From positions 3,712,001 to 3,776,000 of the forward strand of contig OZ250165.1 of the NCBI GenBank assembly GCA_965238005.1: a stretch of DNA of 64,000 nucleotides, in the 5' to 3' direction. How positions within the stretch are numbered: the first letter of the stretch is position 1; every line of letters begins with the position of its first letter. This document shows, piece by piece, positions 1-64,000 of the stretch. This DNA comes from Longimicrobiales bacterium. Lineage in GTDB: Bacteria; Gemmatimonadota; Gemmatimonadetes; Longimicrobiales; Gaopeijiaceae. The position numbers and the translations under genes were made by a program. A model generated the notes under the pieces. That model was not told the DNA's origin. It ran no database searches and worked only from the letters and a program-made list of their open reading frames with translations.

Positions 1-2015
1 GCGTCTGCCTCGAGCGCCGAGATCGACACGGCGATGGCGGCACCCGTGGCACCAGGCTCGGGGGCGGCTTTTCCTACCTCGGGATCGGGCCCGCCTGCAT
101 TCCGGCTCGCCACTGCGACCGTGGAGTCGGTGACACCCGAGCCCGGGATCGGCCCACGAGCGCCGGCGGCGCCGGCGGCCCTGGTGAGCCCGTCCCCCAT
201 GGTATGGAAGGGCGGGATGGATATGGGCAGCCGTCCGCCGATGGCCGTCTCGCCGAAGAGGGCGAGGACCGCAGCCACCTGCGACACCTCCCGGTCTCCC
301 CAGGCGATCAGGTAGGCGGGTGCGTCGGGCAGAGCCACCAGCAGATACGGATTCCCGAACGAGGTGACCAGGAGCGGACGCTCCTGCCCGACTTCGCGGA
401 TGAAGTCGGCCAATGCGTCCGGGGCGGCGACCTCACCGGCTCCCGCCCGGGGCGGCACGTAGGCGCTCACCAGCACCAGGTCGACGTCTTGGGCCCGGAG
501 GCGCAGGGAGTCGTACGTCTCGGCCGGAGTGTCCGGGTCGACCCGAGCCCGGCGCAGCGACGCGACCCTGCCGGTCAGGGCCGGATCGAAGGCCGTGCCC
601 GCCACCAGGTTGTCGGCTCGAGCATAGGTCACGCTCAGGATCCTCCGGGTCACTGTGGAATCCACCGGCACGGCACCTGCGCGGTCCCGGAGGAGGGTCA
701 TGGAGCGGGCCGCCGCCGTGTCCGCGAACGCCAGGTGAGCCGCGCTCCCCACCACGTCGTCCACAGCGTCCAGATCCACCATCCGCCCGCGGTGAAGCCC
801 GGCCCGGGCCTTGGTCTCGAGCACCCGGCGGGCCGAGGCCCGGATGCGGCCCGGATCCACGCGGCCCGCCTCCACGGCGACGACGACGGCGTCGATGGCT
901 TCTGTCACGTCCATCGGAATGAGCAGGACATCGCTTCCGGCTTCCAGCGCCAGCACCGCCACCTCACCGGTCCCGTAGCGGTCGGCGAGGGCTCCCATGT
1001 TCAGGGCGTCCGTGAGGAGAAGGCCGCCGAAGCCAATCTCCTCGCGGAGGAGCTCGGTCATGAAGCGTGGATCCAGCGTGGCAGGAGGCCCGTCCGTGCC
1101 CTGGACCCCGGACACGATGACGTGGGCCGTCATGACGGCGTCCACACCCGACTCTACCGCCTCCCGGAACGGCACCAGCTCCACGGCGTTGAGCCGGTCC
1201 CAGTCCGCCGGAACCACCGGAAGATCCAGGTGCGAGTCGGTCCGGGTATCCCCGTGTCCCGGGAAGTGCTTCGCCGTGGCGAGCACGCCGCCCTGGTGCG
1301 CCCCCTGGATGTACGCAGCCCCCAACCGGGCCACGGTAGCCGGGTCCTCACCGAAGGAGCGCGTGTTGATGATAGGGTTGTCCGGGTTCGAGTTGACGTC
1401 CAGCACGGGAGCGAAGTTCAGGTGGACGCCGACCGCTCTCGCCTCGACCGCAGTGATGCGCCCGTACTCCCGAACGAAGCGCTCGTCCCCGATGGCTCCG
1501 AAGGCCATGGTCGGCGGAAAGCTGGTGCCGCCGCCCTGCGGGAGCATGGACGGCAGGGCGTAGGAGTGGTTGATCCGCATCCCCGGCCCGCCGTTCTCGA
1601 AGTCCGAAGTGACCAGGAGGGGGACCCGGGCCCGGGCCTGGAGCTCGTTGATCTTCGCCGCGTACGAGTGGGGCAGCCCGATGGACAGATAGATGCCCCC
1701 GATCTCGTCGTCTTCCACCCAACCGGCCCACTCGAGGAACTCGGGGCTGCTGGTCGACGCGTACGAGCCGGGCAGCCACTGGATGACGAGCTGCGCCACC
1801 TGCTGCCGCAGCGTGAGGGAGGCCAGGGTCCCGTCCACCCACGCCCGTGCCTCACCGTCCAGCGGCTTCGTGCCGGGAGTGAACGCCCCCGGGGCTGGAC
1901 CGGCGGCCGGGCGGGCCGGGGACGGCTCCGACCCCTCCCCCAGTCCCAGCGAGGTGCAGCCGCCGACCCACAGGATGGCCAGGACGGCCGAGAGACGAAG
2001 TGGCCTACCGCCCAC
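1..2015 (-). CDS. GH3 beta-N-acetylhexosaminidase-like lipoprotein (3' end runs off the window)
   Basis: Absent from the ORF track because there is no stop in the window. Manual translation from GTG 2015 gives a lipobox-like LAILWVGGC, then GH3 motifs FAPVLDVNSNPDNPIINTRSFGE and KHFPGHGDTRTDSH. The frame stays open to base 1. Confidence 0.85.
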   Translation of the reverse strand, partial: MGGRPLRLSAVLAILWVGGCTSLGLGEGSEPSPARPAAGPAPGAFTPGTKPLDGEARAWVDGTLASLTLRQQVAQLVIQWLPGSYASTSSPEFLEWAGWVEDDEIGGIYLSIGLPHSYAAKINELQARARVPLLVTSDFENGGPGMRINHSYALPSMLPQGGGTSFPPTMAFGAIGDERFVREYGRITAVEARAVGVHLNFAPVLDVNSNPDNPIINTRSFGEDPATVARLGAAYIQGAHQGGVLATAKHFPGHGDTRTDSHLDLPVVPADWDRLNAVELVPFREAVESGVDAVMTAHVIVSGVQGTDGPPATLDPRFMTELLREEIGFGGLLLTDALNMGALADRYGTGEVAVLALEAGSDVLLIPMDVTEAIDAVVVAVEAGRVDPGRIRASARRVLETKARAGLHRGRMVDLDAVDDVVGSAAHLAFADTAAARSMTLLRDRAGAVPVDSTVTRRILSVTYARADNLVAGTAFDPALTGRVASLRRARVDPDTPAETYDSLRLRAQDVDLVLVSAYVPPRAGAGEVAAPDALADFIREVGQERPLLVTSFGNPYLLVALPDAPAYLIAWGDREVSQVAAVLALFGETAIGGRLPISIPPFHTMGDGLTRAAGAAGARGPIPGSGVTDSTVAVASRNAGGPDPEVGKAAPEPGATGAAIAVSISALEAD

Positions 2016-3912
2016 TGGCAGTAACCTTCAGCGGGACGTGTATCCCGTCACCCAGCTCGAAGTAGGGCGGCATGCCCGTGGGGGTCCGGCCACTGATCTC
2101 GATGCCGCCGAGGAGGGCCGTAGCCGCGGCGCGCTGGCTCACCAGAGCCGAGCTCCACGCCAGGACGTACGCCTGTGCATCCGGGAATTCCGAGATCAGG
2201 TAGGGGTTCCCGAAGGACACCACGACATGGGTGATCCTCGCGCGGGCGAGCTCGTTCACGAATTCCACCATCTCCTCCGGGAGCTCGACGCGGCCCGCGA
2301 AGTTCGAGTAGATCGAGACCACCACCAGATTCGAGCGATGCGACCGCCGCTCCAGGTCTTCGTAGACGGAGGAGTTGGTCTGGTCGTCCACCCGGGTCGT
2401 GACGAGGCGAGGATAGGTCTCGCGGAGGCGAGCGTCGAAGTAGCGGCTCGCCAGCACGTCGGTGCGGCTTCGGAACGTCACCGACATGACACGGGCCGTC
2501 CGGGTTCCCAATAGGGGCAGGAGATTCCGCTGGTTCCGGATAAGCGTGATGGAGCGCTCGGCGACCTCCTGGGCGATGCGCGTGTGCTCGGGAATGCCCA
2601 CCACCTGGGGGACAACCTCGAGGGGCACCTCGCGCTCTTCGTGGAGTCCCATCTCCTCCTTCAGCCGGAGCAGCTTCGTGACCGATCGGTCGATGCGGGA
2701 CTCGGGGATCCGCCCGTCACGTACCGCCCGAAGGATGGCGTCGATGGCCTGCGTCACGTCGGGGGGCATCAGCATCACGTCGGCCCCGGCCAGCAGGGCC
2801 ATGACGGACGCCTCTCCCCGCGGATAGAGCCGGTTCACCGCGGTCATGTCCATGGCATCGGTGAAGACGATCCCGTCGAACCCCAGGTCCGAGCGCAACA
2901 GATCATCGAGCACCCGACCGGAAAGGGTGGATGGCAGATACCCTCCGCTGACCTCCGGGACGGCGATGTGGGCCGACATCATGCCCCGGATTCCCGCATC
3001 GATGGCCGCCCGGAACGGCACCAGCTCCACCGAGTCCATGCGCTCTCGCTGAGCGCGGATAATGGGCAGAGCCAGGTGGGAGTCCACATCGGTGTCGCCG
3101 TGACCCGGGAAGTGCTTGCCCGTGGCCACCACCCCGTGCTCCTGGAGCCCGCGGACGAAGGACACACCCATGTTCGCCACCGCTTCGGGATCCTCGCCGA
3201 AGGAGCGGATGTTGATGATCGGGTTCTCGGGGTTGTTGTTGACGTCCAGGACAGGCGCGAAGGGTAGGTGGACCCCCATGGCCAGGGCCTCCAACGCCGT
3301 GATGCGCCCCATCTGATAGGCGTAGTCCGGGTCACCCGTCGCCCCGAACGCCATCAGCGACGGGAAGGTCGTAGCGCCACCCAACGCGATGTTCGTAGGA
3401 ACGTGCACCGCCCCCCAGAATCGGAAGCCAGCGCCGGTCTCCAGATCGGCCCCCACGAGGAGCGGATACTTGGAGTGGCGCTGCAGATCGTTGAGCTTCA
3501 CCGCCACGTCTGTGGGAACGCCCACCGACATGATCACGCCGCCCACGCCCTCCCTCTCGATGACGTCCACGATCCGGTCGTGGCTCTCCGTGCCCTCGGG
3601 AGCGAAGTTGCCCAGAACGAACGGCATGATCATCTGGGCGATCTTCTCCCGGAGCGTCATCTCGTCGAGGACGCGCTGAGGCCAGGGGAGAGTGGACCGC
3701 GTGGGCCGAGCCGCTTGAGCGGGGGTCGGTCTCGGAGATATTTCGCGTGGGGCCTCGCCCTCGACAGAGGCGGCCGGCCGGTCCTCGGTAGAGGTGGGGT
3801 CCTGAGCGGGCCCAGAGCTCAACGTGGAGCACGACGAAACGAGAATCGCCAGGACCCAGAGGCTTCCCGCCGGGTTACTCAGGGTGAGTCGGGGCGTGCT
3901 CCGGGTGGGCAT
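2005..3912 (-). CDS. GH3 beta-N-acetylhexosaminidase (NagZ-like) lipoprotein
   Basis: KHFPGHGDTDVDSH catalytic motif, FAPVLDVNNNP..RSFGE, a GH3 C-terminal domain and an N-terminal lipobox-like LVSSC. Confidence 0.9.
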   Translation of the reverse strand: MPTRSTPRLTLSNPAGSLWVLAILVSSCSTLSSGPAQDPTSTEDRPAASVEGEAPREISPRPTPAQAARPTRSTLPWPQRVLDEMTLREKIAQMIMPFVLGNFAPEGTESHDRIVDVIEREGVGGVIMSVGVPTDVAVKLNDLQRHSKYPLLVGADLETGAGFRFWGAVHVPTNIALGGATTFPSLMAFGATGDPDYAYQMGRITALEALAMGVHLPFAPVLDVNNNPENPIINIRSFGEDPEAVANMGVSFVRGLQEHGVVATGKHFPGHGDTDVDSHLALPIIRAQRERMDSVELVPFRAAIDAGIRGMMSAHIAVPEVSGGYLPSTLSGRVLDDLLRSDLGFDGIVFTDAMDMTAVNRLYPRGEASVMALLAGADVMLMPPDVTQAIDAILRAVRDGRIPESRIDRSVTKLLRLKEEMGLHEEREVPLEVVPQVVGIPEHTRIAQEVAERSITLIRNQRNLLPLLGTRTARVMSVTFRSRTDVLASRYFDARLRETYPRLVTTRVDDQTNSSVYEDLERRSHRSNLVVVSIYSNFAGRVELPEEMVEFVNELARARITHVVVSFGNPYLISEFPDAQAYVLAWSSALVSQRAAATALLGGIEISGRTPTGMPPYFELGDGIHVPLKVTASGR

Positions 3913-3985
3913 CAAGCGAGCTCAGCAACCTCGATGTTGGGCAGAAAGAGCAGCCGAAGTGCAGATCGGAGAGCAAGCTATAGAG

Positions 3986-5278
3986 TTGCCGAGAGTGTCA
4001 CAATTCTGGCTCATACTCGCGCTCCTGACATGCATGGCCTGCAGCTCGGATGCCGACGCCGGTAGCCTCGAGGGAACCCGCACGGGCGCACGGGCCGCCG
4101 ATCCCTTATACCGAAGTACCGATGGCGAGTTCGGTCCGGTGCGCCCGGGCATCGAGGTGCTGCTCGAGGACTCCTTGCATCTCGTGGCCGGAAAGCGGGT
4201 CGGACTCATCACCAACCAGACGGGTGTGGACTCGTCGGGACGCTCCTCGATCGACCGGCTCTTCGAGCATGCGGACGTGGAGCTCGTGGCGCTTTTCACG
4301 CCGGAGCACGGTATCCGGGGCACGGCCGAAGCCGGCGAGCTGGTGAACGACGAAGTCGATTCCAAGACAGGGCTGCCGATCTACTCGCTCTACGGGACGG
4401 TCCGGAAGCCGACCCCGGAGATGCTGGAAGGGATCGACGTCATCTTGGCGGACTACCAGGACATCGGCGCCCGGTACTGGACCTATGTCTCCACGATGAC
4501 CCTGGCGATGGAGGCGGCCGCCGAGGAGGGGATTCCGATGGTGGTCCTGGACCGTCCCAACCCGATCGGTGGAGCAACCCAGGGTAACATACTGGAGCCG
4601 GCGTTCGCGACGTTCGTGGGGCGGCACCCGGTGCCCATGCGCCACGGTATGACTCCCGGCGAGCTGGCACGCTACTCCAGTGGCGAGCTCGGCATCGAAG
4701 TCGAGCTGCACGTGGCGCCGGCGGAGGGGTGGCGCCGTGACATGTCCTTCGCGGAAACCGGCCTGCCGTGGGTCCAGCCGTCCCCGAACATGCCCAGCAT
4801 CGAGAGCGCCACCCACTACCCCGGCACCTGCCTCTTCGAGGGGACCAACCTGTCGGTGGGGCGCGGAACGGACATCGCCTTCCAGCACGTAGGTGCGCCC
4901 TGGCTGGACGGGGAGGCCTTGGCCCGGACCATGAACGGCTATGGGCTCGCCGGCGTCCGCTTCGAGGCCACCCGGTTCACGCCCCGGTCCCCCGGCGACG
5001 GCAAGTTCGACGGGGTAGAGGTCTCCGGCGTGCGCCTGATCGCCACCTCGGCCGAATACGATCCCACGGAGGCAGCCGTGGCCCTCCTCGTGGAAGCCCG
5101 CAGGATGTCCGGGGACAATTGGCGATGGCTCGCGTCCCACTTCGATCGTCTGGCTGGGACCGATCGGCTTCGTGAGGCCATCGAGGCGGGCGCTGGAATC
5201 GATGAGATCCGGGAAGGATGGGACGAGGCGCTGGCCGAGTTCAGGCGGGTGCGGGAGCCGTACCTGATCTATCGGTAG
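3986..5278 (+). CDS. namZ: Exo-beta-N-acetylmuramidase NamZ (DUF1343/YbbC family)
   Basis: Motifs GLITNQTG, LFTPEHG, YQDIGAR, LDRPNP, PSPNMP and SVGRGT. Start uncertain (TTG 3986 chosen, ahead of a lipoprotein-like signal). Confidence 0.9.
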   Translation: MPRVSQFWLILALLTCMACSSDADAGSLEGTRTGARAADPLYRSTDGEFGPVRPGIEVLLEDSLHLVAGKRVGLITNQTGVDSSGRSSIDRLFEHADVELVALFTPEHGIRGTAEAGELVNDEVDSKTGLPIYSLYGTVRKPTPEMLEGIDVILADYQDIGARYWTYVSTMTLAMEAAAEEGIPMVVLDRPNPIGGATQGNILEPAFATFVGRHPVPMRHGMTPGELARYSSGELGIEVELHVAPAEGWRRDMSFAETGLPWVQPSPNMPSIESATHYPGTCLFEGTNLSVGRGTDIAFQHVGAPWLDGEALARTMNGYGLAGVRFEATRFTPRSPGDGKFDGVEVSGVRLIATSAEYDPTEAAVALLVEARRMSGDNWRWLASHFDRLAGTDRLREAIEAGAGIDEIREGWDEALAEFRRVREPYLIYR

Positions 5279-5282
5279 CCCA

Positions 5283-5385
5283 CTGGCGTTGTCCCCCTCG
5301 CTACTGCGAGACCCCTCGAAAAGTCGCTCGGGGGACAACACCAGGGGTTGCCGGAAAAGTCGCTCGGGGGACACCACCAGGGGTT
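5283..5385. repeat. 36-bp tandem duplication plus an inverted partial copy (REP-like)
   Basis: GAAAAGTCGCTCGGGGGACA(A/C)CACCAGGGGTT starts at 5318 and 5354. CTGGCGTTGTCCCCC (5283-5297) is complementary to GGGGGACAACACCAG (5330-5344) with one mismatch. Confidence 0.8.
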
Positions 5386-5505
5386 CACGGTAGTGCGCCC
5401 TGGAGCCTACGACAGTAGGGGCGCTCCTGTCCAGGTTGCAGGCGGCGACTCGCTCCGACAGCTTACGAGCGTTCCCGCCGAACCCTTCTCGCGACGGTGC
5501 GACGC

Positions 5506-6003
5506 ATGGTCTCAGTCCGTAGAGCTGCTCTCTTTGGCTTGCTGATCTGGCTCATCCCCTTCGTGGTTGCGTTCGCGATCTTCCCCCTGCGGGAGTCGTC
5601 ACGACCCCTCTTCGAGTCCATAATGCCCGTCGCGATCACTCTGTCGGTCGTGGTCTTCGGTGTGGCCTACTTCCGGGAAGTGCATCGGCGCCACGTTTTC
5701 GAGGGTCTGTGAGTCGGCCTGACCTGGCTGGCGATCTGCGTCCTCATCGATGCGCCCCTCATGCTGTTGGGCGGGCCCATGCAGATGACGGTGCCCGAGT
5801 ACCTCGCGGACATCGGGCTCGCCTACGGCATCATTCCGGTGGTCACCATCGGCCTGGGAGTGGCCCTCCGTTCGGCGGAGGGGAGTCGGAAAGGCGAGCA
5901 GCGAGATCCGGAGCGGAAGTCCCCCGTTGAGTCACCGGAGGAGCCGGCAAGCACGCCGGATGCCGCACCCGACGATCCGCCGGAAGCAGCCCCCGAAGCC
6001 TGA
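5506..6003 (+). pseudogene. Small multi-TM membrane protein interrupted by an in-frame TGA (5710-5712)
   Basis: ORFs 5497-5712 and 5761-6003 are in the same frame, and hydrophobic sequence continues across the stop (HVFEGL*VGLTWLAICVLIDAPLML). Confidence 0.7.
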
Positions 6004-6021
6004 CCCACCACCTCGCCCTCG

Positions 6022-6196
6022 CCCCCCCACCGCATTTCCGAGCGTCAATTGCAGGAGTGAGGGTTTCGCCCGCCTGAGGGTTGGAGGCCGAAGGGCCCGT
6101 CACGGATTCCCCTCCGAAGGACTCTTCGAGCGCTCTCGCAGGAGTGAGGATCAAGCCCCCCCCAAGCATTGCGAGACTCAAGGCAGGGGTGGGGGA
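6022..6196 (+). ncRNA. Candidate rod-like structured ncRNA (possibly 6S RNA)
   Basis: About 175-nt intergenic segment whose ends pair (CCCCCACC 6024-6031 with GGTGGGGG 6188-6195), with nested imperfect helices and an internal bubble. Folded by eye only. Confidence 0.3.
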
Positions 6197-6209
6197 GTCC
6201 GCACGCCCC

Positions 6210-7070
6210 CTACCCGCCCGCGACTTCCTCCACCACCCCTGCCTTGAACGCCTCGTAAAGCGCCCTAGCCACCGGCCCCACCGTCCCGTCACCCACCGGC
6301 CGACCGTCGAGCTCGACCGTGGGTCGTACCTCGGTGGTCGTCCCCGTGAAGAAGATCTCGTCCGCGCCCCGCATCTCCTCCACCGGAATCGCCCGTTCGA
6401 CCACCGTCATGCCCATCCCCCGCGCCAGCTCCATGACGAACCCTCTCCCGACTCCGTGGAGGATCTCATGGGTGGCCGGATGAGTGGTGACCACCCCGTC
6501 AAACACGCCGAAGACATTGTTGTGGGACCCCTCGAGAGCCACACCGTCCTTGACCAGGAGTGCGTCCGCCGCCCCCGCATCCACGGCTGCCTGCTGCGCC
6601 AGCACGTTCGGAAGGAGCCCGATGGTCTTGAGGTTGACCCTGGCCCAGCGGCGATCCGGCACCATGATGGCCGAATATCCCTGTTCCCAGCGCTCCGGAT
6701 CGGGCCGATGGAAGGCCTTCGCAAAAGCGTAAACCGTGGGTAGGGTGCCCTCGGGGGGGAAGTGATGGGTCCGGGGGGCCACTCCCCGTGTGATTTGGAG
6801 ATAGACTTTGGAGACGTCCTCATCCTCGAGACCGTTCTCGGTCAGGAGGCGCAGATGCATCTCCGGGAGCCCCGCAGTGTCGTAGCCGATCCGCAACGCG
6901 TCCAGGCCGTACCTGAGACGCCCCATGTGCTGCTCCAGGCGGAAGAGGCGGCCCTTGTATGCCGGCGTCACCTCATAGAGGCCGTCCGAGAGGAGAAAGC
7001 CCCGGTCGTCCACCGAGACCGTGGCCCGCTCCTTGGGCAGGTACTCGCCGTTCAAGTATACCGTGCTCAT
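6210..7070 (-). CDS. dat: D-amino-acid aminotransferase (PLP class IV)
   Basis: VSVDDRGFLLSDGLYEV, YLQITRG, LKTIGLLPNVLA, EGSHNN, ILHGVGR. Confidence 0.85.
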   Translation of the reverse strand: MSTVYLNGEYLPKERATVSVDDRGFLLSDGLYEVTPAYKGRLFRLEQHMGRLRYGLDALRIGYDTAGLPEMHLRLLTENGLEDEDVSKVYLQITRGVAPRTHHFPPEGTLPTVYAFAKAFHRPDPERWEQGYSAIMVPDRRWARVNLKTIGLLPNVLAQQAAVDAGAADALLVKDGVALEGSHNNVFGVFDGVVTTHPATHEILHGVGRGFVMELARGMGMTVVERAIPVEEMRGADEIFFTGTTTEVRPTVELDGRPVGDGTVGPVARALYEAFKAGVVEEVAGG

Positions 7071-7264
7071 GTCGATCCTGGAGTTGGGGGCAACTAATGA
7101 TGTCGGAAAAGATGGCTTCGGCGCTCGACTCCGCCAGCCCCATCAGCGACCAAGAGATTGCACACGCGCTCGCTCGGTGCTTCATTTAAGAAGCACCCGC
7201 CCCGGCCGAGGAGCCCAGCCCCGCGCCCAATGCCCGTTGGACACGACAGAAGGAGCCACATCCC

Positions 7265-7933
7265 ATGAGAAAGCTCTGTGCCGCCGCCGTCGCATTCCTC
7301 ATTCTCGCCCCGGCACCCGCTCAGGCGCAGGGTTTCGCCATCTCGGGCCACGCCGGCACCATTGGCGTCGGAGGCGGTGTTATCATCGGCGTCGCCCCCA
7401 AGCTCAATCTCCGAGGCATGTTCGGGCTCATTCCGGGAGACCCCGAGGTTGAGATCGAGGGCGTCGATTGGGCCTTTGACCTCCCCACGTTCATCCTGGC
7501 TACCGCGGACTTCTACCCCATGAGCGGCTTCCACCTCAGCGTGGGCGGGCTGATCATCTCCAAGGGCAGCGACATCTCCGCGGTGGGCACGGCAGCAGGA
7601 CGCACCGAAGAATTCGGAGGGACGAACTACACCCTCACCGCTGAGGACGAGCTGGTGAGCACGTTCAAGCTGAAGAGCTTCCAACCCTACGCGGGCATCG
7701 GCTTCGGGAACGGAGTCGGCAAGTTCATCGGGATCAACCTCGGCATAGGCCTAGGGTTCGGTGAAAAGCCCACCGTAACCGTGACGCCCCAGGGTCCCCT
7801 TGCCAACGACCCGATCGGCGGAGCTCAGTTCCGAGCCGACGTCCAGGCCGAGGTACAGGACATCGAGGACGACATTCCGGAGTACTTCAGGTTCTTTCCG
7901 GTCATCGCGCTCTCCATCTCCGTCGGATTCTAG
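7265..7933 (+). CDS. Outer-membrane beta-barrel protein (hypothetical)
   Basis: Signal peptide, PYAGIGFG strand and C-terminal Phe (ISVGF). Confidence 0.75.
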   Translation: MRKLCAAAVAFLILAPAPAQAQGFAISGHAGTIGVGGGVIIGVAPKLNLRGMFGLIPGDPEVEIEGVDWAFDLPTFILATADFYPMSGFHLSVGGLIISKGSDISAVGTAAGRTEEFGGTNYTLTAEDELVSTFKLKSFQPYAGIGFGNGVGKFIGINLGIGLGFGEKPTVTVTPQGPLANDPIGGAQFRADVQAEVQDIEDDIPEYFRFFPVIALSISVGF

Positions 7934-8205
7934 TGTGGTGTCCCAGAAGTTCGCGAGCCACCGAGAGTGCCGAGGCGCCGGATCCGGGGTACCCGCGCCG
8001 GATGCGTGGGTCAGGCGCGACGACGAGGAATAGCAACGCGGGCACCGCGGCCGAAGGCCGTGGTCCGAGGAGGAGGAACGCCGCAGGGCCGGATGCATCG
8101 GTGCTCGAGCCGAGCGACCTTCATGCTCGTCGTGAGCGCCCAGTTGACCGCGAGACGATCGAGCGCAGCGAGATCAATGGCCGAAACACTTCTGGGACAC
8201 CACAC
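7933..8205. mobile_element. IS630-like MITE, long form (273 bp)
   Basis: Perfect 18-bp TIR GTGTGGTGTCCCAGAAGT (7933-7950 and 8188-8205), flanked by TA, with no transposase. A degenerate extra left end follows at 8209-8238. Confidence 0.85.
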
Positions 8206-8252
8206 TAAGTGTTCCGTTTCCGAAGTTCGCGAGCCACCAAGAGGGTCGGGGC

Positions 8253-8498
8253 ATGCACGCGGTTTTCGTGATGATCAAGTGTGAGCTCGGCAAGTCCTAC
8301 GAGGTGGCCGACTACATCGTGGACAACATCGAGGAGACCGCGGAGGTCTATTCGGTGTCGGGAAAGTACGACCTTCTGGTGAAGTTCTACGTGCGCGAGG
8401 GGGACGACGTGGGTCACTTCATCTGCGATCGGCTCCAGGTGACTCCGCACCTCCGCGACACCTTCACCATCGACACGTTCAACGCGTTCACGAGATAG
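8253..8498 (+). CDS. Stand-alone Lrp/AsnC ligand-binding domain protein
   Basis: 81 aa; EVYSVSGKYDLLVK motif. Confidence 0.85.
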   Translation: MHAVFVMIKCELGKSYEVADYIVDNIEETAEVYSVSGKYDLLVKFYVREGDDVGHFICDRLQVTPHLRDTFTIDTFNAFTR

Positions 8499-8586
8499 GC
8501 CGAAGGATTCCGGCCGTGGGAGTCCCTAGGGCTCTAGACGGTCGAAGCTGAATACCGAGAGGGAGTGCCTCTCCTAGCTGCCTGTC

Positions 8587-9474
8587 CTAGCTCTCCTGCT
8601 CCAGCTTATCGAACTCCTCGATGAGCTGGGCTTCCTGGATCTGCGGCTCCGCCTCGGCGGATTCCGGCTCGGCGACCCCGTCACCGCCTTCGGGCACAGC
8701 GCTGACGGCGGCGTCGGTGGCTACCGACTCGGCGGGGGCCTCGTCGTCGTCTCCCGACTCCAACTGCTTGGGAGCCTCGGACTCGGGCGCGGCGATCAAG
8801 CCCATCTCCTGCTTGAGGACCAGGAGCCGATCCTCTACGTCGCCGGTGCCTCCACCGGTCTCAAGGAGCTTGAAGTCTTCCTCCAGCGTGCCGGGGCCGA
8901 GGGCCTCGCTCACCTCGGCATAGGCCAGGCTCTGGCGCTCCTGCTCCTCGATCTTTTCGGCCATCCGGTTGAAGGCATCGAAAGCGGACGTGTTGGAGAG
9001 ACCGGACATGGTCTCGTGGATCCGCCTCTGCGCCTGGGCCCGCCGCTGCTTGGCGACTAGGAGGTTCCGCTTCCGCTTGGCCTCTTCGATCTTGTCGTTG
9101 AGCTGCCGGAGCGATCCCTTGAGCGATTCGGTCTCGGCTGCCTGGGCCCGCCAGGTCGTGTCCATGGCCGCGGCACGCTCGGCGTGCTCCCCCTGCCTCA
9201 TGAGGGCCTGCTTGGCCAGCTCGTCCCTGCCCTCCTTCACGGCCAGCATGGCGCGGTGCTCCCACTGGCGGGCCTGCTTCACCTCATCGTCGAGCTGAGA
9301 GCGGAGCTTGCGCTCGTCCGCGATGGCCGCCGCGACTTCGCGCTTGGCCTTCGCGAGCTGATCCCGCATGTCCAGAATGATCTGGTTCAGCATCTTCTCC
9401 GGGTTTTCGGCCCGGGAGATGAGGTCGTTGATGTTCGACTTGATGACCGTCGAAAGCTTGGTGAAGATGCTCAT
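8587..9474 (-). CDS. pspA: PspA/IM30 family protein
   Basis: MSIFTKLSTVIKSNINDLISRAENPEKMLNQIILDM followed by a long coiled coil. Confidence 0.92.
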   Translation of the reverse strand: MSIFTKLSTVIKSNINDLISRAENPEKMLNQIILDMRDQLAKAKREVAAAIADERKLRSQLDDEVKQARQWEHRAMLAVKEGRDELAKQALMRQGEHAERAAAMDTTWRAQAAETESLKGSLRQLNDKIEEAKRKRNLLVAKQRRAQAQRRIHETMSGLSNTSAFDAFNRMAEKIEEQERQSLAYAEVSEALGPGTLEEDFKLLETGGGTGDVEDRLLVLKQEMGLIAAPESEAPKQLESGDDDEAPAESVATDAAVSAVPEGGDGVAEPESAEAEPQIQEAQLIEEFDKLEQES

Positions 9475-9479
9475 TTGCC

Positions 9480-9911
9480 TCAGCCCTCTCCTTCCGAACC
9501 GCTATCGTCGGACGCATCTGAACCGCCACCATCGACCCCGGCGAGAGATTTGATCTTGCCGAGGTGGCTCGAGGCGGCGTATTGGAGACTCTCGACCGAC
9601 GCTTGTACCTCCTCGTAGTCCAGCGTCTGCAACTCGAGGGTATCGCTGAGGATGATCTCCCCTTCCTCGATGCCGTACGCCCCGTGAACCATGTCCGTAG
9701 CGTTCCATTCGAGGAGCGTCCGATACAGGTCCGTCAGATCCCCTTCGCCCGGAAGGTCCATGACGTTGAGGCGGAGCAGAAGGACAGGCTCCGAGTGGTG
9801 GACCACCACCGCCCCGTTCCCGCCTCGCACGAGAAACATCCCCTCATCCACCTCTTCGTACTCCAGATCCATCCGAATGAGGAAGCTCTCGAGATCCTCT
9901 CGGGTTACCAT
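9480..9911 (-). CDS. YbjN/CesT-like chaperone-fold protein
   Basis: Acidic 143-aa protein with LYRTLLEWNATDMVHGAYGI; 5 bp upstream of pspA. Confidence 0.7.
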   Translation of the reverse strand: MVTREDLESFLIRMDLEYEEVDEGMFLVRGGNGAVVVHHSEPVLLLRLNVMDLPGEGDLTDLYRTLLEWNATDMVHGAYGIEEGEIILSDTLELQTLDYEEVQASVESLQYAASSHLGKIKSLAGVDGGGSDASDDSGSEGEG

Positions 9912-10111
9912 GATCGACTCCGTGGTTCGGGCGACCGGAGCACCGGCCGCCGGCAAATTGTAGCTGGACCCCTCGGACGAGGGGCGGTTATCCCTACGGT
10001 CTATCGGATGACGCTGTTTCTTAGACGCTTAAAGCGGTCAAAAGGGTCGCATGAGGTGAGATTGTTAGTTTAACACGAACGGCCATCCCGCCGCGACTCC
10101 TCCGTTCCCCG

Positions 10112-10142
10112 GGTAGTGGGTCAGTTAAACTGACCCACTACC
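10112..10142. mobile_element. 31-bp transposon remnant (abutted TIRs) with 8-bp target duplication
   Basis: GGTAGTGGGTCAGTT-A-AACTGACCCACTACC is a perfect 15-bp inverted repeat, flanked by GTTCCCCG at 10104-10111 and 10143-10150. Confidence 0.7.
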
Positions 10143-10210
10143 GTTCCCCGTACGCCTCGAATGCAAGCGTACTTATTGTACGGCTGCACTAACCACGGTC
10201 CTCGCCGACG

Positions 10211-13096
<2,886 letters not shown>

Positions 13097-13204
13097 AGCC
13101 TTTTAGGATACCGAAGACGCGGCTTCCGCTCAAAGGTGGGGGTCGGAAGCGTGAACTCCGGGAAAGGGGCGCCGGCTGAAACCCCGCCTAACCCGCTCCA
13201 GCCC

Positions 13205-14059
13205 CTACCTTCCGGCCTCGGCGGCCTGGGTCCGCAGCGCGGCCACACGCTCGTCGGTAGGCGGATGCGTGCGGAAGAGCCCCGTGAGCCCGGGCCTGCG
13301 CGCCCCGGCCAACGGGTTCACGATGGCCAGCTGGGCAGCGGCGGGGTTCACCCGCATGGGGATCTGGAGGGCGTGCTGCTCCAGGCGTTGGAGCGCTCCC
13401 GCGAGGGCCATCGGATCGCCGACGATCTCGCCGCCGGTCCGGTCCGCCTGGAACTCGTTGGAGCGGCTGATGGCGAATTGGATGATCATGGCGCCGATGG
13501 GAGCCAGGATGGCCATGAGCAGAACAGCGAACGGGTTGTTGTCGTTGTCGCGACCACCGCCCAGGATCATGCCCCAGCGGGCCACGCTCCCGAGCATGGC
13601 TACGGCGCCCGCCATGGTCGCCGCCAGGGTGCTCACCAGCATATGCCGGTGCTTGATGTGCGCCAGCTCGTGGGCCGTGACACCCTCCAGCTCACTGGCC
13701 GGCAGAGCCTGCAGGATCCCTCTCGTGAAGCAGACGGCGGCGGTCTCGGGGCCACGCCCCGTGGCGAAGGCGTTGGGCTGATCCTGTGGCGACACCGCCA
13801 CCCTGGGCATGGGAAGCCCAGCTCTCTGCCTCAGCCGATCCACCATCTGGTAAAGCTCGGGCGCATCGTCGGGGCCGATGATTTGGGCCTTGTACATGCG
13901 GAGGACGGCACGGTCGCTGAACCAGTACACGCCCAGGTTCATGACCGCGGCGATGCCGAGGAACAGCATCGCGCCGCTCTGTCCACCCAGATATTGCCCG
14001 AAAAGCATCAGGAGAGCGGTGAGCCCTGCCATCAGCATGAAAACCTTCATCTGTCGCAT
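13205..14059 (-). CDS. htpX: Zinc metalloprotease HtpX
   Basis: PNAFATGR, HELAH (HExxH), ISRSNEFQAD, FRTHPP. Confidence 0.95.
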   Translation of the reverse strand: MRQMKVFMLMAGLTALLMLFGQYLGGQSGAMLFLGIAAVMNLGVYWFSDRAVLRMYKAQIIGPDDAPELYQMVDRLRQRAGLPMPRVAVSPQDQPNAFATGRGPETAAVCFTRGILQALPASELEGVTAHELAHIKHRHMLVSTLAATMAGAVAMLGSVARWGMILGGGRDNDNNPFAVLLMAILAPIGAMIIQFAISRSNEFQADRTGGEIVGDPMALAGALQRLEQHALQIPMRVNPAAAQLAIVNPLAGARRPGLTGLFRTHPPTDERVAALRTQAAEAGR

Positions 14060-14167
14060 TACGGGAAGCTCCTGCGATCGGTGTGTTTCGACGGGTAGGG
14101 CTCATACCCTAGATCGGGACCGAGGGTGCCGCCACGGCGCTGATTGACCGACTCGGCGCCGCAGAGC

Positions 14168-15645
14168 TCACCGCTGTTTCGGTTCGAGAGTGAAACGTAA
14201 GATCGCCCCCTCTCCTAGGATGCCCTGGGCCCACACTCGTCCGCCGTGGCGACGCACGATTCGCTCCACGGTGGCCAGCCCGAGTCCGCTCCCCGCGAAC
14301 TCCACCTTGGTATGGAGCCGCTCGAAGGCTCGGAAGATTCGCTCACGGTCGGCGTTGTCGAAGCCGATCCCATTGTCTCGGACGTGGTAGGTCGGGACAT
14401 CACTCTCGTCCTCGTTCGGCGTCCAGCTCGATCCGAGCGTCATCGTTAGGACCGGTGTACTTCCATGCGTTCTGGAGCAGGTTAGTCAGGAGAATCCTCA
14501 AAAGCGTTTTGTCCCCAAAGGCCGTGATTCCCGGCTCCGCCTCGAACCTCACTTCGCGGTCCGGGACCAAAGCCCTCAAATCGGCGATGATCTCGTGACC
14601 CAACGATGACAAGTCGACTTCCTCTTGACTGATCTCGCCGCGGTTCACGTCAGCGAGGTCGCGAAGGTCGTCGATGATATGCGTCATGTGCCGGCCCGCG
14701 GCCCGAATGCGCCGTAAGTAGTCTTGCTGCTGTTCATCGAGAGAGTCGCCAACCGCTTCGTCGAGGTACTCGCTGAACTGGGTCACGCTCAGCAAGGGGA
14801 TCTTCAGGTCGTGCGTTACTGAGTCGCTGAACGCCTCTAACTCCCGGTTCGCCGCTTCGAGTGCCGCAACCGACCGCTCATGGTGTTGCTCGATTTGCTT
14901 TCGATCGGTCGTATCGCGCACCTCCACCAGGACCCCCGACACTGAGCCGTCGGCCTCGAAGAACGGGTCGTACCGCACATCGACGTGCCGACGGCCACGA
15001 CTTGGCGAGTTCCACCAGAAGTCGAAGGTCACCCGCTCACCCAATAGGCAGCGATCCAAGTGGGGCTTCAGCGTCGTTTCAAAAGCCTTCTCTCCAAACA
15101 CTTCGGCTACGGTGTGCCCAAGAATCTCCTCCTGAGTCCGCCGGTGTTCATCACGGTAGACTTGGTTCACTGCCCGATACGTATACGTAGCATCAACAAA
15201 CACCATGAGATCGCTACTAGCGGTGACCATGGACTTATACCATTGAAGTGTCTTCTCCGTCCGGTCTAGCTCCCGCACTCGTGACGTGGCGTTCTCGCCG
15301 GTGATCAAGAGCTTGCTCTCGTCCAACGGTATTACGCACCCGGAGAACACGCCTGGCGGGACCTCGGCATCTTCGTATGCTACCTCGCCGAAATCGACTA
15401 TCTGCTGGTTTGCGAGCGCCTGCTCGTAGGTATCAAGATCTCCCACGGTGCGAAGTCCAGGGAACACGTCCGCGATGTTCCGACCGATGACGTCTTCCTC
15501 TCGGACACTTCGCCATGCGGCGCTCTTCCGAGCCGCCGAGTTGACGTCCAGGATGTAGAACTCTCCTGGCCCTCGGCGCTCGAGGATCAGGCCCGCAAAG
15601 GGAGAATTGTGGAACGCCGCTTGGTGGGCGGGGGGGGGGGGGCAT
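14168..15645 (-). pseudogene. PAS-domain sensor histidine kinase, frameshifted twice
   Basis: PAS, HisKA (SVTHDLKIPL), N-box (NLLQNAWKY). The HATPase G-boxes ([14 protein letters not shown]) are in another frame after about 14410. A G13 run (15630-15642) right after ATG 15645 also breaks the frame. Confidence 0.8.
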
Positions 15646-15895
15646 GGCCGGTGGCTCCAACCGGATCAACGAGACTTCTCTTGAGCCTCAATGGCTGCGC
15701 TGCATTGTGCAGCCTACGCAGTCAAAGCGCTACCGCGGGCCGACCAAATCTGACACCAAGCGGTATCCCGCCCTGCTCAGCGAAGGGGCGCCGCGTCCAA
15801 CCGGATCGCTTGCGCCCGTGGCCCCTAAACCACCGAGTGCGTGTCGAGGCTTGAAGCTCGCAGGTCGGCGAGAGCTTTCTGTGCAGCGCACTACA

Positions 15896-15941
15896 CTAGT
15901 ACGCCCACTCGACTAGTACGCCCACTTAGTACGCCCACTCG
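15896..15941. repeat. Triplication of the tamB 3' end
   Basis: TAGTACGCCCACT starts at 15897, 15914 and 15927; the last copy is the real EWAY-stop. Confidence 0.85.
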
Positions 15942-18900
15942 CGGAAGATGAACAGGCCGAGCCCCTTCTCGTTCTGGATGCCCAGCTCGTTGAAGCCCAC
16001 CACCCGGCCCCTGAAGAAGCGATCCTCGAAGAAGGATTCGATGGTGTAGGCGTTGGAGGCCACCCACTCGAAGCGGATGCCGGCGAACTGGCTCCCGGCG
16101 CCCTGGTTGGCCAGCGGCCTGAGGAGCAGAGTGACGAAGAAGTCGTCGGCCAGGTAGAAGCCCGTCTCCACGACGGTCGTGCCCAGCGTTCCTCGAAGGC
16201 TGGCGTCACCCAGAGCTCCGAGGTCCTGCTGCGTGATGGACAGGTAGTCCACGCCCAGCTCCTGGGCGACCGCCGATCCGAGGCGGTTGCTGAACGTGCT
16301 GAGACCCAGTGTCACGCCCGAGCCCAGGAGGGCACCGGCGGCCCCCAGAGCCTGAGTCTGGCCCGAGGTCAGGGCGTAGGTGGGCCGGCCGAAGTAGAGG
16401 TAGCTGAGGAGGTCGTCTTCGGTGACGCCCGCCCGGTCGCTGGTGAGGCCGATCCGAGGCGAGACCAGAGTGCCCGTGACGGCGGCCGTGATGGTGAAGC
16501 GATCTCCCTGGGCGGAGCGAACGCGATTGCTCGCCTGGATGTTCAGATCGGGGTTGATGCCGGGTGTCCCGAGGAAGCGCAGGGTGCCCCCGTCCACCTG
16601 GAACTGTCTCCCGAAGGCCCCGTACGATCCGCGCACCGCCTCAAGCGTGCCCACCATGGCCAGGTCCTGCGTGAGGCGGTCGTAGAGCACCTGGAGCTCG
16701 CCGTCGAGCTCCACGTCCATGTGGTCGCTGCGGATCCAGCTGTTGCGCTGCACCGTCAGGGTCATGTTCTCCATGCGGATGTTCCGCAGGAAGGGATTCT
16801 GTCCGGCCAGGAGCGGACGGAGGTCCACTACCGAGGTATCCACCACCTCGTAGAACGCGGGATCCGAAAGATCCACGATCTCGGCGGCGCGCTGGAATTC
16901 CTCCACGAACAGCGTCCCCTCGTCCACCCGGAGATCGCCGGAGACCACGGGGCGCCGGTACGACCCTTCCACCCGGAAGTCCCCGCTCAGGCGGCCGGTG
17001 ACGTCCCGGCGGTCCATCCCCTGGAAGGCGTCGAGACTCACCGACAGGTCGAAGCCCGGATCGGAAGCCGGTGCCAGGGTCACGGTCCCCTGCACATTGG
17101 CCGTTCCCAAAGCCCGGACGCTGCCGTCCACCTCCACCCGACCGTCGGGGAACCAGTCCAGCGTCCCGTTCAGATCCTGGTGACGGACCCCGAGGCCCCG
17201 GAGGAAGGCGCCACCCTCGGACACGGTGAGCTGGCCGCTGGGGGCCAGGCTCTCCGTCGTGCCTCCCAGCTGGACGCGCCCGGACAGGGTGCCCTCCACT
17301 TCCTGGTAGCTCTCGAACGGCGCCATGAGCAGAGAGAGCGGCAGCTGCTGTGAGGCGACCACGAGATCGATGCGCTCGTCAGGGATCCGATCCGGCACGG
17401 CGTGGAAGGCCAGATCCAGGGGCAGCTCCCCGCTCACCGTCAGGACCTGCACCGAATCCTTCCACAGCTCGATCCCACCCATGGCGGTCCGGTTCCCGTA
17501 GTCCCAGGCCCCCACGAGCCGGTCGAACTCGTACTCCCGGAAGCGGAAGTCCGCCGTGGAGAGCGACCCCGACATAACTGGCTCGACGTCGATTCCGGTG
17601 ACCTCGAGCTCCACGTCCACCACCCCCTCCAGGCGCTCGCTCATCTGAAGCACGTGGGCGATGCGGCTGACGTCGAGACCCTCAACGCTCAACTCGAAGT
17701 CGGCTTCACCCTGGAACGGCAGGCGCCCGTGGGCCCGGAGGCGCATACCTCCGATCCCGGGACGGATCACCCGCAGGCCCCGGAAGGTGAGCCCGTCCGG
17801 ATCCCACGAGATGGTGGCCGGACCTCCCAGGTTCCACCGCTCGTCGGGGAAGCGCAGCACCAGCTCGTCGAGGTGGAGGGTCCGTACCGCGTCTTCCAGC
17901 TCGAACGCGACCCTGGCCTGGTAGCTCTCGTCCTCGGCCTTCACGATGAGCAGGTTCACGCGGCCTCGGGGCTCCTGGTACTCCAGGCGCACGGAGATGG
18001 AGTCGAAGGCCCGGGCGAGGAAGCGAACCTCGTCCCCGTCGATCTGTGCCTCGATTTCCCGCTCCGGCGAGAACAGGCCGTTGGCCGAGAACGTAGCGGC
18101 GGCGTCTCCCAACCGGCTGTCCCCATAGCGGCCATCCTCCAGACGAGCCTGCCCCGAGACGTCGAGGTCCTCCAGGGAACCGGCCAGCGTGAGGTCCCCG
18201 TCCAGGCGCCCCGCCACGAAGACCTGCGCCAGCGTGGGCAGGGTGTCGACATCGATGTCTTCCAGAGCCAGGATGCTGAGCTCGAGGGCCGAGAGGGTGT
18301 CCCTGGCGATGACGTTGGGTCCCAGGAGCAGGGGCCGAAGTCCCTCCAGGTTCTCGGTATCGAATCGGACGTGGAGCTCCTCGGTGGATTCGCTGCCGGT
18401 CAGGGCGAGCCGCCCCGCTCCCTCCACCGCTACACCACCGATGACGCTCTGGACGGTGTCCACGGTGAGGACGCCTTTGGAGATCCGGAGCTGGACCGCC
18501 GCCGTGTCCACCTCGAGATGGGCGAAGCGCGAGGCCGTCAGCTGCACGTCACCCGACAGCTCGGCGGTTCTGAGATCGCCTCCCTCCCCACGGAGATCCA
18601 GGGACCCGGAGAAGACCGTGCCTTCCGGAAGTGCGGGCAGCACCTCCCGAACGTCGAAGTCACGGGCTTCGCCCAGGAGGCGATAGGACGTCAGGGGCGA
18701 TCGTACGTCGAAACGACTCTCCAGCGTGAGCTCGCCTCCGCCCGTTACCAGGTCCGTCCTCAGGGCCACGGCCGAGAGGGGACCCTCGGCGTGGACGGTC
18801 CCCCGCACCACACCCAGCCGAGAAAGGGGCGACTCCTCCCCGAACAGTCCGGTGATGGAGAGCGGCCTCAGATCTCCGTCCAAGAACACGAACACCTCGC

Positions 18901-20476
18901 CCTCCACGTCCGTCAGGCTGCCCTCGACGGAGATGTGGGAATCCTCCGAATCCGGGTTGGGATAGGTAGCGTCCAGCACAACCCGCACGCCCTCGTCCAG
19001 GCGACCGTCTGCCCTGAGGTCGAGGCTCATGGCCCCGGCCAGGCGAAGTCCCTCCGCGAAGCGGTTCGCCAGGCTGAGGTCGATGGGCGTGAACCGCGCG
19101 TGCAGGTCGGTGGCGCCCACGGGCCCGTGGAGGTGCAGGACACCTTCGATCTCCCCACCCGAGGGTCCCGCACCCGGCTCCAGGAGGGCCACCCGCCCCG
19201 TCACGGCCAGGGCGTCCATGGTGCCGGAAAGGCCCAGGTACCCGTGGATCTTCCCGTCCAGCGGCGGCGTCCACGGAAGCAAGTCGGCCAGAAAGGAGAC
19301 CGGGATCCCCGAGACCTCTACCGACACGTCCTCCAGGAATGCCTCCCCTCCTCGGGGCCGGCTGAACACACCGTCCCCGACGAACTCACCACCCTCCACA
19401 TCGAAGCGTGCCCCGGACCAGCGGACCTGGAGCCCGTCCGGGCCTAGCTTCACCCCGATCCCCGCACTCCCCTGCGCGGCGGGGAGGCTCGGCTGCAGCC
19501 ACCGCAGGTCTGCCATGTCGAGGCGGGTGGCCACGAAGTCCAGCGTCAGCTCAGGCGGCGACCCCTCAATGAGATCGACGGTGGCAAGCCCGCTGGCCTC
19601 CGTCCCCGGAAGCCTGAGGCGCTCAGCGGTGACCGTGATGCGGTCATGGAGCCACTCCACCCGTCCACCGAACTCCTGGACCCGGACCGGGTCCCGGAAG
19701 ACCTCACCCTCCATGGTGAACCCACCCACATCCACCCGCAGGCCCTCCACTTCGGGATCTATGATGGAGAGCCGAGCCAGGTGGGCGTCGATCGCGCGGA
19801 ATCCGAGGCTCCGCATGAGCCCTTCCCCGTCGGGTGCGGGCACCGTGACGATGCGCGACTCGGGTGCGGGTGCCGAGGAGAGAGGGTAACGCACGTCGAG
19901 GCTGCCCTCGTAGATGGTCACGTCTTCCAGCACCAACCGCCTGTCACCTTCCGGCTCCGCCTCCCCGGCGACCCGCTCCGCGCTGGCCACCTCTTCGGTT
20001 GCCCCCTCCTCGGTTGCCGCCTCCTCACCGGCACGCTCCTGGGATGGGGCTTCCACGCTGCCGGCCTGTTTGCCCGCCAAGAACGCGGATACGTTGAAGC
20101 GTTCCCCTTGGCGGGGGCGCGTGATGGTGAAGGTGGGCCGCCACAGGGTGACGCCCGACAGGAGGACGTCACCCCTCAGGATGCTGCCGACCGAGTACTC
20201 CGCCTCCAGCGAGTCCACCACGAGTAGGGGACTGCCGTCGGGCGCGATGACCTGGACCCCCACCAGCTTTGCCCCTCTGTGGAGGCCGGTGGAGCGGATC
20301 CCCGACACCAGGATCTCACCGTTCACCGCGCCCTCCACCCGCTGCAGCACCGCCTCGAGCACGAGAGCCTGTCCAACACTGGTGCGCGTCAGGAGGAAGA
20401 ACGTCGACAGGGCACCGGCCCCTACGGCCAACAGGACGATGGCAGCGAGCCTCACGGACTTCCGCACCCGTCCCAT
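15926..20476 (-). CDS. tamB: Translocation and assembly module TamB
   Basis: 1516 aa, N-terminal TM anchor, beta-rich body, C-terminal DUF490-like region (NPDLNIQA, DLLSYLYFG). Confidence 0.88.
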   Translation of the reverse strand: MGRVRKSVRLAAIVLLAVGAGALSTFFLLTRTSVGQALVLEAVLQRVEGAVNGEILVSGIRSTGLHRGAKLVGVQVIAPDGSPLLVVDSLEAEYSVGSILRGDVLLSGVTLWRPTFTITRPRQGERFNVSAFLAGKQAGSVEAPSQERAGEEAATEEGATEEVASAERVAGEAEPEGDRRLVLEDVTIYEGSLDVRYPLSSAPAPESRIVTVPAPDGEGLMRSLGFRAIDAHLARLSIIDPEVEGLRVDVGGFTMEGEVFRDPVRVQEFGGRVEWLHDRITVTAERLRLPGTEASGLATVDLIEGSPPELTLDFVATRLDMADLRWLQPSLPAAQGSAGIGVKLGPDGLQVRWSGARFDVEGGEFVGDGVFSRPRGGEAFLEDVSVEVSGIPVSFLADLLPWTPPLDGKIHGYLGLSGTMDALAVTGRVALLEPGAGPSGGEIEGVLHLHGPVGATDLHARFTPIDLSLANRFAEGLRLAGAMSLDLRADGRLDEGVRVVLDATYPNPDSEDSHISVEGSLTDVEGEVFVFLDGDLRPLSITGLFGEESPLSRLGVVRGTVHAEGPLSAVALRTDLVTGGGELTLESRFDVRSPLTSYRLLGEARDFDVREVLPALPEGTVFSGSLDLRGEGGDLRTAELSGDVQLTASRFAHLEVDTAAVQLRISKGVLTVDTVQSVIGGVAVEGAGRLALTGSESTEELHVRFDTENLEGLRPLLLGPNVIARDTLSALELSILALEDIDVDTLPTLAQVFVAGRLDGDLTLAGSLEDLDVSGQARLEDGRYGDSRLGDAAATFSANGLFSPEREIEAQIDGDEVRFLARAFDSISVRLEYQEPRGRVNLLIVKAEDESYQARVAFELEDAVRTLHLDELVLRFPDERWNLGGPATISWDPDGLTFRGLRVIRPGIGGMRLRAHGRLPFQGEADFELSVEGLDVSRIAHVLQMSERLEGVVDVELEVTGIDVEPVMSGSLSTADFRFREYEFDRLVGAWDYGNRTAMGGIELWKDSVQVLTVSGELPLDLAFHAVPDRIPDERIDLVVASQQLPLSLLMAPFESYQEVEGTLSGRVQLGGTTESLAPSGQLTVSEGGAFLRGLGVRHQDLNGTLDWFPDGRVEVDGSVRALGTANVQGTVTLAPASDPGFDLSVSLDAFQGMDRRDVTGRLSGDFRVEGSYRRPVVSGDLRVDEGTLFVEEFQRAAEIVDLSDPAFYEVVDTSVVDLRPLLAGQNPFLRNIRMENMTLTVQRNSWIRSDHMDVELDGELQVLYDRLTQDLAMVGTLEAVRGSYGAFGRQFQVDGGTLRFLGTPGINPDLNIQASNRVRSAQGDRFTITAAVTGTLVSPRIGLTSDRAGVTEDDLLSYLYFGRPTYALTSGQTQALGAAGALLGSGVTLGLSTFSNRLGSAVAQELGVDYLSITQQDLGALGDASLRGTLGTTVVETGFYLADDFFVTLLLRPLANQGAGSQFAGIRFEWVASNAYTIESFFEDRFFRGRVVGFNELGIQNEKGLGLFIFREWAY

Positions 20477-20477
20477 C

Positions 20478-22730
20478 TCAGAACGCCTGCCCGATGCTCA
20501 GGTGGAGCTGGAGGCGACGCAGGGAGAATCGGCCGGTGGGGCCGAAGGCCACGGGGGGCCCCAGAACGGCCAGCTCGTCCACGAGCACGAAGTCGAGGGT
20601 CTCCTCCGTGCCGTTCACGAAGCGGGTGATCCTGTCCGACTCGTCGTCACGAGTCGGGTCGAAGGGTCGGATCTGGGAGGTCACGACCTGCAGATCTTCG
20701 ACCCCACGGAAGCGGTAGCCCAAGTCGATGCGAATGGGCCCAACGGGGCTCAGGTAACGGACGCCCACACCCGGCGCCACCTCGAACCTGCTTGTGGCCC
20801 CGGACTCTGCCTCGGCCCAGATCCGGCCGAAGTCGGCGAAGATGGCGGCCTCTACCCGGGCTCCCAGGGGCACCCGGTACTCGAGCCCTCCCTCGACGAC
20901 GACGCGGCCGCCGGTGGGCCGGGGAGTCCCGAAGGCCCGGTCATCCAACGGATTCGCGTTGCAAGTAACGTCAACGATCTCCCCGGGCGTGCAGGGCGGC
21001 CCCACGGTCTCCGACACCGAAGAGAGGAGCCGGGTGACGTCCACCGTGAGGACCCGCGGTCCGAGCTGGTTCTGGGCGAAGCCCCGCACGCTGTTCGCGC
21101 CGCCGGCGTAGAACCGCTTCTGCGGGTGGATGATGTCGGCGCTTCCGCCCAACAGGCTGAATGTGCCCGCGCCGATCCAGCCGGCCTGGACCCTGACCGC
21201 GAACACCTGGCCATGGCTGGCCTGCTGATACCTCGTCACGCCGGCGAAGACCCGGTTGTACTCGAAGTCCGATCCCGTGACGCTCGAGGCGTGCTCCACG
21301 TTCAAGAGCGCCTGATAGCCCTGGGTGGGGTTCAGGAGGCTGTTGGTGCGATCGCGCACGACTTTGAAGGCCAGAGGCGCCAGCCAGTTGGGATCCTGAA
21401 GGCCGGAGATGTCCTCAGGGGTGCATACGAGGAAGGTGGTGCAGAAGAACACCTCTGCCGCCTCGAGCTGGGTGAGCTGGGGCCGATAGGCGAAGCTGAG
21501 AGACGTGTACGGCCCCACGTTACGCGACAAGGACAGATCGAGACCGATGGCCTGGCGGACGAACACGTCCTGGAGGCTTTGGCGCTCGTGGAACAAGCTC
21601 GCACCAAGGGCGAAGCGCTGGCTGAAGATCCACGGTTGGCTGAAGTCGGCCGACACCAGCCAGTTGAGGCCCCCGAAGTCGCCGACGCCCGACTGCCGAC
21701 AGATCTCGTCGTGCAGGTCTTCGGACATGAGGTTGGACAGACGTGCCCGAGCCTGAAGACGGCGCGCCCCGCCAAAGAAATTCCGGCTCGTCCACCGGCC
21801 CTCGGTATTCACGCAGTCCGAGGTGCTCCACCCCGCTCCCGTCCTCACCCGATGCACGTTGCCCTCGGTCACCCTGACCTGAAGGGGCACGACGGTATCG
21901 GGAAGCGACCCCGCCGGATCCACCGTCTCGTCTATGGAGGCGTGCTGGATCATCTCGATGGAGTAGAGGTTGCGCTGCGCCTCGAGCCTACGGGCTTGCG
22001 AGTACTCCTGGCCCTCCTGGAATGGCAGCATGCGCCGGATCACTCCCTCGGAGAGCTTCTGACGGCCCACGACGGTGACCGGGCCGAAGACGGCATGGGG
22101 CCCCTCGTCCACATCGAAGGTCACGTGGGCTTCGTAGGGCGTATTGGCCGGGACCAGAGACGTGCGCATCACGTCCGCGCGGGGATATCCGCGGTTCTGG
22201 AGCCGCTGGATCAACGTGTCCCGGGCCGCGTCGAGGTCGATGGAGCTGAGAAGGTCGCCCTCGCGGATGGGCAGATCGGCGGCGAGGTCCGGTTCCTCCA
22301 GCCCTTCAATCCCCACGACGTCCAGCGTCGAGACGCGAACGGGGCGTCCCTCCTCTATCTGGAAGAGGATCGACACCCGGTCGTCGTCCGGTCGGGTGAT
22401 GACCGTATCGACCTGTGCCTCCTTGAAGCCGCGGCTGCCGTAGTAGCTCCGCAGCCTGAGGATGTCTCCGGGAAGCTCGCGCTCATTGAGCGACTGATGG
22501 CTGATGCTGAACCCCGCGCCGAAAGCGCAGAACGGAGCCAAGACGAACGAGCGGCACCGTGTCTCGCGATTGAAGATGGCCCGGGAGAGGGAGTCGTCCG
22601 GGAACGCCACGTTGCCCCTGAAGTCGATGCTGCTGAGCTCCACCTGGGAAGCCTGGGCAGCCAGGGTGCCGGAGCCCGCGCCTGCGAGCGCCAGCAGGGC
22701 CGGGAGCGCGAAGAGGGTGGCGGCGCGCAT
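20478..22730 (-). CDS. tamA: TamA/BamA (Omp85) family outer-membrane protein
   Basis: POTRA repeats, RFYAGGANSVRGF, SPVGPIRIDLG, C-terminal SIGQAF. Start placed at ATG 22730 (signal peptide). Confidence 0.88.
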   Translation of the reverse strand: MRAATLFALPALLALAGAGSGTLAAQASQVELSSIDFRGNVAFPDDSLSRAIFNRETRCRSFVLAPFCAFGAGFSISHQSLNERELPGDILRLRSYYGSRGFKEAQVDTVITRPDDDRVSILFQIEEGRPVRVSTLDVVGIEGLEEPDLAADLPIREGDLLSSIDLDAARDTLIQRLQNRGYPRADVMRTSLVPANTPYEAHVTFDVDEGPHAVFGPVTVVGRQKLSEGVIRRMLPFQEGQEYSQARRLEAQRNLYSIEMIQHASIDETVDPAGSLPDTVVPLQVRVTEGNVHRVRTGAGWSTSDCVNTEGRWTSRNFFGGARRLQARARLSNLMSEDLHDEICRQSGVGDFGGLNWLVSADFSQPWIFSQRFALGASLFHERQSLQDVFVRQAIGLDLSLSRNVGPYTSLSFAYRPQLTQLEAAEVFFCTTFLVCTPEDISGLQDPNWLAPLAFKVVRDRTNSLLNPTQGYQALLNVEHASSVTGSDFEYNRVFAGVTRYQQASHGQVFAVRVQAGWIGAGTFSLLGGSADIIHPQKRFYAGGANSVRGFAQNQLGPRVLTVDVTRLLSSVSETVGPPCTPGEIVDVTCNANPLDDRAFGTPRPTGGRVVVEGGLEYRVPLGARVEAAIFADFGRIWAEAESGATSRFEVAPGVGVRYLSPVGPIRIDLGYRFRGVEDLQVVTSQIRPFDPTRDDESDRITRFVNGTEETLDFVLVDELAVLGPPVAFGPTGRFSLRRLQLHLSIGQAF

Positions 22731-22741
22731 GCCCGGTCCTA

Positions 22742-22778
22742 GTGTCCCGTCCCAGAAGTTCGCTGGCATCCGGAACAC
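22742..22778. mobile_element. IS630-like MITE remnant (37 bp)
   Basis: CTA-GTGTCCCGTCCCAGAAGTTCGC...GCATCCGGAACAC-TAG; left end matches the MITE at 7933. Confidence 0.65.
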
Positions 22779-22975
22779 TAGCCGTCCGTGTCCGCCGCGA
22801 GAGACAAGTCGGCCCCGGTCTTCCGAAGCCGCTTCGGGGCCTCCCTTTCGAGGCCCTCCCGTGCCAGGAACATGCGCACGAAGTAGAACGACACGGCGCC
22901 CACGCCCAGAGCAACTGCCAGAGCGCCCAGGGTCTCCCGCGGGCCGGGTTCCCGGTGGACGTAGAACCGGGTCAC
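22778..22975 (-). CDS. Small single-TM hypothetical protein
   Basis: GTG start overlaps the upstream TGA (GTGA); 65 aa with LGALAVALGVGAVSFYFV. Confidence 0.65.
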   Translation of the reverse strand: MTRFYVHREPGPRETLGALAVALGVGAVSFYFVRMFLAREGLEREAPKRLRKTGADLSLAADTDG

Positions 22976-23829
22976 GAGCGTCGCGGGATGGACGTGGGCG
23001 CACGGGCGACGAAGCGGTCCTGGTCCTCCTCGAACCAGTGCGGGGTCACCACGATCTCGTGGGCACCGATCTTTAGCACGTTCAAGCTGTTTCTCCCCCT
23101 CTCGGCCATGCGGCCGCGGTTCGACGTGGCCGTGCCGCTGTGGACGATGGCCACCTCTCTGTGAGCCCCGCAGGTGGTGGCCGAGTCCGGACCCGACACG
23201 GCTCCGCCGACCGAGCCCCCGCCCGACGATCTCACTACGTAGCTTCTGTGGACGTGCCCGCTCAGGATCAGCTCGACCCCCATCTCCCGGAAACTGTCGA
23301 GCAGCATGCCACTTCCCGGGAGGATGTTGTCCGATCCACCATCCCGCGGGCGGGCGAGCGGATGGTGCGTCACCAGGATGCGAACGTCCTCCCGGGCACA
23401 CTCCTGAAAGATACGTGCCGCGAACTCGAGTTGCCTGCCCCTGAGCCGTCCATTGACGATGGCCCGGTGCGGCTCGGCCGAGCACAAAGCCACGAAAACC
23501 GCTCCCTCCACGCGGGTCACGCTGTCCAGATCGGACGAGATGTACGTGCGGTAATTGCGCAGCGGATTGATAAGCCGCTCATGCACCCGGTAGAGGGGAA
23601 CGTCGTGATTCCCCGGCGTGACGATGACCGGAACGTCCGGCAGTGTATCCAGGCACTCGCGGGCCTGCTTGTACTCCCGGACTTTGGCCCGTTGCGTGAA
23701 GTCACCGGCGAGGACGATGACGTCGGGCTCGGCCCGGCGCACCGCCTCGTGGAAGGCGGCGGCGACACGCGCTAGATGCGGTTTCCCGAAGTGGAGGTCC
23801 GACCCCTGAAGGATCGTGAGCATCCTCAC
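22972..23829 (-). CDS. Calcineurin-like metallophosphoesterase
   Basis: SDLHFG, AGDFT, PGNHD, THHP, SGHVH motifs. Confidence 0.92.
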   Translation of the reverse strand: MRMLTILQGSDLHFGKPHLARVAAAFHEAVRRAEPDVIVLAGDFTQRAKVREYKQARECLDTLPDVPVIVTPGNHDVPLYRVHERLINPLRNYRTYISSDLDSVTRVEGAVFVALCSAEPHRAIVNGRLRGRQLEFAARIFQECAREDVRILVTHHPLARPRDGGSDNILPGSGMLLDSFREMGVELILSGHVHRSYVVRSSGGGSVGGAVSGPDSATTCGAHREVAIVHSGTATSNRGRMAERGRNSLNVLKIGAHEIVVTPHWFEEDQDRFVARAPTSIPRRS

Positions 23830-23847
23830 CTCAGCTCCGCGGGCCCG

Positions 23848-24705
23848 TCAGGCCGGGGCCTCCGCCGGCTTCCTTCCCGCAGCCACAGTGCGATTCACTC
23901 CCCACACGCTGAGGATGATGAGCGACATTGCGATGAGCTGCGCGAGGGTGAACGGTCCCAGGAAGCGATCATCCTTGACCCGCACGAACTCCACGAGGAA
24001 CCGCTCGAAGCTGAGCATGGCCAGGCAGATCCACCAGAGCCACCCCGCCCCGTGCTCGTGGATGCGTAGTCGCCAGAGGACCACGAAGATCAGGCTGGCC
24101 AGGACGATCTCGTAGAGCTGGGTGGGGTGGACCGGAACCACCTGCCCGAACTGCTCGACGAGGGTGGGATCGACCTGGATTCCGAACTGGCTCTCGAGCA
24201 CGTCGACACGGGTGGGCGGTGTCCCCTGTGGGAAGCGAATGCCGACCCACGATCCCGTGGGACGCCCGTAGTCGTCCCCCACCAGGAAGCAGCCCATGCG
24301 GCCCACGGCATATCCGATGGCCAGGGTAGGGGCACCGACGTCGGCCGTCCTGGCGAGCGGCAGCTTCCTCCTCTTGATCTCCCAGACGATGAGCGCCACA
24401 GCGCCTCCGAAGCCGCCGTACCACACCATCCCTCCCCGGGAAAAGATCGCCCGCACGGGATCCTCGAAGAGCCGGGGGTAGTTCAGGAGCACGTAATAGA
24501 GCTTCGCCCCCACTATGCCCCCCAGGACCGCCATGAAGAGCAGGTCCCACGCCCTCTCGGGATCCATCCCCGCCCGATCCATCTCCGGCCGCAGCAGCAC
24601 CCCGGCGGTGAGGAACGAAAGGAACATGAACACCCCGAAGGACGTGATGGGCTCACCGCCCATGAAGGGCAACCACTCGGGAAGACGGAAGAAGATGGGG
24701 TACAC
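23848..24705 (-). CDS. lgt: Prolipoprotein diacylglyceryl transferase
   Basis: GGMVWYGG, GRMGCFLVGDDYG, HPTQLYE, RFLVEFVR. Confidence 0.95.
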   Translation of the reverse strand: MYPIFFRLPEWLPFMGGEPITSFGVFMFLSFLTAGVLLRPEMDRAGMDPERAWDLLFMAVLGGIVGAKLYYVLLNYPRLFEDPVRAIFSRGGMVWYGGFGGAVALIVWEIKRRKLPLARTADVGAPTLAIGYAVGRMGCFLVGDDYGRPTGSWVGIRFPQGTPPTRVDVLESQFGIQVDPTLVEQFGQVVPVHPTQLYEIVLASLIFVVLWRLRIHEHGAGWLWWICLAMLSFERFLVEFVRVKDDRFLGPFTLAQLIAMSLIILSVWGVNRTVAAGRKPAEAPA

Positions 24706-24718
24706 GCTCAGTGTCCTC

Positions 24719-25771
24719 TCATGCCGAGGCCCTCACCAGCCCCGGAAACGGGAGGTTCGGATCCGCGGACGCGTTCAGGGCCGCGATGTCTCCGCGCTCC
24801 AATCGATAGGCACCAGCCCGGGCTACCATGGCTCCGTTGTCCAGCGAGAGCCGAGGCGACGCGTGGAACAGGGCTCCCTCGGTACCAAACCGTCGGCCCA
24901 GCTCCTCTCGCAACCGTGCGTTGGCCGAGACCCCACCCCCCAGGAGCACTCGCGAGCAGCCGGTCTCCTCCACGGCCCGGAGCGTCTTGCTCGTCAGAAC
25001 CTCCACCACTGCCGCCTGGAAGGACGCCGCCACGTGCTTCCGCTCGTCGTCCAGTGTGCCGAGGCTGTCGAGCTCCGAAACGAGGGTCGCCACGGCTGTC
25101 TTGAGCCCGCTGAAGGAGAAGTCGTAGAAGTCGGCATCGCCGGGTCGCTGGTTCGAGCGCAACATGGGCCGCGGCAACCGGTGGCGGGTCTCGTCTCCTT
25201 CAGAGCCGAGGGCCTGGATGGCAGGGCCCCCCGGATAGGGAAGCCCGAGCAGCTTGGCCACCTTGTCGAATGCCTCGCCCGCCGCGTCGTCCCGCGTCTC
25301 CCCCAGGAGGTAGTACTCACCCCAGGCCGGCGCGTGGAGCAGGATGGTGTGACCACCCGAGACCAGAAGCGCCACGAAGGGCGGCTCCGCGTCGGGGTCC
25401 TCCAGCGAGGGGGCGAAGAGGTGGGCCTCCATGTGGTGGACGGCAGCCAGGGGCTTGCCGAGCCCGAAGGCCAGAGCCTTCGCCCAGGAGACGCCCACCA
25501 GAAGCGCCCCGATGAGGCCCGGTCCTGCCGTGACGGCCACCGCGTCCAGGTCCTCGAAGCCGCACCCCGCTTCCCTGAGAGTCTCCCCCACCACGTCGTC
25601 GATCCGCTGGAGGTGGACCCGGGCGGCTATCTCGGGGACGACGCCCCCATACAGGGCGTGCTCGTCCTGGGAGAGGATCACGTGGCCACGGAGGGTGGTG
25701 GGCGCCTCGAGGAGGGCCGCCGCCGTCTCGTCACAGCTCGTCTCGAGGCCCAGGATGAGCCGTCCGCTCAT
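24719..25771 (-). CDS. tsaD: tRNA threonylcarbamoyltransferase TsaD
   Basis: LGLETSCDETAAA, GGVVPEIAAR, HHMEAH, TRDDAAGEAFDK, DNGAM. Start ATG 25771 overlaps the upstream TGA. Confidence 0.96.
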   Translation of the reverse strand: MSGRLILGLETSCDETAAALLEAPTTLRGHVILSQDEHALYGGVVPEIAARVHLQRIDDVVGETLREAGCGFEDLDAVAVTAGPGLIGALLVGVSWAKALAFGLGKPLAAVHHMEAHLFAPSLEDPDAEPPFVALLVSGGHTILLHAPAWGEYYLLGETRDDAAGEAFDKVAKLLGLPYPGGPAIQALGSEGDETRHRLPRPMLRSNQRPGDADFYDFSFSGLKTAVATLVSELDSLGTLDDERKHVAASFQAAVVEVLTSKTLRAVEETGCSRVLLGGGVSANARLREELGRRFGTEGALFHASPRLSLDNGAMVARAGAYRLERGDIAALNASADPNLPFPGLVRASA

Positions 25772-26739
25772 GGCTCCATCTGCCGGCGGACCACTACGGT
25801 GTCCACGGCCGACGAGACGGACATATACGAGGGGAGGCCCTCCACGACGATGGGCACCCTCCGCTCCTCGGCCTCGCCCAAGCCCAGCAGCTCGGAAGAC
25901 GGCACGACGACCCGCAGGCGACGTGGGTCCAGATTCGTGACCTGCGTCCGCGCGCCCCGGAGTGTGAGCCGTACCGTGGCGGGGAGGATTTCCACCGTAC
26001 CGCCCGCCTCCTCGAACTCGGCCCCGATGTCGGCCAAAACAGGAACGGACGTCAGCACCCGGTCGATGGACTCCTCGACGGGGATCCTCAGGGTGATCGC
26101 CACAGGGATCACCGTCAAGCGGGCCAGCCCCGTGGTGTCGACGGTAGTCTGAACGGCACCCCGCTCGTCCACCTGACCCAGATCCACGGGAACGATGTCC
26201 AGCGAATCCAGCTGCCGCACCAGACTTGCGGGCCCGCTGACCCGTACCGCGCTCGGCGTGACGGACAAGGACCGGGTCAAGGCCAGATACTCGGGAAGGC
26301 TGCCTCGGGTGGTGATGCGAACCGGAACCGAAGCCGTCTCCACGTGATCGAGGTGTAGGTGCACCGTGCTCGGGAGTATCTCCTCCACCGTGACACCTGG
26401 GTAGCGGTCTACGGGAATCCACCCGTTCTGAAGAGCGATGACCATCTCCTCGCCGGCGACCTCGGTGACGGGCACGGTGATGGAGACGCCGTCGAGAGCC
26501 GTGAGGCGAAAGACCTCCGTCGGCGGACCGCTGAATCGCACGTTGACGCTTGGGGGCACCGGATCGTCCATGAGGATCCAATCGGGATCGTTCAGGCTGA
26601 CGTTGACCGGGATGGAGACGGCCCGCTGGTCGGGCGCTCCCACGCGAACCAGAGCCCAAAGGAAGAGAGCCATGGCGAAAGCCGCCACCTTGAGCCGCCA
26701 GTTGCTGGCGAGCGATCTGTCGAAGGTACGGGATCTCAC
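25768..26739 (-). CDS. YbbR/CdaR-like domain protein
   Basis: N-terminal NWRLKVAAFAMALFLW TM segment and repeated P..V.V.G YbbR-type units. Confidence 0.8.
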   Translation of the reverse strand: MRSRTFDRSLASNWRLKVAAFAMALFLWALVRVGAPDQRAVSIPVNVSLNDPDWILMDDPVPPSVNVRFSGPPTEVFRLTALDGVSITVPVTEVAGEEMVIALQNGWIPVDRYPGVTVEEILPSTVHLHLDHVETASVPVRITTRGSLPEYLALTRSLSVTPSAVRVSGPASLVRQLDSLDIVPVDLGQVDERGAVQTTVDTTGLARLTVIPVAITLRIPVEESIDRVLTSVPVLADIGAEFEEAGGTVEILPATVRLTLRGARTQVTNLDPRRLRVVVPSSELLGLGEAEERRVPIVVEGLPSYMSVSSAVDTVVVRRQMEP

Positions 26740-26771
26740 GACCTAGCCGATCGTCGGAGTTGGGCGGGGAG

Positions 26772-27353
26772 TCACTCCGTTGCCGCCAAGAGCCGCCGGA
26801 TCAGCTCCTGATGATCGGGCGCATCCCATTCGGTCCCACCAGCCACTTTCTTGTAGATGATCCCGTCCCTGCCGACCAGGAAGGTTTCGGGCACTCCGGT
26901 GGTCTGATACACCTTCTGGATGCCACCAGAGGGATCGTGGAGCAAGGGGAACGTCAGACCCAAAGAATCGGCGAACGCCTGGATGTCGCCCCCGGGGCGT
27001 CCGAACAGATCGAAGGTCCCGGCCTCGGCGTCGATGCTCACGGCCAGGATCTCCAGGCCCTCGTCGGCGAACTCCTTGTAGAGGCGCTCCATGGAGGGCA
27101 TCTCGTACCGGCATGGACCGCACCAGGTCGCCCAGATGCTCACCATGACGACGTGGCCTCGATGGTCGCTCAGGCGGACGATATCGCCGTCCAGATCGGC
27201 CACCGCGAACTCGGGTGCAGGGGTGCCGGGGATCACGGGTTGGAGCCGATCCCGATTGACCCACGCCACGAGCACCACGAGAGCCAGGCCCAAAAGGGCG
27301 AAAGCGTAAGGGAGGCGGGAGTATCTCGGCTTTCGAGTGTCGTCCGAGGTCAT
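26772..27353 (-). CDS. TlpA/ResA-family thiol-disulfide oxidoreductase
   Basis: WATWCGPC, GVPETF, N-terminal TM segment. Confidence 0.92.
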   Translation of the reverse strand: MTSDDTRKPRYSRLPYAFALLGLALVVLVAWVNRDRLQPVIPGTPAPEFAVADLDGDIVRLSDHRGHVVMVSIWATWCGPCRYEMPSMERLYKEFADEGLEILAVSIDAEAGTFDLFGRPGGDIQAFADSLGLTFPLLHDPSGGIQKVYQTTGVPETFLVGRDGIIYKKVAGGTEWDAPDHQELIRRLLAATE

Positions 27354-27400
27354 GTCATCACTGGCCTGAGGTCCGTCATCTGCTACGGAAGTGAATCTAA

Positions 27401-28240
27401 TTAGTTCCTACGGTTCCTGCGCGTGTTGGAGCGCCGCCCGATGACCAGACGAACGGGGCTTCCCGGGGGCAGCAGGCTGTCCGCCTGGGGGTCCTGCTCG
27501 ACGACCCGCCCCCGGTCGCGGCCGAAGCGGAATCGGGTGAGTATCTCCGACACCACGAACCCCAGCGAGTCCAGCATCGCTTCGGCCATGGCCTGCTCGA
27601 TTCCCAGGAGCAGAGGCATGGCCACCAGGCGTGGCCCGGTGCTCACCGCGATCCTGACCTCCATGGGCAGATCCACTTCCGTGCCCGGCTCGGGGAGCAC
27701 TTCCACGACCCGGCCGGCCGGCAGATCGGCCTCCAGGCTGTCCACCGCCACCGTGAACCCACTCGCTTCCAGCACGTTGCGGGCCCAACCCTCCCTGAAA
27801 CGGACGACGTCGGGCACCGGTCGTCGCACGGGGCCGAGGCTCAGCGTCAGGTTGACGGTGTCTCCGGCCACCGAGAGCTGACCGGCCAGAGGGCTCTGGC
27901 CAAGAACTTGGCCTCTGACCGCCGTGGGGTGGCTGAACGAGTCCACCACCGCCATGTGTAGCCCCGCGGCCTGAACCGCCTGGAGGGCGGCCGAGCGATC
28001 GACGCCGCGCACGTCGGGGATCTCGAAGAGGTCCCGGGGGCGCGGGGGGACCGGGAAGAGGACCCGCGTGGCCAGGACGTAGCCGAGCCCGAACCCCACG
28101 AACAGCGTAGAGGCCACCACGCCCCACGTGCCGCGCGAGGGTCTGTAGCTCCGCAGGTTGTGCCACCACGTCTCGAGGGCCGCCCGAAGGCGTCTTCGGC
28201 CACCGTGGCGCCTTCGTCGAATCGAGCTGCCTAGTCTCAT
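27401..28240 (-). CDS. PASTA-domain membrane protein
   Basis: One TM segment plus three PASTA repeats (IPDVRG, VPDVV, MPLLLG). Start uncertain (28240-28309). Confidence 0.85.
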   Translation of the reverse strand: MRLGSSIRRRRHGGRRRLRAALETWWHNLRSYRPSRGTWGVVASTLFVGFGLGYVLATRVLFPVPPRPRDLFEIPDVRGVDRSAALQAVQAAGLHMAVVDSFSHPTAVRGQVLGQSPLAGQLSVAGDTVNLTLSLGPVRRPVPDVVRFREGWARNVLEASGFTVAVDSLEADLPAGRVVEVLPEPGTEVDLPMEVRIAVSTGPRLVAMPLLLGIEQAMAEAMLDSLGFVVSEILTRFRFGRDRGRVVEQDPQADSLLPPGSPVRLVIGRRSNTRRNRRN

Positions 28241-28330
28241 CCCTGCCGCTCTAGCCTCATCGCTTCCGTTCTTGCCTGTCTTCCCTGAGTCTGCCATCAG
28301 GCTGCCCATCCTCGGCGCGTCGGCTCGCCG

Positions 28331-29674
28331 CTACGCTCTTCTCAGTCGGGCCGCGAACGCGCCGTCGAACGCGGATTCCTGGGGCAGCACGTAAAGCTGT
28401 CCCCGCTCGTCCAGATACGCCTCGTTCACGCCCGAGCTCGGCTCCAGTTCGAACTCCGGATGCCGCTCCAGAAACGCGGAAATCCGATCTTCGTTCTCCT
28501 CCGGCTCCAGGCTGCACGTTGAGTACACCAGACGGCCCCCGCTCGGTACTACGCTCGTGCACGCCTCCAGGATGCGCTCCTGAAGTGCCACCAGCTCGTT
28601 CAGCCGCTCGGGAGTGAGCTTCCAGCGTGCGTCCGGATTCCTTCGGAGCGCGCCGGTCCCCGTACACGGCACGTCTAGCAGAGCCATGTCGGCACCCTCC
28701 ACTATGGGGGCAAGGGCGTCCGCCTGCATCACGGACACACTGAAGCCCGGACTCTCCCAAAGCCCGTCGGTGAGCCTTTCCGCATTCTCCCGTACCAACC
28801 GCAGGCGCTCCAGGGACCGGTCCGCCGCCAGCACCACGTTCCCCCGGGCGGCCAGGGCCATGGCCTTCCCGCCGGGCGCCGCGCACAGGTCGGCCACCCG
28901 ATCTCCGGGCTCCGGATCCGCGTACGGCACCACCAGGGCGGCTGCCGGATCCTGCACTACCGACGGGACCTCTGCCATGGCCTCCACGGGGGAGGATTCC
29001 CCGAGGAGCACAACACATCCCGTGCCAGAACCCACCGGCTCGGCCTCGATGCCGGCACCTGCCAGGAGTTCCACGGCCTCCTCGGGAGTTTCCCGGAGAC
29101 ACCGGAGATAGATGGGGGGCACCACATTGTTCGCTTTGACGAGGCGCCCGACCTGTGCCGGGGACCACCGCCCGAGCCAGCGCTCCACGAGCCACCGGGG
29201 ATGGGATCCCCAGGTGGACAGAAACCCCACCGGATCGGCTTCCGCGTCCGGGAAGTGCTCTTCGCCCCCACCCTCGCCGGTGGCGGCGCGAAGGACGGCG
29301 TTCACGAAGCCCGCCACACCCTTGCCCACAGCCGAGCGGGCCAGGTCCACCGCCTGCGACACGGCCGCGTACTCCGGCACGCCGTCCATGTAGAGAATCT
29401 GATACAGACCCAGGCGGAGGGCGTCCCGCACAGCGGGATCCACGGAATCGAGGCCCCTCTGAACCTTCCGGTCCAGCAGATGGTCGAGACGGCCGCGAAG
29501 CCTCTGAACTCCGTACGCCAGCTCGCGGCACCAGCCGCGCTCCCGGGGGTCGAGGGCGCGGGACGAAGCGGCAAAGGCCCGGTCCAACCGTTGACCGCGC
29601 TCGACCGCGCCGAGGATCTCCAGGGCGGCCCGCCGGCCCGGCGTCACCTCTGCCCCGGATCTGGGGGACGTCAC
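28331..29674 (-). CDS. rsmB: 16S rRNA m5C967 methyltransferase
   Basis: NusB-like N-terminal domain, DLCAAPGGK, DVPCTGTG, YSTCS. Confidence 0.95.
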   Translation of the reverse strand: MTSPRSGAEVTPGRRAALEILGAVERGQRLDRAFAASSRALDPRERGWCRELAYGVQRLRGRLDHLLDRKVQRGLDSVDPAVRDALRLGLYQILYMDGVPEYAAVSQAVDLARSAVGKGVAGFVNAVLRAATGEGGGEEHFPDAEADPVGFLSTWGSHPRWLVERWLGRWSPAQVGRLVKANNVVPPIYLRCLRETPEEAVELLAGAGIEAEPVGSGTGCVVLLGESSPVEAMAEVPSVVQDPAAALVVPYADPEPGDRVADLCAAPGGKAMALAARGNVVLAADRSLERLRLVRENAERLTDGLWESPGFSVSVMQADALAPIVEGADMALLDVPCTGTGALRRNPDARWKLTPERLNELVALQERILEACTSVVPSGGRLVYSTCSLEPEENEDRISAFLERHPEFELEPSSGVNEAYLDERGQLYVLPQESAFDGAFAARLRRA

Positions 29675-29708
29675 GGCTCGGAAGCGGTCTGGGCGTCGGA
29701 GGGCGAGC

Positions 29709-30524
29709 TCAGTCCAGCATCCCCCGGGTGGGCGACGACGGAATGGCGATCTCCTTGGCCTCCATACGGCCCGCGAGATACGCCAGCCGGCCCGCCTGGA
29801 TGGCCAGCCTCATGGCGTGAGCCATGGAGACTGGATGGTCGGCCGTGGCGATGGCCGTGTTCATCAGGACCCCGTCCACTCCCTGCTCCATTGTGACGCA
29901 GGCGTCAGACGCGGTGCCCACGCCGGCGTCCACGATGATGGGAACGTCGCAGCGCCGCTTGATCTCACGGATGAAGTACGGGTTCACCACGCCCAGTCCA
30001 CTACCGATGGGACTGGCCAAGGGCATGACCGACACGCAGCCGGCGTCCTCGAGCCGGAGGGCTGTCACCACGTCGTCGTTGGTGTAGGCCATGACCTTGA
30101 AGCCTTCGTCCACCAGCGTCTTGGCGGCTTCCAGCGTGGCCTGCGTGTCAGGCAGCAGCGTCTCCTGGTCTCCGATCACCTCCAGCTTCAGCCACTCGTT
30201 GAAGCCCGCCGCCCGGGCCAGCCGGGCGTAGCGGATGGCGTCCTCGGCCGTGTAGCACCCGGCGGTGTTGGGGAGGAGGAAGAACTCGTCCGGATCCAGG
30301 TGGAAGAGGATGCCATCCTCCTGGGTGCGGTCCAGGTCGACGCGGCGAACCGCCACGGTGATCATGGCCGTCCCCGACGCCCGGATGGCCCTCACCATGG
30401 TGTCGTTGTCCGGGTATTTCCCCGTCCCGACAATCAAGCGCGAGTCGAACTCCTGATCCGCCATGCGCAGCGGATCGTCGATCGCCGCGGCCTCTGCCTG
30501 GGCCTCTATATCGGTCGGTATCAT
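29709..30524 (-). CDS. thiG: Thiazole synthase
   Basis: SRLIVGTGKY, LLPNTAGC, LKLEVIGD, PIGSGLG. Confidence 0.97.
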   Translation of the reverse strand: MIPTDIEAQAEAAAIDDPLRMADQEFDSRLIVGTGKYPDNDTMVRAIRASGTAMITVAVRRVDLDRTQEDGILFHLDPDEFFLLPNTAGCYTAEDAIRYARLARAAGFNEWLKLEVIGDQETLLPDTQATLEAAKTLVDEGFKVMAYTNDDVVTALRLEDAGCVSVMPLASPIGSGLGVVNPYFIREIKRRCDVPIIVDAGVGTASDACVTMEQGVDGVLMNTAIATADHPVSMAHAMRLAIQAGRLAYLAGRMEAKEIAIPSSPTRGMLD

Positions 30525-30533
30525 CTCGTTCCT

Positions 30534-30752
30534 CTAGCCTCCGCCCACGAAGTGGACCAGCTCCACCTGATCTCCCTCGGAGACCTGAATCTCGCCGAAA
30601 CAGTCCCGGCTGAGGATCTCCCTGTTCAGCTCTACGACGATGAGCTTGGGGTTGAGATCCAGGGACTCGACGAGCTCCTGAACGGAGAGGCCCGAATCGA
30701 TCTCCCGGCCCTTGCCGTTGAGGCGCACGTGGATGGTCTGCCCTTCACTCAT
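30534..30752 (-). CDS. thiS: Sulfur carrier protein ThiS
   Basis: Ubiquitin-like size, C-terminal VHFVGGG, adjacent to thiG. Confidence 0.95.
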   Translation of the reverse strand: MSEGQTIHVRLNGKGREIDSGLSVQELVESLDLNPKLIVVELNREILSRDCFGEIQVSEGDQVELVHFVGGG

Positions 30753-30818
30753 GGTCTGCTCGCTGGTCACGGTCGTTTTCGCCCCGGCGTCGTTTCTTGC
30801 TACCCCACCGGTTTCTTG

Positions 30819-31433
30819 CTACCCCAGGGCCTGAAGATAAGCCTGCACCGCGTCGCCTGAAGAGGGGGCATTCCAGATTCCCCTGATGACGGCCGCACCA
30901 TGCCCCCCAGCCTCAAGGATCGGCGGCACCCGCTCGGGCGTTACTCCCCCGATCCCGACGAGCGGCACGGAGACGGCCGCTCCCACGTCACGGATCAGCT
31001 GCGGCCCCGCCGGCGTTTCGTCGGGGTGGGACGGAGTCGCCCAAAGGACTCCCACGAAGAGGAAGTCCACACCACCCCGAGCGGCCTCCGCCGCCTCCTC
31101 CACACTGTGCACCGAGGCCCCCACCAGGCGATTCGGTCCCAGCAGCTCCCGCGCCTCATCGGGTGGCAGGGAGCGGCGGCCCAGGTGGGCACCGTCCAGC
31201 ACCAGACAGAGGGCCACGTCCACCCGGTCGTTCACGAGGAGCGTGGCGCCGGAGGAGGCGGCCGGATCCCGTAGCGCCCCTGCCAGCTCCACGAGGCGTC
31301 GCCCCGTGGCGTGGGGTCCCCGGAGATGGAAGGCGATGGGACCGCCGGCCTCCAGGACCTCCAGAGCCCGGGCTTGAAAGTCATCCCGGGCCAGCACCCC
31401 GTCGTCCGTGACGACGTGAAGGCGGGGGATCAC
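30819..31433 (-). CDS. thiE: Thiamine-phosphate synthase (ThiE/TenI family)
   Basis: LLVNDRVD, GAHLG, GASVHS, TPSHP, VGIGG. Confidence 0.85.
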   Translation of the reverse strand: MIPRLHVVTDDGVLARDDFQARALEVLEAGGPIAFHLRGPHATGRRLVELAGALRDPAASSGATLLVNDRVDVALCLVLDGAHLGRRSLPPDEARELLGPNRLVGASVHSVEEAAEAARGGVDFLFVGVLWATPSHPDETPAGPQLIRDVGAAVSVPLVGIGGVTPERVPPILEAGGHGAAVIRGIWNAPSSGDAVQAYLQALG

Positions 31434-32365
31434 TCGAATCGCTGGCCGGCGCTCGCTCCCCGGCCCAGCACCCAGTCGCCGGCTTTCATCCGGCTCTTCC
31501 CCGCCGGCTGGACCTCGCCGATCCGGACGGCGCCGTCCCCGGCCGCCACCAGCAAGCCCGTAGTCCGGTCTGCGTCCACGATGGTCCCCGGCGACTCCTC
31601 GGGGGTGACAACCGGCTCGGCCTCGGGCTTGAACAGCTTCACCGGGCTGCCCTCCAGCTCGGACCAGGCTCCCGGCACGGCGTCCATCCCCCGGATCAAA
31701 TTGGCCACGTCCGAGCTCGATGCGGTCCAGTCGATGTGAGCCGTCTCCCGGTCCACCTTGGGCGCGTGCGTAGCCGCCGACTCCTCCTGCTCCACCTCCT
31801 CGACGACGCCGGCCTCCAGGAGGGCCAGCGCCTCCACCAGGGCTGCGGCGCCGATCTCAGAGAGGCGCGTCGTGAGCTCCGAGGCGGTCTCCCTGGCGTC
31901 GATAGGCTCCTCGGTCTGAAAGAGGATGGGGCCGGCGTCCATCTTCTCCACCATGCGCATGACGGTCACGCCCGTGACGGTGCCGCCGCGCACGATGGAC
32001 CAGTTGATAGGCGCGGCGCCGCGGAGGGCCGGAAGCAGCGAGGCGTGAAGGTTCAGGGAGCCCATGGGGGGCACGTCCAGGACCTCGCGCTCGAGGATCT
32101 GTCCGTACGCCACCACCACCGAGAGATCCGCCCCCAAGCCGGATATCTCTTCCAGAAAGGCCTCCCCCTTGGGCGATTCGGGCTCCAGGACGGTGAGGCC
32201 CTCCTCCAGGGCGGCCTCCTTCACCGCCGAGGCCTTGAGCTGCCTACCGCGACCCGCCGGCCGGTCGGGCTGGGTGACGACCCCCACGATGTCGTGTCCC
32301 TCATCGCTCAAGGCGAGGAGCGAGGGGACAGCGAAGGCCGGCGTCCCCCAAAAGAGGATCTTCAC
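31430..32365 (-). CDS. fmt: Methionyl-tRNA formyltransferase
   Basis: GTPAFA, VTQPDRPAGRG, NLHASLLPALRGAAPI, MDAG. Confidence 0.97.
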   Translation of the reverse strand: MKILFWGTPAFAVPSLLALSDEGHDIVGVVTQPDRPAGRGRQLKASAVKEAALEEGLTVLEPESPKGEAFLEEISGLGADLSVVVAYGQILEREVLDVPPMGSLNLHASLLPALRGAAPINWSIVRGGTVTGVTVMRMVEKMDAGPILFQTEEPIDARETASELTTRLSEIGAAALVEALALLEAGVVEEVEQEESAATHAPKVDRETAHIDWTASSSDVANLIRGMDAVPGAWSELEGSPVKLFKPEAEPVVTPEESPGTIVDADRTTGLLVAAGDGAVRIGEVQPAGKSRMKAGDWVLGRGASAGQRFE

Positions 32366-32388
32366 AGGCCGCTAGTCCTCACAGGCCT

Positions 32389-32901
32389 CTATTCCTCCTC
32401 CTGGATCTTGTTCCACTTCTTTAGGAGCATCTTGCGCTTGAGCGGGCTCACGCGATCGATGAAGAGGATCCCGTCCAGGTGATCGATCTCGTGCTGGAGA
32501 GCCCGTCCCAGGAGCCCCTCTGCCTGGAACTCCACGGGCTCGCCGTGGGGATCGAAGCCCTTCACCGTCACCTGCGCGGGACGGCTAACGACCTCCTCGA
32601 GACCCGGGATGCTCAAGCAGCCCTCGGGGGCCTTCTCCGCCTTCTTGCTGGCCTCCGAGACGACGGGGTTCACCAGGGCCAGCGGGCCCGACTCGGGGGC
32701 GTCCTCGTCTCGGACGTCGAGGACACACAGGCGCAGGGACACCCCGATCTGGGGAGCGGCCAGGCCGATGCCTTCGGCGTGGTACATCGTGTCGAACATG
32801 TCCTTCACAAACGCACGGAGGTCGTCGTCGAAGTCGGCGACCTCTTCGCCGGGAGTGCGGAGCACCTCCTCGCCCAGAAGGACGATGTCCCGAATGGCCA
32901 C
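32389..32901 (-). CDS. def: Peptide deformylase
   Basis: GIGLAAPQIG, EGCLS, QHEIDHLDG. Confidence 0.98.
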   Translation of the reverse strand: MAIRDIVLLGEEVLRTPGEEVADFDDDLRAFVKDMFDTMYHAEGIGLAAPQIGVSLRLCVLDVRDEDAPESGPLALVNPVVSEASKKAEKAPEGCLSIPGLEEVVSRPAQVTVKGFDPHGEPVEFQAEGLLGRALQHEIDHLDGILFIDRVSPLKRKMLLKKWNKIQEEE

Positions 32902-32902
32902 C

Positions 32903-33217
32903 CTAAGACTCCGCGGTGACTTTCCTGGCGATCCGGCTCCGCTCGATGGTGATCTTGGTCTCGCCGCCCGTCTTGATGATCAGGCGATCCTCCTCCGCCC
33001 GGATCACCGTGCCGATGATCCCACCCGTCGTCACCACCTCGTCGCCCTTCGCGATGGCGGTGATCATCTGCTTGTGGTGCTCCCGCTCCTTGCGCTGCGG
33101 GCGGATGAGGAGGAAGTAGAAGATGAGAATCACCGCCGTCATGTTCAGGAAGAACACGAACGTGCCGTCCGCCCCTTGCCGGGGAGCCATCAACACTGCC
33201 AACGCGGCCTCAGACAA
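32903..33217 (-). CDS. yajC: Preprotein translocase subunit YajC
   Basis: FYFLLIRPQRK, KGDEVVTTGGIIG. Confidence 0.95.
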   Translation of the reverse strand: MSEAALAVLMAPRQGADGTFVFFLNMTAVILIFYFLLIRPQRKEREHHKQMITAIAKGDEVVTTGGIIGTVIRAEEDRLIIKTGGETKITIERSRIARKVTAES

Positions 33218-33284
33218 AACCGGTCTCCGCTAGAATCTCATAGATGTGTGGCGGCGCTCCCAAGGAGCGTCATCCGCGACTGCT

Positions 33285-34460
<1,176 letters not shown>

Positions 34461-34551
34461 CTAGAGCAAATAGTCTCGGGCGTGGGCACGGGCCCGTCCA
34501 CCCCATGGCTCCAACTTGGTGAGGTGCTCCGTGGTCCGGTTCCGTACGCTC

Positions 34552-35000
34552 ATGCGCGTTCTGCCGCTGGTGATTCTACCGCTCGCTTCGGCGGGCGTGG
34601 CGGCTCAGTCCCTTCCCTCCCCCGAAGCTACTTCGGCTTCGCCATGGGGACGGACGAGAAGCTCGCCCGGGTGGGACGGCGTCCTGGAGTACTTCGAGAT
34701 CCTGGCTGCGGGGTCGGACCGCATCCAAGTGGTTCATCCACGAGCATCAGGGCGTGACGTTCCGGTGGCACTACGGGTGGTGGCCCAGCAACTCGTCGCT
34801 GATTGTTCGGGCGCCCTAGCGGGGGCTGACCTTCGTGGTGCTCGCCAACACAAACATGCTGAGCCGGGCGTATGGCTTGGGGGGTGACAGCAACGTGCTC
34901 CGCTCCGACGTTGCGCGCCTCTTCATCGAGGCGTTCGTGCTCGGGGATGAGCCGCTCCCCGCGGGAGAATCGACGCACCGAGCTACCGATTCGGGTGGAG
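34552..35000 (+). pseudogene. Chimeric remnant: M14-peptidase-like N-terminus joined to a serine-hydrolase-like C-terminus
   Basis: Signal peptide, then across frameshifts PSPE..YFGFAMGTDEKLAR/WDGVLEYFEILAAGSDRIQV. From about 34728, WFIHEHQGVTFRWHYGWWPSNSSLIVRAP*RGLTFVVLANTN with an in-frame TAG. Confidence 0.55.
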
Positions 35001-35105
35001 CAGGTCTACACTTTGGTGAACCAGATCCTCGGGGCGCGACGCTAGGCGTCGCCTTGAACGCTCTCTAGACGCCGCGCCCCGGGGACCTGCTGCCGCCACG
35101 AAAGG

Positions 35106-35615
35106 CTATATCCCGGCTGATCGCTCTCCGGTGTGCTCGTCCGCGGCCGGCGGTGGCGGCGGCGGCGCGGGCTCAGCGGTAGAGGCTGGCGCGTCCACAG
35201 CGGATGCGCTGCCCATGCCCAGGACCGCACCGATGACCGCACCAGCCACTCCGAGCTGGATCATGTGAACGACGGGATCCACGAGCGTCGCCGTGAGATT
35301 CAAGACGTTCGCGACGCCGTAGAACGTGAAGTCGAGGCCGAGCCCCGAGATCAGCCCCACGAGTGCGCCAGTCTTCAAGCCAGCCAACGCGGAGGAGTCC
35401 CCGCGCCAACCCATGACCATGACGAGGAACGCCGCCAGGATGACCTGTCCGAGGATGAGCGACCACATGAGTGGGGCTTCCTTCACGGCCCCTGTTGCCG
35501 TCCCGGCATTGCTGGCGAAGAAGTCCGCAAACGCCAGGCCGTAGAGAAGGAACCCCATCACAAACACAGCCACCCCGCCGGCCAGAGTGGCCATCGTGAA
35601 CTGCTTGGCAGCCAT
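35106..35615 (-). CDS. Four-TM membrane protein (DUF1761-like)
   Basis: Four hydrophobic segments; RBS AGGAGG upstream of ATG 35615. Confidence 0.75.
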   Translation of the reverse strand: MAAKQFTMATLAGGVAVFVMGFLLYGLAFADFFASNAGTATGAVKEAPLMWSLILGQVILAAFLVMVMGWRGDSSALAGLKTGALVGLISGLGLDFTFYGVANVLNLTATLVDPVVHMIQLGVAGAVIGAVLGMGSASAVDAPASTAEPAPPPPPPAADEHTGERSAGI

Positions 35616-36157
35616 CTCTTCCTCCTGTCTAATGGGTTCTACCGCTCCGCCCACACCCCAGACGGCAAACATGGCCACAAGGGACGAAGGCACGTTCGCG
35701 GCAAATCTACGGGGGCGTCGGGGCTTTCGCTAGAAATTGGGGGGGCTCCGGAAGATTACGAGATCTGCGCTATCGTCCCCCAGAGCCGTGATCACGTGGT
35801 CGCCGACAACGTCTTCTCGGGCGCACGCACCGTCTGGCGGCTGGAGAACTCCGCCGCTCACGAGATCACAGGGAACCGCACGCTCGCCGAGATCCCGCCG
35901 GAAGCGTGCAGCCCCCGGGCCCTCCTGGGCGCGGCCTACGACTCGCTGGCCCCTTCCCTGCCGGGTGTACGACCGGAGATCCCCAACGTGCCGCGGGTTC
36001 GGCTCGGTCGCTCGGCCATCGTAGTGGACGAGCGGGGACCGTACGACAGGCGGTACGGGTGCGCTACTACCAGCTCGGCGGATGGTCCGAGCTGCGGGCC
36101 GAGGTCATCCGGGGCTCATCGCGCTCCATCGGGTCAGCCGGTCCGCACTAGGGGACC

Positions 36158-36484
36158 TCAGAGCAGCAGCCACCAGAGGACCTTGGACGCCACATGGATC
36201 CTCTGGTCGGTGTGGAAGGCGATCCAGTCCTCGCACTTGGCGTAGTCGACGAACCAGTGGAGCACGGTCTCGGCTACGCCCAGCCACCAGACGCCGGTGA
36301 TCAGCGCGACGGCCCCTCCGTGGATGAGGGAGTGGCTGGTCAGCCAGTAAAACCAGTAGGGGAAGTGCTCGGTGTCGGGGGGCGGTGCCCGGTAGCTCCG
36401 GTGCTTCCCCCTCGCCATTGCCTCCGACTGGAACGCGAAGTCGGCCAGGGCGTGGCCGGCGATCAAGAGGAAGAGAGTCTGCAT
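36158..36484 (-). CDS. DUF3307-family membrane protein
   Basis: GHALADFAFQ, HSLIHG, HWFVD, DQRIH His/Asp pattern. Confidence 0.8.
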   Translation of the reverse strand: MQTLFLLIAGHALADFAFQSEAMARGKHRSYRAPPPDTEHFPYWFYWLTSHSLIHGGAVALITGVWWLGVAETVLHWFVDYAKCEDWIAFHTDQRIHVASKVLWWLLL

Positions 36485-37387
36485 GTGGCTCGTCGGGCGT
36501 CACGGAAAGCGGATTCGATGACCCGAGCGGTGACGATACCGCCCCAGGGGGAGACAATTTATCTCCTCCCGGAGCGGTTCGCTGCACTTTTTTTTGAACG
36601 AACCTACTGCGCACCTCCGAGAACGATCTCGACCCGACGGTTCTGCCGCCGGCCAGCATCGGTGCCGTTGTCGGCCACCGGTTGGGACTCGCCGGCGCCC
36701 TGGACCTCGAACCGTTCCGCGTCGAGACCCGGGAAGTTGGCCAGCAGGTAGTCCCGCACCGCCTGCGCCCGGCGCAGGCTCAGCGCCCGATTATAGGCCT
36801 CCGGCCCCGTGGAATCGGTATGTCCGGTCAGCTGGACGCGCTCGCCCGGCCGGCAGGTGAGAACTCTTCCCACTTCCTGGAGGATCGGGCCGGCCGTGTC
36901 TTCGAGCTCCGCGGAGTCGTTAGCGAAGTTGACGCCGCCGAAGGTGAGGCGTCCCTCTTCCTCGAGTTCCCGCTCGATCTCGCTCACGGGGCACCCGGTC
37001 TCGTCCACCTCGGAGCCGGCTGCGGTGTCGGGGCAGCGGTCGATGCCGTCCGGCACACCATCTCGGTCTCCGTCCAAAGCGCATCCGTCGCCGTCCACGC
37101 GAGCCCCGGGCCGGGTGTTCGGGCAGCGGTCGAGGCCGTCGGGGACTCCGTCGCGGTCGCCGTCGGTGGCGCAGCCGTTTCCGTCCACCTGGGCCCCGGC
37201 CCGAGTGCTCGGACAGCGATCCAGACCGTCGGCCACACCGTCATCGTCCCCGTCGGTGGCGCAGCCGTTCCCGTCTACGCGGGGACTTATATAGGATCGT
37301 AGCAACGTCCCATATTATCGTTTCACCCTCGCGAATACGATAAGAGAGTAGGGAGAAGAGGATTTAGGATTACGCGAGGAGAGAGAT

Positions 37388-38356
37388 ATGGCTGCGCCCG
37401 GTAAATACTTTCGTAAGGGACTTTCGCTAGTAGACATCATCCGGATGTTCCCGGACGACGAGGCGGCGGAGAAGTGGATCGCGGAGTGTCGTTGGGGCGA
37501 GGAGCCTGCTTGTCCTCACTGCGGCGGCCTTGACGTACAGGTGGGGGCGAAACATCCTAGCCAGCCCTACCGGTGTCGCGTAAAGGGCTGCAGGAAATAT
37601 TTCTCCGTCCGTACCGGTACGGCCATGGAGCAGAGCAATCTCGGATATCAGATATGGGCGATAACATGCTATCTGGTCGCGACGGGCCTCAAGGGACAGT
37701 CCTCCATGAAGCTCCACAGGGATCTAGGCGTGACTCAGAAAACCGCGTGGTTCCTAGCTCACCGCATCCGAAAGGCGTGGGAGGGCCAGCAGCACGACTT
37801 CGAGGGACCGGTGGAGGTAGACGAGACCTATGTCGGCGGCTTAGAGAAGAACCGCCACTGGAAGAACCGCACCGGACGTGGGATGGGTCACGGACACTCC
37901 GACAAGACCGCCGTGGCTGGAGTAAAGGATCGGGCGACCAACCGGGTCACCGCACGTGTCATCGAACGGGCCAACAAGCCTACCCTGCAGAGGTTCATCC
38001 GAGAGGTGACCAAGGACGTGTCTGAGGACGGCGCGAAGATCTACACCGACGAGGCCGGTTGCTACGCGGGCCTGCCGAACCATGAGACCGTCAAGCATCG
38101 AGTCGGCCAGTACGTGGACCGCGAAGCACACACAAACGGCATAGAGAGCTTTTGGAGCATGCTCAAGCGCGGCTACCATGGGACCTATCACCTTATGAGT
38201 CCTAAGCACCTGCAGCGCTACGTCAATGAGTTTTCCGGGAGGCACAACATCCGGCCCCTCGATACCATCGCACAGATGAAGTCCATCATCCGGGGTCTAG
38301 AGGGCAAAAGGCTGACCTACCGGGAGCTGACGGCTCCTCCTGATACCTACGCTTGA
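37388..38356 (+). CDS. IS1595-family (ISXO2-like) DDE transposase
   Basis: Zn ribbon CPHC...YRCRVKGC, VEVDETY, IYTDE, TNGIESFWSMLKRG, YVNEFSGRHN. Confidence 0.95.
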   Translation: MAAPGKYFRKGLSLVDIIRMFPDDEAAEKWIAECRWGEEPACPHCGGLDVQVGAKHPSQPYRCRVKGCRKYFSVRTGTAMEQSNLGYQIWAITCYLVATGLKGQSSMKLHRDLGVTQKTAWFLAHRIRKAWEGQQHDFEGPVEVDETYVGGLEKNRHWKNRTGRGMGHGHSDKTAVAGVKDRATNRVTARVIERANKPTLQRFIREVTKDVSEDGAKIYTDEAGCYAGLPNHETVKHRVGQYVDREAHTNGIESFWSMLKRGYHGTYHLMSPKHLQRYVNEFSGRHNIRPLDTIAQMKSIIRGLEGKRLTYRELTAPPDTYA

Positions 38357-38380
38357 CGGGGGCGGACTCCGCGTGATTTT
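38351..38380 (+). promoter_or_regulatory. Putative promoter, motif copy 1 (GCTTGACnGGnGCG-N8-GTGATTT)
   Basis: TTGACG at 38353 overlaps the transposase stop; same motif and spacing as the copy at 39302. Confidence 0.45.
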
Positions 38381-38382
38381 AT

Positions 38383-38536
38383 AGGGGATACGGAGGGTAG
38401 CGGTGTCAACTGACACTCGGAGGAGCATTCTCTGAGCGTTGCCTGTCGAGGACGTCGTCCTCATCTGCCGTACGGTCGTCGACCGATGCTCAAAACAGCG
38501 CGGCCCGGATTGACACTGCTATCCTCCGTATTCTCT
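38383..38536 (+). ncRNA. Candidate structured RNA 1 in the IS1595 cargo
   Basis: 27-bp uninterrupted closing helix (38383-38409 with 38510-38536) including 4 G.U pairs that form only on the + strand; inner helices and hairpins. Confidence 0.55.
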
Positions 38537-38553
38537 CCTACCCCGCATGGCGA

Positions 38554-38829
38554 TCAGGTGTTCCCCGAGTCCCGCCGCTTCTGTTCCTGGTACTCCCGCT
38601 CCCGCTCTAGCCGGTCCTTGTCTTTTTGGGCCTCTTCCTTGACGGTATGCCAGACAAAGTAGCCTAACACGGCTACTACGATCATGACCATGAAGATGAT
38701 AAGTTCCGGATTCGCGATTAAATAGAGGACGCCTACACTCATCATACCGAAGATACCGAGGAGAAGAGCGCCCACGAATGGGGCGGCTATAATGCCTAGA
38801 GCAATGAGCAGGACGACTAGGCAGGGCAT
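38554..38829 (-). CDS. Small membrane protein, IS cargo (about 91 aa)
   Basis: MPCLVVLLIALGIIAAPFVGALLLGIFG... has 2-3 hydrophobic segments and a charged tail. Start uncertain (38829-38892). Confidence 0.6.
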   Translation of the reverse strand: MPCLVVLLIALGIIAAPFVGALLLGIFGMMSVGVLYLIANPELIIFMVMIVVAVLGYFVWHTVKEEAQKDKDRLEREREYQEQKRRDSGNT

Positions 38830-38905
38830 CCGGGGCGAGTCCTGTGTGTGAGGATGCGCCCGGACATGGGTGTCGGGCCATTTGGTCACCACAGCACAGG
38901 AGATC

Positions 38906-39021
38906 GTGCAGGTCCTGCCTATTCGCCCTGCCTAAAGCTCAACGGGAGCTACCCGCGTAGTGCGGCCTTAGACAATACAGGCTGTGTTATTCGGCAGGTA
39001 ACCCGACTCAGGGTCCTGCAC
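38906..39021. ncRNA. Candidate multibranched RNA 2 (possible 5' leader of the membrane-protein gene)
   Basis: GTGCAGG/CCTGCAC and CCTGCC/GGCAGG helices enclose small hairpins (AGCTC/GAGCT, CCGC/GCGG, GCCT/AGGC). Confidence 0.35.
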
Positions 39022-39142
39022 TGTAGTGACAGAGCCAATTTATCATACCTGAAGCTGGGCTGCAACTACTATTGTGTCGGGAGGGTATACGGCGATAATC
39101 TGTTGTACGGACTGACTTTACCAATCCACAGGGAGGCATAGC

Positions 39143-39307
39143 ATGGACGCCGCCGACACCAAGTCAGAACCGGATGAGCTACAGATGCCGGAGCCCATAC
39201 CGGACACGCCTGAAAATATCATGAAGGCGATCCTGGCTACGCCGCCTCGCCGTCCGGAGGATTGGAAGTTCGTGGAGGAGTCCGAGGAGGGGGAGGATGA
39301 AGCTTGA
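39143..39307 (+). CDS. Small acidic Pro-rich protein, IS cargo (54 aa)
   Basis: Below the ORF-track cutoff; RBS GGGAGG; MDAADTKSEPDELQMPEPIPDTPENIMKAILATPPRRPEDWKFVEESEEGEDEA. Confidence 0.7.
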   Translation: MDAADTKSEPDELQMPEPIPDTPENIMKAILATPPRRPEDWKFVEESEEGEDEA

Positions 39308-39330
39308 CAGGAGCGATTATGGGGTGATTT
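39302..39330 (+). promoter_or_regulatory. Putative promoter, motif copy 2
   Basis: Consensus -35 TTGACA at 39304 overlaps the stop of the 54-aa ORF; GTGATTT sits at the same distance as in copy 1. Confidence 0.45.
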
Positions 39331-39339
39331 CGTGAGAAG

Positions 39340-39495
39340 GTAGCCGCAGGGCGGTGTGCTAGCGCCCCGTTCTAGGCGGCTACGGTGGACTCATTGCATA
39401 GGCATCACCTTCCTTTGGTTGGTCACCTGCCTTTCTTCTCCTTTCTGCCCGCCTTGGGTTCTAGGGGCCAGCCGAGCGTATTCTCGGCTGGCCTC
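39340..39495 (+). ncRNA. Candidate sRNA 3: two hairpins bracketing anti-SD-like repeats
   Basis: Hairpins at 39340-39383 and 39464-39495 (G.U pairs favour +). The linker contains ATCACCTTCCTTT, GTCACCTGCCTTT and TTCTCCTTT. Confidence 0.45.
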
Positions 39496-40573
39496 ATCTG
39501 TATCTACCCCGCAAGCTAGGAGTATTCCGCTGAGATGCGGCATGCGATAATGTGGGACGTTGCTACGGCCATATATAATCCCCTCTACGCGGGCTCCGGC
39601 CGGAGTGGAGGGACACTGGTCCGCGTGGTCAGCCACGCCGTCTCGATCCGAGTCGAGCGCACAGCCGCGTGCATCGACGCTGGCGCCCATGGGTGTGTCG
39701 GGGCAGGCGTCCGAGCTGTCGTCTACACCATCCCTGTCGGAATCCTGGCTTCCACTTGCACTCAGGAAGAAGGAGGCGCCCAGCGTGAACCCCCAGCCCC
39801 AGAACGTCTCTTTGGAAAGCGCCGAGCCGGCCAGCGCGGCAGCGGTGTTCGCCAGTGCGTCCGGGACCTGGTGCATTCGGGCCTCAGCCCGAAGCGCGAT
39901 CCTTGGGGTCAGCGAGAACCGCACCCCACCGCCGTACGTCAGCGTGAGGTCGGTCTCGGAGTCGAGTCCCTCGGGGCTCCAGCTCGAAGCTCCCAGGCCG
40001 GCGACGCCGTACGCCTGGATCCGCTCACCGAGCGGGACGTTGTAACCCACCCCAGCGCTGAAGAGCACCAGGTCCAGGTCCACCACACCTCCTGTCTCCA
40101 GCCTCATGTCCAGGGGGAAGTATCCACCCTCGGCATCCACGAAGAGGCCCGAGGCGAAGTTGTAGGCCACGTGGCCTCCGCCGAAGATGTTCCTGGCCGG
40201 ATCGACGAAGACCGAGCTGCTGCCGTCCGGATGGAATTCCGGTTGGTCGTCGAAGACCCCTACGAATGGAGAGATCTCCCATCCTGTGGGAACCCACCCG
40301 CCGGAGTCTTGGGCGGCAAGGGCACTCGGGGGAAGGCGAAGGTCACGGCCAAAGCCGACAGCGCTCGAATCACGGTGGCGATCCTTTCGTGTCCAGTCGT
40401 GTTACCAGATCACGCCTAATTCGCACCTTCAAATATACCTACACCCTCGATCTCCTCCACAGGGGAAAAATGGAAGGGGCATCGGGGAGCACGAAATCCG
40501 CTCAGGACCCGAACGCGTAGTCCCGCACCTCCGCCAGGTTGCGCCGTGACAAGGAACCAGCAGCTTACCTCCC

Positions 40574-41455
40574 ATGTTCGACTCCATCGAAGAGGCCGGA
40601 CGTACCCTGGCCGGCCACGCATACCTCTCCGACGTGGGGCTGTCGACCAGCCTCTTCCTGGCCTTGCGGATGGAGAAGGCCCTCTTCCTCGAGGGCGAGC
40701 CGGGCGTGGGAAAGACCGAGCTGGCCCACGTCGTGGCCAAGGCCCTCGATACGACCCTCATTCGGCTGCAATGCTATGAGGGCCTCGACCTCGGCCAGGC
40801 GGTGTACGAGTGGAACTATCCGCGCCAGCTGCTCGAGATCCAGGCCGGCGTCACGTCCGGAGAGGGGCTCTCGACCGCCGACATCTTCACCGAGGAGTAC
40901 CTTCTCAAGAGGCCCCTGCTGCAGGCGATCGACGCCAGCCACGAGCGCCGTCCGGTCCTCCTGATCGACGAGCTCGATCGAGCCGACGAGGAGTTCGAAT
41001 CCTTCCTGCTCGAGCTCCTGGCCGACTTCCAGGTCACGGTGCCGGAGATCGGAACTCTCCGGGCCGAGCACGTGCCCATCGTCTTCGTCACCTCCAACCG
41101 CACCCGGGAGATCCACGACGCGCTGAAGCGGCGATGCATCTACCACTGGATCGACTATCCGTCGGCCGAGAGGGAGCTGGAGATCGTCCAGACCAGGGTC
41201 CCCGAGGTCGGCCCGGCCCTGGCCGAGGAGATCGTGCGATTCGTCCAGGTGCTGCGAGACCAGGATCTGTACAAGCTGCCGGGTGTGGCGGAGTCCCTCG
41301 ACTGGGCTCGGGCTCTCAACCACCTGAACGCGACCGAGCTGAGTGAGGATCTAGTCGTTACGACACTGGGCTTCCTTCTGAAGTATCAAGACGACGTGGA
41401 CAAGGTGAGCGGTACCGTGGCGAGGGAGTGGTTGGACCGCGCCGCGGCAGACTGA
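40574..41455 (+). CDS. coxD: MoxR-family AAA+ ATPase CoxD
   Basis: GEPGVGKT, RLQCYEGLD, LLIDELDRADEEFE; first gene of the cox cluster. Confidence 0.9.
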   Translation: MFDSIEEAGRTLAGHAYLSDVGLSTSLFLALRMEKALFLEGEPGVGKTELAHVVAKALDTTLIRLQCYEGLDLGQAVYEWNYPRQLLEIQAGVTSGEGLSTADIFTEEYLLKRPLLQAIDASHERRPVLLIDELDRADEEFESFLLELLADFQVTVPEIGTLRAEHVPIVFVTSNRTREIHDALKRRCIYHWIDYPSAERELEIVQTRVPEVGPALAEEIVRFVQVLRDQDLYKLPGVAESLDWARALNHLNATELSEDLVVTTLGFLLKYQDDVDKVSGTVAREWLDRAAAD

Positions 41456-42612
41456 TGGCCGCCATCGTCCCGAACCTCGTCACCTTCGGGAGAACCCTGC
41501 GCCGCTTGGGGCTGCCCGTCACCACCGGGCAGATCGCGGCTTTGGCCGAGGCTCTGGACTGGGTGGAGCTGGGTGCGCGCGATCAGGTCTTCCACACCGC
41601 CCGGTCGCTCCTGGTGAAGCGCAGAGAGGACCTCGAGCTGTTTCAGATCGTGTTCAACCACTTCTGGAGTCGGACGTCGGGAACAGGCGGCGAGCGGAGC
41701 CGAGAGATCGCCGAGCGAAGACGGGACGCCCCGTTCCAGCAACGATTCAGCATCGCTACCTATCGTGCGTCGGTGGCGAAGAAGACGGATCCATCGGTGG
41801 ACCTGGTCGACCGCCGCGGCACCTACAGCGAGGAGGAGATCCTCCAGGGAAAGGATTTCTCGGAGATGTCCGCCGACGAGCTGGAGGAGGTGCGGCGCCT
41901 CATGATGCAGATCCAGTGGAGGATCGCGCTCCGTCGGAGTAGAAGGCGCGTCGCCGACCGCCGGGGGAACATCGTGGACCTGCGGAGGACCCTGCGTGAG
42001 ACGGCCAGGCTGAGATCCGTGCCCCTCCACCTGCCCCGGCGCCGCCCCAAGGTGAAGGAGCGCCCCCTCATCCTGATCGCGGACATCAGCGGCTCCATGG
42101 AGAAGTATTCGAGGCTGGTGCTGCAATTCTTCTACGTGATGAGCCGCTCCCTCCGTGAGGTGGAGTGCTTCGTTTTCGGCACGCGCCTCTCGCGCATCAC
42201 CCCCGAGATGCGGATCCGCAACGTGGACCGGGCCATCAACGCGGCTGCCCGGGTGGTGGTCGACTGGGCCGGAGGCACCCGCATCGGCGCATGCCTCAGA
42301 ACCTTCAATCGTGATTGGAGTCGCCGCGTTCTCAGGCGAGGCGCCGTGGTTCTCGTCATCAGCGACGGGTGGGACCGAGGCGACGTGGAGGTGCTGAGAC
42401 ACGAGATGCGTTACTTGCAGGCGCGCTGTCATCACTTAGGTTGGCTGAACCCTCACCAGGGCCGTCCCGGGTACCGACCGGTGGTCTCCGGCATGGCAGC
42501 GGCTCTGGACTACGTGGATGATTTTCGCTCGGTGCGGAATCTCGAGGCACTGCGCGATCTCGCGGGTTCGCTGGCCGACCTACCCCATCGGGCCCGCTCT
42601 AAACGCTCATAG
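41455..42612 (+). CDS. coxE: VWA-domain protein CoxE
   Basis: DISGSM MIDAS motif, GGTRIG, ISDGWDRG, WLNP. Confidence 0.9.
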   Translation: MAAIVPNLVTFGRTLRRLGLPVTTGQIAALAEALDWVELGARDQVFHTARSLLVKRREDLELFQIVFNHFWSRTSGTGGERSREIAERRRDAPFQQRFSIATYRASVAKKTDPSVDLVDRRGTYSEEEILQGKDFSEMSADELEEVRRLMMQIQWRIALRRSRRRVADRRGNIVDLRRTLRETARLRSVPLHLPRRRPKVKERPLILIADISGSMEKYSRLVLQFFYVMSRSLREVECFVFGTRLSRITPEMRIRNVDRAINAAARVVVDWAGGTRIGACLRTFNRDWSRRVLRRGAVVLVISDGWDRGDVEVLRHEMRYLQARCHHLGWLNPHQGRPGYRPVVSGMAAALDYVDDFRSVRNLEALRDLAGSLADLPHRARSKRS

Positions 42613-42640
42613 GGCCCGTCACGACCACCGGAGGCGCCTA

Positions 42641-42695
42641 GTGTACCGTTACCGAAGTGTCTCGGCCAGTCGAGGGCACGGTGCATCCGAAACAC
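42641..42695. mobile_element. IS630-like MITE remnant (55 bp)
   Basis: CTA-GTGTACCGTTACCGAAGTGTCTCGGCCA...GCATCCGAAACAC-TAG; shares GAAGTGTCTCGGCCA with the 49926 copy and its right end with the 22742 copy. Confidence 0.6.
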
Positions 42696-42705
42696 TAGCA
42701 GAGTC

Positions 42706-43344
42706 ATGAATCTCGATGGCGAGTACACGTTCCGTGCCCCCCAGGACCTGGTCTGGCAGTGCCTCCTCGATCCGGTCGTGCTGGCCGCCGCGCTTCCCGG
42801 ATGCGAGAAGCTCGAGTTGGTGGGCGAGAACGAGTACGAGGGCGCGCTGAACATCAAGATCGGACCGGTGCAAGGCACGTTTCAGGGCAAGGTGAAGCTC
42901 GAGGACATAGAGCGGCCGACTCGATACACCATGCAGGTGGATGGCCGAGGAGCCCCCGGTTTCGTGAAGGCGACGGCCCACCTCGAGCTCGAGAGCCACG
43001 ACGGCGAGACCCACTTTACCTACACGAGCCGAGCCCAGGTGGGCGGCCGCATCGCGAGCGTAGGGCAGCGACTGATCGAGAGCTCGGCGAAAGCCATCAC
43101 GAAGCAGAGCCTGGAGGGTCTCAACAGGGCCATCCTGGCGCGCATCGGTGATCCGAGCGCAGGATCGACTGCGGATGCGGCACTCGCGACCGACGCGGCA
43201 CCCGCGACCGACACGGCATCCCCTTCACAGGCCCAGTTCGCCGCAGCGGTGGCGAAGGAAGTGGCCAGGGATCTGGTGCCACGCTGGGCGTTGGTGGCCG
43301 CCGCCGCCGTGCTCCTGGTGGTGATCGGCTTGATCCTTTTCTGA
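42706..43344 (+). CDS. coxG: CO dehydrogenase subunit G (SRPBCC fold, C-terminal TM anchor)
   Basis: LLDPVVLAAALPGCE, VGGRIASVGQRLI, C-terminal hydrophobic helix. Confidence 0.9.
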   Translation: MNLDGEYTFRAPQDLVWQCLLDPVVLAAALPGCEKLELVGENEYEGALNIKIGPVQGTFQGKVKLEDIERPTRYTMQVDGRGAPGFVKATAHLELESHDGETHFTYTSRAQVGGRIASVGQRLIESSAKAITKQSLEGLNRAILARIGDPSAGSTADAALATDAAPATDTASPSQAQFAAAVAKEVARDLVPRWALVAAAAVLLVVIGLILF

Positions 43345-43413
43345 CACGGGTGACGGGACATCGGAAGGGCGGCCGGCTCTGAAGGCAGCCCCAACTTTGA
43401 GGAGGTTATCACA

Positions 43414-44289
43414 GTGATTCCCGGAGCGTTCGACTACCACGCCCCCTCCTCGGTCGACGAAGCGGTCCGGCTGCTCGATCAGCTGGGTGACGGGGCGAAG
43501 ATCCTGGCCGGCGGGCACAGCCTGATCCCCGCCATGCGGTTCAGGCTGGCCGTTCCCGAGGCCCTCGTCGACATCAACGGCATTCCGGACCTGGAGTACC
43601 TTCGCGAGGAGGACGGCGAGCTCCGGATCGGAGGCCTCACGAGAGAGTCGGCAGTCGAGGATTCTGAGCTCGTGCAGGAGAGGTATCCCATCCTGGCCGA
43701 CGCCTCCAAGGTCATCGCCGATCCGCTGGTCCGGAATCGCAGCACGGTGGGCGGCAATATCGCGCACGCCGATCCGGCCAACGACCACCCGGCGGTCATG
43801 CTCGCACTGGGCGCCACGATCGTTGCTCAAGGTCCCGATGGAGAGCGGACCATACCCATTGACGACTTCTTCGTCGGGCTCTTCGAGAGCGCCCTCCACC
43901 CCAACGAGGTCCTGACGGAGATTCGGGTCCCCTCGCCGGGTCCCGGACAGGGGGGCGCCTACGTGAAGATGGAGCGGAAGGTGGGCGACTACGCCCTTTC
44001 GGCCGTGGCGGTCCACGTCACGATGGAGGGGGACCGATGCGTGTCGGCGCGGATCGCCCTCACCAACGTGAGCCCCGTTCCCATGAGAGCGACCGGGGCG
44101 GAGTCGGCGCTTGCGGGCAACGCCGTCACCGAGGAGGTGATCGAGGCGGCCGGAGCGGCGGCCGCCGCCGAGTGTGACCCGTCGGCAGACCTGCGCGGCA
44201 GCGTCGCATACAAGAGAGATCTCACCAGGGTCCTGACCAAGCGAGCCATCCGAGCGGCCGTCGCGCGGGCCGAAGGGGGGTCCTCATGA
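43414..44289 (+). CDS. coxM: CO dehydrogenase medium (FAD) subunit
   Basis: [27 protein letters not shown]. Confidence 0.93.
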
Positions 44290-44789
44290 GCCAGAAGACG
44301 CATACCGTCGCCGTGTCCGTGAACGGCGAAACGGTCACGAAGGACGTCGAGGCCAGGACGCTGCTCGTCCACTTCATCCGTGAGGAGCTCGATCTGACCG
44401 GAACACACATCGGGTGTGACACGTCGAGCTGCGGCGCCTGCACCGTGATCCTCAACGGGACCGCGGTGAAGAGCTGCACGCTGTTCGCGGTCCAGGCCAA
44501 CGGGGGCGAGCTGCAGACGATCGAGGGAATGGAGCAGGACGGTGCTCTCCATCCGCTGCAGGAGGGCTTCTGGGAGAAGCACGGACTCCAGTGTGGGTTC
44601 TGCACCCCGGGAATGATCATGAGCGCTGCGCACCTCCTCTCCAAGAATCCGAACCCGACGGAGGAGGAGATCCGCGTAGGGATTTCGGGCAACCTGTGCC
44701 GGTGCACGGGCTACAACAACATCGTGGAGGCCGTGCAGTACGCGGCAGAGAAGCTGCACGCACAGCCCGCAGAGGAGCCGGTCTCATGA
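44286..44789 (+). CDS. coxS: CO dehydrogenase small (2Fe-2S) subunit
   Basis: [26 protein letters not shown]. Confidence 0.95.
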
Positions 44790-47221
44790 CGCACTTCGAA
44801 GACAGGGTCGAACAGCACACACCGGTTCCCGAGGAATCGTCGGCAATTGTGGAGACCGTCGACGAGATCCGCGTGACCACGCCTCCGGAGATCTGCGGGA
44901 TGGGCCACCGGATGAAGCGCAAGGAGGATCCCCGATTCATCCGAGGCAGAGGGCGCTACCTGGACGACGTCAAGCTGCCCGGCATGGTCTACATGGACAT
45001 CGTCCGAAGCCCCTACGCACACGCCAAGATCCTGAGCATCGACCCCAGCGAAGCCCTCGCCATGGACGGGGTGGCCGCGGTGATCACCGGAAAGGATCTG
45101 GAGGCGGCGGGGAACCTGCACTGGATGCCGACCCTCATGTCGGACACCCAGATGGTCCTCCCCATCGACAAAGTGGTCTACTACGCCCAGGAGGTCTGCG
45201 TGGTGATCGCCACTACTCGCTACACGGCCGCGGACGCGGTCGAGAAGGTCTTCGTGGACTACGAGCCCCTCGATCCCGTTGTCGATCCGTTCGAGGCGAT
45301 GAAGGACGAGGTGATCGTCCGGGACGACAAGGAGGAGAGGACCAACCACATATGGCACTGGGAGGCCGGCGACGCCGAAGCCACCGAGCGCGTGTTCGCC
45401 GAAGCAGCCCACACCGTTTCGCAGTCCATGCACATCCCCCGGATTCACGTGTCGTCCATCGAGACCTGTGGCATGCTGGCCAACTATGACAAGGTCACCG
45501 AGCGGATGCAGATCTACATGACGTCCCAGGCTCCCCACGCCCACCGGACGGTCTTCGCCATGGTGAGCGGTCTTCCGGAGCACAAGATCCAGATCATCTC
45601 GCCGGACCTCGGCGGAGGGTTCGGGGGCAAGGTGCCGATCTATCCGGGCTACGTCTGCTGCCTCGTCGCCAGCCTGGTCACGGGCTTGCCGGTGAAGTGG
45701 GTGGAGGACCGGAGCGAGAACCTCCAGGCCGACAGCTTCGCCCGGGATTATCACATCACGGCGGAGATGGCCGCCGACGAGGATGGCCGCATCACGGGCC
45801 TCCGCGTGAAGACCCTGGCGGATCACGGCTGCGCGGACGCCGCGGCGCAGCCGTCGAAATTCCCGGCGGGCGTCTACAGCATCTGCACCGGGTCCTACGA
45901 TCTACAAGCCGCGCACATCGTGGTGGACGGCGTCTACACGAACAAGCCGCCGGGAGGGATCGCCTATCGCTGCTCGTTCCGCGTGAGCGAGGGGGTACAC
46001 ATGATCGAGCGCATGACCGACATCATGGCGCACGAGCTCGGAGAGGACTCGGCCGACTTCCGTCTGAAGAACTTCATCCGTCCCGATCAGTTCCCCTACC
46101 AGTCGCCCACCGGATGGCTGTACGACTCCGGCAACTACGAAGGGGCCCTCCGGAAGGCCATGGAGATGATCGACTACCCGGCACTCCGACAGGACCAGGA
46201 GGAGCGGCGGGCTCGAGGAGAACTCATGGGGATCGGTATCTCGAGCTTCACGGAGGCGGTTGGGGCGGGCCCCTCGCGGGACTTCGACATCCTCGGGATC
46301 AAGATGTTCGACTCGGCGGAGATCCGCATTCATCCCACCGGGAAGGCGATGGCGCGCTTCGGGACCAAGTCCCAAGGACAAGGGCACGAGACGACATACG
46401 CCCAGATCGTCGCCGAAGAGCTCGGCCTTCCGGCGGCCGACGTGGAGATCGAGGAGGGTGATACCGACACGGCGCCCTACGGTCTCGGAACGTACGGCAG
46501 CAGGTCGACGCCGACGGCCGGTGCCGCGGCGGCCATGGCCGCCAGAAAGATCAAGGCCAAGGCCAGAAAGATCGCCGCCTACCTGCTGGAGGTGGGCGAG
46601 GACGACCTGGAGTGGAACGTGAACAAATGGCAGGTGCAGGGCTCTCCCGACCAGGCGAAGACCATCCAGGAGATCGCCTTCGCCGCGTACACCGACCACC
46701 CGCCCGGAATGGAAGCGGGCCTCGAGGCCACCGACTACTACGACCCGCCGAACCTGACCTTTCCGTTCGGTAGCTACATCTGTGTGGTGGACATCGACAA
46801 GGGTACGGGGCAGGTGGAAATCCGCCGGTTTGTCGCCGTCGACGACTGCGGGAGCATCATCAATCCCATGGTCGTCGAGGGTCAGATCCACGGTGGACTG
46901 ACCATGGGCCTGGCCCCGGCGCTCTTTGAGGAGATCGTCTACGACGAGAACGGGCAGAACCTCACGGGCACGCTCGCTGACTACCTGGTCCCCACCGCGG
47001 TGGAGTCCCCGAAGTGGGAGCTGGGGAGGACGATCACGCCGTCGCCCCACCACCCCCTCGGGGCCAAGGGAGTGGGTGAGTCGGCGACCGTAGGCGCGCC
47101 GCCGGCCATCGCCAATGCCGTTGTCGACGCGCTCTGGCATCTCGGGGTGAAGCACGTGGACATCCCCATCTCCCCGAACAAGGTGTGGAAGCTGCTCCGG
47201 GACCATGGAGTGAGCGACTGA
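44786..47221 (+). CDS. coxL: Aerobic [MoCu] CO dehydrogenase large subunit, form I
   Basis: Active-site loop AYRCSFR (form I signature AYxCSFR) and M-S-L gene order; ATG 44786 overlaps the coxS stop. Confidence 0.96.
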
Positions 47222-47239
47222 GCGGGCGGGCAGCGGCGA

Positions 47240-48250
47240 ATGTACCACGACTTCTTCGAGAAGGCCAATGGGCTAGCCCGGGACGGCGTCCCGTTCGCCA
47301 CGGCCACGGTCGTGCGGGCCGAGAAGCCCACGTCGGCCCGGCCCGGCGATCGAGCCATCGTCACGCTGGACGGTGTGATGTACGGGTGGATCGGTGGGAG
47401 TTGCGCGCAACCCACCGTGGTCGCCGAGGCCGTGAGGGCGATCTCGGAAGATCAGAGCCGCCTGATCCGCCTCTCCCCGGGCCCGGGCGCCGAACCCGCC
47501 CGGGAGGGAATCATTGAAGTACCCATGAACTGCTTCGGAGGGGGGACCTTGGACATCTTCATCGAGCCCCATCAACCCAAGCCCCAGCTGCTCGTCGTCG
47601 GCGCCCTCCCCATCGCCCAGGCTCTGGCGCACCTGGCCAAGGCCATGAGCTATCGGGTGATCGCCGTCGATCAGGACGGGGCGGGCGCCATGGCCCACGC
47701 CGACGAGGTCTTCTCGAGCCTCGAGGAGGCGTCGTCCCGGGTGAGCGCCCTCACCTTCGTCGTGGTGGCCACCCACGGCAACTACGACGAGTCGGCCCTG
47801 GCCGCCGTGCTCCGCTCCAACGCTCCCTATGTGGGGCTGGTGTCCAGTCGAAAGCGGGGACAAGAAATCACACGGCACGTGAGGCAGGAGGGTGTGGACG
47901 AGGACGCGCTGTCTCGCCTCAAGATCCCCGCGGGCTTGGACATAGGCGCTCGGGGCCCCGACGAGATCGCGCTCAGCATCATGGCCGAGATCGTTCAGGC
48001 GCGACGCTCGATGGAAGAGGTGGGGTGGGCCCCGTCGGCCGGAAACGCGGAAGGCGAGGAGGCCGAGGAACCGGTGGCCGGGACCCCCGGGGAGCCAGGG
48101 GAAGAGGCCGAGGCCGTCGATCCCATCTGCGGGATGAAGGTCACCAAGGCGGAGGCGCGACACACCTGGGAGGGCGACGGCCAGACCTTCTACTTCTGCT
48201 GTGAGGGGTGCCGACGCCGTTTCGCAGAAGAGGCTCGAGCGGCCCCCTGA
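47240..48250 (+). CDS. coxF: XdhC/CoxF molybdenum-cofactor insertion protein with C-terminal YHS domain
   Basis: GWIGGSC, VVATHG, PAGLDIGA..EIALSI; C-terminal DPICGM...FYFCCEGC. Confidence 0.88.
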   Translation: MYHDFFEKANGLARDGVPFATATVVRAEKPTSARPGDRAIVTLDGVMYGWIGGSCAQPTVVAEAVRAISEDQSRLIRLSPGPGAEPAREGIIEVPMNCFGGGTLDIFIEPHQPKPQLLVVGALPIAQALAHLAKAMSYRVIAVDQDGAGAMAHADEVFSSLEEASSRVSALTFVVVATHGNYDESALAAVLRSNAPYVGLVSSRKRGQEITRHVRQEGVDEDALSRLKIPAGLDIGARGPDEIALSIMAEIVQARRSMEEVGWAPSAGNAEGEEAEEPVAGTPGEPGEEAEAVDPICGMKVTKAEARHTWEGDGQTFYFCCEGCRRRFAEEARAAP

Positions 48251-48501
48251 CCGGCAGCCCGAGACTCCGAGCAAGCCCTGCCGCCGAGCGCCTGGCGCGA
48301 GCAGATTCCGCGAGTCGGGACCGGCCTTCGGCGCCTGCCGGTGGGGCGGAGCTCGATGGCTTCGGTGTACGTAGGTTTCGTGTTAGAACATACGTATGAC
48401 GGGTGTGATTGTTTCTACCTCAAGGCGGCAACCTGTTGAGTGGACTAATCTACCCTGAGGGCCGACCAACGGAACCAGGCCGGCGGCCAGGGGCGCCCCG
48501 A

Positions 48502-48680
48502 TCACGATGGGTCGCGCTTCCGATGGCCGATCAGCTCGTAGTAGCGCTCCTTGGGCTCGCCGGGCCATCCGTTTACTCCGTTCTTGGGAAGCCACCAGAC
48601 GTGGATGACGAGGGCACCCAAGAGAGGCAGCGCGAGGACGCCGAGCGCCCACGCCCGGGCCACCGCTGTGGAGTCCTCTC
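48502..48680 (-). pseudogene. C-terminal fragment of a membrane protein
   Basis: Start-less frame ...ALGVLALPLLGALVIHVWWLPKNGVNGWPGEPKERYYELIG...stop. Confidence 0.35.
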
Positions 48681-48705
48681 AAGCCAATCGGGCGAGGGCA
48701 GACCC

Positions 48706-48867
48706 TCAGGGAAGAAGGCGTTTCAAGGCGCGCTGCGTGACGTACAACCCGATGCCGGTCCCGACCATGCCGACGACGAACGCGGTGAAGAACGAGATCG
48801 GAGCCCCGATAGCCCAGCCCAGCCATCCACCCACGGACATTCCCATGAGGTTGAGGAAACCTTTCAT
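48706..48867 (-). CDS. Small Gly-rich two-TM protein (53 aa)
   Basis: MKGFLNLMGMSVGGWLGWAIGAPISFFTAFVVGMVGTGIGLY... Confidence 0.65.
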   Translation of the reverse strand: MKGFLNLMGMSVGGWLGWAIGAPISFFTAFVVGMVGTGIGLYVTQRALKRLLP

Positions 48868-48930
48868 GACCCACCATGCCGCCCCGAGCCGCGGGCGGCA
48901 AGGAGAACGGATCGCCAAGTCGTCGTGAGG

Positions 48931-49914
48931 TCAGGTGAGGACGACGATCTTGCCACCGGCTGCGTTGTCTTCCATGCAGCGGTGCGCCTCGACGATGGCG
49001 TCCAGGTGGAACACAGCCCCGATCTTGGGCGTCATGCGTCCCCCCTCCACCTCGTTCACCACCATCTGCAACGGCGTTGCCATGAAGTCGGTGGATTCAC
49101 CGGCGTAGGTCGTGAGATTGACGGTGGACGGTATCGCGCCCATGGGGGTGAACCGATCGAACTCCCAGGCGTTGCCGACTATGCCGGTCATGCACACCGA
49201 ACCGAAGCGCGCGGCGCACTGGAGGGAGTCGAGCAACGTGGTGGTCCCCACGAGCTCGAGCACCTTGTCGACGCCCGAAGGAAACACACGCCGGACGTCG
49301 CCAGCGATCTCACCACCGTCGATGAAGACGTGATCCGCACCGTTGTCTTTCAGCATAGCTTCGCGATCGACTCTTCGGGTGGTGGCGGCCACCGTGGCGC
49401 CCTGTTCCTTGGCAAGCGCCGCGGCCGCCAGACCCACCGAGGTGGTCCCGCCCCGAATCAGCAACGATTGCCCGCCCTCGAGCTTGAGCGAGCTGTTGAG
49501 CGAACCCCAAGCGGTTTGGATCATCTCGGGTAGTGCACCGAGGGTTTGCCAATCCAGGGTCGTGTCGAGGGCTTGCACCTGGCCGGCAGGCACGCAGGTG
49601 TACTCTGCGTAGCCGCCATCGAATGCTCGGCCCATGCCGCCCATGGCGGTCGCCACGATTTGCCCCGGTTGGAACTCCCCGCCCGGTGCCTCCTCAACAG
49701 TCCCGACCGCCTCGATGCCGAGTACGCGGGGGAAGTCGACCCCGGACGAGTGGCCCTGTCGGGTGAAGAGCTCGGAGCGATTGAGGCCGAACGCCTTAAC
49801 TCGGATGAGAACCCACGCGCCTGTCGGCCGCGGAACGGGGAGCTCCTCGATCCTCAGCACCTCGGGGGCTCCTGGTTCACGAATGACTGCGGCCTTCATG
49901 GTCCTCATAGCCAC
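48931..49914 (-). CDS. NADPH:quinone reductase-type MDR oxidoreductase
   Basis: VKAFGLNRSE, PRVLGIEAVG, GGYAEY, RGGTTSVG, GKIVV. Confidence 0.92.
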   Translation of the reverse strand: MAMRTMKAAVIREPGAPEVLRIEELPVPRPTGAWVLIRVKAFGLNRSELFTRQGHSSGVDFPRVLGIEAVGTVEEAPGGEFQPGQIVATAMGGMGRAFDGGYAEYTCVPAGQVQALDTTLDWQTLGALPEMIQTAWGSLNSSLKLEGGQSLLIRGGTTSVGLAAAALAKEQGATVAATTRRVDREAMLKDNGADHVFIDGGEIAGDVRRVFPSGVDKVLELVGTTTLLDSLQCAARFGSVCMTGIVGNAWEFDRFTPMGAIPSTVNLTTYAGESTDFMATPLQMVVNEVEGGRMTPKIGAVFHLDAIVEAHRCMEDNAAGGKIVVLT

Positions 49915-49925
49915 GTCTCTCCCTA

Positions 49926-50046
49926 GTGTGGTGTCCCAGAAGTGTCTCGGCCATCGATCTCGCTGCGCTCGATCGTCTCGCGGTCAACTCGGCGCTCACG
50001 ACGAGCATGAAGGTCGCTCGGCTCGCGAACTTCTGGGACACCACAC
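49926..50046. mobile_element. IS630-like MITE, short form (121 bp), inverted relative to 7933-8205
   Basis: Same perfect 18-bp TIR with TA flanks; near-identical to the long copy minus an internal segment. Confidence 0.9.
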
Positions 50047-52674
50047 TAGAACGCGAACCCCAATCCCACGTAAAGCGCCGTGCGCCCTTCGCTTTCCGCG
50101 ATCGCCAAATGGACGGCGCCCGACCGAGTCACCGGCGCAAGCCAGATGCCTGCGCCCAGGGACGTGTGCCATTCATCGGATGTCTGGCCCTCCGCGTACA
50201 CGCGTCCCACATCGCTGAGCCCGAACACGCCGAAGTCCGCGGGAAAGAGTAGGAAGAAGCGCGTCACGAACACCCGCAGCTCGGCGCTGGCGTACAAAGA
50301 TGCGTCGCCCGCAAAGCGTTGCTCTCTCAGCCCTCGCACGTTGGCCGATCCGCCGATGAAGGCGGCTTCGAAGTACGGAAACGTGCCCCAGACGCGCCTC
50401 CCCCCAGCCCTCAACGCAAGCGTGGGATTGCCGCCACCGGGTGACAGGAAGGTGGCTACCTCTCCATGAACCTCGGCAAAGGAGCTCTCCAGGTCGATGG
50501 CCGCGGGGTAGTAGCTGGCTCCGCCCGAGAGGTGATAGCCCTTGGTCGGCGCACTCCGACCGTCGCGCCCGTCCAACTCCAGCGAGGCCTGAAGCCCTAC
50601 CTGCGCGAACGTGCCTGCCCCGTACGGGCGGTTTTCCGCGACAAAGGTCGCCGTCCCGGTGGTGTCCGAGGACGTGTACTTGAAGACAGGGCCGATGCTG
50701 AGCTCCCGCCGCTCACCGTCCCCGAAGCTCAGCGCCGCCGTCACGAGGATCTGCTTTTGATCGACCTCGAAAAAGCTCGAAGGCGCCGTCTGCGTCGTTT
50801 CGTTGCCCAACCCGTAGAAGTCGACCACGTCGATCCCGGAAAAGCGGGCTCGCAGCTTCAGACCTCCACTGCCAAACAGACCACGGAAGTGCTGCCGATA
50901 GCCCAGGATCGGCTGGGATCGGCCGAACGCCCAGGCGGCTCTCAGCTGGAGGCGAGAGCTGTACGGGTAGCTGAGGAAGCCGTGGCGGTCCTGCTGGATC
51001 CCGATCCCGACCACCAAGCCGCGGTCCCCGTCGAAGCTCATCCTCATGGACGGCTCGGACTCCTTGCCCCAGTCCAACTGGCGAGCGCCCTCGAACCACG
51101 CGGTCGGCCGCGGCGCGGGCCGGCGCACCAGCTTCGTGCCGCCACCGCGTGTCACCGTGCCGTCGCCGGCGTCGTAGAGAACCACACCCCTCGAGCCGGT
51201 CGAGTTGATGAGCTCGTCGCGGCCCCCACCCCCCACCACGCGTATCGTGATCGGCAAGTCCGTGCTGCTCTCGACCCGTATGAGGTCGTCTCCACCGTGC
51301 ATGGAGAGGCGCACCTCGCGAGTCTCGTCGGGCGAGAAGGTCTGCTCGAAGTGGGGCGACCCCTCCGGCTCCGACGACGGCCCCCGCGGGTGAATCGCGA
51401 TGCGGACGTCGCCCCCGTCGACGCGCTCGATCATCGCCACTTCGTCGGTGTCCGTGCCGTGGATGTCGGCATACCGGAAGACGATGTCGTAGAAGTGGTG
51501 GGCGGCCATCGGAAGCTCGTCGCGACGCGCCCGGAGCTTCGCTTCCGAGGCCGGCCCGACCAGGGCGTAGTGCTCCCTCGGCATGCGCGAGACTGCCTCG
51601 GCGATCACGCCGTCTGTGATCGCGGCCGTGACCTCCTGGACGGTGGCATTCCAGGTGGTACGATCGAGTCCGACCAACAAGTTACGATCGATGTCCCAGG
51701 CGTTCCTGGTGAGAGCCTTGATGTCGGGGTAGTCGCTACCGAAGCGGACCAACCGAGGTTCGTAGAAGCGGGCGAGGCCCTTCAGGAATCCGTCAAACTG
51801 GACGAAGGCCTGATCCCGGTCACGAGGGATCGGGCGCCAAACGTAGCCGCCGTCCGTGTCGGGAAAGCGGGCCCAGAGATGGTTGTTCATGCTGCGATCG
51901 CGATCCCCCACCAGAAGGTCCACCAACCGGGACTTGAGCAGCTCTCGGAGCTCCACGCGGTTCCGGGGATCCTCCTCGAGCTCGTCTAAGAGGTCGTCCG
52001 TCTGGACGATCCGGCGAGAGCCCGCAAAGCCGGCTTGCCCATCGGGGAGGTCATCGGGTCGCTCCTCGAAGAGCGCGAGCATGCCGGCGAACTGACTCCT
52101 GAACTCAGCGAGTCGAGGGTCATCCGGAATGACGACCAACCGCGGCTCAGGGTGGAGCACGCCCACCGCCTCGAGCAGTCTGGCCACAACGACGGCTCCC
52201 GAGGGGTGGAACGAGCTCATCTGGTCTTGGATGATGCCCTCGACGGGCGTGTCCTGGAATTCCTCGGCCAGTGCCTGCGGCGACTTGTCCACGGAGCGCA
52301 GCACGTAGCGCCGGCCATCCACGCCGCGAAGGTGGAGGGTTTGAGTGGTCGCTCCCCCCCCCGAGGCGGAAGGGCGTCAGACCACCGCCGCCCAGGCTCC
52401 CGAGGTCCGCGACGGGCACCCTGATGGGGGTGGTCCACAGCCGGCGATACCCTCGCCCCATCATCGATGTGAACAGGCCCCCCGCTTGGTAGTGGGCTCC
52501 GGGAACCACCGTGACCGCTTCTTGGGTGGGCAGTGGCGGCGGATCTACCTGAGCTCCCAGGCCCGGGGCCAGAATCCCCCACGCCAAGAGAGCCGGTCCT
52601 ACCCCGGTTCGGAGTACCTTGACACCGCCAGGTCGGGGCTGGGTGGCAGACACGAGGTGCTCTTGGCTGGCCAT
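50046..52674 (-). pseudogene. Omp85/BamA-like barrel protein with N-terminal extension; +1 frameshift in a 9-nt homopolymer
   Basis: The N-terminal frame (from 52674) and ORF 50046-52322 join as LGGGATTQTLHLRGVDGRRY if C9 (52354-52362) is C8. The C-terminus has VRGLREQRFAG and ends LGFAF. Confidence 0.8.
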
Positions 52675-52898
52675 CGGTCCGTTCCTCCGAGAGGTGGATG
52701 ACTAGGCTTCGTTGGCGTCCATGCCTGTCCCTCAGCCGCCTCCGTGCTCTGGCTGGCGAAAAGGCACAAATGGTGCCAGCGAGCGCACCATCGTGAAAGT
52801 GGGGCGCAAGGTGATTATGAACAACACCCCTGCACGTGCCCGCCCTTCTCGGGCCGGGACAGGAACGGAGTGGCCCAGGCAACCAGTCTCGGACCACG

Positions 52899-53469
52899 CA
52901 TGTCACCGTGCTGGAGCACGAGGGGTTTGCGCACCTCCTCATCCGCCGCTTCGACATCGAGAACGGAGCACGCATCCACCAGCACACCTTCGGAGGGCTG
53001 ATCCACGTCGACTACAACGACCGGGGGGCGAGCTCGTACGAGGAGTACTTACGAACCGTCTTCAGGCTCGGGATGACGTACGGCCCACTCGAGCAGGCGT
53101 ACCGCCGGATGGTCTTCAACGTGATCGCCGTCAACCAGGACGATCACGTGAAGAACCTGTCCTTCCATATGCGACCCGACGGGGAGTGGGCGCTGGCTCC
53201 GGCGTACGACGTCACCTTCGCTCGGGGCGTGGACTGGACGTCGGAGCACCAGATGCGCGTGCGCGACAAGACCGCGGGCATCCTCGAGTCCGACCTTCTC
53301 GCGGTCGCCGGGGACTTCGACGTGAAGAAGCCGAAGCGCATCCTAGATCAGACGCGCTGCCGCCATAGTCGATTGGCGGCGCTTCGCCCAGGAGTCCGCG
53401 GTCCCGCCGGCGACAGTGACCCAGGTCCGGAAGGCGCTGGACGAGCGGGCCAGGTCGCTGGGGGGCTGA
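52899..53469 (+). pseudogene. HipA kinase toxin C-terminal fragment
   Basis: IRRFD, FNVIAVNQDDHVKNLSF, LAPAYD. The N-terminus and hipB are absent, and there is a frameshift at about 53357. Confidence 0.8.
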
Positions 53470-53522
53470 TCCGGGCGCCGGCTATGTCTGGAGCACTACC
53501 TGGGCACCGTCATATCCAGGAC

Positions 53523-53551
53523 TTGACTTTACCGACCGTTCGGTTTATCAT
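53523..53551 (+). promoter_or_regulatory. sigma70 promoter of tetR containing the operator ACCGACCGTTCGGT
   Basis: TTGACT-17 bp-TATCAT; palindrome at 53531-53544 in the spacer; ATG 7 nt after the -10. Confidence 0.75.
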
Positions 53552-53558
53552 CATCCCC

Positions 53559-54131
53559 ATGAGCAAGATCGCCGAGCCCGAGCTGCTGATTCGCCTGACG
53601 GAGGTGTTCCGCACGCACGGGTATGAGGGAGCCAGCCTGAGCAAGATGTCGATGGCCACCGGGTTGCAGCGCGCGAGCCTGTACCACCGCTTTCCGGGCG
53701 GCAAGGCCGAGATGGCTGAGGCCGTCCTGAACCGGGCGGGCGAGTGGCTGCAAGCGCATGCCCTGAAACCGCTTACCGAGTCGGGACCGCCGGAGCGGCG
53801 GCTGCGCCAGATGGCCCGGAAGTTGGACGAATTCTACCACGGTGGCCAACAGTCGTGTCTGCTCGACGCGCTCTCGTTCGGGGTCGAGGAGGGCGCGATT
53901 CGAGATCACCAGAGAGCTGCAATGGAGACATGGGTCGACGCCATCTCAACCATGCTGCATGAGTCGGGCCTCCCGCAGCGCACCGCGCGGGAGCGCGCCC
54001 AAGACGCGGTGATCCGCATCCAGGGCTCGCTGGTGATGGCGCGCGCAACCGGTGACCCGAGGCCGTTTCGCAGAACACTCCGGAATCTCCCGCAGGACCT
54101 CCTGCGGAAACCGGAACCAGCGGGATCCTGA
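53559..54131 (+). CDS. TetR/AcrR-family transcriptional regulator
   Basis: [34 protein letters not shown] helix-turn-helix. Confidence 0.92.
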
Positions 54132-54179
54132 TGGACGAGTCACGATGGGGGAGGCCGTTTTATTTTACCACTGGTATTT

Positions 54180-54193
54180 ACCGAACGTTCGGT
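54180..54193. promoter_or_regulatory. Second putative TetR operator
   Basis: Perfect palindrome ACCGAACGTTCGGT, 13/14 identical to 53531-53544. Confidence 0.75.
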
Positions 54194-54227
54194 CCACACC
54201 CGACACATCACCCAAGGAGGTGTCCCA

Positions 54228-54290
54228 ATGAAAGCCGCAATCATCATCCTGTCCGATCCCAAGAATCTCAACCAACGGAGATCATCATGA
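54228..54290 (+). pseudogene. 20-aa ORF (probable truncated DsrE-like gene) coupled to the hydrolase
   Basis: Strong [30 protein letters not shown]; its stop overlaps the next ATG (ATGA). Confidence 0.4.
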
Positions 54291-55300
54291 GAACCTTCCC
54301 ACTTCTCGCCTCACTGGCCGCGACGATCCTGATCGGAGCAGCGAATGTAGAAGCACCGTCCGACGACCCGGGCACGCGTGTGAACGAGACGCACACGGCG
54401 CCCAGGCGGACATTCGCCCGTCAGGTCCACTACCGCTCGACGACGATCGACGACGTGGAAGTCTTCTACCGCGAAGCGGGCTCGCGGGAGAATCCCACAG
54501 TTCTCCTGCTCCACGGCTTCCCGACGTCGTCTCACATGTTCCGCAATCTCATTCCGGCCCTGGCCGGCGACTACCACCTCATCGCGCCGGACTACCCCGG
54601 CTTCGGGAACAGCTCGATGCCCGCCGTCGACGAGTTCGACTACACGTTCGATCGACTGGCGGAGATCATCGAGTCCCTGGTCGACCAGCTCGACCTCGAC
54701 TCATACAGCATCTACGTGATGGACTACGGCGCCCCGGTGGGATATCGCCTGGCCGCCAAGTATCCGGAGCGCGTCGAGTCGTTGATCGTCCAGAACGGCA
54801 ACGCGTACGACGAGGGGCTCCGGGAGTTCTGGGACCCTATCAAGGCGTACTGGGCGGACAAGAGCCCCGAGAACGCCGAGCCGTTGCGCGGGCTGTTCAC
54901 GATCGACGCAACCAAGTGGCAATACCTCACCGGCGTGCGTGACCCAGCCAGCATCAGCCCCGATACCTGGGGCCACGTTCAGCCGCTTCTGGATCGTGCC
55001 GGCAACGACGAGATCCAACTGGCGCTGTTCTACTCGTACGGGAGCAACCCACCCCTTTATCCGGAGTGGCAGGAGTACTTCCGCCGGCATCAGCCGCCCA
55101 TGCTCATCGTTTGGGGCCAGAACGATCCGACCTTTCCGGCCGAGGGCGCCCACCCGTACAAGCGCGATTTGAAAGACCTCGAGTTCCATCTCTTGGACAC
55201 GGGCCACTTCGCCCTCGAGGAAGACGGCCCGGTGATCGCGCAGCTCATGAAGTCCTTCCTGGATCGGAAGGTGAAGAGACCTTCCCTCCTGGGTTCATAG
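54287..55300 (+). CDS. Alpha/beta hydrolase (epoxide hydrolase/dehalogenase-like)
   Basis: [25 protein letters not shown] (Asp nucleophile), DTGHFALE. Confidence 0.92.
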
Positions 55301-55379
55301 AACCCGTTTAGCCAGCCGCGGGGGCGGGGCCCCAGGATCGCGCCCCCGCCGGTATGGACCACTGAAAGGAGCCTTGGCA

Positions 55380-56321
55380 ATGACTGTCGCAACCATCTAC
55401 CACGAGGGTGAACTGCTCGTCCAGCAGCGCACGGGCGAAGAGCTGCAAGCGAAGCAGAACGCAGGCGTGATCTCCGATCGCATCATACCCGGTGCCATTC
55501 CCTTCATCGCTCAGCAACCGATGGTGGTGTTGGGGAGCGTGGACACGGATCAGAACGTCTGGGCATCCGTGCTGTTCGGCCGCCCGGGATTCGTCTCGGC
55601 GGCGGACGACCGCACAATGGACTTCGATCTGTCCCGGGCCGGCTACGACGAGCACGACCCGCTCTGGGCCAACATCGCCGGCGATCCGCGCGTCGGAATG
55701 CTCGCGATCGAGCTCGCCACACGCAGGCGTCTCCGTGTCAACGGTAACCTGAGACGCGTGGATGACGAGAAGCTGCGGCTCGACGTGATCGAGGCATACC
55801 CCAACTGCCCCAAGTACATCCAGCGTCGTCACATCGTGCAGCTCTCGGGTGAGTCACGGAACGGAATCGAGCCGCTCTCGGGTGGCATCCTGAAGCCCCC
55901 ACAGCGAGCGTCCATCGGCGCAGCCGACACCTTCTTCGTCGCGAGTGCTCACCCCGAGCGGGGTGTGGATGTCTCGCACCGGGGAGGGAACCCCGGGTTC
56001 GTCGAGGTCCTGGACGAGCGGACGCTACGGGTCCCCGATTATGCCGGGAACAGCATGTTCAACACGCTTGGCAACTTCGTCGCCAACCCGCGGGCCGGTC
56101 TCCTCTTCATCGACTTCGACGCCAACCAGACCCTGCAGTTGGTCGGAACACCGGAGATCCGGTGGGAGCTCGACGAGTCGAGCGATCGCACGGGCGGAAC
56201 GCGCCGTTACTGGGATTTCACCGTCGAGCGCTGGCTCGAGAGGCCACTCCTCCACCCCGTCGAGTGGGAGCTGCTCGACTACTCGCCGTTCAACCCAAGG
56301 TGGACGGAGGGCGAGAAATGA
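55380..56321 (+). CDS. Pyridoxamine 5'-phosphate oxidase-family flavin-binding protein (tandem domains)
   Basis: YHEGEL, RRRLRVNG, NCPKYIQRR, DVSHRGGNPGFV, PDYAGNSMFNTLGN. Confidence 0.9.
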   Translation: MTVATIYHEGELLVQQRTGEELQAKQNAGVISDRIIPGAIPFIAQQPMVVLGSVDTDQNVWASVLFGRPGFVSAADDRTMDFDLSRAGYDEHDPLWANIAGDPRVGMLAIELATRRRLRVNGNLRRVDDEKLRLDVIEAYPNCPKYIQRRHIVQLSGESRNGIEPLSGGILKPPQRASIGAADTFFVASAHPERGVDVSHRGGNPGFVEVLDERTLRVPDYAGNSMFNTLGNFVANPRAGLLFIDFDANQTLQLVGTPEIRWELDESSDRTGGTRRYWDFTVERWLERPLLHPVEWELLDYSPFNPRWTEGEK

Positions 56322-57265
56322 AACTCACGGTGAGTCGCATCAGAGTGGAAGCCGAGCGTGTGAGATCGTTGGAGTTACGATCAGTCGGCGGTGAGCAGCT
56401 GCCCTCGTTCACCCCTGGATCTCACCTGGCTATTCAGGTGCAGCTACAGAGCGGACAAACCGAGCAGCGCCGGTACTCCATCCTCTCCGATCGCGAGGAC
56501 CGCACACGTTACGAGATCGCGGTGCTTCGAGAGGCGAACGGGCGGGGAGGATCGCGCTTCATGCACGAGGCGGTCGGGGAAGGCGATCTCATGGAGGTGT
56601 CCGGACCCAGGAACGACTTCCCTCTGGCGTCCCACGCATCGCACTCCATTCTCATCGCCGGCGGCATCGGCATCACGCCCATCCTCGCGATGCTGAGGAA
56701 GCTCATCTCGGACGGCGCCTCATTCGAGATCCACTACGCGGCGCGCGCCAGAGAGACCATGGCGTACGGCGAGGAGGTGGAGCGTCTCGCCGGAGACCGG
56801 GCGACTCTCTATTTCGGAGGGCGCGCCGGGGACACCCCACTCGACATCCCAGTTGTGCTCTCGGCGCCGACCGATGGCGCGCATGTGTACGTCTGTGGCC
56901 CTGCCGGCCTGATCCGAGCCGTGCGAGACACCGCGCTCGAGAAGGGCTTGCGGCGGGGCCAGATCCACTTCGAGAGCTTCGGCGGGAGCGCGAAGACCGA
57001 CGACCGACCCCTCCAGGTGGAGCTCGCTCGCTCACAGATGTCGCTGGAAGTCCCCGCGTCACAGTCGATCCTCGACGCGATGCTCGAAGCCGGCGTGTGG
57101 GCAACGTACGACTGCAAACGCGGCGAATGCGGCATGTGCATGACGCCGGTCCTGCAGGGGGAGCCGGATCATCGAGACGTCTTCCTCACCGAGTCGGACC
57201 GGGAGCGCTTCATGTGTACCTGCGTCTCCCGCGCGAAGAGCGAGAGGCTCGTTCTCGATCTGTGA
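56318..57265 (+). CDS. PDR/VanB-family oxidoreductase (FMN, NAD, 2Fe-2S)
   Basis: RRYS, GRGGS, AGGIGITP, YVCGP, CKRGECGMC. Confidence 0.93.
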   Translation: MKLTVSRIRVEAERVRSLELRSVGGEQLPSFTPGSHLAIQVQLQSGQTEQRRYSILSDREDRTRYEIAVLREANGRGGSRFMHEAVGEGDLMEVSGPRNDFPLASHASHSILIAGGIGITPILAMLRKLISDGASFEIHYAARARETMAYGEEVERLAGDRATLYFGGRAGDTPLDIPVVLSAPTDGAHVYVCGPAGLIRAVRDTALEKGLRRGQIHFESFGGSAKTDDRPLQVELARSQMSLEVPASQSILDAMLEAGVWATYDCKRGECGMCMTPVLQGEPDHRDVFLTESDRERFMCTCVSRAKSERLVLDL

Positions 57266-57305
57266 AACTTCGTTCACGTCGACGTCGAACGACCCGGTGG
57301 CGCCG

Positions 57306-58775
57306 TCATCGGCGGCCGAGTCCCAACTTCTTGATCCGCGACGCTAGTGTGGTGGCCTTGACCCCGAGCAACGCTGCGGCACCATCGGGTCCGTAGACCC
57401 GCCAGTTCGTGCGCTCCAGGGCGCGTAGCACGTTGTCGCGCTCCCGTCGTCGCATCTCGGCGGCGGACACCACGCCAACCTCGGCATCCACCGCACTCCC
57501 GGGCGCGGAGGGCCCACTTCCCTCCGACGAAGGAAGATCGAAGCTCAGCGGTCCGCCACGATTCGTGATCACAGCCCGCTCGATCACATTCTGTAACTCC
57601 CGCACGTTTCCGGGCCAATCGTATGACAAAAGCCTCGACGCTTCCTCGGACGCGAGCGACCTCGGTCCTCGACTGAGCTTCCGCACGGCTCGTTCGAGGT
57701 AATGAGTCGCGAGGAGCTGGGTGTCGTCGCCGCGATGACGGAGAGGCGGCACGTCGATGGGAAAGACATTGAGCCGATAGTAGAGGTCCTGGCGGAAACG
57801 GCCACCCTCGACCTCCCCTTTGAGATTTCGATTGGTGGCCGCGATGATCCGAACGTCGGCACTGCGTGTCTTGGCCTCGCCGACCCGCTCGAACTCACCT
57901 TCCTGTAGAACGCGGAGCAGCTTGCCCTGAATCTCGAGGGGGATCTCACCGATCTCGTCGAGGAACAACGTGCCCTGATCCGCGAGCTGGAACCGGCCGA
58001 CGCGATCCTTGATCGCTCCGGTGAACGCACCCTTCACATGACCGAAGAACTCACTCTCGAACAATTCGCGCGGGATAGACGCACAGTTCACCTTGATGAG
58101 CGGCTTATCACGCCGGCTGCTGAGTGCGTGGATCGCCCGAGTAACGACTTCTTTGCCAGTCCCCGTTTCCCCGCTGATCACGACATTGGCGTCCGTCGGC
58201 GCCACGGTCTCGATCGCGGCACGCACGTTCGCCATCGCAGGGGACTCGCCCACCATCTCCTCGAAATTGTACTCGGCCTGGAGCTCCTCGCGGAGATACT
58301 GATTCTCATGGTGGAGTCGGTCTCTGAGTGCCTCGACCTCGGCCAGTGCGGTCCTTAGCTCCTCCTCTGCTTTCTTGAGCTGCGTGATCTCCTGGCCGCA
58401 TCCGAGGACATGCGTGACCGTCCCGGCCTCGTCTTCGACGGGACTGAACGTGCGGACGTAGTGAAGCCGGCGACCGTCTCTGTCGGTCCAGATCTCCTCG
58501 AACGTCACCGACTCCTTCTCCTTCACGCAGTGATCGACGGCCCCCTGTCGCTTATCCGCAATCTCGATCGGATGACCCCGCTCTAGCACCCACTCGTGGT
58601 TCGTCTTGCCGAGCATCCACTCTCGCACCCCGGGGTCGCGAATTCCGGACGGCGTGTTGAAGAGGTACCGCCCTTCGGTGTCGAGAACGCCGATCTCCGC
58701 CGGGATGTTGTTCAGTATCCGCCGGTACTGCTCGAGCTCGTTGATCAGATCCGGTGTAAGACCTTCTCCGGGCAT
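57306..58775 (-). CDS. PAS-domain sigma54-dependent enhancer-binding protein
   Basis: GETGTGKE, ESEFFGHVKGAFTGA, LFLDEIGE, WPGNVRELQN, C-terminal HTH. Confidence 0.95.
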   Translation of the reverse strand: MPGEGLTPDLINELEQYRRILNNIPAEIGVLDTEGRYLFNTPSGIRDPGVREWMLGKTNHEWVLERGHPIEIADKRQGAVDHCVKEKESVTFEEIWTDRDGRRLHYVRTFSPVEDEAGTVTHVLGCGQEITQLKKAEEELRTALAEVEALRDRLHHENQYLREELQAEYNFEEMVGESPAMANVRAAIETVAPTDANVVISGETGTGKEVVTRAIHALSSRRDKPLIKVNCASIPRELFESEFFGHVKGAFTGAIKDRVGRFQLADQGTLFLDEIGEIPLEIQGKLLRVLQEGEFERVGEAKTRSADVRIIAATNRNLKGEVEGGRFRQDLYYRLNVFPIDVPPLRHRGDDTQLLATHYLERAVRKLSRGPRSLASEEASRLLSYDWPGNVRELQNVIERAVITNRGGPLSFDLPSSEGSGPSAPGSAVDAEVGVVSAAEMRRRERDNVLRALERTNWRVYGPDGAAALLGVKATTLASRIKKLGLGRR

Positions 58776-58839
58776 TCATCCTCCTCGGAGGCTGGGTGAC
58801 GATCGTGTCTTGGCATCCCATCGCAGTTCCGAACAAAAT

Positions 58840-58893
58840 CACGATAACTCGTGACGATATCAACGATAGTTCGTGATACCACGAACTTTCGTG
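58840..58893. promoter_or_regulatory. Three palindromic upstream activator sites, (C/A)ACGA-N4-TCGTG
   Basis: Sites at 58840-58853, 58862-58875 and 58880-58893, between the activator gene and the sigma54 promoter. Confidence 0.7.
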
Positions 58894-58949
58894 ATCAGCC
58901 TGAAATCCGCAACGTGGTTTCTGACAATGATTTACGGCGCTGCCTCGCT

Positions 58950-58964
58950 TGGCACGACCCGTGC
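58950..58964 (+). promoter_or_regulatory. sigma54 -24/-12 promoter
   Basis: TGGCACG-ACCC-GTGC with exact GG-N10-GC spacing. Confidence 0.75.
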
Positions 58965-59030
58965 CTTCCTTTGCGATTGAGCGACGGAGAGGCACAAGGA
59001 CCTCTCGCCACACGACAAGGAGAGAGAACG

Positions 59031-60122
59031 ATGGCAACGATAACGAAGAGCGAGACGGTGCGAGGAACGGAGCAGTCCATCGCCGGAGCGATGAAGGCAG
59101 TCGTCATCCGGGGATTCGGCGGACCCGACGTGCTCGAGCCCACCGAAGTGCCGGTCGCGGAGCCGCAGCCTGGTCATCTGCTCATCAAGGTGAACGCCGC
59201 CGGCCTGAATCGGTTCGATCACTACATCCGACAGGGCGAGATCGCCCCGGAGCTTCCGTGGCCACACATCCTGGGCTCCGATGCTGCGGGTGAAGTGGCG
59301 GCTATCGGCGCCGGCGTCAGCGGTTTCGAGATCGGCGACGCGGTCATTCCGGTGCCTGGCTATCCACTCGATGAGGCCGAGTGGGGCATCCGGCCGGCCG
59401 GGACGGCCGTCAGCTTCACGGTCCCCGGGCTCGGGCGGCCGGGCACGTACGCCCAGTACGTCGAGTTTCCGGCCGAGTTTACGGTAAAGGACGAGACCGG
59501 ACTAGCGCCGGAGCTCGTGGCGACACTGCCGGTGGTCTTGGCAACCGCGGTACGCTCGGTAAAGACGGTAGGCGGCGTGAAGTCGGGCGACACTGTGCTC
59601 GTCCACGCCGGCTCGGGTGGCGCCGGGAGTATGCAGGTGCAGGTCGCCAAGGCGCTCGGCGCAAAGGTCGCGACAACGGTGCGGAGTCAGGAGGACGCGG
59701 ACTTCGTACGGTCGCTCGGTGCCGATTTCGTGATCGACACGAGCACGGATGACTTCGTAGCACGCGTCAAGGAATGGACTGATGGCCAGGGCGTCGACGT
59801 CGTGATCGACAGCCTGGGTGGCGATGTGCTGCCGAAGAGCATCGATGCGGCGCGTCCCCTCGGCACCATCGTCATCTACGGGTTCGCGGCCGGTACGGAG
59901 ACGACCTTCGACGTGAGGAGTGTGTTCTTCACGCAGAAGCGGTTGCTCGGCTCGATGGCGATGGACAAGGAAGACCTTGAGTACGGTCTCGAGTTGGTCG
60001 CCGCCGGCCACATCAGGCCGATCCTCGACCGTGCGCTTCCGTTGAGCGAGGCCGCAGAGGCACATCGGTTGATCGCTGATAACGAGATCACAGGCAGCGT
60101 GGTGCTCCTGCCCTGGGCCTAA
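59031..60122 (+). CDS. MDR-family NADPH:quinone oxidoreductase
   Basis: PHILGSDAAG, VHAGSGGAG; RBS AAGGAG upstream of ATG 59031. Confidence 0.9.
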   Translation: MATITKSETVRGTEQSIAGAMKAVVIRGFGGPDVLEPTEVPVAEPQPGHLLIKVNAAGLNRFDHYIRQGEIAPELPWPHILGSDAAGEVAAIGAGVSGFEIGDAVIPVPGYPLDEAEWGIRPAGTAVSFTVPGLGRPGTYAQYVEFPAEFTVKDETGLAPELVATLPVVLATAVRSVKTVGGVKSGDTVLVHAGSGGAGSMQVQVAKALGAKVATTVRSQEDADFVRSLGADFVIDTSTDDFVARVKEWTDGQGVDVVIDSLGGDVLPKSIDAARPLGTIVIYGFAAGTETTFDVRSVFFTQKRLLGSMAMDKEDLEYGLELVAAGHIRPILDRALPLSEAAEAHRLIADNEITGSVVLLPWA

Positions 60123-60136
60123 GCATGAAGCCCAAC

Positions 60137-60165
60137 CCCGGCCCTCCAGTCGATGGAGGGCCGGG
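60137..60165. terminator. GC-rich hairpin (terminator or processing site)
   Basis: CCCGGCCCTCCA-GTCGA-TGGAGGGCCGGG, 12-bp stem without a U tract. Confidence 0.4.
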
Positions 60166-60213
60166 TCTAGCCACACCCCACGAACGAACAGCCAGAAGGA
60201 GGGAGAAGCTATC

Positions 60214-61254
60214 ATGAAAACGCGAAACCTGAGATCGTCTCTGACGGTCGCCGCCACCACCGCCTCTGCCCTCGCCCTCGCGGCGTTGACCCCGACGAGC
60301 AGCCGGGCGCAAGACACCGAGCTCATCGAGCCGTCTACGACAGTGCCCATGGTCCCGGGACAGAAGCTCAAGGTGAGCGACTTCGACCGGATGATGCGGC
60401 CCCATACGATCCAGCGACTCACAGAGCGAGCATACTGGGTCGAGGTAATGGGTTATCAATCCACCGTCCTGGTCGGGGATAGAGGGGTCCTCGTAATCGA
60501 CGCCGCCAGGGACGGACGTGGGGCGGCGATCATCCAGGCGATTCGTGCAGAGCTCACGGATCTGCCGATTACCACGCTCGTGTACAGTCACTACCACTAC
60601 GATCACGTGGGAGGAGCGGGCGCCTACGTCGAGGAGGCAGAGCGCACAGGAACAGAGCTGCGCATCGTGGGAACGGAGGCGGCCCGCACACAGATCCAGC
60701 GCTACGGTGAGAGAGTCCCCCTGCCGACCGAGATCATTCCGGTCCCATGGGGTCAGTTCGAGTTCGAGGGTATGGTGATCGAAGTCGGGACGCCGGCGGC
60801 GGGTCACTCCTCGGACAACAGCTGGATTCTACTGAGGGATGAGAAGGTGCTTCACAATGTGGACCTGGTGCACCCCGGACTTCTCGAGTTCCCCGGGTTC
60901 GGGTGGGCGGAAGACCTCTTGGGGTACGAGGAGTCCGTCCGGGAGCTCCTGACCATCGACTGGGAGATCCTCGTCGCCGGCCATAACAACATAGGCTCTC
61001 GCGGGGATGTGCAGTTGGTGGCGGACTACTTCGACGATGTCCGCAGTCAGGTGATCGAGGCTATCCAGGGAACCGAGTTCGGGCCCTTCCTCGACAAGGA
61101 CAAAGTGTTCTACGCGTGGTTCATCGACTACGCGGACGCGGTCTCAACGAAAGCCGTCGAGGCTCTCCGCCCCAAGTGGGGCGAGCATGCCGGGTTCGAC
61201 ATCGTATCCAAGTCGCACTCGGAGAAGATGTTCTGGCATCTCTACATGCACTGA
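60214..61254 (+). CDS. Secreted MBL-fold metallo-hydrolase
   Basis: Signal peptide; YSHYHYDHVGG, GHSSD, VAGH. Confidence 0.88.
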   Translation: MKTRNLRSSLTVAATTASALALAALTPTSSRAQDTELIEPSTTVPMVPGQKLKVSDFDRMMRPHTIQRLTERAYWVEVMGYQSTVLVGDRGVLVIDAARDGRGAAIIQAIRAELTDLPITTLVYSHYHYDHVGGAGAYVEEAERTGTELRIVGTEAARTQIQRYGERVPLPTEIIPVPWGQFEFEGMVIEVGTPAAGHSSDNSWILLRDEKVLHNVDLVHPGLLEFPGFGWAEDLLGYEESVRELLTIDWEILVAGHNNIGSRGDVQLVADYFDDVRSQVIEAIQGTEFGPFLDKDKVFYAWFIDYADAVSTKAVEALRPKWGEHAGFDIVSKSHSEKMFWHLYMH

Positions 61255-61329
61255 GCTTGGCAACAGGTGCCGGTGGCTACCTCAAGGCTTACGATGGTAG
61301 CCGAAGGTCAAGGGAAGATCGCGAGGACT

Positions 61330-61428
61330 GCGGTGCTTCCTTCTCACCGAGGGATGGGTCTCGGTAGACGCCTCATTCGGGAACTGGAGACCAGTTGTGC
61401 TCCTTCAAGAAAAACTGGACGCCGTTAG
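61330..61428 (+). pseudogene. GNAT acetyltransferase fragment
   Basis: Start-less AVLPSHRGMGLGRRLIRELE (acetyl-CoA motif RxxGxG). Confidence 0.4.
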
Positions 61429-61600
61429 CGCCTCTCTGGCGAAGGAGGCTCGGAGCCGACTGAGATACTGGAGTCACTTAGTGGGCTTTGAGCCTCCTGG
61501 GCCACAACGCCTGCTAGGATGGTGAAGAGGCTGTAGCGAAATTGAGTCATTCGATCGAACCCTGATGCAGCTCCACTAGACGTCGGAGCAGGAGGTAGTC

Positions 61601-62785
61601 ATGTCGTCATCCACACCGGTCGTGACAACCGAGGTGATGTTTCAGCCCGTTCAGGTTGGACGCTATGAGCTGGCCCACCGAATTGCGATGGCGCCGCTGA
61701 CCCGCTCGCGCACTCGGCAGCCGGGCAACATTCCATCCTCCCTCAACGCCTGCTATTACTCCCAACGTGCTTCCGCCGCTCTGATCATTTCCGAGGCCAC
61801 TCAGGTCTCCCAGCAGGGCCAAGGCTACGCCTGGACACCCGGTATCCACACCCCCGAGCAGGTCGCGGGATGGCGGTTGGTTACGGATGCGGTGCACAAA
61901 GCGGGCGGCCGGATCTTCATGCAGCTCTGGCACGTCGGGTGAATTTCTCACCCTTCGTTGCAGCCCGATGGCATGCCTCCGGTGGCGCCATCGCCGATCG
62001 CGCCTTCCGGGGAGGCGTTCATCGAGAACGAAGACGGCGAAGCTGCGTTCGCGCCCTTCGTGACGCCACGCGCGCTGCAGCTCGAGGAGATGCCATACGT
62101 CGTCGAGCAGTTCGTGCGCGGGGCGAAGAACGCCCTTGCCGCCGGTTTCGACGGCGTGGAAGTCCACGCGGCGAACGGGTACCTCCTCGACCAGTTCCTC
62201 CAGACAGCGACCAACCGTCGCACCGACGAATATGGAGGCTCGGTAGAGAACCGCGGAAAGATTCTGCTGCAGGTCATCGAAGCCGTGAACGAGGTCTGGG
62301 ATTCCGACCGCGTCGGCGTCCGCCTGTCACCCATCGGAGCATTCAACGACATGGCCGACGATAACTCGGAGGCCACCTTCGGCTACGTCGTCGAGAGGCT
62401 CAACGACTATGACCTCGCCTATCTCCACGTTGTAAGGCCGCGCATCCCCGAAGCTGAATTCGGATCCTGGGACGATCCTGAGGCGCAATCGATGATGCAG
62501 TTGATTCGCGACAAATACGAAGGCACGCTGATCGTAGCCGGTGGGTTCGATCGTGACGAAGCCGAGGAATGGGTACTGAGCGGCAAGGCGGATCTGATCG
62601 CGTTCGGGCGGAAATTCTTGGCGAATCCTGACCTACCACAGCGCTTCCGACTCGGTGCGGAGCTGAACGCCGACGACGCGACGTCCTACTACGGCGGCGG
62701 TGCGAAAGGCTACACTGATTACCCGTCGCTCGACCAAGAGCGCGGCGAGGTGCCAATGCCCTGCGTCGACCAACGGTGGCGGTGA
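61601..62785 (+). pseudogene. Old Yellow Enzyme/NemA-like alkene reductase with in-frame TGA (61940-61942)
   Basis: MAPLTRSR, QLWHVG*ISH (family consensus HVGRISH), HAANGYLLDQF, FGRKFLANPDL. Confidence 0.88.
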
Positions 62786-62827
62786 CACGGCGCTTCGGAA
62801 GACTACTCGATGCGCTTTGGCACCAAT

Positions 62828-63274
62828 TCAATCGAGGGAGACACCCTCCTCGAATTCGACCGAGTCCATGATCTCCACCCCGTTCGTCAGTGTCTTGTGG
62901 ACTGGACACCGCTGCGCCACCTGCCCGAGTCGCTTCCGCTGCGCGGTGTCGAAGCGTCCGCGGATCGTCACGTTGGACTGAATGCGCTCGATCCACCCGT
63001 CCGCCCGTGCATCGCAGTCCTCGCAGTCGTCGGCGTGGACGCGGTCGAAGGCGAGGTGGACGCCGACGCCCGCCAGGGGAATGCCCTTGTGGTTCGCGTA
63101 GAGCCTGAGGGTCGTGGCGATGCACGCCGCCAGGCTCCCCAGGAGCAGTTCGTAGGGCGTGGGGCCCGTGTCGGTTCCGCTGGCCTGAGGAGGCTCATCC
63201 GCCAGCCATGAGAATTGGCGTGCCTCGATCGTCACCTTGGTACCTTCTGCCAGATTCGCCGTTACCGTGGCCAT
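62828..63274 (-). CDS. OsmC/Ohr-family protein
   Basis: ADEP...GPTPYELLLGSLAAC, RCPVHKTL. Confidence 0.9.
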   Translation of the reverse strand: MATVTANLAEGTKVTIEARQFSWLADEPPQASGTDTGPTPYELLLGSLAACIATTLRLYANHKGIPLAGVGVHLAFDRVHADDCEDCDARADGWIERIQSNVTIRGRFDTAQRKRLGQVAQRCPVHKTLTNGVEIMDSVEFEEGVSLD

Positions 63275-63284
63275 GCGCGCCTCC

Positions 63285-63562
63285 TCAGGCTGATTCTTCA
63301 AGCTGCCTATAACGCCGCTCGGACTCCGCTATCGGAACATCGTTCGCGCTCATGTCGCGGCGGCGCATGAGACCTTCCTCGTCGAACTCCCAGTGTTCGT
63401 TGCCGTGGGTCCGGTACCACTGGTCGCTCTCGTCCCGCCACTCGTATTCGAACCGCACCGAGATGCGGTTGTCGGTATAGGCCCAGAGCTCCTTCATCAG
63501 ACGATAGTCGAGCTCGGACGCCCACTTGCGCGTGAGAAACTCCTTGATCGCCTCGCCCCGAA
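63285..63562 (-). pseudogene. DUF1348 (SnoaL/NTF2-like) protein, N-terminally deleted
   Basis: [39 protein letters not shown]...GNEHWEFD; the 5' part is missing. Confidence 0.75.
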
Positions 63563-63589
63563 TCCCGGGTCTCGGCTCGGTGGAGGGGA

Positions 63590-64000
63590 CTGTATCCCCG
63601 GACCTGCTTCAGCGTCGTCTTGGGAGGCATCGAGAGCTCGCCGGGATTCGTGAGCACATCCACCAGCACCGGGCCGTCCGTCTCGAGCGCGGACGCCACC
63701 GCCGATCTCAGTTCTCCCGGATCCTCCACGCGGATTCCTCGCGCGCCCATCGCCTCGGCGACCTTGGCGAAATTCGGATTCACTAGCTGCGTCCCGAAAT
63801 CACGGAGCCCAGCCACGTTCTGCTCGAGCTTGACCATCGCGAGCGAGCTGTTGTTGTAGACCACCACCTTTACCGGAAGCCGCGCCTGCACCAGCGTGAT
63901 GAAATCCCCCATCAGCATGGTGAACCCGCCGTCTCCCGAAAGTGAGATCACCTGGCGATCGGGATAGCAGAGCTGGGCTCCGATCGCCTGGGGAAGGGCA
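63590..64000 (-). CDS. TPP-dependent pyruvate oxidase/dehydrogenase (PoxB-like), 3' part; native stop apparently deleted
   Basis: [20 protein letters not shown]...YNN TPP motif, ELSMPP; reads through into the DUF1348 remnant. Confidence 0.85.

Follow-up and report, generated by a model that had tools for sequence, protein, structure and literature searches.

A passenger-carrying IS1595-family element with a structured leader RNA related to sRNA-Xcc1

In the window, by which we mean the whole 64,000-nucleotide stretch of DNA that was analysed, an OmpA-like host gene is interrupted by an IS1595-family element at 37282-39583, intact and present as one full copy in the 4.84-Mb genome. The features that define this element and its cargo are the following.

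37274..37281, no strand: left copy of the 8-bp target-site duplication, TCTACGCG, the identical 8-mer standing at both flanks
37282..37320, plus: left terminal inverted repeat, first bases GGGACTTATATA; inverted pair of 39 nt, 85% complementary
37388..38356, plus: IS1595-family DDE transposase, 322 aa, with an N-terminal zinc ribbon (PF12762, 2e-35; PF12760, 27.4 bits)
38383..38536, plus: long imperfect hairpin specific to this element, in the gap where transposase and cargo genes converge (27-nt arms, 85%; z -5.26)
38554..38829, minus: passenger ORF of 91 aa from the ORF list, N-terminal two-thirds hydrophobic followed by a charged tail, orphan
39143..39307, plus: 54-aa microprotein; its family is IS-associated, conserved and unnamed, with the core PEPIPDTPENI..L.TPP (profile search, alignment)
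39308..39544, plus: element-specific spacer; a single local hairpin of 11 bp occupies 39466-39493 (folding test)
39545..39583, minus: right terminal inverted repeat, its reverse complement opening with GGGGATTATATA; same 39-nt pair, 85% complementary
39584..39591, no strand: right copy of the duplication, TCTACGCG; excision restores the host ORF

When the element and one copy of TCTACGCG were deleted in silico, an open OmpA/thrombospondin-repeat frame of 461 aa was obtained, and the G+C content is 0.51-0.63 within the element against 0.63-0.75 in the flanks. The zinc-ribbon match of the transposase lies above the PF12760 cut-off of 25.4 bits, and its NF033547 score is 176.1 bits for a cut-off of 75. 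Among 13 relatives, C42 and C63 of the zinc ribbon are invariant and C45 and C68 are conserved in at least 90%; D145, D221, E253 and K260 are likewise invariant and match the D, D, E pattern with K/R seven residues past the E, the first three of them being the presumed catalytic residues. The element is a recently acquired, single-copy, passenger-carrying member of IS1595, having the DDE transposase type, the zinc ribbon, the terminal inverted repeats and the 8-bp target duplication by which membership is recognized. An earlier note on this DNA had described an intact IS1595 element with inverted repeats, an 8-bp duplication, passengers and a divergent pair of small ORFs, and all of this stands.

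The closest described relatives are probably the ISNwi1-like elements, or 'transporter IS', which appear to share the zinc-ribbon DDE transposase, ends starting GGGnnTTATATA, the 8-bp duplication and the placing of additional genes in the interval from the transposase to the right end. This subgroup of ISfinder we take to be defined by ends of the form GGnnnTTAT and by extra genes inside the element. Ends of the form GGG(A/G)nTTATA were found in the window element and in 7 of the 8 relatives with recognizable ends, the match in the eighth starting at TTATATA, and cargo is present in the window element and in all 8. No description of a conserved RNA or of the 54-aa protein as parts of passenger-carrying IS1595 elements was found in the literature searched.

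Coding sequence and the leader RNA make up about half of the 1.2-kb cargo, and the remainder is element-specific spacer. The 91-aa ORF has a GC3 pattern that fits coding (scored over the enclosing 112-aa ORF), gave no Pfam match above cut-off and, among 47 candidates, had only itself as a relative. As a separate accessory, the 54-aa protein is conserved among these IS1595 elements: its family counts 40 proteins at E <= 0.001, the window's own included, with 13 invariant alignment columns, and it was found at 21 of 80 related transposase loci. Most of these relatives carry an N-terminal K/R-RGRP stretch, which the window copy lacks, and from this stretch it may be guessed, as a guess only, that the protein acts at the A+T-rich ends of the element.

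In the interval that separates the two small ORFs, the minus strand encodes a conserved structured RNA that the earlier note had missed. Its parts are as follows, all on the minus strand.

38870..39033: structured leader RNA of about 160 nt, an expanded relative of sRNA-Xcc1 (covariance model, folding, pair counts)
39037..39042: -10-like box TAAATT, 6 nt 5' of the first P1 base (sequence inspection)
39030-39014 with 38901-38885: closing helix P1, 17 bp (manual indexing of the sequence)
39007-39000 with 38879-38872: pseudoknot-like helix, GUCGGGUU with GGCCCGAC (manual indexing)
38998-38993 with 38919-38914: helix P2 (manual indexing)
38955-38943: hairpin CGGG-UAGCU-CCCG (manual indexing)
38858..38865: downstream partner GUCCGGGC, which can form an alternative hairpin with the RNA 3' strand GCCCGAC (read from the sequence)

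The window RNA scores 118 bits with covariance model R1 and folds with a z of -3.7; in a BLAST search with the cargo, 38845-39020 was conserved in relatives, with invariant blocks visible in the alignment. The mismatches of P1 on the plus strand turn into G-U pairs on the minus strand, and a P1 of at least 10 bp is formed in 41 of 43 sequences, the P1 sequences themselves being unrelated. Over the helices, pseudoknot included, 97.1% of 885 cells are paired, against 27-52% when the partners are slid, in an alignment that was fitted to helices P2-P4 and not to the pseudoknot. Compensatory changes occur in 11 of 21 pairs and none of 500 shuffles reached the observed pairing values, statistics that overstate independence since the aligned sequences are related. 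Of 87 RNAs, 57 have a TAnnnT box at a distance of 2-8 nt on the 5' side of P1, compared with 47 of 870 random windows.

The covariance model gave 125 matches in related genomes, in IS1595 elements of at least five phyla and in metagenomes. Three of the matches are in the host genome, and 8 of 101 family genomes carry the RNA, the window's own counted. It was found at 14 of the 80 related-transposase loci, under record titles that name Longimicrobiales, Binatia, Alpha-, Gamma- and 'Delta'-proteobacteria and Vicinamibacterales, and at 8 of these 14 it is enclosed by recognizable inverted ends; in one genome a transposase-RNA-lipoprotein unit occurs in three identical copies. A transposase lies within about 1.5 kb of the RNA at 9 of 25 family loci and within 4 kb at 17 of the 80 metagenome loci, which hold 82 matches. 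Tandem copies of the RNA with no ORF between them also exist.

By its position the RNA forms the 5' leader of the ORF for the 91-aa membrane protein, its 3' end lying 40 nt upstream of the ORF start. This arrangement recurs: among 109 distinct RNAs, 70 are followed on the same strand by an ORF with a signal peptide, a lipobox or membrane segments, compared with 54 of 493 random positions treated by the identical procedure, and 59 of those 70 ORFs have an SD-like sequence. Most relatives carry as cargo a lipoprotein or secreted protein 100-800 aa long. By the same rough test the downstream ORF is not exported in 39 of 109 cases, HU/IHF-like proteins, a methylase and glycosyltransferases among them, so no single functional theme is left to indicate a ligand.

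The earlier note had been unable to assign the cargo to a described family. For its RNA a distant relative does exist, sRNA-Xcc1 (RF02221), which was the top-scoring Rfam match, with hardly any others, at the relatives of the RNA; at 23-33 bits these matches stay below the Rfam gathering threshold of 53 bits, and the window RNA itself gave no match to RF02221 even at E <= 10. Our own model scored 12-20 bits at true RF02221 sites, the reciprocal sub-threshold matches coincide in position, and 16 of 20 control loci were true RF02221 members at 53-78 bits. Both RNAs have a closing helix GUCGGG/CCCGGC (GNCGGG.../...CCCGGC, then AC(C)), an AAUACAA/GAAUA internal loop and two inner helices, and both are carried by mobile elements just upstream of a gene. 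Judged by this common core, the leader RNA is an expanded relative of sRNA-Xcc1. It differs in its size (about 160 nt versus 87), in an added outer helix of 17-22 bp formed by a 5' extension, and in an extra inserted hairpin with the invariant GGGUAGCUCCC; since the 5' extension pairs with a stretch that is a small hairpin in sRNA-Xcc1, the closing helix becomes a pseudoknot. The cargo of the leader RNA consists of exported proteins and its hosts belong to other phyla, whereas sRNA-Xcc1 precedes antirepressors or symE.

We consider it somewhat better than an even bet that the locus is an intact IS1595 insertion with passengers in which the minus-strand RNA acts as a cis leader gating the 91-aa membrane-protein ORF. 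We hypothesize that the RNA 3' strand, GGCCCGRC, would pair either with the upstream GUCGGGYY, closing the core, or with its complement just downstream, and that these two exclusive folds would set the expression of the cargo gene in cis, by way of its translation, the stability of the RNA or its processing; in addition, a small stable RNA might be released. Pairing of the 3' strand with the downstream complement has a mean energy of -12.9 kcal/mol, against -8.7 kcal/mol in far windows (n=92). Like leaders of the riboswitch type, the RNA has a conserved fold with covarying pairs at the mRNA 5' end, and one of its strands may have two alternative partners. It departs from these leaders in that the genes downstream share export only and no pathway, and in that the alternative hairpin seems neither to act as a terminator nor to mask the ribosome-binding site, its partner not overlapping the SD in the examples inspected by eye.

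The RNA could instead be a stand-alone, trans-acting small RNA, as first described for sRNA-Xcc1, which the downstream ORF merely adjoins. sRNA-Xcc1 has been presented as a discrete trans-acting sRNA of 88 nt, with mapped ends and one Northern band of about 100 nt (PMC2996969). The -10-like box upstream of the RNA and the tandem copies without an intervening ORF speak for such an sRNA, and the stable hairpin directly past the RNA could mark its 3' end. We nevertheless give this reading a low probability: the median gap of 42.5 nt to the next start codon leaves no room for another promoter, a U-run follows only 6 of 111 RNAs, and the RNA keeps one strand and one position with respect to the ORF. 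True sRNA-Xcc1 is itself also placed just upstream of genes, both at the sites analysed here and in two preprints (bioRxiv 10.1101/2025.06.18.660453; 10.1101/2020.03.17.996009).

An excised leader might, alternatively, act as an antisense RNA on its own mRNA, by the logic of phage P1/P7 c4 and Salmonella IsrK, in which a 'key' pairs with the ribosome-binding site and an upstream decoy. These are likewise structured RNAs of mobile elements, located in the leader of the gene they precede; c4 sits before antirepressor genes, in the same place as canonical sRNA-Xcc1, and among 66 distinct phage contexts of true sRNA-Xcc1, 46 have it ahead of an antirepressor-type gene, 45 of these above the Pfam cut-off. 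In many P1 helices the 5' strand resembles an SD sequence and the 3' strand is rich in pyrimidines, an anti-SD-like tetramer occurring there in 26 of 44. Complementarity of the key-and-lock kind, by which c4 is defined, is however not clearly present in the leader RNA: pairing of the P1 3' strand with the cargo ribosome-binding site is weak (-14.6 versus -12.9 kcal/mol for shuffles), and the cognate site is only slightly preferred over non-cognate ones (-18.8 versus -16.4 kcal/mol, median rank 16 of 50). There is no sequence relation to c4 or IsrK, and the leader RNA has no Rfam C4 or isrK match. We regard this explanation, too, as unlikely.

A role in transposition, either through convergent transcription that enters the transposase gene or with the RNA as transposase cofactor, would agree with the strong association of the RNA with IS1595 transposases, and in the window transcription from the RNA promoter heads toward the 3' end of the transposase gene. 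It is very improbable, because the orientation of RNA and transposase varies with the element type (co-directional downstream, convergent, divergent) whereas that of RNA and cargo is constant, because 63 of the 80 metagenome loci have no transposase within 4 kb, and because relatives of the RNA are found in phages and integrons. The earlier note had further proposed a toxin-antitoxin-like maintenance module or one modulating host translation, and the fixed place of the RNA before cargo ORFs points to cargo-gene control instead. The 91-aa cargo ORF is indeed small and hydrophobic, and sRNA-Xcc1 lies upstream of symE in Xanthomonas cassettes, as stated in bioRxiv 10.1101/2025.06.18.660453. Type I systems have an antisense RNA overlapping the toxin mRNA, whereas the present RNA is a sense leader, on the same strand and upstream; most relatives carry the larger exported proteins noted above and the 91-aa protein is without relatives, so that an RNA-plus-membrane-protein toxin-antitoxin pair is hardly credible.

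Insertion sequences are usually held to carry little besides a transposase. In the present case a folded RNA, together with a very small conserved protein, travels with the IS1595 element across at least five phyla, the RNA preceding unrelated cargo genes that encode mainly surface or secreted proteins. One RNA core is common to three kinds of mobile DNA, namely IS1595 elements, integron cassettes and prophages, and the expanded branch is wholly missed by the sRNA-Xcc1 model of Rfam. It is possible, if rather doubtful, that the sRNA-Xcc1 superfamily, its IS1595-borne form included, is a portable RNA switch that gates transferred genes and needs no host-specific factor. Transposons, integrons and phages would then place the RNA before genes that need gating in a new host, namely those for envelope proteins in IS1595, antirepressors in phages and symE in integrons, and the switch might respond to a universal signal or act on its own mRNA. 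If so, the RNA and the 54-aa end-associated microprotein would be a minimal regulatory kit of these transposons. Understanding how the leader works would reveal by what means mobile elements govern the genes that they have just brought into a foreign host, and would improve the annotation of both the RNA family and passenger-carrying IS1595 elements.

The cargo had also been described in the earlier note as mainly non-coding RNA plus microproteins, laid out twice as an ORF stop with a promoter motif followed by a structured segment. A conserved structured RNA and a microprotein do exist, but the RNAs proposed, at 38357-38553 and 39308-39544, are very probably the wrong segments. The heptamer GCTTGAC does straddle the stop codons of the transposase and of the 54-aa ORF alike, favouring a paired-segment reading, and segment 1 folds far better than shuffles (plus strand MFE -97.1 kcal/mol, z -5.26, 0 of 200 shuffles equally good; minus strand z -3.37). 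No consensus sigma-70-type promoter was found in 37200-39700, where 1.1 were expected in shuffles; the overall structure of segment 2 is not significant (z -1.55, 15 of 200 shuffles equally good), and the segments are not clearly copies of one another (global alignment z 2.2, 7 of 300 shuffles equally good). In 80 related elements the 200 nt past the transposase stop have a median folding z of -0.14, below -3 in only 4, and across 1.12 Mb of related loci the only relative of either segment is a single 30-nt match, which makes it scarcely tenable that they are functional non-coding RNAs of the cargo. The hairpin at 38383-38536 possibly acts as an insulator or terminator, and the scan of 37200-39700 placed one weak terminator-like site at 38357-38371.

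The element at 37282-39583 is a real IS1595 element with passenger genes and of ordinary appearance; what makes it interesting is a portable leader RNA, an uncatalogued, expanded relative of the mobile RNA sRNA-Xcc1 (Rfam RF02221), together with a conserved, unnamed microprotein. The features discussed are the following.

37282-37320 and 39545-39583: terminal inverted repeats of the element, 39 nt, 85% complementary
37388-38356, plus strand: transposase ORF, 322 aa, matched by IS1595 transposase models
38357-38553: segment 1, first proposed structured RNA
38554-38829, minus strand: ORF of a 91-aa membrane protein
38870-39033, minus strand: leader RNA, with P1 as its outer 17-bp helix
GUCGGGUU/GGCCCGAC, minus strand: pseudoknot-type helix of the leader RNA, window copy
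39042-39037, minus strand: -10-like box TAAATT, window copy
39143-39307, plus strand: ORF of the 54-aa microprotein
39308-39544: segment 2, second proposed structured RNA

The terminal inverted repeats and 8-bp target-site duplication claimed from the sequence alone were both recovered. TCTACGCG directly borders the element on either side as a direct repeat, and excision in silico of the element with one copy of TCTACGCG gives back an open minus-strand frame of 461 aa that encodes thrombospondin-type repeats and a C-terminus resembling OmpA. The two parts of this split outer-membrane gene lie at 36604-37281 and 39592-40170, minus strand, and because the element interrupts it the strain presumably has this gene in an inactive form. 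The transposase matches PF12762 (2e-35), the PF12760 zinc ribbon and NF033547 (176 bits, cut-off 75), and when it is aligned with 12 relatives, D145, D221, E253 and K260 are invariant. Of the four zinc-ribbon cysteines, C42 and C63 never vary, and C45 and C68 are conserved to 90% or more. One full copy occurs in the genome, a single contig of 4.84 Mb, the remaining matches to the element being transposase genes of 66-73% identity. The element has a G+C content of 0.51-0.63, against 0.63-0.75 on either side, and appears to be complete and a recent acquisition. In contigs from four DNA runs, from samples of two studies, it was found identical and at the same site, with some differences in the flanks in the second study; no empty-site joint was found in these contigs, in which breaks at the junctions and differences in depth are uninterpretable.

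According to the earlier note the cargo is rich in RNA, with segments 1 and 2 as its structured parts. A conserved structured RNA does exist in the cargo, but it lies elsewhere than in either segment, and the segments themselves did not hold up as functional RNAs, as they are not kept in related elements. Segment 1, on which the transposase and cargo genes converge from either side, forms a long hairpin with a folding energy of -97.1 kcal/mol (z -5.26 for the plus and -3.37 for the minus strand), and segment 2 folds on a par with shuffled sequences (z -1.55). Apart from one 30-nt match, no relatives of either were found in 1.12 Mb of related loci, and in the 200 nt 3' of the transposase stop in 80 related elements the median folding z was -0.14, with values below -3 in 4 of the 80. 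A consensus scan of 37200-39700 found no sigma-70-type promoter and one weak terminator-like site. We read both segments as element-specific spacers, segment 1 perhaps insulating the two converging genes from each other. Paralogy of the two was considered and is weak, with at best a slight likeness (z 2.2). The heptamer GCTTGAC occurs at 38350-38356 and 39301-39307, overlapping the stop codons of the transposase and the 54-aa ORF, and GTGATT follows about 20 nt beyond each, possibly by chance.

The leader RNA emerged when the cargo was searched by BLAST in 401 genomes from the phylum, where only 38845-39020 and the 54-aa ORF gave matches. The relatives of 38845-39020 show invariant sequence blocks alternating with variable stretches, and mismatches of the C-A type in the outer helix on the plus strand correspond to G-U pairs in the minus-strand RNA, which argues that the RNA is transcribed from 39030 to 38870. 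A protein-coding block was ruled out by the match lengths (112-191 nt) and by covarying paired columns. A BLASTN comparison of the element with 80 loci encoding related transposases revealed similarity neither in the cargo nor in the ends, so that a covariance model, built from 13 copies, was needed. This model found 3 copies in the genome itself, copies in 8 of 101 host-family genomes (the present one counted) and in 14 of the 80 transposase loci, and at least 82 matches in 80 metagenome loci fetched by a core-pattern scan, whose listing holds at least 121 contigs. A plasmid collection yielded no BLAST match to the window RNA or to that of another locus, L103. Both additional copies in the genome lie on contig G000:C1, at 29250-29395 (L109) and 736223-736340 (L110), one among other transposase genes and upstream of a small membrane protein gene, the other a short variant upstream of a collagen-like lipoprotein gene. 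Paired nearby copies occur in L010 (1524-1677 and 1775-1921), L026, L138, L153, L170, L201, L147 and L198, mostly in tandem on the same strand and divergent in L198.

The helices were derived by hand and then checked by pair counts. In 41 of 43 copies the closing helix P1 has at least 10 bp, with unrelated sequences, and the two copies without a scored P1 are script parsing failures, one of them showing 22 bp by separate reading. In the 43-sequence alignment 97.1% of 885 cells are paired, against 27-52% for slid partners, and compensatory changes occur in 11 of 21 pairs, values reached by none of 500 shuffles, although these pair counts are limited in that the alignment model already contained P2-P4 and the sequences are kin. 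A further helix absent from the model, GUCGGGYY/GGCCCGRC, is paired in 98-99% of cells and includes two G-C to A-U changes. RNAalifold predicted a poor structure from a MAFFT alignment, as the variable helices had been placed in it without regard to structure.

Of the 14 transposase loci that bear the RNA, 8 have recognisable inverted ends, which in all eight enclose the RNA; seven start with GGG(A/G)nTTATA and the eighth match starts at TTATATA. Three identical transposase-RNA-lipoprotein gene units of more than 2.5 kb (L112, L118, L120) occur in one genome of the host's family. These units carry another IS1595 transposase type, have all three components on one strand, and two of them are identical over more than 2.5 kb. 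Most copies of the RNA are not adjacent to an IS1595 transposase; a transposase was found in 9 of 25 family loci at up to about 1.5 kb from the RNA, and in 17 of 80 metagenome loci at up to 4 kb. Two distant transposase types bear the RNA in differing orientation and it always faces the cargo ORF; as its orientation is thus fixed to that ORF and not to the transposase, the RNA is part of the cargo rather than of the transposition machinery. A small basic ORF, K-rich at first and continuing with TDREIM..FGKR, recurs in three loci (L015, L012, L121), encoded opposite the 5' end of the transposase type that the L112, L118 and L120 units carry. No paper connecting IS1595 with a structured RNA was found in a literature search, in which the conserved motif strings appeared solely as unrelated primers and ISNwi1 solely in unrelated contexts.

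The 54-aa ORF belongs to a family of 40 proteins (37-101 aa, E <= 0.001, the present one included) with thirteen invariant columns (PEPIPDTPEN, L, T, P), and its gene was detected by tblastn in 21 of the 80 loci of related transposases, usually on the same strand as the transposase and close to the right end. The family has no name in any library searched, with no Pfam or NCBIfam matches and only unnamed Atlas clusters. Most members carry a K/R-RGRP stretch ahead of the core; in the window's member and the two proteins nearest to it an acidic stretch takes its place. RGRP is the core of AT-hooks, and that the family binds the A+T-rich ends of the element is a guess.

In 57 of 87 copies a TAnnnT box ends 2-8 nt upstream of the point where pairing starts, compared with 47 of 870 random windows. 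Downstream, 70 of 109 distinct copies are followed on the same strand by an ORF that starts with a signal peptide, a lipobox or a membrane segment, against 54 of 493 random positions, the procedure being biased towards such ORFs equally in both sets. The median gap is 42.5 nt, an SD-like sequence is present in 59 of the 70, and 6 of 111 RNAs are followed by a U-run. In the window, the orphan 91-aa ORF begins 40 nt beyond the RNA; no relatives of it were found, nor Pfam or NCBIfam matches above cut-off. Other downstream genes encode HU/IHF-like proteins, a methylase, candidate family-25 glycosyltransferases and others. The ORFs resembling the latter in sequence occur in four metagenome loci (L137, L157, L173, L177), and their products would be cell-envelope enzymes rather than exported proteins.

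The 3' strand GGCCCGRC also finds a complement in the next 30 nt, with a mean of -12.9 kcal/mol against -9.6 for shuffled and -8.7 for more distant sequence, and pairing of -9 kcal/mol or stronger in 79 of 92 copies compared with 35 of 92 controls, so that this strand has two mutually exclusive partners. We take this as a sign that the RNA may act in cis as a conformational switch, the two pairings excluding each other within the leader. The downstream hairpin is no terminator and, in the examples inspected by eye, does not cover the SD. A less likely model resembles c4 and IsrK, the leader antisense RNAs of phage P1 and Salmonella: the 3' strand of P1, which is rich in pyrimidines, would pair with the ribosome-binding site of the cargo gene. 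Tests of anti-SD and c4-like pairing gave weak signals.

For the putative cis-acting switch the closest known relative is sRNA-Xcc1. The Infernal search against Rfam proposed in the earlier note, run over 36500-40500 and on the RNA alone, returned only chance-level matches (sR53, DUF805b, ftsZ-DE), and the window copy has no Rfam match. Other copies score 23-33 bits with RF02221 (threshold 53), nearly the sole family reported. As a control, phage and prophage contigs were fetched by the RF02221 core pattern; true members were present in 16 of 20 searched loci (53-78 bits), and at these sites the leader-RNA model scores 12-20 bits. In the alignment the closing helix of sRNA-Xcc1 corresponds to the pseudoknot helix of the window-type RNA, and the AAUACAA and GAAUA strands are common to both. 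In contrast to sRNA-Xcc1, the window-type RNA has a 5' extension that pairs with the stretch forming a small hairpin in sRNA-Xcc1, and an inserted hairpin with the invariant GGGUAGCUCCC. The reciprocal sub-threshold matches and the shared core place the window RNA as an expanded branch of the sRNA-Xcc1 family. Short variants of 112-125 nt are devoid of the inserted hairpin and have the best scores with RF02221.

In published work, sRNA-Xcc1 is described as an 88-nt RNA detected by Northern blot in Xanthomonas (PMC2996969), as lying upstream of symE in integron cassettes (bioRxiv 10.1101/2025.06.18.660453) and upstream of an ORF6N gene in APSE phages (bioRxiv 10.1101/2020.03.17.996009). In phages sRNA-Xcc1 looks like a leader of antirepressor genes. 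On the viral contigs L252-L331, an antirepressor-type gene lies downstream of the sRNA-Xcc1 core in 46 of 66 distinct ORFs (45 above the Pfam cut-off), a few tens of nucleotides away, the types being AntA, P22_AR_N, KilA-N, Bro-N, ORF6N and Rha.
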